Positions 1 to 64,000 of a DNA stretch of 64,000 nucleotides are shown here, piece by piece (within the stretch, counting starts at the first letter, position 1; the number at the start of each line of letters is the position of its first letter). The translations under genes were made by a program, and so were the position numbers. The DNA is taken from positions 310,992,001 through 311,056,000 of the forward strand of contig OZ024743.1 of the NCBI GenBank assembly GCA_964016885.1. Direction: 5' to 3'. This DNA is from Eledone cirrhosa. Taxonomy: Eukaryota. The notes under the pieces are model-generated. The model saw only the letters and a program-made list of their open reading frames with translations, ran no database searches and had not been told where the DNA came from.

Positions 1-292
1 AATAAACATATCATTAAGAAAAACACTCCCCAAATATATAATACAGGAAAATTTTAATTCCTGAAGTTACTAAAGATAAATAACAATGAGTATGGATTGA
101 TTCCGATAAGTTGGAACAGTTTTCTTCGTGGATGTATAAACATATAATTCAATAATAACATGAAATACATTCTCAAATAGAATATTAAATTGTGTTACAT
201 AAAATGTTCCTCGGGCATAAACGCATACTGATTGACAGAAATAATTTTATCTAGCCAAACATATCGTCGGTAGGCTCAAGAATTGTAAAATT

Positions 293-456
293 GTTTTTTT
301 TTCTTTTTTCTTTTTTCTTTTTTCTTTTTTCTTTTTTCTTTTTTCTTTTTTCTTTTTTCTTTTTTCTTTTTTCTTTTTTCTTTTTTCTTTTTTCTTTTTT
401 CTTTTTTCTTTTTTCTTTTTTCTTTTTTCTTTTTTCTTTTTTCTTTTTTCTTTTTT
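293..456. repeat. (TTTTTTC)n simple repeat
   Basis: Visible 7-bp periodic pyrimidine tract; explains the F/L/S ORF at 291-494. Confidence 0.95.
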
Positions 457-929
457 ATAATTTTATTTTATTCCAACCCCAAAGAATATGTTGATTTAGT
501 ATTCTAAATGTCAGACAAACGAGGTTATAATAGTCGAAAATCACCTGAATTCATATTGACAGGAACAATAATTATCTTTTATTTTCTAGTAGTGCTTTGA
601 CAACCCAATTCCGACATTGGCGTGTTTACGCTGCTTAGAACGCTATTATATCTGACAACTTTTTTCTTCTTTAAGGATACAAAGGTCTGCATTCCATTTC
701 ATTTACTTTGGTTCCTTCTCATAAATTGCAAAATTCATGCAAATACAAGCATATCTTAATCAGCACTATTAAATATCACAATGTTCAAATTTTATGATTA
801 TGCAAATCGTTAACAAAAAGTAGAAAGCTCGTCAGGATTTTTTTTTTTTTTTTTTTTTCCTCTTGTCACCGAACTGTCAAGAATAAATGCGATCCGTAAA
901 AAATATATCCGACCTTAGGCTTTGAAAAA

Positions 930-1700
930 TGTACGAGTTTGGTGGCGTGTAATTGCACATTCGCTTTGAAGTAAGCCCTTTGTGCTTTCACACACTTAGC
1001 CCAATGTTTCTTTCACTGTTCAAAGCATGTCTGGAATGCTTCTTCAAGAATGCCTCTCAACTCCGCCGTCGTAGTCTGAACAATGTCTTCTTGATTCTCA
1101 AAGAAGTCAGAATGAGCCATGACTGGAGAGTAAGGAGTTCGACAAATGTCAAAGCGTTGTCATAATGCAACTGCCAGTTTTGCAAGGCCTACATGTTTCT
1201 TGCGCTGAATTGTATCATGAGTCGTCGGGGGTTTTCTGATATTACTTCTTTGTAATTGTTTGTCATTTTAATGCATATTCGTGATGCACAACGCTCCGGT
1301 CGTTGAAGTCATCACCTTGATATTGCTCCACAACTGACGTTTTGGGGGAACCTTGATGACATTTACATTTAATGATTCCAGTCTGATGACCGAGCTTTTG
1401 TTTCCAGGTCGGATATGAACACCCACATCTCAACTCCAGGGATTACGGTTTTCAGGAAATCAGAATTTTTGTTGACAGTATCGACAGAAAAGAAAATGCG
1501 ACCGACACACCAATTCCGCTCGCCAAATATCACACATGGGAGTCTACTTATATTGCATTTTGTCTCCCTAATTTCATTTCTTTTCATATTTACGACAAAC
1601 CTCGTAAAAACCAATTCAGAGCCCTCCAGCCTGTTGGCTTTGCCCATAAAATTTGTCCAACGATTCTTTCCCTAGATATGTTTAACTCATGTCCGTAGTA
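930..1700 (-). mobile_element. Decayed Tc1/Mariner transposase remnant
   Basis: ORF 1369-1647(-) ends DFLKTVIPGVEMWVFISDLETKARSSDW, matching the mariner first-D region (FLxxIITGDETWVYxYDPETKxQSSxW). Frameshifted; boundaries approximate. Confidence 0.7.
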
Positions 1701-3200
1701 CCGGAGCTCTGGTCTCCTAATGTGGAGTATTGGCTGCTCTAACAAGGAGGGACTCCCTGATCTCCTAGCTACACACCCCATTGAGTAAATCTAATTGGTG
1801 CATGGCGGCCATCACCTTCCGAAGGATTGAATAGCACTATGTCGTCTACAAATATCACCCAACTGATCCTGTATCTACCGATTTTGATATATTTTCCAAC
1901 CCGACTGCGTACATCCATCCTGTCCATGAACATAATGAACAGGGGAGGTGCGAGTACATACCCTTGGAATAGTTCGATCCCTACACTGAATGGTTTTCGC
2001 TTAGCACCATTTATCCGAAAACAAATACTAGGGCGTTTGTAGAACGATTCCATACTCCTGTAGAACCTTTCAAGAGATATCTGAAATGCGGTTGTATGCT
2101 TTTTCATGGTCCACAAAACAGATATATACCTCTTGTCAATGCTCGCACGATTTCTCTAAGATTTGCCTCTAAGTGAATATTTAGGAAATCAGCAAAGTAT
2201 TCTCTCCACTTCGCGAGGATTAACTTTGCTTCAGAGAGAAAAGCGCCAGACAAATTCCTGATAGCAGATATGCAGAGGAACGTTTTATTACAAAGTCAGC
2301 GGATGGTCTTCCAGGATGCTTTATTTTCTTATCTAAAGATGGATTCCAGCTTAACCCCACATCTTCTCATGTCTTAACGTTGAACATCTTTACTGTCTTT
2401 ACTGTAACATTTAACGCCTGCTTGTAATGCGTCTGCATAAACGAAGACTTATTTCCAAGACAAGCTTTGTAAGCCTTCTTCTTTGCTAGGGTGGTATCTT
2501 TAACCTCCTGACTGAACTAACAGTTCCTCTTGTCGCTCGGCCCCACATCGAGCCGCTTTCGTTCAAAGTGTTCAACAGCTGAAGCAGAAGCTGCCAAGGT
2601 GAAAAGTCTTCACTCCATTTCAACGACCTCAGTTTGTTCAAGGGGGGCGCTGGATTTCTATGCGATAATATTCGTATACAAGGTCTTGACATCCCTATCT
2701 GTCAGCGCTTCCAATTTTATCATGTAATTCAAGATGGACATGCCATTTGCATTCTTCAATTTAGGCTGTCACAGGTCACAGATGATTAGATGATAATCAG
2801 TTGACAGCTCAGCCCCTCTCTTAACACGAACACCCAGTACAGAAATGAAGAGATCAGAGATAATAAAAATATAGGTTATTGTCCTGTGTCCCTGATTTCC
2901 CTCATATAATGTATACTTATGAATATTTTTCTGCTTGTAAACGATGTCCTTAATAGAGAGCCCATTACTAGAATAGAGGTCTAATAAACCCCCTGCTTTT
3001 GCATTTAAATTAAGGTCTACGTTCCTGCCTATCACTCCTGTCTGTTTCAGGTGATCAGTTCCAAAACGTACATATAGAAGGCTATGATTCAATCTCAACT
3101 ACAACTAACGCTGAACGACTTCTTTTGTATTCGTGTTATGTGGTTGGAACAAATGTTACCCCATCCACAGAGCCATTTCTTTCAGACTAAGCTTCAAGAG
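1700..3200 (-). mobile_element. Decayed RTE-like LINE (APE endonuclease C-terminus plus RT fragments)
   Basis: KRGAELSTDYHLIICDL (APE C-terminal SDH motif) in 2769-3098. GIELFQGYVLAPPLFIMFMD and VIFVDDIVLF (RT QG-SP and ADD motifs) in 1769-2116. Confidence 0.85.
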
Positions 3201-5708
3201 GCAGGGTACTTATGAGAATCCCCATTCCAGCCTGTGCGGTCCTTTTCACAACATACCTAAATTAGAAACCGTTTATTTATATTAATGATAAATAAGAAAT
3301 AACATCCTTACCGTTGAGGTAGAAAGTACACATAGCCCTCTGGGGGAGGAGGTGCCAGGGATGACACTGAAAAAGAATTTTATGGATTACATAAATTTCT
3401 ATACATATAATGACAAATAAATTCTATGAAGTAAAGCCATGAAATAAGAAATTTTAATCCGAAAAATATTTTTTATTTTTCTCTCTATCTCTTTTTCTTT
3501 TTTATCTATTGAGAAATTTAGTTGAGATAAATGTTTTACGGTAATTTGCTTTGTCTTGTCTCACTTGAGTCAGTTTAGCGCCTTATTTGCCGCAGGTTAA
3601 ATTTTAGTTCAATCGCTGATCAGCAACCCTTGGTTTATGCATAGTCAAAAACAAATTAAATAACTCTTTTGTTTAGTCCCTAAACCAAGAGTTTGAATCA
3701 TGTATCATGAAATAAACATGGTTTCGGTATTCGATCGATATAAATTAATTTGGCTCCGAGCTAATGGACGTCCATCCGTTTCGACAAAACATGTTCTAGT
3801 TCTTCAAGCAACGAAACAGCCTACAACTGAATGAACGTATAATTAGTTAACACGTGTACTCTTACAATTCTCAACTATATTCAGCGTGAAAGTGTGTGAC
3901 AAGATTGGTTCTTTGAATTGAAACTACAACTTTCCAGTTGAATTGACTGGCAAAGGGTGAAATGAAGATTTCATTATATTACTATCGTGAGCTCGGTCCT
4001 TAAAGCTAATAGATATTCACTTCACTACGTGTATAATTCTGACTAATTTCAGCATATCTTTGTGTCACTATATTAAGTATGTTCGTTCGCCCTTAATTAT
4101 GCTGTCTTCGCCCAGAAAGAATCCTTGGTTAATTTATTTCTGAGCCTTAGTTTACGATTCTCGTTTATCAAAATGTTTTTGTTTTTTTTCTGTAGGTATG
4201 TAAGAATATAATGAATAATGTGTCTTTCCCTTTTTAAATCAGTAGTGTTCTTTTTAGTAGGTTTTATTTAAATTATTTTATTTAATGTTAATCCATTAGC
4301 CCCTCTTGCTCCCTAAAGAATATAGGGTTGGGAGGGCGGGAAATCCAGTCAGTATGGTTGCAAATCTGATCACGAGCTTGCTTCTAGATCAGGATTTTAA
4401 CTGTTAGACTTTAACCAAGTCTTGACAAGTCACCCTCCTCGCTATGCGTACCACTGACTCAATAGTGCACACGATTACCTTGAATGTTGTTCAATTAATT
4501 CTTGTTTATTCTACCATACTGTAAATAATTCTATGTGTTAAATAATATATGTATCTCCTTCTTTTCTAACTCATTTTGCTCCCTGCAGAGCGTTAGAGAA
4601 TTCATTTATGCATAGCAAATAATTTATGTGTCAAAACTACAATTTACAGTTACAATCAACATTTAGAAGAACTGTGTGTGTGGTGTGGTGTGGGTGAGGG
4701 CGTCTGGTGGACCTCAATCGGTTCTGACAAGTGTTCCAGTTATTTGAAGAACGAAACAACCTATTAATGTTCGGGTAGTTGAGCATTCCACAAACACGCA
4801 AGAAAAACATACCTAACGATGGGGTGTCCAGAGAGCTGATGGTCTAGGAGGAAAGTACTGAAAATAGAGGTTAGTGCGGGCGGGGGGGGGCACGGACACA
4901 CATAGGTGATGAAATGAAGTGAAACGAGTGAGTCAGGAGTGCCTGAATAGAGGAGACAAGAGATCATTATAGTAACAATAGAAGAGGCACATGGAGGAGA
5001 CAGCACATCTCTAGGCCAGATGCTGAGGTGTCAGACAGTGACTTTAAAACGATGGCTAATCTACAGGATGCAGCCTAGCGTCCCAGTGTCAACAACAGCA
5101 ACACCACCACCCCAGATGTTACTTTTATCGAAACCACACTGGTCTTAACTCGTATGAAAAAAGATTTATTCAACGACGACAAAGATTTATATATTCGTAT
5201 TACTTCGTTTGCTATCTATGTTCTATGATAAATAAAAGGCCAAGGACGACTTTACCTCTCAAATCTCTGGTATTGACAAATTAAGTTTCTGGAATGTACA
5301 CAGTTAATTTAAAGAATGCCATCCATTCCCTAAAGAAACGTTATATTTTATCTGATTATTAACTTTTCTTCCCTGCGTAACTGATTTTGTCTTTCATCCT
5401 TTTTCACAATAGCAGCTATCCATTGAAATTGGTTTGATACAACTAATTATGACTCTCACCCGTATATCTGCTGTCTTCTAATAGAATAAATCCTAATATT
5501 TAGTCTAGTGATATTGATGGTTGTGACAATAGCTATTCTGTCTATACAGAGTTTTTCTTTTATTTCGTTTTGTTTTCTTCTATATTAAGTATAACGCTTC
5601 CTTCGGGAAAAATAAATTACATTTCACAGACTTCTATTTTACAACATGACACAGACAGACGCTCCAGACGTTTATAAAATATAATGAATTTAGGTTCACA
5701 TGTTTCTT

Positions 5709-6119
5709 ACAACCTCGTAAATATGTAGAATTTGTATGTAGTTTGTTGTAAAAGTTAAGCATCAGATGATGAAGTGGTCTTATGAAGCTTCGTATCATCG
5801 GAATCAACAAAACTCTTCCTATGATACTTTTTATGATATAATATTACAACCTCGTAAATATGTAGAATTTGTATGTAGTTTGTTGTAAAAGTTAAGCATC
5901 AGATGATGAAGTGGTCTTATGAAGCTTCGTATCATCGGAATCAACAAAACTCTTCCTATGATACTTTTTATGATATAATATTACAACCTCGTAAATATGT
6001 AGAATTTGTATGTAGTTTGTTGTAAAAGTTAAGCATCAGATGATGAAGTGGTCTTATGAAGCTTCGTATCATCGGAATCAACAAAACTCTTCCTATGATA
6101 CTTTTTATGATATAATATT
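5709..6119. repeat. Three tandem copies of a 137-bp unit
   Basis: ACAACCTCGTAAATATGTAG starts at 5709, 5846 and 5983; copies look identical. Confidence 0.95.
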
Positions 6120-6443
6120 TTTAATACAATTTCCCTTCTAGTAGTTATTAATTATATTAATTATATTCTCTCGGCAAAGTATAGCTATTTCTAGTGTTTG
6201 TATGCCTTAGACATTACTAGTACTTCGTTTACCATCTATGTTATATGTTTAAATACTTCTTGATAAATAGAGACATTTGTTGATGTTCGCAATAGGAATT
6301 GTATGATGGTATGAATTGAACAAGGGCAGCCATACCATAGGAGCCCTTCAATAAAAGAGGAAAGAAAAGGAGTCCATCGTCAGATTGGACCAAGGAAACT
6401 ATAATCATACACAAGAAACTCCAAGTAGCAGGCTACTGACATG

Positions 6444-6495
<52 letters not shown>

Positions 6496-6987
6496 CAGGA
6501 TATGAAAAAAAAATGTGTTGTCTTAAAGAAGACATGACAACGCAAATAGAGATCTAAATATCGAGTACAACACCAGAGGTCGTTAGCCCCCCACCCCCCA
6601 ACCCCCACCCCCCACGGGGGGGGGGGGGGTGTTCGCATAGCTACGGCTCCTAAAATCGTATTTCGAAAGAAATACGAAATGTCTATACATATTGTATAAA
6701 GCTATGCTTGAAGCGAAATCCTATTTCTTTTCTACTATAAGTTGAGCCAACTTATGCAGCTTCATATGCAAATGAGATTAATCACCTCATTTACACAGAC
6801 GAGAAAACTATATGTTCTCGGCTGTTTTCAAGTCCAGCAGTCGCAGAGCAGTGGCAGCGATCGTCCCGACGATGGCCAGTCAAGCTTGAAATGGATAGAC
6901 GGTTTTCCCCCTTGCTTCTGCTGGACAAGACCAGAGGGAGTTAGCCCCCTGGTGTTCGCATAGCTACGGCTTCGAAATTTCTATACA

Positions 6988-7754
6988 TCTATATACTACT
7001 AAAACTCTGATCTTGCATGCTTGCTTGTCTGTTATATAATACAGCCAAAAGGGCGCATAATGGGTAATACGTTGAAAGCAAGTTGCCTCTGAAATAGGAA
7101 TACAAATTGAATAAAATAAATTTCGCGAAAATCTGACCCAAGGTTCCCGAGATTCGCGGGTCGTGGGGGTACCTTCGAAAATAGCCACAACAGTGCATAC
7201 TGGGAAAATACCTCGAAATTAACATAACCCTGCAAAACTTCGTAAATAGCCAAAACATTGCATAATGAGAAAATACTCTGAATAAAACAAGTTTGGCGTA
7301 AATCGCACATGGACAATATTTTCAATTTTTCAAAAATAGCAAGGAATTCATCTAAATTCAATTTAACTTATTTTATAATGAATATCGAAAGAAATAATCC
7401 ATTTGTTTTTTGGTTGTCCATTCAGTAAGAGAGACAGAGAGGGGGTGGAAGAAAGGAAGAGAGAGTGAGGGTGAGAGAGAGAAAGAGAGAGAGTGAGGGG
7501 ATGAAAGAGGGAATAAAGAGATGAGAGAGAGGGTGGGGGTGACAGATAGGGAAAGAGACAGCGTCCTTAACTTTTATTTATTTTAACTTCCCCCTATCCA
7601 TAACGTTATTTCTTTCTCTCTCTTTCACAGTTTATACTGCCACCGTGTGTATGTGTGTGTGTATGTGTGCCAGTGCATGTGCTTACGTACTTAGAGACAT
7701 GTGTGTGTGTGTGTGTAACAGTACTTAAGTTAGAGACATATATATATATATTTG

Positions 7755-7785
<31 letters not shown>

Positions 7786-10700
7786 TGTGTAGGATACCTT
7801 CGTAAATAGCCAAAATGGTGCATAATGGAAAAATAGCCCTGTAAGTGACATAACCGTGAAATGGGGACAAAACAAATTTGACGTAAATCGACATAAACTA
7901 TTTTCATCATTCGAGAAATATTTTTAATAACTATTAAAAAAATATTTTTCAGTGATTTCTCAGTGAATATGATTTCAAAACTATAAGTTGTTTGTACTTC
8001 AAGTATCTATATTTGAGCTTTCTTTAAACAGACGATATTTATTTTAATTATCAGAAAAGCATTAAGTGAATATGACTGAAAAATACCAGTTGGTTTTAAA
8101 CAGTAGGTGTTTATATTTTTGCTTTTGTTAAAAAGAATATTTCAATTATTTAGAAATATTTTAAAGTGAATTTGATTTCACAAATAGCTTTATTTACATA
8201 GACAATATCTTCATTTTTTAAAAATTATTTTCGAGTGAATACGATGGAAAAAATATTTCTTGGCATATTTAAAAAATATTCTTAAGTGAAAATGACTTAA
8301 AAAATACAAATTATTTGTACACTGAATATATATATTTCAGCTCTCTTTAAACAGAATATTTTAATTATTAATAAGTATTTTTTAAGTGAATATGATTTGA
8401 AAAATAGGAGTTGTTTAAACATACAATATTTTCATTATTTAGAAATATTTAAAAATGCTGATTTAAAAAAAAAAATTTTTTGAAGTAATAGGAACTTTTT
8501 CTAAGGTGAATACGATTTTCGATTCTTAATTAATGAGGAAGAAAGAAAACATCTGGTTGGTCTATCGATAGTGGAAAGAAAGCACGGCTAAGGAGAGCCG
8601 AAGAAGGTGAGGAAGATAGTGGTCAACGCCAACAAGATCGGGACAGGCATGCGAATAGAAGGATCGATGAGACTGATAAAGCAAGGGCTGCGCGTCTGGC
8701 GGAACAGAGGGAAAGAGACAGAAGCAGGAGAGATCATGAATCGGATGGTCGGAGAGCTGAGCGTCAGGCGGAACAGAGGGAAAGAGACAGAAGCAGGAGA
8801 GATCATGAATCGGATGGTCGGAGAACTGAACATCTTTGCCAACAAACCAGTAGGGATAGAGCAAGGACAGTTCAACGACGTGACCTCTCTGCTGATGTTG
8901 GACAGATGAATAAGATCTGTGTCTGTTGACATGAAATGTTTTTCATGGTGAAACTGCTAACTTTTTCTGTATGAATGGAAAGTCAGGCTGGGGAATCTGC
9001 AGCCTTTACCCCAGGAACTTCACAGTTTATTTAGTACTGATCAACCTAGGGCAAACGAGTTCAGAAAGAACTCGTTCCAAATTACATCTTTTGGGGCCGA
9101 AGAAGTTCGTTCCTCAAGGTCAAATTCACCGTTACATCGGTTCCTTAATCCCCAATCCCAACGAACAACCCCAATTTCTTCAAATTTGCTTCTTGGATCC
9201 TCAGGATAGTGTTGATTTCAGGACAGGATACTCCATAACGATGGCATTCAGCGCGACATAGTTGAATTATTGGAAATAAAACTCAGGCAATATAACCTTT
9301 ACGTTGCTTCATTTCGAATGGCAGAAGAATAAATTAAAAATATTCCCGAAGCTTTAATTATTATTGATCCTGATAGGGGACCAGCAATGGAACATTTTAG
9401 AGAAGATTCAATGCACAAACTGCAAACGAAGTTGCCGTTATTATACAAAACAGCACCGAACTTCAAGCAAAAGCACGGCACATTGTGTTGAAAGAAAAAG
9501 GCAAATAATCTCAGTGTCCCCTCGGTCCTATGACAGTTTGCAGTATGTTCCATTTTTTCCTTTTGGCGATGACGGATTGCCATCCGTCATCGCCAAAAGG
9601 AAATGTTAATGAGCAACAACAATGCGCTACTATGCCTATCGAATAATGAACCATGAGAATGAATTCAATCAACTTCTCAGAGGCGGTCGTTTATTTCAGC
9701 AATATTTGGTTGACATGGTTGCGAAGATTGAAAGAGATAGACTGCAATACATCCGAATGAATCAAACATGATTGCGATCTACAACATACAAGGGCCTTAC
9801 TGACGCATTGAATGATGAATACGATTTTCGCAATATTGGCAGACGAATGATATTCTCTTCCGCATTTGTCGGTGGACCGAGATATATGATGGAACGATGC
9901 CAGGATGCCACATACGGAAATACGGAAATCCTTCGTTCTTCATCACAATTACATGAAATCCAAACTGGCCCGAAATCCGGCATAACCTATTCCTGAATCA
10001 GAAGCCCCCATGACAGGCCAGATTTAATTGCCAGAGTATTTTTTCTGAAGCGGAAACTGTTAAGAAAGTATCTTACTGGAGTAGAGGGCCTATTTGGCAA
10101 GTGCATTGCTTACGTGCTGACAGACGAATATCAAAAGCGAGGTCTTCCTCGTGTGCACTGTTTGCTATGTCTCAATGAAGCCTCCAAACCCAGACCACAG
10201 GAATATGATAAATTTGTTCAAGCCGAAATACCAGATCCTAACAAAGATCCAGAGGGTCATGAATTGGTCCTGAAGCACATGATCCACGGTCCGAATTGCT
10301 CTAACAATTCGCCGTGTTGGAAAGATGGAACGTGCAGTAAGCGGTGCTCTAAGTCTTTCAATGAATATACATTGTGTGGAGAGGACTCTTATCCTGTGTA
10401 CAGAAGACGGTCTCCAGGAATGGGAGGATTTGAGGGGCACCAAGAAGGAAGGGGAAGCCGAAATATAACTTCGGAATGGGTTGTTCCCTACTATATGAAA
10501 CTATTAAAACTGTTCAACTGCCACCTAAACGTAGAGATGTGCTCTTCCGTGAAATCGATCAAATACGTTATCAAATATACCATGAAGGGCAGTGATCAGG
10601 CTATGTTTGGAGTGTACAGGGAAGATGAGATAATACAGTATTTAACAGGAAGATATATCGGTCCTTCAGAAGCTGTTGCCTTGGTACTTGGATTTCCAAT

Positions 10701-13657
10701 TCATGAGAGAGAACCCGCCGTATTTCGCCTTCAAGTTCATCTACCTGGGGAAAATCAAATCTTCTTTCGAGTCAATGCTGCTGTTAAAGTAAACAATAAC
10801 ATGGCTAAGACGACTCTGACTGAGTTCATGGATCTTTGCAATCGCGATCCTTTTGCAAAAGTATTATGCCGATGTGCCAAAGTTTTACACTTGGAGTAAT
10901 AATAGATGGGAAATGAGAAAGGTGGGGAAAACCGTTGAGCAGTATCTAGGGATTTTTTAGGCGAACGTTTTGGGACGAGTATACACTGTTTCTCCACGAA
11001 GTGGTGACCTGTATTATTTAAGACTCCTTCTGCATCACGTCAAAGGGCCAATATCCTTCAACTCTTTGAAAATGTGTGATGGGGAACTCCTGACATTATT
11101 CAAAGACGTCTGCAGAGAGAAAGGTTTGCTTCAGTCAGATGATCATTGGCAGCAGACTCTGGAAGATGCTGAATGAACACGGCTTCCCAAAGCCATGAGA
11201 GATCTATTCATCATGCTCGTCACAAATACGGAAATTGACAATTCCAGTGCTTTATGGGCTCGATTTAAGCATTCGATGTCTGAGGATTACCTTCAAATAG
11301 AAAATAGGGCTACCAGAAACTCTAACCTTTTGATTAGCGAGAGACATTATGATCAATGTCTTCTGTATTTTGAAGACAAACTTAACGACCTGGGCAAAAG
11401 TCTTAGTGACTTTAACTTGCTAAGGCCAAATAATATTGTTGCTAATCAGAATATTGGCAATTTGCAGTTATTGCATGAATTGCAATGCAGCAGAGAAGAG
11501 CAGCGACGATTTGTAAAAGAGACGGAGCCTCTATTGAATAGTGATCAAAAGCACGTGTACGACTTCGTTTGTAACAGTTTAGAGACGAACGCATCTGCAT
11601 TGATTTTCATTGACGCTCCAGGTGCAACAGGGAAGACATTCATGATTAACTTAATTCTTTCAAAAGTCAGGGGAAACGGCGACGTGGCTGTTGCTGTTGC
11701 GTCATCTGGCATTGCCGCAATACTGATGCCTGGTGGAAGAACAGCGCATTCTAGGTTCAAAATACCGATAGTAGTGAAAGAAAATGGTCTGTGCAACATT
11801 GATAAAAGCTCAAAGACGGCAAACCTCTACCAGCATACAAGGGTGATTCTTTGGGATGAGTGTCTTATGACTCGGAGGGAAAGCTTCGAAGCTGTTGACC
11901 TCACTCTGCGTGACATATGCGACAACAATGAGACATTCGGTGTAATTTTGACAATTTGCTGTGGCGATTTCCATCAGCTTTTTCCAGTAGTGAAAAGGGG
12001 AAATGAAGCGGACGTGGAAAACGCATGCATTAAAAAATACTATTTATGGCGAAGCTTCAAAAGATTTCAGTTGAACACAAACATGTGATTAGGTGGGGCA
12101 GCAGGAGACTATTGGATATTGGAGAAGATAAGATAAAAAAAAAACTGAAAATGAGGAAATTATTTTGCCAAAAGAAATGGTTCTCCAAGCAACAACTATG
12201 GAAGAATGTATTGATTTCATCTACCCCTCATTCGATAATCCAGCTGAAGTGTTTTCGAACAATTGCATATTAGTACCTCTCAATGAAATGATGAGAAGCA
12301 TCAATTCCACCTGTATCAGACGCTTCCCTGGAACCATAAAAGAGTACGATCCTATAATTATGTGAGTGATGGTGCGAATGCCACTGATTTCCCGACTGAA
12401 TTCCTTGATTCGGTTGAACTATCAGGACTGCCACCACATAACCTGGAATTTAAAAAAGGATCGCCAATAATTCTTATGAGAAACTTGAATCCTCCAAGGC
12501 TTTGTAATGGAACGCGCATGATCGTGGAAGAACTGCACGACAATCTCATAGTAGCAAGAATCAGCACTGCTGCTTTCAGAAATGAGATCGTTATGATACC
12601 TAGAATAAGAATTAATATATCCTAAGGTGAGGATATCCCTTTGCAGCGAAGCCAAATCCCAGTTCAATCGTGCTTCGCTATGACTATTCATAAAGCACAA
12701 GGACAAACTATTGGTTTATCTGGAACGACCTGTATTCCAACACGGTCAACTGTATGTAGCCCTTAGCCGCGGAAAACGAAAAGAAAATTTCAGAGTGTTT
12801 CTGAAAGATACCCAGTCAACTAAGAATGTTGTCATCAAAAGCATTCTTTTGAACAAACTGTAACAGTGTAAATATGAGAAAATGTTGATTCCGACGTCAG
12901 AAAATGAAAGGAAAAGAGAAAACTAAGACAAGTAAGAATAATTTCTTTCAAATTTGTGTAAATAAAACCAGATTTTCATTAACAGTGCAACTTTTTAAGC
13001 AGAAAAATCTTTCAGAACAAACAGTCAAGCATCCAGAGAAATATAGAAAACAGAATTTTGAAGTGGAGTGATTGGATAGCTATTAGTGAAAAATGATTTG
13101 ATATTTTCTTTGTGAAAATATTTGTGAATAATACAGTGAAAAGACAACTTCGCGTAAATCGGACCACGGGTTCCCGAGATACGCGGGTTTTTTTGCGGGT
13201 ACCTTTATAAATAGCCAAATCAGCGCACAATGGGAAAATTCTTTGAAAGTAAGGTACCATTGAAATGTGAATACAAACGCAGATAGTGGGTGTGAGAGAG
13301 AGGGGAAGAGAGCTGGTGGTGTTGTTGAATGAAATTATGACAGGTGACTTCAAAGAATCGAATACATCATTACTGTATCTAGCTTGAATTTGGTGACTGA
13401 ATATTAAGTTATATGTATCTTATAACTTGTGTTAGGACAGGATGTATGTGTGTGTGTGTCTGTGACAAGTGTATATAGGCCACAGACACCCACACACACA
13501 GACACACATATATATATACACGTACATATACACACACACGTATATATATATATTGGCTTTCCAATGTCATTTAACATTATACACATTTTGTGTATATTTT
13601 AATTATTTTTAAATTATTTTTAAGTGAACATGAACCAACGGGTCATGGGTGGTCTAG
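6988..13657 (+). mobile_element. Helitron 1 (autonomous-type, decayed) with both termini
   Basis: 5' TC (A|TCTATATACTACTAAAAC) at 6988; 3' hairpin CATGAACC-AACG-GGTCATG then CTAG at 13654-13657 followed by T; RepHel coding remnants inside. Confidence 0.85.
8535..12861 (+). pseudogene. Helitron Rep/PIF1 helicase (RepHel) pseudogene, multiple frameshifts and stops
   Basis: Rep motifs EYQKRGLPRVHCL (HUH altered) and IKYVIKYTMKG; YYLRLLLHHVKGPISF; PIF1 motifs DAPGATGKTF, ASSGIAA..GGRTAHSRFKIP, WDE, GDFHQLFPV, LMRNLNPPRLCNGTR, FAMTIHKAQGQT. Confidence 0.95.
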
Positions 13658-13658
<1 letters not shown>

Positions 13659-13722
<64 letters not shown>

Positions 13723-13761
13723 TATTCATATATATATATATATATATATACATATATCTAA

Positions 13762-13792
<31 letters not shown>

Positions 13793-13807
13793 CATATATC
13801 TAAATGT

Positions 13808-13850
<43 letters not shown>

Positions 13851-14106
13851 TCTAAATATATACATATATACATATATGTATCTATATATATATACATATA
13901 TCTAAATATATACATATATATATATATGTATCTATATATATATACATATATCTAAATATATACATATATATATATGTATCTATATATATATATACATATA
14001 TCTAAATATATACATATATATGTATCTATATATATATACATATATCTAAATATATACATATATATATGTATCTATATATATATACATATATCTAAATATA
14101 TACATA
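13659..14106. repeat. Degenerate (AT)n microsatellite
   Basis: (TA)n with recurrent TATCTAAATATATACA interruptions; the same pattern resumes at 15030-15120. Confidence 0.95.
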
Positions 14107-38065: not shown

Positions 38066-39420
38066 CATTCTATCCGACGTTCCAACGACTTTGCTGGTTC
38101 ACCGCTGCCTGCATTCTTGGCTCTACAATTCTCTCGAAATCCGTGCGAGAGTGCCTGGGGACCAATCGCACAAATCTGGTGCTCTCCCTCCCGAGGAAAT
38201 GCTCCGCACTTCCTAAATTCTTGTTCACGCTATGCATCTTGTCACCCTCTCGCAGATCACCAGGGAAAACGCGATGCCACCATCCGACGTGTGTGGAACT
38301 CATCTGCAACTTCAGTTTTGACAGCAACAGCTGGCATCAGGTGAAGCTCTCTGTGTATTTCGGTGGCCTCGCCCTTCGACCGGTATCAAATCTAAACTAC
38401 CGGTCTAACTCTCCTCGATCTTCTTGAGTCGCACAGCGACGTCCCCCAACAAGACGGTAGAAACTGACATGAACCATGAACTGGCGCAGGCTCTAGCCAA
38501 CAGGACTAGTGAAGGCCTCTCCATTCCCCAGAATATGAGAGTCCAACGTAACTGAGACGACATGAAGTTCAGGTTTACCTTCCGGTTGATCAAGTGTGGT
38601 TTGGACCAACCACACCTCTCCTGCCTCCATTGTGCCTCGCAACCAAATAGCGACACGTGGCTAAATTTGGTGCCCTCTTCATAAACCGATACCCTTCTTG
38701 ATGGTGAGTGCACTCGCATCTGAGTAGTCCAACGCTTCGGCCTCTTTGTGTGAGATCCACACAAATGCTGTTGTGGAGCTGTCGTCGATTAGTTCGACCT
38801 GCACCCACTATCATGCCGGCAGAGCGCAGACCGGTTCCCCGGGCATGCTACTCTCAACAACATAATGAGAATGAGCCTCGATGCAGTCGGATTTCTGTTA
38901 CAACTAGAGCCAGCAGGCCTCGACTATGGAGACGGTAAGCGCTTCAACGGAATTACTCTCTTCCCTTTGGAAGAAGGTAAATCTTTCATCTGGGACGCAT
39001 AAATCCTTCATTAGGGAATTCTCTGACTGCAACTTAGTCGCCTCAGGAAGACAGGTTAATACCGGGCTTTTACCAGCCACTTCTTTGCACCGGTCACTGT
39101 TGAGACCTGGGACCCTGGACAGCTGACCTCCGTAAAATCGGTTGGATAGCAGCTCGTCTGAGGAAGAGTCTCGCAAGGCGGGTTGTCTGTTGCAGTGGAC
39201 GTAGCCTGTCATTGTCCGCGGGGCGCAACCAAAACATCGCTCTGATGTAGAGTCTGTCACCCTCTCCCTTTCCACTTTTATTTCTTCCTTTGTTTAAGAG
39301 TCCTTGCTCTTCCCATCCTTTTCCTCTCATGTGTGGCATTCATAGTCCTCTCCAATGCTGCTTTCCTTTTCTGTATGTTTGACCATTTTATAGTTATATC
39401 AACAATAAACAAATAGAATT
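38066..39420 (+). mobile_element. Decayed CRE-like (restriction-like endonuclease) non-LTR retrotransposon, 3' part
   Basis: SWHQVKLSVYFGGLALR; DTWLNLVPSS; LEPAGLDYGDGKRFNGITLFPLEEGKSFIWDA (cf. EPxGL..DGKRPDGxTLxPWxxGKxLxWD) translated by eye at ~38900-39000. Confidence 0.7.
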
Positions 39421-39743
39421 CAATTTTTTAAAATGATATAATTAGATTTCACTTTAAATTGTTTTTATACCCGATTTTACAACAATAGAAGGACCAACAC
39501 CACCTTTAATCCGGAAAATATTTCAAGTAGGAACTTAAAATTCCCACTACAGCCTGATTGGTTTCTTAGGTGACCCACGTATGGTGTAAATGTAGCCACA
39601 GCTACAATGATTATTTACACAATCGTTGTTTATGTTAATACCTCCATTTTATGAGATTATTAGCTTATTTTGCTTAATCTTACTCTGACAATGTCTTGTA
39701 AACAATTGTGTCAGTAGTGAGATCAAACATAAGGACCATATGA

Positions 39744-39911
<168 letters not shown>

Positions 39912-40013
39912 ATTCTTAATAACAACACAATCAGGAGCTGGTCATATCGATGTATTAACGGAGTAAAACACACTTCAGCAACATGTATACCTATCTTTCC
40001 CACACCAATTCGG

Positions 40014-40070
40014 ACTGCCTGAAGAGGTCACAGCTAATGATGGCTGTCACCGAAATATATATACACCAGT
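40014..40070 (+). ncRNA. Type I hammerhead of family Y (3' strand of stem I altered)
   Basis: ACTGC CTGAAGA GGTCACAGC-TAATGATG-GCTGTCACC GAAA TATATA TA; homologous to 46211-46265. Confidence 0.7.
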
Positions 40071-40080
40071 TTATCTATAA

Positions 40081-41219
40081 TCTATATATATAAAACAGAG
40101 GATGTCTGTCTGTGTGTCTGTTTCCCTAAAACTTGAGAAGTACCCAACCGTTTTTTTTCAAACTTTACACATGTAACCCGTATAGCCCCGGAAGTGTTTT
40201 GAGCAAAAAGAATTTCAAATTATTCTGACCTAGGGATCGAATTAGTGAAGTGGCCAATGTCTGTACATAATGAGGGAGTGAGAGGGGAGAGAAAGAAACG
40301 GAGAGCCGAAATGAAGAAGTGGCTCTCTACTCCTCCTCCTCCTTCTCCCCATTCGTCACACTGTTTTTCGATACAGGGGAGAAATGTTAACGAGTTACAG
40401 AGAGAAAGAGTGAGAGTGAAAGAAACAGAGAGACTAAAAGAGGGCGATAGCCTGAGGGAGAGAGAGAGTGACAGACGCCGTCTTTTGAGAGTTGTATGCG
40501 TCAAAGATACATGACAGTGGAATAACTATTGCGTGTGTGTGTACGTGCGCGTGTGTGTGTATGAGTTTGTGTGCGTTTGCATGCGTGAGTGTGTATGTGT
40601 GCGTGAGTGAGTTATAAAGAGAAAGAGTGAGAGTGAAAGTAACAGACAGACTAAAAGAGAGGGATAGCGGGAGAGAGAGAGAGAGACGCTGGAAGAGGGG
40701 AAGGAAAGCTATATGTCTTTCTGTCTGCATTACGATACATATATATACACACACACACTGATCGCGTCATAATGACGTAATGCAGACAGCCAGACATACA
40801 GACAGATAAACAATTATAAGAGTGCAACGTTATATCTATGTATCTATCTAAAAAGAAAGACTAAGAATTATAGAGAGAGATCGCTAAATCGCCTAATGCG
40901 GTCCCTAGAGCATTGAAAATTTGAAATATGTTTTTCTCAAAACACCCACAGGACCATAAGTATTACATGTCTAAAGTTTGAAAACAATCGGTTCGGTGGT
41001 TCTCAAGTTTTAGTGCGCTGACAGACAGACAGATATTCTCTGTTTTAGATATATAGATATATATATATAATTATATATTCGTGTACAGATATTTTTGCAT
41101 ACACAATAACAAAATATAAATAAACGTATTTATTTCACGAGGCTCAATAAGGATAAATATATATCAAATATATAAGAACCCTAGAGCAAATCCCGAGTAA
41201 CGCCGGGCCATTCTGCTAG
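40081..41219 (+). mobile_element. Non-autonomous Helitron
   Basis: 5' TCTATATATATAAAAC; 3' hairpin CCCG..CGGG then CTAG (41216-41219); A|T insertion with no TSD; uninterrupted site visible at ~46380-46400. Confidence 0.92.
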
Positions 41220-41274
41220 TTTATAATAAACGAAGCCAAATTTTACATATTTGACTTAATGATTTTATATATAT

Positions 41275-43330
41275 ACATATATATATAAAACAGAAGATGT
41301 CTGTCTGTCTGTGTAACCGCATGCATTTCTACATTTTACAACCGATTTGCACCAAATTTCATACATAGGTTTCTGAAGTCCTATTACGCGTCGTGGGCTA
41401 TTTTATTTTTTCCGTACATCGATTGTGGAGTTCCACAGGGGCAGATAACCCCCCTAAGCCTCTCGCTTGCAGTCAGTAGTACTACTGCATAAAGGCCCCA
41501 TAATTCCTGCAGTTTGCCTCCCATCTTCACCAAAATTAATCTTTTGTTTGCTTATGGCCTACAAATAAATTTGCAGGCATGCACTTGCGGGGTAGTAAAC
41601 CGACTTAATGAATGTTGAAGTTGATATCATCAATGCAACAAAACATGATAACTGCTTGAGTTGGTGTTTGGTTTTCACGAAGCGAGACGTATTGGTTACC
41701 CATGGCTTATAAAGGAAGGTGAACACATGCACTTTTACCTGAACTTATCAAGGGGACCCCTGGGGGTGGGTAGTAAGCCCCTTCGACTTAGCTATTGAAG
41801 TTCACATTAACACTGTATTAGTACCTGATAACATTTGAAGTTTACGTTCGATTTTAACTTTACCGGACGCATTGGTTACCCATTGCCTAAAGATGATGTT
41901 GAAGACATTGTCTATACTCGGACCCCAGGGACAGTAATCCCCGGCGAGTCATTTTTAAATTTGGTTATTGTAATGCAGCAAAGCGTCATAGCTTCGATAA
42001 TTGGTAGTCCAATAAAACGAATTTCGACTTAGTTGTTATCCATGTACTACAGATGAAGATACAGTGAGGCACATTTATTTTCATTTAAATTCAGCAAGAC
42101 GACCCCTCGGGGACAATGAGCCCAATTCATTAACATATAAAAGTTCAAACTGCCACAATAAAAAAAAACCATAACCTCAGGGGTTTATACTTGATTCTTA
42201 CAAAACTAAACGAAATGGTTATTGCCTGCCATAAGATAAAGCACCACACATTCGTTATCACTTGAATTTTGCAATTGACTTTTATTTTTCCAGAAGTTGA
42301 AATGCTCTGCTGCATTTCAACTTCTGGAAAAATAAAAGTCAATTTAAAGGATGATTGAATTTAATTTTGTACCCGGTTTTCTCCACCACAATTAAGTGCG
42401 GAATGGGGAGTTAAATTTTTTTCATTGAACTTTGGCGTCATTTCACACTCCTAACCAAGAAAGCGCGATTTAACCCAGGTGTAAATTTTAACGCCAACTG
42501 TATGTGGATTGTGCTATTTCACACTCATGCCTAAACTGTGCGAAAGATTGATTAGTTTTTGCACCCGGTTGTCCCCCCCCCCCCGTTTAATTGTACCTCA
42601 ATTAAGTGCGAAATGGCTACCTCTCGCCAACCACACATCAGTGAGTTGTGTTCAGTAGATTTCATCACACTTATTTGTATTATCTAACCAATCAGACAAC
42701 TCGAGTGTTGTTCATTGAGCGAAATCACTCCTATTTATATCGGTCAAGTCCGACCTAGGATCACACTTCTTTTTGGGCTTTTGACAGGTGGTAGGTTTTT
42801 TACATGCGTACTCTCATAAGCTACCCCATGTTTCTGAAACGCATGCTTCTTCAACATTTTTCACCTTAAAGGAGGTTTAGTTAATGTATTTATGGCCATA
42901 AGGTTCCAGTTTATAATGATGTGATCTTTTCAATGGTTAGTAATTACCTATTGCTATGTTCGAACTGAACAAACATACTGACACTTATATATCTACCACT
43001 GTAGCCACACTATTTAATTTAATTTGTTTTATCACAGGTAGTCTGTACGCTACGTTACCCCTAACTTAAAACCTGAAATTTGACTGGTACACAATATCTT
43101 GCAAAACATACCCACTTTCTCAGACCACATAGATATATCACATTTTTTCACAATTTATATCCGTGTTTAGATTTGCTTACTTAAACGTTATTTGTCCACT
43201 ATTTAACGTTCTCCCTGGTTAATTTTCAAAAAACAATGGAATTTAGTCCACGCTAGCTTATTACATCCACTGAATTATTATTTTTATATGAGTTCCTAGT
43301 GTCCGCGCATTGCCTGGGAACTTAGCTGAG
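41275..43330 (+). mobile_element. Second probable non-autonomous Helitron (older)
   Basis: Similar 5' end ATATATAAAACAGAAGATGTCTGTCTG; degenerate hairpin end CCGCGCATTGCCTGGGAACTTAGCTGAG near 43300-43330; right boundary uncertain. Confidence 0.5.
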
Positions 43331-43604
43331 AATAGACTCCCTGATGACGTAATGAATTCTCGATAGTTATATTGTGTAACTATATTTATCCCATTACAGA
43401 AACTAATTAGTTGGAGTGAAAATTTTAGTAAGTAAGTTAATTTTTAATTTTTAAAATTTTCTTATTTTACGTCTTTCATATAATTGTTCTGCATCCCCCT
43501 GCATATAACCACCTAGGTACTTTGATATAACTTATATATTTGCTAGCATTAGTGTACATCTGTACGCATATGTTGGTAGATGTACTAATTCTCTCTCTCT
43601 CTAT

Positions 43605-44710
43605 ATATATATATAAGAAAGTAAGTCCATAGAATCATTTGATAAAATATATACAGTATTTCTCCTCCCATTCAGCATAAGCAAGCACACAAAAAATTAA
43701 TTAAACGAGGCTATAAGTTTAAAATTTACCTATGAAGAAATAATAGATACATATATGATAGCTATTTTATCCGCGATCCACAGCCACAGAATATTTACCT
43801 AGTATTTCTAATAGCCCGTAGAAATTGACTAGACATATAGCTAACCATACACAATTAGGTACAAAATCAAAGTTAGAAGAACAAATGTACATAAACATAC
43901 TAAAATTGTGTTTCTATCCCCGGAGGTTTAATTCGCTTTTTGGAAATATCCGATCATGGATAAATCAACGAGTTTCGAAATCATCAGGAAACAAACTCAA
44001 TTGGACAAAGATTTTTCTTAAATGATCCCCGCCAGAAACGAATTAAAAATGGCTAAGAATTGTCACATGGCCAGTGGTCAAGTCAGAAAGCCTGTGATTG
44101 GTGCCTGACTGCGAGTAGGTTGGTTGCTAGAAAGCGCAGCCGAATACTGCCTAAAGTTTTACTCAACCTTACGGGAATATATAAAATATAGAGCTTTACA
44201 TATATATAAACTAGACAGAGCCATAGATAAATATATATATGTTTTTGGCAACCATTCACGGTGTGGCTCAATGACAAATTAATTAATTAAATAATCAACA
44301 ATCAGAACAATATATAAGAAAGTTAGCCCATAGAATCATATATAATGATATATAACAGGGATTATGAATAAATGAAGTAGATTCTATTAGAAATACTAGG
44401 TAAATATTCTGTGGCTGTGGATCGCGGATAAAATAGCTATCATTTATTTATCTATTGTTTCTTCATGGGTACATTTTAAACTTATAGCCTCGTTTAATTG
44501 ATTTTTTATGTGGTTGATTATGCTGATTGGGAGGAGAAATACTGTATATATTTTATCAAATGATTCTATGGAATTACTTTCTTATATATTGCTCTGATTG
44601 TTGATTATTTAATTAAATATATTCGTCATTGAGCTACACCGTGAATGGTTGCCACAAACACATATATATATATATATATATGGCTCTGTCTAGTTTATGT
44701 ATATGTAAAC
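43605..44710. mobile_element. Family X copy: one ~700-bp unit plus inverted arm (44386-44710)
   Basis: ATATAAGAAAGT..CATAGAATCA at ~43611 and ~44312; homologous to 27062-28225; decayed hammerhead 43910-43992 (-) with GAAA changed to TAAA. Confidence 0.8.
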
Positions 44711-45205
44711 CTCTCTCTCTATATATATATATATATATTTGCGTGCAATTGTTCTCCCCGGTCCACATAATGACGTATTATCTTCGTTTTTTCCGTTCAT
44801 TGCCAGAGAACGTCTCCATGAACCACCTAATAGAATATTAGTCTACGACTTCTTTTATACCATAAACGTGGTTTTGTCTTTGCGTGTAATTTTTTTTTAC
44901 CGCTCCAAATAATGACGTATTATCTTCGTTTTTTCCCGTTCTTTGAAAGGGAACGTTTCCACGAACCAAAGTATCGTCTTCCTGTCTTCCTCCGGTTGCA
45001 TCGTTTTTTTGAAATATTTCCTTCTACGTTCACAGATTGACTTTGTTAGTTTCAGAAGATCCCGTTAAGTGTGAAAGCAGCGATTCTTTGCTTAAAATTG
45101 TATCTGTTATTTTAATAAATATTTGCGCTACGGTTCTTATATATTTGATATATATTTATCCTTATCGAGCCCTCTTTGGATGTTAGTCTTCAAATCTATT
45201 ATAAT

Positions 45206-45261
<56 letters not shown>

Positions 45262-45265
<4 letters not shown>

Positions 45266-45900
45266 GTTTACATATATATATATAAAAGGTCATAGATATA
45301 TATGTTTTGCAACCGGTCACGTTGTGGCTCAATGAAAAATTAATAAATTAAATAATCAGAGCTATATATCATAAAATATGTCTTTAGAATCACTAGATAT
45401 AGTATATACCATTTCCTCTCCCGATTAGCATAATTAACCATATAAAAGATCAATTAGTCCAAGCTATAAGAATAAAGGCTCTTATGAAGAAATCTCCGAC
45501 AAATAACCGAAAGCAGCCCCTTCGCAGTGGCTACGATAGATATTTATCTAACATTTCGACAGCATGTAAACATCGACGAGATATACAGTCAACTAAACAC
45601 AATTCGGTGTAAAATTGAACTTAGAAGAATTGCGTACATACCTAATTACCTCTACCATGGTTTCATCCGTATTTAAATACATCCGTTAACAGGGAATGTC
45701 CAGAGCTTCGGAATCATCAGGAGCGAGCTCAAAATTAGACATTTAATTTTCCAAAGTGATTTCTTCATAAGAGATTTCTTCATAAGAGCCTTTATTCTTA
45801 TAGCTTGGTCTAATTGATCTTTTATATGGTTAATTATGCTAATTGGGAGAGGAAATGGTATATACTATATCTAGTGATTCTAAAGACATATTTTATGATA
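45262..45900. mobile_element. Family X diverged copy plus short inverted arm (~45772-45900)
   Basis: GTGGCTCAATGA and AAGCTATAAG landmarks shared with the other copies; arm is the reverse complement of ~45365-45495. Confidence 0.75.
45650..45723 (-). ncRNA. Type I hammerhead (family X) with intact core
   Basis: CTC CTGATGA TTCCG...CGGAT GAAA CCATGG TA GAG; palindromic stem III; GUA site. Confidence 0.8.
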
Positions 45901-45904
45901 TAAA

Positions 45905-46762
<858 letters not shown>

Positions 46763-46764
46763 AC

Positions 46765-47172
46765 TTAGAGAATCGGACACCATGCTTTGCAGCTTATAGC
46801 TACAGACAGCCATTTACGGTATGAGCTGAAATCCCGCCGGGGTTAGCTTTGCTTTTCCTCCTGACGAAGTCGATTAATTGAAGCACGAGTCATGCACTGA
46901 GGGTGATTTAATCAACTTTCCCGATTTCTAAAATTGTTGGCTTTGTGTCTAAATCAGAAACCATTATTATAATTATACTTCGTGGTGGTTTGGCAGTATT
47001 GGTAGAGGGTCGGGCAACAGGCTTTGCAGCACAGAGTTACGCCCCTTTCTGATCTGAGTTCAAATCCTGCCGAGGTTAACTTTGCCTTTCATCCTTACAA
47101 GGTCGATAAAATAAAGTACCAGTAATGCACTGGGATAATTGCTGGCCTTGTTCCAAAAGTAGAAACAATTAT
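46765..47172 (+). mobile_element. Two adjacent SINE copies (old 46765-46965; younger 46982-47172)
   Basis: Both carry the AAATCC(C/T)GCCG..GTTA(G/A)CTTTGC body. Confidence 0.85.
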
Positions 47173-47794
47173 TATAATTATACTTCGGAGTAAACAAACC
47201 TACTCTTGTATAGTGTGAGTGTTTAATTAATACATACGTTACCATATATATATATAATTTGTTGTTTATCGAGAAAAATAGGAAAAGAAATATATAACTG
47301 AATAAATATATTGTATTGTACAATTAGACTTTCCTAGTTGATAGAATAACGGAACACGGTATAGAAAGATATAATTTATTTACGTAAATCCGTACGTAAT
47401 TATAAAGTACGTAAGACCACAAGGAATTCAAGGATAAATATTTGCAATACCACTTTAAAGAAAAGACGTTTCTAAAATAGATATTCCTCGGTGATTGATT
47501 GGAACAACTGTCATTTACATAACTATCAAATTTAGACGACACACAGTCGTGAAAGTTCTAATACCCACAGAAGAAGATTTTGGTTTGAGTTCCTCTTCGC
47601 TAGACTCTGCCTTGCTTGTCTTGGTACCAACCGTTCGCTCTTTGATATCCTTCAGCTTCGCTCGGCTCTGCTTTGTTTGCCTTGGCACCGACTGTTTTTG
47701 TTTGCTCTTGTCGTCTTTCTGGGTCTAACGGGTGCTATCTCTAGCCTCACTACGAACCTATCTTGATATACGAATATTAATTTCTAGTCAAACG

Positions 47795-48111
47795 ATCTGA
47801 GTTCAAATCCCGCCGAGGTTGACTTTGCCTTTCATCCTTACGGGGTCGATAAAATAAAGTACCAATAATGCACTGGGTAATTGCTGGCCTTGTGCCTAAA
47901 GTAGAAACAATTAATTTCTAGTCAAACGGTGAATTGGCAGTATCAGTAGAGGGTCGGACGCCATGCTTTGACGCATAGAGTTACGGCCCTTGCCATTCTG
48001 AGTTAAAATCCCGCCGAGGTTAACTTTGTATTTCATCCTTACGGGGTCGATAAAATAAAGTACCAGTAATGTACTGGGTAATTGCTGGCCTTGTGCCAAA
48101 AAGTAGAAACA
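47795..48111 (+). mobile_element. Two tandem SINE copies (47795-47909 truncated; 47929-48111) with triplicated 19-bp target
   Basis: ATTAATTTCTAGTCAAACG at 47776, 47910 and 48112. Confidence 0.93.
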
Positions 48112-49442
48112 ATTAATTTCTAGTCAAACGACGCATGTGTTATTGAACGCACCATGATGTTTCTAAGTCTCCGTATACTATCTATTGAATATGTTTCTAC
48201 TGCCAAAGAATCCCTCTGATGAGAGAATTTCTTGCAATATAGGTTGTCTTAATTCATTAGGAATAGTGCTGATCACTGCTCGTTTTTGTTTTTGCGTATG
48301 CACGATCCATATCTCGCAACCATAAAAAACACTGGTAGACATAGTGTATTATACATCCGTCACTTCAGATAAATACTGATGCTCGCTTTCCAAATCTGCC
48401 AAAAGCCTTAGAGGCTATGCTATACTCATCAGTGCGATTACAGCTGACGACCTTTGAGACTAAGTAGATAAAGCTAACTGTTCTTCTGAGTTTAGCATTA
48501 TTTGCAAATATACCATTATCGTTATCAATGTTTAAACACGTGTACTCAGTTTTCGCGACGTTTAGTTCCAGGCCAACAGTGTGTGTGTGTGCTTCGTATA
48601 TTATGTGATTTGAATGGTCTTATGATTTCTGTATTGCAGGTAAAATTAAAACAATGTTATCTGCGAATGCCAGGTTTGATAACTTCATTTCAAATAATAA
48701 TATTGATTGATCAAAACGGTTTAATCTTAACCATAGGGCATATAATCCCGTAATAATAATAATACATACACACAAACACACACACACATGTATGTATATA
48801 TATATGGGGGGGGGGGGGGGGATACTGTCTCTTTCGACGTACAGTTCAGGTCGGGAATCGAACTTACAGCGATTAACCCATCACTCTAATAACTGCTATA
48901 TGCATGTATGTATGTAGTTTCCTCCATAACAAATTACTTTAACGAGCCATTTCATCTTGCCAGTTGACATCCGTCGTCTGTTGCTGCAAAAAACCGAATC
49001 TGCTCAACGGGACGAAATGTCCATTCAACTAATCCTAATCTTGAATATTTGGCGCGTGTCTAACTGAATGAATAGACAAAACAGTCTGTTTTTTCTGCAA
49101 TGTGTCAGTTCTATTATAGTAAAATTATCATTTCAGTTTTATCATAGAGAAATTATCCACGCTAATCACATATTATTCAATACGACCTCGTATTACTATC
49201 CAGATGTTAAATGTTTCTCTTATCATCTTATCAATGTTGTCATTGCAAAACATTATAAAATTTTGACTATTTTGAATCTGCATTATAAATATTTAATACA
49301 TTAAAATATGAAGTGCATATATATATATATATGACATAAGAACTGCACTTCATATTTTAATGTATTAACGGAAATTGTTTCAGAAGATCCCGTTAAGTGT
49401 GAAAGCAGCGATTCTTTGCTTAAACTTTAATCTGTTATTTTA

Positions 49443-49522
<80 letters not shown>

Positions 49523-49552
49523 TAAAATATATATATATATATATATATATAT

Positions 49553-50211
49553 CAAATGAAAACATAGAGTTAAAAACTCACATTAATCCCCTATAATTTA
49601 ATTAGCTCAAGGAATAGATACCGAGCTCTTTATAAATCAACATATAGAGAGTACACATAGAGATATGTGTTTAATCACAGGAGATCAAAATCCACTAGAG
49701 TGACAAACATATTACGTACGGAAGGAATGGTGAATACAATTCTATAAAAAGAATATATTAAAGAGTACTAACCATCTAGTTGTTTTTTTAATTTTATATT
49801 TTCGTTCCTAATATGTAGAGCTACTAAAGTTGAATGGTTCTGAGATGCTGTTTTTAGCGGTCTTTTGGTCTAGTCACACCAATATGGGCTATAAAATACA
49901 CATGTCTTTCCTCTACACCTGGCGTGTTTTCTTAGTTAACTGATATATTTATTTAGAAGTGTTGATCGTTTTGGTAGGCACCCGCCGATGATCTTCATCA
50001 ACAATATAGATTCTTCACTTTTTATAGCGAAACATATTCTTATTTGAGCATGTCCGGGTGTATAATCGGATGGTTAGTACTCGTTAATATATCCCTTTAA
50101 TTGATTTGTGTTCACCATTCCTTCAGTACGTAATAATGTATGTCACTCTAGTGGTTTTTGATTCCCTTTGATTGAACACATATCTCTGTGTGTACTTCTC
50201 TCTATATGTTG

Positions 50212-50217
<6 letters not shown>
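49553..50217. mobile_element. pLTR-like inverted pair in (AT)n (arms ~49630-49776 and ~50070-50217)
   Basis: Diverged reverse-complement arms; hammerhead remnant just upstream of the right arm. Confidence 0.7.
49979..50060 (+). ncRNA. Decayed type I hammerhead
   Basis: Stem I CACCCG/CGGGTG; CCGATGA (U4 to C); poor stem II; GAAA CAT...ATG TC (GUC site). Confidence 0.65.
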
Positions 50218-50257
<40 letters not shown>

Positions 50258-50794
50258 GTGGGTGTGAGTGTGTGTGTGAGTGTGTTTGTGCGTGTTTGTA
50301 TGTAGTTGTCGGTTGAGAGAAAAGAATACTCTTTACTAAATTTGAGTTTAAATATTCATTTTATCACAAGGTTATCAGACAGGTTCTTTGATGATGACCC
50401 TGTGATAAACAGGTGAAACTCCAGAATAACAAGACTCACTATTTAACCTTAGTCCAACTCTCATGTTTCCATCAACTGCTGTTAATGCAAATTTAAATTG
50501 TTTTCAATTGTTCTATATTATTTAGAATGAATATTAAAATCTTCTTCTAATATATAGATCTTATATTTGAAATAGATTTACAATATCATAACGATAATGA
50601 AAAGGAGCCGATCATCAAGTCGGGCCAATAAAATTGTTTTTCCATTAGTCTTTTCATTGCTGGTATAATCTGCTGGTCGCAACTACTATTAGTAAGAGGG
50701 GAGATTTCAACTAAAAAAGAGCAGAGTAGGAGCAGAGCAAAGCATCCTGACCATCACTTTGACGATTCTGTCAATTCACTTCACTTATAGAAAA

Positions 50795-50925
50795 CGACTT
50801 TATTTATCGATCCCGAAAGGATTAAAGACAGAGTTTGATTTTTGTGAGATTTGAACTCAGACTAACAAAGGTCGGAATATATACCGAAGCATTTAATCCG
50901 GCGATCTAACGACTCTGCTAAATTA
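50795..50925 (-). mobile_element. Diverged SINE copy
   Basis: TTTATCGATCCCGAAAGGATTAAAGACAGAGTT..GATTTGAACTCAG. Confidence 0.7.
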
Positions 50926-51774
50926 CTGTCTAAAAAGAAACAAGTAAGAAGGAAACATACGAAAGCTACTTACAATACACGGTTGACTGGAAGGTACATC
51001 ACAGTTGTACCGTGCGGACAAGATGTGAAAGTGTTGCTACACAACCGATTAGACAAGACAAATCTAAATAAAACATCTAAAATAATAACGTGTTTGTTGT
51101 CGTCAGTACTCATGCGCAATATTTATTGTCTACAAACATGCACACACACAGACACACACACAAAAATATGTTTGTGTATTTGTGTGTTTGTGTGTGTACA
51201 CAAGTGTGTGTATAAATATTCATATATCTATAGATTTATATGTATATACATGCATATATATATATATATATATACAAAATATATATACAAAATATATCCA
51301 AAATAAATTAAATTAAATTAAATTAAGGGAGTCATGTCCGAGACATGCGCCATATCCACCGTAGAATAAGCTCAAAGATTCCAATGAATAGATCCGAGCA
51401 TTTTATATCAACTAGAAATTGATTGACATATATATATATTTATTTAAAATAAACACATGAAACAATCACAGGGGATAATTTGTAAAGTGTGTAATCACAC
51501 ATAGTTAGGTAGGTAACTAATTAAAGTTTAACTAGATCTTCAAATATTACCTTTTAAAAAATGATTAATCCTCCTTGTATATATTGCATTAAAGCAATAT
51601 ATTTCACCACTAATCCGTAAAGTCACAGTAGTCAAATTTTGGATTGTCAGCAAGGGGGAAGATTTAACTACCTGTGTTTACACATCAAATGCAAATCTTC
51701 GAGTGACCCGTCGCAGTATTGCAATTCTTAAACTACTAACAACATGCTAGCGTCCTCCCATTGGCGTGAATGGG

Positions 51775-52155
51775 TTATCGACAGCGGCGGTGGATGTAGT
51801 GCATGTTGTCGTTTGGTTTCCTGTATGGGTAGTACAGATCATTTTCGAGGTTGAGGGTAACGTCCAGGAAATTGACTCGGATTAGGAACGTTTGTTGGGT
51901 GATCTTAAATCCCCATTCCCGGAATAAGTTGATTAGTTGTTTACGGACCCGGTCTGTACTACTGGGGTTGTACTCTTTGAGGGTAAGGAGCCCATCGTCT
52001 CGGTACAATCCACCGCCGAATGCAGGAAACATTTCGGTGAGTTTAAATAGTAGGAATAATTCGATAAGATCCGTGACCTTCATTTTATCTGCTTCACAAA
52101 CGACAGAACATAATGTGATCAGCACATTCCTGTTCTCTTCAACCCATACTCTAAA
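51775..52155 (-). pseudogene. Penelope-like RT fragment
   Basis: GGGLYRDDGL (catalytic YRDD) and VNFLDVTLNLENDLYYPYRKPN; same family as the 37.8-38.0 kb fragment. Confidence 0.88.
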
Positions 52156-52449
52156 TGATATATATATATGTGTGTGTGTATGTACGTGCGTGTGTGTATG
52201 TGTGTGTGTGTGCTTGTATGTATATTAGTAAATGTCTTGCACAAGCACGTATCACTTAAATCCAATGGCCTGAAAGTAACTTTCTTACTTAGAAGGTTTG
52301 TCTTAATTCCTTAACTGATGGGGGGATAGACTTAAAAACCTGTCCTAAAAATGATATGTCAATAGAAACTAGCCAAAACACTGTGACTGACAGTTGTTCA
52401 CTTAAGCGGTCCGAATTAAAGGAGAAAAACAAGAAAATATATATAAGGG

Positions 52450-54360
52450 GATTTCTGGAACATCCGTACAATAAAAAAGAATTGTACAGAGAGAAAGACA
52501 GCCATTGTGGTTTCCAAATTGTAAAGATACAATTTGGATATTGTGGCCTCTCGCGGAAACCAGGTTTTCTGGGAAAGGTTATTTGGATGAATTGAATGAT
52601 TATACAATTTGTTGGTCTGAAAAACACGAGGGAGAGTGTTGGGAGTATGAAGTTGGGTTTGCTATGAAGATATTTGAAACTCTTGGGGAGCTACCCCGTG
52701 GTGTAAATGAGTTGACCACTTGGTGGGGGTCGTTATGCGTCTTTGGTGAGTGTTTATGCTCCCATGTTTAATGCTTCTGATGAAGTTATGTCCAATTTTT
52801 ATGAAACGTTAATTAAAGATTTGTCAAATCTTTATAGAGATTACAAGTTGTCTATCATGGGCGATTTTAACGCGTGTGTTATATATGTAGTGCCCTTGGT
52901 TCTGGATCATTTAACATTGTCCAGTGTAGCACCTCTGATGTCTGCGAAAATGAAACGTTAACAGGGACACGGTAATCGAGAATTTACCCCAATTTGATAT
53001 TGCCGAAAAACTTTAAAATATTCCTACCAATGGATGAGTATGATGTTGCATTAAGTCAGTTAAATAAAGGTAACGCTGCGAGTGCAGATGTCATATCTAC
53101 GGAAGTGCTGGTGTATTGTACAGATAGATTCAAGCGGTTACCATATGACACATTTCTTTCTATTTGGAATGGTATGTTAGTGCCATGATGGAAAAGATGC
53201 AATTATGATCTCACTGCACAGAGGTAATGGCAAAAAAGATATTTGTGACCACTTCAGGTGTATTTCGTTGTCAGATCACTGTGGCAAGGCCTTTGCTAGG
53301 ATTATTCTTAATAGTCTAATGAAACACATATGCCCACGTATTACACCGGAATCACAGTGTAGGATTTGTGTTGGGAGAGGAACGGTTTACATGATTTTCA
53401 CAATTCTTCATGTCCAAAAGAAATGTCTTGAGCAACGCGTAAACCTTATTCATATATATATAGATTTAACTAAAGCATTGGATAACATGAATGGGGAGCA
53501 CTATGGAATATACTTGAAAAATTAGGTTGTCTTCCAATTAGGTTGTCTTCCAGCTTTGGGAAAATATGAAAGCAATGGCTAATGTCAATGGTTATCTTTC
53601 TGATCCAGTAAACGTAGATAACGGTGAGAAGCATGGTGATGTTTTGTCACCTACTTTGTTCTCATACTTTTCGAGCGTTCTTGTCAAGCCATTTGAGAAT
53701 TGTGATATCGGGGCTTGTGTTAGGTAAAGGACTACTATAGGACTACTAGAAAGCTATTTAATTTGCGCCGTTTTTCTACCAGTAGTAAAACGTTTCTATC
53801 AATGGTTCCTGATCACCTCTATGCTAATAGCAAACCTTATGGCATATTCAGAAGCAGATATGCAGAGATTCTAATGGATCTTCTTTGTGTTTAAAAATTA
53901 GCTTGAGCAAAACAAGGGTTATGTTTATTTCGTCAGACGTTAATACATACCAAAAGCCAAACATTTTTGTTGATGGGATTTGTTTGGATACTGTCAATAG
54001 CTTTGTTTATCTAGGAAGTATAATTTTTTCAAGATGGGTCATTAAATGAAGAGGTGAATTTTCCTATTAGAAAAGTGTGCCCAGTTTTAGCTAGTTTGCA
54101 GGATAGAAGTGGTCCTAGTATGACCAAAATTGCTGTGTATAATGCTTGTGTTCTCACTGACCATATACAAAAAGTACATAAATACTTTAGAATGATTTCA
54201 TTAGAACTGTCTTAGACAGATTTTGTGAGCGAAATGGACAAGCTATATAATTGATACAGCTGTGTGTCAATGTGCTAACAGCATGAACATAGAATCACAT
54301 TTGATGAAACGTAGCTTCCGTTGGGTTGGGCACGTTATTCGGCTTGTGGATGGGAGAGCT
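52450..54360 (+). mobile_element. Decayed RTE/BovB-like LINE (APE plus RT)
   Basis: VSVYAPM..SIMGDFNA (APE); GKKDICDHFRCISL..GKAFARIIL..PESQC..GRGTVYMIF..QKKCLEQ..YIDLTKALD (RT). Confidence 0.88.
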
Positions 54361-54746
54361 AAATATAAATGTTATGCATGTTATAAGGATAAGGTTTATA
54401 TATAAACCATATACTCTTTGCGAACCCATTTTTAATATCATTTCCCTTATATAACGTGATCTGTATAGACCATTTTCTAACGTCCACACTTTTTTCTGTT
54501 TTTACTATATATATATATATATTATAAAATAACAGGAGGCTGGACTGGTGTAAATCCTTGAAAGGTTTATTATACTATGATCATTTCAGTGACCGAGTTC
54601 AGTATGAATCCGGTTATATCATCAGGTATTCGAAATATAACAAAGGAATATAACAGATAAAATCCATGGGTCTGAAAATCAGAGACAAGAGGACGATCAC
54701 TATTTAGCAGCTTCTACCTCAGTCGGTCGCCTTTTTTATATTTTGA

Positions 54747-54805
54747 ATACCTGATGATATCACCGAATTATATACTGAACCCGGTCATTGAAATGATCAT
54801 AGTAT
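54747..54805 (+). ncRNA. Type I hammerhead (family Z); mirror copy 54572-54629 (-)
   Basis: ATAC CTGATGA TATCACCG...CGGTCATT GAAA TGATCA TA GTAT; palindromic stem III. Confidence 0.8.
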
Positions 54806-54813
54806 AATAAACC

Positions 54814-55271
54814 TGTAGCGACCTACATTCCGCGGGCTCACATACATTCTCTGTGCGTGATTTGGCTCAGCTCAGCCAATCAGCGCCAGGGGAAGAGAAT
54901 GTATCCCTACGCTTTCTGAGGGAGAAATAGCCCGCAAAGATTTGAGAAATCTAACTCTTGCAGCTTGACCATGCTAAGGTAAACACCACTTGTTCTTTTG
55001 CTCCGTAAGCACAAACAATATGTAACGACAAACATTTACTACGGACCTGGCCAAACGCCTCAGCCAGTCGACCGTATTTTCTCTTGTAATCTTAATTGAA
55101 TTATTTCATTATTCTTGGCATGCCAGCTTAATTCACTTCTTAACCTTTGTTAATAAATAATGTAAAAACAAGCTAAAGTCGTTGTCGATATTCCTATCAT
55201 ATCTTTCTACCAAACCTGGTTCCTCGTGGCAACCTTACATTACAACTCTCTAAATATAACTCTCTGCTAAA
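54814..55271 (+). mobile_element. Probable solo LTR (458 bp)
   Basis: Begins TGTAGC, ends GCTAAA (GCTACA expected); AACC duplicated on both sides; AATAAA at ~55152; empty site seen in the mirror arm. Confidence 0.7.
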
Positions 55272-55463
55272 AACCTTTCAAAGATTTACACCAGTCCAGC
55301 CTTCTGTTATTTTATAATAATTAACTCCGTACTCGCACCACCAACTACACAAACGAAGACGGGTGAGTTGCCTTACGTTGAGTACTCTCCATAATATTAC
55401 ATCGAGATTGACCATACGTAATGACCAGTTCTATCCAGTGGCGAACCAACTAACCTAAATATA

Positions 55464-55548
<85 letters not shown>

Positions 55549-56119
55549 ATATACATTCGGTATACAAGGATGTATATATATATATATATATATACTAGCA
55601 AATATCCCCCGTCCATTGGACGGTGTTAGTTCTTGGCAGGACTGCAGTCTTAATGGTGAAATTCCGTTTTGTTGATGTTTAACATGGAGGATAATTTTAC
55701 GCGATCAATTCTTTCAATCAAAAATGAGACGGTATTCAAAAAGAGCATGTTTTATTTACAGATATCTATCATTAAAAAGTGAAAATAGAGAAATATCGAA
55801 AATAGAAAATAGAAAAATGTGAAAATAGAGAAAAATGGAAATATCGTTTGGAATCTCGTTTAATTGACGGAATGGCTGAAGAATCGGTACAAAAAGCATA
55901 GACCACAGTTCGGTTGACATGAAGGCATCTGTAAGAAACTACATGTTTAATTGAATTATGAAATAAGCTGGGGCATGTGGAATGCTGTCCATCGAAATGA
56001 ATAAATTGTTGATTTCATCAATGGGCATTTGTTGGAAGAGTAACATTACCTATTGCAAAAAGTAAGTAATCGCAATAAGGACCAACCTGAAGGGGCATTC
56101 CAATCCATGGAAAAACTAT

Positions 56120-59100
56120 TGGAGGGCTACTTTGTAAACCACATTTTTGTCAATCTTCCGGGAGCGTAGTAAAAGAGATTGGCCGAGTTTCCAACACTTG
56201 AACATCCCATATACAGTTGTCCGTGTGAAAAGCATGGAGTACTGAGGTCCAGCCCAACCACATTTAGTGACTGCCCCTGGGCTTTGTTAATGGTCATTGC
56301 AAAACTTAATCGAATGGGAAATTGGACTCTTTTCATCGGAAAGACACAGTCAGTTGGAATAGGTGGAACTCGGGAAATACAAACAGAGTCGCCAGCGCCT
56401 TTTCCCGTAATGATTGTAGCCTCGAGAACGTCATCCAACAATTGCGCTATAACCAAGCGTGTGCCATTGCAAAGCCGAGGAGGTTCCAAGTTTCTCAAGA
56501 GTATGATGGAACTTCCAAGTCTTAGGCAGAGTTTATGCGGTGGCATTCTCGATGGCTCTTGTGAGTTTAAAAACTCTGTTGGATAAAACGTTACTTGCGT
56601 CGGATCCGTAATCGAATCAATCGAAGCATAACATCGCTCTTGGGAAGGAAGTTGATGAAGCAGACATGTGTTAAGAGCTCGGACGGTGGCATTTGTAGGA
56701 GCTAAGATGGCCCTTTCACATCCATTCATGACTGACGTAATTGTTGAGCGGTCGGGGTAAACTCTTGTGCAAATGTCCTCAGAGCTGGAAACGTTGTTAC
56801 CGATGGTACTTATGTCAACCAAACCGTTTACGTCGATTGGTAAGTTCCCATTACCAACATCAATAACTTTGAACTAAAGTAATTGTCACCGTCTTGTTGG
56901 TGAAGAATCGATCGCATGTTGATGGTTAACTTTGTCGACTGGACGAAGCGGCAAAGATGAGAATGTTTAATGCAAGCATCTATTTCATCAACTGGTTGGC
57001 CTTTGGGGACAATGGGAAGAGTTTGACGAAAATCCCCAGCAAGAAGCAGAACGACGCCACCGAACTGTTTAAAGTTGGAGCTCAGGTCTTGTAGCGTTGT
57101 ATTGATTGCATTAAGTCCATTCTTGTGGGACATTGTTGCCTCGTCCCAGACAATCAATTTGCATTTTTGAAGGACAGCAGCCTCATCAAAATTCTACTTT
57201 ATATTGGTCGTCGGATTTTCAACATAACCGATGTTAAGGGGAAGCTTAAATGTTGAATGGACTTTTCTGCCGCTGTCTAGCAGTGTTGCTGCTATTCCTG
57301 AAGACGCCATTGCAATGGCAATCTGTCCACGCTGGCGAACTTTGGCAAGAAGGAGGTTGAGGAGAAATGTCTTTCCTGTGCCACCTGGCGCATCAAGGAA
57401 GTGGATGCCACCGTTGGTATCTTCAAGCATGGTCAAAACAAAAGTATAGACATCAGCTTGTTCAAGATTCAAATGTTTTTCTCTTTATTGAATGTAGGAC
57501 AGAAGCCTGGCAGCATCGTAGCATGTCTCCCTTACTAGGGGGCGGTTACAAACAGCCTCATTTTCTCTTTTACGGGATTCCATACAGTAGTTCTTCAAGG
57601 GACGGCCACCCATTTCCAAAAGTATATCTTCTAGAAATATGAGACGGCAGTTGTAGATTTCAGGTGTAAACTGTAAATTCATGTGTGTGGGCGCGAAGCG
57701 AGATTGCATTAGGATGCCCAAGCACATGTTGTCGCGATATTTCTCCCAGAAAGAATGTGGATTCCCAATACTGCAGTACACCAGCATAACGGCAAAAAGC
57801 TTACGAAGAGCAATTGGTGACTGAAACATTGATGCTTCATGGAGGGCGTAGTCAGAGTGGTCATCATTGTCGAGAAGACCTAATTTGCTGCAGGCCTCTT
57901 TAAATATTGAACAAATATGGCCATTGACGGTACGAAGGTCTTCAAAGGAAGTTGGACCATTGACAACGTGCAATAGAAGACGAAGCATCCCTTTGTGAAA
58001 AGTGTCCACGCTTTCTTCTTTGCCAACAGCGGGAAAATTTATTCCACGTGTAGAATGTAGACAACTCCGCATAGAGAAGTGTTCTGGCTAGAGAGTCAGA
58101 AGTATGGGTTCAAAGAATCCTGTAAGGGTCGTTCTTCGAGGTTGTCTTGCACAGTCAAGCATATTTTCTTGGTTAAAATACACCCGTTGACCATTCTCCA
58201 AATGAACTCTGAGGTGAATAACTACAGCTTATCGGAAAACTGTATATTCGCTAAAATGCCTCGTTAGAAGAGATGTAGCGTCCAGTTTGTAAAAACGTGA
58301 CTTCATCTGTGGCGGCATCAGGGTTATCGGTCTTAGCCAACTCAATAACTGCTCGATCGGCTCCCTTATGAACATACTTGCAGATGTATTGGATTGATTT
58401 TACGGAGTTGCAGAATTCAACATTAATGTGGGCTGAAAACATTTTACAAAGCCCCTTGTTATGTGGTACAACCCATCGGTTGGCGATATTGAAATCTTGA
58501 CCACCAATCATTGTTATATTTGCCGTATGTCCACCTTCCTGTGGCGCCCTGCGACGGTATAAAGGGTAGCCATCATCACCAGTTTTGGTTTCATGGATAA
58601 GTTTACGTGGGTAACGCTTTGTACATTTCCCATTATCCATACATGCAGATTTTGGATTTAGGTGGCCACACGATCCATGGATCATGTAGGCTTTTATAAT
58701 TTGAAAAAGGACAGGGTCTTCTTGGGGATTTGGTAATTCAGCACTTATAACGGAATCAACATCAGTTGACATGAGTTTTTTTTAAGCCAAAGGAGAATAT
58801 GGGCATGTGGGAGTCCCCTCTTCTGCCATTCTACGGTGTACATGAAACACCTTACTGGTCCGTATTTTATAACATCATTATTTTCATAAGTGGATAAGGG
58901 CGGTGGATTGGCAGTATCGGTAGAGGGTCGGACGCCATGCTTTGACGCATAGAGTTACGGCCCTTGCCATTCTGAGTTCAAATCCCGCCCAGGTTAACTT
59001 TGCCTTTCATCCTTACGGGGTCGATAAAATAAAGTACCAGTAATGCACTGGGTATTTGCTGGCCTTGTGCCAAAAGTAGAAACAATTATTTTCATAAGTT

Positions 59101-60864
59101 TTAGGTGAAATACTCTAGACGTGATATCATGCCTGCGTGAAGGATTTTGGCAATGAAGTAACTGAGACTGGATGTCAAACCATTTGGGATTGCATGTGAA
59201 GGTGATTAAAAGATCAGGACGGCCACAATGGCGGACATAGGTGAGAGCATCCTTCATTGTTTCATGCATGTAACAGGGGCCTCCAGTGTATGACGATGGG
59301 AGAATGACAGAAAGCCCAACATCCGAAGCAATAACCTGATCATTTTGGTTGGCTTCGTCACGTAGATTGCCGTATTATTCTAAACGCAGTTCCTTTTGAT
59401 GGTGTCTTATCCATTGGAGGCGTTCAGTGTCAATCTGGAAAGGGAGGAAATTGTTGTGGTAAATATTCAGTGAGCTGGCTAAGGAAATTTTCTGAAGGAA
59501 ATCATAAAATAAGAAATATTTACCTTAGCAAATACGTCTACACAGTATTGATTGAGGAGCATCCGTGTTCTATGCAGAATGTTGATATCGCTTTTGCGAA
59601 CCATAAGCCTAAATGCATAAAATTCCATTTGTGAAATGGTTTTCCGTGGTTGAAGATGCATTAAAGTTACCGGATTACACTTTGGCAAGTCAATGCGGTA
59701 GCCATCGTCCCCAAAGGGGAACAGTAACGGATATTGGAGGGCATCATATGCAGGATGAAGTTCATTTATTTTTCGAAGACGCGAGTCCTGCCATTCAAGA
59801 ACAATATCACGGTTTGAACCACTCTCATTAGGACGTGTTATAAGCACCGCAACTTCCTCGGTTTGGGGTCTGTTAAAGCAACCCTGATGCTGCCCTGGTG
59901 GAGCGCGGTCACCTCGAATGACAACTTTGAATTGATTGGTGTTAGCATCTCTGCGCTGAAAAGCAGTTTTGAAAATGGTGTTGTAGGGGTTTATGGTATG
60001 AAGCATATATTGAGGGCCTGCAGAAGAAAAGGTATTGTTCCTTTAGCAACTGAGGCTCTTCGTGCCGTTTCTTCAGGTCCATTCCCCATAAATTAAATCT
60101 GAAGAAAACTGTGTTCATCGTCATCTTGTGGAATAAGGGAGCCAATCTGATGGTAAATTTGGCCTGCACTTTGAATGTGGGCATATAATTTCCATGTTTT
60201 ATTGGTGTATAACCAAAGCTTGTCATTTGGAAAGCAAAATTGTAGGCTCTTATGTTTCTAAGAAAGTGTTTAGAATCAGAGTGATCTCCAAGCAGCAGAG
60301 AATTCTAAGGTTCGGCATCGACTTGTAAATGAAGCAATCTAACCGTTCCATTGGTGCAGCATATACCGGTAGATTCTGCTGGCCACCTCATTGCGTTACA
60401 ATGGACGCAAACAGTTGACATGCTACCAATGATGATATGTGGGTGGGATGCGTAGTCCTCTTGGAGGCTGTAATGAAAAGCCTTCTTAGACCAGTAACAG
60501 GAAGAAACCCTCGGAAAAGAAAGACATGAGAACGCATTTTCCGTTGAGAATCAGCCGCAAGCCTTGTTGCTCTTTGGTCAACAGTCCCTAAAGCACGGCT
60601 ATTTGAAGTACAAGCGGCATCGCAAACAAGCTGGCGTTCTGCTTGTTCAGCAGTCTGTAATGCTCTGGTCTTCGAAGTAGCATTGCGAGCGAGCCGGAGT
60701 TCTGCTTGTTCAGTTGTCTGTAATGCTCTGGCGATCGAAGTAGAAACAGCATTGCGAGCACACCGTAGCATACATTGTTCTTCTGTCTCGCTTGCGCACA
60801 AAGAACGCAAAGCAAAAGCATTTCTTGTTCTTCTTCCAATGTGACTCTTGCTTTTTCGAGGCAT
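56120..60864 (-). pseudogene. Helitron RepHel pseudogene
   Basis: ATG at 60862-60864 (MPRKSK); AYDALQYPLLFPFGDDG; GRPDLLITFTCNPKW; EWQKRGLPHAHILLWL (~58790-58840); IQYICKYVHKG; DAPGGTGKTF; GDFRQTLPIV; CNGTRL; FAMTINKAQGQS; FSHGQLY. Frameshifted. Confidence 0.96.
58892..59084 (+). mobile_element. SINE inserted in the Helitron Rep domain with a 15-bp TSD
   Basis: ATTATTTTCATAAGT at 58877-58891 and 59085-59099. Confidence 0.95.
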
Positions 60865-60997
60865 TCTATGGAAAATCTGTAATTGAATAAATCTGAAACA
60901 AATCAAATCAAAGAAATTTACCTGGTTGTTGTTTATAGGACTTCTAATGAAGATTTTGAATGCAAAGTCCCATAAAGATTAGAAAATGGTGATATAT

Positions 60998-61715
60998 ATA
61001 AGTATGTATACGTACATACATATATGTATACAGATGTATAGTAGTATGTATATATATATACATACATGCAAACATATATATATGTACGTATGGATTCACC
61101 AAACATTTATTATAATGCACGGTGTGTTTGTAAAGAAACATCCCGTATATGTATGCACGTATACATACTTATATTTAAGTAACAGCCGTACTAAGAGTGG
61201 GAAATGAAATTTCGTTTCATTTTTTCCGTTTATCGTTTTCGGTGCACCCGGCCGATTAACCCACTCGATATGCAAATTGGGCTACTCAGCCGTTCATATG
61301 CATAAGAAAAGTATATACTTTCGGACGTTCAACTATCTGGCAGGAAGGTATACGTTGCTGACGATAGCTAACAAGCTTGAAACTAGTACAGCGTTCCTTT
61401 GTCAGTGTTGAACAAACGAGCAACGGCGGTTGCTAGACACTACGGCTTAATACGGGATGTTTGTTTACAAACACACCGAGCATTATAATAAATGTTTGGT
61501 GAATCCATACGTAAATATATATATGTGTGCATGTATGTATATATATATACATACTACTGTACGTCTGTATACATATATGTATGTACGTATACATACTTAT
61601 ATTTAAGTAACAGCCGTACTAAGAGTGGGAAATGAAATTTCTTTTCATTTTTTCCGATATATATATATATATATCGGAAAAAATGAAAAGAAATTTCATT
61701 TCCCACTCTTATATA
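60998..61715 (+). mobile_element. Diverged copy of the 470-bp hammerhead unit (~1.1 units plus inverted pieces) nested in Helitron 2
   Basis: 61145-61660 aligns by eye to 24245-24742; 60998-61148 is the reverse complement of ~61450-61600; small inverted piece at 61675-61710. Confidence 0.9.
61352..61394 (+). ncRNA. Minimal type I hammerhead ribozyme (diverged unit)
   Basis: ACGTTG CTGACGA TAGCTAACAAGCTT GAAA CTAG TA CAGCGT. Confidence 0.92.
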
Positions 61716-62727
61716 TATATATATACCTGTAAACATATGTATGTATTTATCTATGCATGCATACATATATTAAATATTTTCATATTTACAAAAATATTTT
61801 TCTAATATCGTGTTTAATATTTTATATTGTCGTCTGCTTCTGTTCTCACAACATGTGGTTACTTACTGTCTCACTCTCTCTCTTTCTTTCCCCTCTCACA
61901 CAGCCTCTTCTTTCTCTCTCTTTTTGCCAGTCCCTTCCCTCACACAGTCTTCTCTCTCTCTCTCTTCCTTCCGCTTCCTTTTTTGTCTCTTTCTTTCTGT
62001 CGCTGTTTCCCTCCTATAGACATTCTCTCTCTTTCTTTTTCTGTCCTTCTCTCTCTTCTACTCTGCACTTTCTATTTCCTTCTCTTTTTCAACCGCGTTC
62101 CCGCTTACGGCAGTTCTAATGGAGATTGTTTAACGCAAAGTCACACAAGGATTAGAAAATAGCGATTATCACTTTGAAAGTAACAATTATGCAATAAATA
62201 GTTGTTATTCACACGTCTCGCATCCTCCTTTGGCAATGTGTAAAATTTTAGCAAAATCGGGTGAACAATACGCAAGTTATAATACTTTACACACACAGAC
62301 AGAACGGGACTTATATAGTAGATATAGATATATATACATTCGGTGTATAAGGATGCAATCCACTTCAAGCACTCAACGTCATATTACTTCTTTAAAATAA
62401 GAATGATGGAGTATATTTATAAAGAGAAAAATGTGAATTTGTAGATGTTAGAGTATTTTATTATACATATTTCCATGGCGATAGATATCGTGGTTTCTTC
62501 AAACAGCAAAATTGAGGAAAATATATTTCCCTAGAAGGGAGCAGACATCCAAAGCAAAATCAAAGATCTTTTTTTAGTTCGCTCCCATCCACCCATAATT
62601 ATCTCGGAAACGTTACTTTTTACTCAATTTTGCTGTCTGAAGAAATCACGATATCTATCGTCATGGAAATATATATATAACGGCTCGATTAATAAAAGAC
62701 TCTAACATCTACAACTTCGCACTTTCC

Positions 62728-62855
<128 letters not shown>

Positions 62856-63364
62856 TGATATCTATGTATATATATATATATCACATCTCCTAGTTTAGAA
62901 CAACAAAACTGTATTCTTCCTATCTTTCGATTTTAGCACTTTTATGAATTTTTATGGGTTTTTTATACTCCATTTTATGTATTTATTTATCTATTTATTG
63001 TTTTAATTTATAATCTTTTTAGAAAAAGTGTCGAATAAGCAGTATTATTTTTGATAAATATAATTTGTGTACACACGATAAACATAGATTTATTCTTTTC
63101 TCTTAAATTACCGACTATTTTTACTTTCCTGTAATATGTATAATTAATGATTATTATATAAAACACCTATCCTATTTTCTGGTGCTGATTTCTATGATGA
63201 CATTGCTTCTATCCATAGCGTTACTCTAAAAGCATTTTGGTATATATTTCAGACATTATTTATTAAACTTATTTCTTCAGTCTTTCAATTTATCATGTTT
63301 CGTTTGTCTAGGTTTGATAATCCAGTTTCAAAAATATTATATATTGTATACCATAGCCGTATTC

Positions 63365-63510
63365 ATCATTGGGTGGTTCCAGAGTATGATTTGCAACCAC
63401 TTGGTTCTTAGTTCAGTATTGCTGCACATCATATTAAGCAACTGTCTTTTAATATAAACTCGAGCTAACCAAAATCTTATGAGTCGAATTTGGTAAACAG
63501 AAACTGCCTA
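63365..63510 (+). mobile_element. Old SINE remnant of a second family
   Basis: GGTTCTTAGTTCAGT..AAGCAACTGTCTTT..CCAAAATCTTATGAGTCGAATTTGGTAAACAGAAACTG resembles a tRNA-derived cephalopod SINE; recognition only. Confidence 0.45.
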
Positions 63511-64000
63511 TCCTATATCTAACATCCAATGTATATCACTTGCTAGTTTAAAAAGTCACTATACAACTCATCATGGTGCTATTGGCATATAGTTATCATA
63601 TGAGTAAGAAAATAATCAAATACGAAATCGATTAGACAACCAACATATTTGATATTTACTACACCTTGTTGAGTTGCAATAGATGGGTTTTATGGGTCAA
63701 TACAAATCTGTTATATTGCTCTGATAGACAGATATTCATTTAGTAGTCGAACAACGCACACGTGTTATTCAAGGCTCCATGATGATTCGATAAAGAGAAC
63801 TATATATTGAATAAATTTTTTACTTCAAAGAATCGTTCTGTTGAACGAATTTCTTCCAATATTAGCTGTTTTGATTCATTGAAATAATTAATATTGTTTC
63901 TTAATTACAGAAACCGAAATTTTAGCTATCTTTTCATTGAGATGTCAAGTATATTAGTGCCAAATAACTTTCAGTTTTATATATATATATATATATATAT

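Follow-up and report, generated by a model that had tools for sequence, protein, structure and literature searches.

The closest described relatives of the element studied here are the non-LTR retrozymes of metazoans. As the main text of Cervera and de la Pena (2020, PMC7229834) presents them, these are tandem non-coding units of 150-450 nt with one type I hammerhead each, low GC content and no LTR, which reach thousands of copies, have a highly self-paired circular fold and co-exist with Penelope-like elements (PLEs). Their cleavage and their RNA circles have been demonstrated, and PLEs are named as strong candidates only. Li, Clavereau and Pollet (2026, 10.64898/2026.07.22.740005), who saw no cleavage in eight of the nine frog elements tested, describe non-LTR retrozymes as non-autonomous PLE derivatives. 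Both papers, in their main texts, propose mobilization by PLEs without showing the step. Covariation is not mentioned in the main text of the first; the main text of the second contains neither "covariation" nor "compensatory", and "chimeric" occurs there in a reference only. Among the titles listed by our literature searches, none concerned the family described below or its fusions with PLEs, and the supplements of these two papers may list the family.

The insertion chemistry is better described for the PLEs themselves. The purified protein of Poseidon, a PLE of Anolis, cuts both strands of AT-rich DNA and starts at two internal sites, giving a "tail", and ribozyme cutting is dispensable in vitro (Frangieh et al. 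2024, PMC11167929). Craig et al. (2021, PMC8557442) tie a bias toward (TA)n to the CX2-5CxxC linker of Neptune, Nematis and Naiad elements, and describe non-autonomous Chlamys elements among the EN+ PLEs.

The window analyzed here is a 64,000-nt stretch of the Eledone cirrhosa assembly (contig OZ024743.1), and its copy at 61 kb belongs to a family of small non-coding mobile repeats with a hammerhead motif, which numbers about 28,000 copies. The core pattern gave 28,412 matches in the 3.0-Gb assembly, compared to 2 for the reversed control. These are spread over many contigs, and the copies are dispersed with fixed ends, not gathered in large arrays. Units are 428-493 nt long (periods of 461-493 and 428), a length that lies at or above the range in PMC7229834; their GC content is about 0.36, and they have no LTR and encode no protein. 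Three insertions of the family lie in the window:

15120..17239, minus strand: array A, a retrozyme arm of 4.5 units with its short end at about 15120
19723..24745: array B, two-armed, with a minus arm to 23930 that has a long end and a plus arm from 23931 that has a short end
60993..61148, minus strand: left arm of the 61-kb copy, inverted and 5'-truncated, ending at the short end in (TA)n
61146..61656, plus strand: right arm of the 61-kb copy, 1.19 units of the 428-nt retrozyme, subfamily C
61620..61711: fold-back duplication of the right arm's end, a perfect 46-bp repeat across the TA tract

The two arms of the 61-kb copy overlap by 3 nt and form an inverted repeat (I1) of 156 nt at 96% identity; the right arm stops in (TA)n, at a form of the long end that is 5 nt short. 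Because both halves of the fold-back at 61620..61711 have a private change in common, this duplication arose at the DNA or cDNA level.

With short tandem non-coding units that each bear one type I hammerhead, a high copy number, dispersal, low GC content, no LTR and a stable self-paired monomer in circular folds, the 61-kb family shares every testable feature of a non-LTR retrozyme, and it resembles the elements of PMC7229834 in each of these respects as well as in the PLEs that accompany it. Like the elements of Li et al. (2026), it co-occurs with PLEs, is found as monomers, dimers and multimers, and may use a PLE enzyme. In contrast, the type III hammerhead within LTRs, the primer binding site and the 4-bp target duplication of plant LTR retrozymes are not matched, the topology here being type I and the units head-to-tail. 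The family is of a known kind, and its footprints are unusually readable.

For the analyses that follow we studied about 200 loci, some picked by likeness to the window copies and others the first matches on one contig, so that the shares of subfamilies among sampled loci are not their shares in the genome. Thirty-four overlapping loci were removed from locus-level counts. The 157 distinct cores fell into ten subfamilies once 2 singleton clusters were dropped, and 11 unresolved segments of hairpin H8 (see below) were left out of the subfamily and covariation analysis.

The ribozyme lies within the right arm of the 61-kb copy, inside an extended stem I arm:

61327..61413, plus strand: extended stem I arm (61327-33/61407-13, 61337-42/61400-05, 61345-48/61396-99)
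61352..61394, plus strand: type I hammerhead, read from the sequence
61352-61357/61389-61394, plus strand: stem I, 6 bp, with an adjoining 3-nt bulge and the long extension
61358-64, plus strand: CTGACGA of the hammerhead core
61366-69/61374-77, plus strand: stem II, 4 bp, preceded by a U.U
61379-82, plus strand: GAAA
61382-87, plus strand: palindromic ACTAGT
after A61388, plus strand: predicted cleavage site

The site has the core of a type I hammerhead (CUGANGA, GAAA and NUH) together with its three stems, of which stem I is open. Stem III is a single base pair with a palindromic loop, which forms no hairpin alone and gives a duplex of -4.8 kcal/mol. A 1-bp helix III with a palindromic tetraloop is also found in the axolotl ribozyme HHR_Amex1, and a U.U at the base of helix II in HHR_Amex2, both of which work better as dimers (PMC7229834). 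Rfam returned no match at the gathering score and otherwise microRNA-type noise at E values up to 5, with no hammerhead. The catalytic core is absent from minimum-energy folds, and it is invariant across the ten subfamilies except at N7. A preliminary description of this DNA had named N7 as the only core change; that holds among the three variants of the window, but across the ten subfamilies the loop II letter 61372 varies too.

Stem I is paired in 98.8% of cells in an alignment of 28 copies. The variants first noted there, ACGGTG/CATCGT in arrays A and B and ACGTTG/CAGCGT at 61 kb, are present in the sequence as described. The variable pair, 61355:61391, is formed in 385 of 396 sampled copies and unpaired in 11, with G.U in 204, U.G in 94, A-U in 83, C-G in 2 and U-A in 2. 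The direct swap from G.U to U.G that had been proposed gives way to three main states, because a third subfamily with A-U at this position exists (2,644 pattern matches).

Outside the ribozyme, the predicted fold of the 61-kb unit contains further helices and hairpins:

61184..61190, plus strand: 5' strand of long-range helix H1, pairing with 61441-61447
61195..61266, plus strand: helix H2 domain (61195-201/61260-66), containing the long end at 61233
61270..61277, plus strand: ATGCAAAT, an octamer-like site and candidate DNA promoter element
61308..61321, plus strand: AAAGTATATACTTT palindrome, dispensable
61419..61434, plus strand: hairpin H8, changed once on both sides and twice on one side
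61441..61447, plus strand: 3' strand of H1, with 61612-61618 of the next unit as an alternative partner, a pairing that encloses the short end
61459..61501, plus strand: GTTTG/CAAAC hairpin and a variable hairpin with an ATAATA loop
61507..61609, plus strand: long TA-rich hairpin followed by a 6-bp hairpin (61594-61609) with the short end 61602 in its loop, in the circular fold

Circular folds of three units reached z scores of -13.4, -8.2 and -5.3 (40 shuffles each), and the core alone -4.5 to -5.1 (60 shuffles); the antisense core also folds well, at -2.8 to -3.1. To avoid circularity, pairs were folded from one copy and substitutions scored in another. The fold of the 61-kb copy has 83 pairs, of which the 46 substitutions of the array-B copy touch 17 (25 under random placement). 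Scored on the array-B copy, 6 of the 61-kb pairs are broken, compared to 16.0 under the null (0 of 5,000 permutations as low; P < 0.0002), and 6 are compensated on both sides, compared to 1.3 (P 0.0012). In the reverse direction, from the array-B fold, 9 pairs are broken instead of 15.6 (P 0.006) and 4 show two-sided changes instead of 0.9 (P 0.008). The antisense fold of the 61-kb copy gave no signal (16 broken vs 14.9), and that of the array-B copy passed weakly (P 0.035 and 0.017). A test of pairs shared by the folds (12 kept, 1 broken) is circular, and we do not rely on it.

An independent tool agreed with these scores in part: among the 28 aligned copies, 98.0% of cells are paired, compared to 30-40% in slid controls. 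Cells with a two-sided change number 52, compared to 22.6 in a control that ignores kinship, and the number of pairs with such a change is not above shuffle in these copies (5 vs 4.9; 442 of 500). On a tree built without the tested columns, each tested pair underwent 1 to 5 changes. The compensations claimed in the preliminary description are real, but few of them are independent: the covariation is significant, and it rests on roughly half a dozen two-sided events. The best of these lie in the long-range helices H1 and H2, which that description had missed. H1 has two compensated pairs, with states A-U/U-A/U.G and G-C/A-U, and H2 pair 61200:61261 is A-U in 173, G-C in 52, G.U in 3 and a mismatch in 1 of 229 copies.

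The smaller hairpins fit this picture unevenly. The variants of the 61419-61434 hairpin are real, and belong to a single homologous stem in which 61419:61434 is A-U, G.U or G-C. Those at 61474-61501 are also present, but what had looked like different stems is again one homologous stem with point compensations (the variable pair is C-G in 15, G-C in 11 and G.G in 2 of 28 copies), the array-B form being a short loop deletion. The GTTTG/CAAAC hairpin is retained. Retention of the AAAGTATATACTTT palindrome extends only to the three variants of the window: an 8-nt deletion cuts it in 31 of 344 copies, which make up a whole subfamily. Since one successful subfamily lost it, not every hairpin matters. 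The site ATGCAAAT, which we take to be octamer-like, is intact in 265 of 291 copies even as the bases it pairs with vary; in 13 of 28 copies the C-G pair 61273:61300 is lost, the C of the site staying and the partner changing. This strand may be kept as DNA. Some changes run through an amplified mismatch, G.G in the variable hairpin and A.G in H1. Selection on RNA structure thus reaches far beyond the ribozyme and acts on the ribozyme strand, as the cross-copy tests and helices H1 and H2 indicate, but the lost palindrome, the broken pair and the mismatches in amplified subfamilies stand against the earlier view that the whole unit is structured.

Private changes break 123 of the 166 pairs they touch, compared to 10 of 28 for subfamily states (Fisher P 1e-4); "private" was counted here per locus identifier, with overlapping loci unmerged. 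This contrast places the selection on the small set of source RNAs that gave rise to copies and not on the copies in the genome. Private changes are also about equally frequent everywhere, at 1.0 per paired column, 1.14 per unpaired column and 11 over the 12 core columns, so inserted copies decay neutrally. The RNA earlier called functional is functional in the sense of being useful to the element; we saw no host function, and once inserted the copies decay as neutral DNA would. A repeat can show genuine covariation even when the host gains nothing from it.

The ends of the insertions are informative about how the RNA is copied. Arms end at two fixed places, after which (TA)n follows: a short end at 61602, in the loop of the 6-bp hairpin, and a long end at 61233/61661, inside the H2 domain. 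In subfamily C the distance between the two is 59 nt; where a hairpin is longer, it is 62-68 nt. Another arm is joined head-to-head to 208 of the 354 arms, and the 5' end of 112 joins other flanking DNA. Of 69 two-armed insertions, 60 combine a short end with a long one, and the 61-kb copy is of the same kind. At least two ribozymes, with intact junctions, are present in 73 of 275 arms. Only 1 of 191 5' truncation points falls at the cleavage site (3.8 expected), and the length of the cleavage junction is exact in 395 of 397 copies. As 5' ends do not cluster at the cut and the junctions are exact, the enzyme reads through the cut, so that its template is a circle or an uncut multimer. Cleaved linear monomers used as templates with their 5' ends at the cut are ruled out by the same count of truncation points.

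Tandem and inverted 5'-truncated arms, a tail with two 3' ends and a microsatellite target are the marks of PLE mobilization. The retrozyme resembles EN+ PLEs (PMC11167929, PMC8557442) in its two 3' ends, AT-rich target and arm structure, and differs from them in the length of its tail, 59-68 nt compared to 30-40 nt, and in a unit without protein. Whereas the link drawn by Li et al. (2026) is likeness to pLTRs together with local tandem expansion, the link here comes from the insertion footprint and from fusions. One such fusion is in the window, next to array A:

17240..18427, plus strand: 5'-truncated PLE arm, 99% identical to intact copies, with its long end at 18427
17265-17867: GIY-YIG end of this arm
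near 18164-18208: the PLE's own minimal hammerhead, in the pLTR

The 5' end of array A, at 17239, is joined head-to-head to this PLE, which points away from it, through a 24-nt fold-back and without (TA)n. The fusion obeys the rule of the retrozyme insertions, with a short end from the retrozyme and a long end from the PLE. Intact copies of the PLE have a 4,286-nt unit and a 1,267-aa frame with reverse transcriptase motifs, a CX4CxxC linker and, at the C terminus, a GIY-YIG, features that suggest a Neptune- or Nematis-like element. A Pfam scan of the whole frame found nothing at E 0.01; scanned in pieces, the frame matched RVT_1 at E 8e-5 (below the cut-off of that model) and GIY-YIG at E 9e-5, and a search of solved structures gave one weak reverse transcriptase match. 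The PLE is young (41 matches at 100%) and abundant (14,346 tail matches). Its 4.3-kb insertions are likewise tandem and two-armed, with ends 60 nt apart; a short end is combined with a long one in 5 of 5 long loci and in all 17 loci with both outer ends resolved among the 30 examined. An intact autonomous partner that shares the retrozyme's footprint is present in this genome, and its protein would be the enzyme used. The retrozyme unit has no significant likeness to the pLTR of this partner beyond AT-rich bits (best E 0.008, in a TA tract), and in none of 205 loci was the end of a PLE frame followed by a retrozyme unit. The short end of a sister PLE (L011, L028, L047, L087, L278) is the same, and about 58 nt farther along comes its long end, which closes in CCG(C/T)TAT, close to the CCGTTTAT of the retrozyme.

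Array A and three further loci make four retrozyme-PLE fusion events in the 205 loci fetched, with none in the last 80 of these and none in the 30 PLE loci. In L022 a retrozyme arm with a short end meets a second arm that begins at a PLE long end and switches in line, after 90 nt and at a 4-nt microhomology, from PLE to retrozyme. In L039/L040 a retrozyme arm is fused to the reverse transcriptase piece and tail of a sister PLE. In L113 it stands head-to-head with a second PLE family (GIY-YIG, CNC...C...C linker), and this fusion is present twice, as an inverted duplication (3509-4107 and 5963-6560). The fusions are rare, involve three PLE families and could be the result of deletions between neighbors in shared (TA)n hot spots. 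Given this alternative and the three families, they indicate a likely clade and do not prove one enzyme. A PLE enzyme is the likely copier of the retrozyme.

We conclude that the 61-kb region is probably one two-armed insertion of a non-LTR retrozyme whose subfamilies have retained pairing over much of its length, likely because only RNAs with the correct fold went through reverse transcription and insertion, a step probably carried out by a Penelope-type enzyme. Tandem loci would be transcribed, and the hammerhead would cut as a dimer through its 1-bp stem III with the palindromic loop. Monomers would then be ligated into circles. A PLE protein would nick both strands of (TA)n, and cDNA would start at two sites inside the unit that H1 and H2 frame; the cDNA of each strand would run round the template until the two arms joined head-to-head. 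We advance more tentatively, and with somewhat more doubt than belief, a bolder form of this proposal: that H1 and H2 make up a protein-recruiting fold that directs a Neptune-like PLE reverse transcriptase to two fixed start sites on a small circular RNA to which the PLE is unrelated, and that each of the fused insertions (array A, L022, L039) goes back to one event, with a single enzyme complex beginning on retrozyme RNA at one strand of the DNA and on the PLE's own RNA at the opposite strand. If true, the fused insertions are a direct genomic record that names the enzyme spreading animal retrozymes. With a short RNA whose start sites are mapped, natural compensations and an intact young PLE at hand, the published in vitro assay offers a way to test the PLE step. 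Intact copies of the PLE in L157-L165 are a ready candidate for such work.

A circular template is not the only one compatible with the footprint. The same element could insert in the same PLE-type manner from an uncut tandem transcript, or from linear monomers joined by exact template jumps, the ribozyme being conserved for another step such as setting RNA ends. An uncut multimeric transcript leaves the same read-through footprint as a circle, and the 4.3-kb PLE, too, inserts as tandem units in two arms. Core variants that are common to all units of one insertion and found nowhere else, moreover, are rare (2, compared to 116 single-unit changes). However, the catalytic core is invariant in all ten subfamilies, and changes in the long TA hairpin that are common to all copies of an insertion include 10 A>G among 19, compared to 4 T>C (P 0.027), which fits, weakly, repeated copying of one edited molecule; single-copy changes there have no such bias (24 vs 34). 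We regard this account as rather unlikely. Three of the ten shared A>G changes of the long TA hairpin, in UA context, occur together in the two arms of L067 and may be an RNA-editing scar.

Other alternatives concern the covariation itself. That the pattern is partly mutational or promoter-driven, with A-to-I editing turning A-U into G.U and the octamer-like site kept as DNA, we consider rather unlikely, and it would be a contribution to the pattern, not a full rival. Several one-sided changes are indeed A-U/G.U (61355, 61346, 61422, 61279), and both the insertion-shared A>G excess and the pair broken on the side of the octamer-like site's partner point this way. Yet editing cannot yield A-U to U-A, C-G to G-C or A-U to U.G, and the TA hairpin has no A>G excess over all insertions once a subfamily-marker A>G site is excluded (46 vs 48, P 0.12). 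Nor is there an excess among non-majority changes in the 290-nt core, where we saw no A-to-I scars. A neutral satellite, with stems perfected at the DNA level by palindrome template switching and covariation produced by ancestry and alignment bias, would account for the fold-back at 61620-61711, for good folding of both strands and for the small number of independent events. It is already disfavored and seems to us very improbable: the partners in compensated pairs are separated by 60-260 nt, with intermediate G.U states that can form on the ribozyme strand only, the antisense fold of the 61-kb copy is silent, subfamily and private changes differ sharply, and the copies are dispersed with fixed ends. 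We give just as little credence to a structured RNA kept for host use as a domesticated circular or regulatory RNA. Circles of related retrozymes are abundant in coral, mussel and axolotl tissues (PMC7229834), but private mutations are equally frequent in paired, unpaired and core columns, and the subfamilies replace one another as mobile elements do.

The window contains other repeats besides this family. Further hammerhead-like cores of two other families lie at 40019 (plus), 46260 (minus), 54751 (plus) and 54625 (minus), with the pair at 54.6-54.8 kb standing head-to-head. A LINE-like reverse transcriptase fragment is found beside array B (25141-26028, minus strand; RVT_1 E 1.5e-5). Decayed Helitron-like stretches occupy 9997-12625 on the plus strand and 56127-60978 on the minus strand, with a PIF1 helicase match at 11177-12088 (E 2e-59). 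To the left of the (TA)n that holds the end of array A, a long inverted repeat at 14300-14760 resembles a further two-armed insertion into that hot spot.
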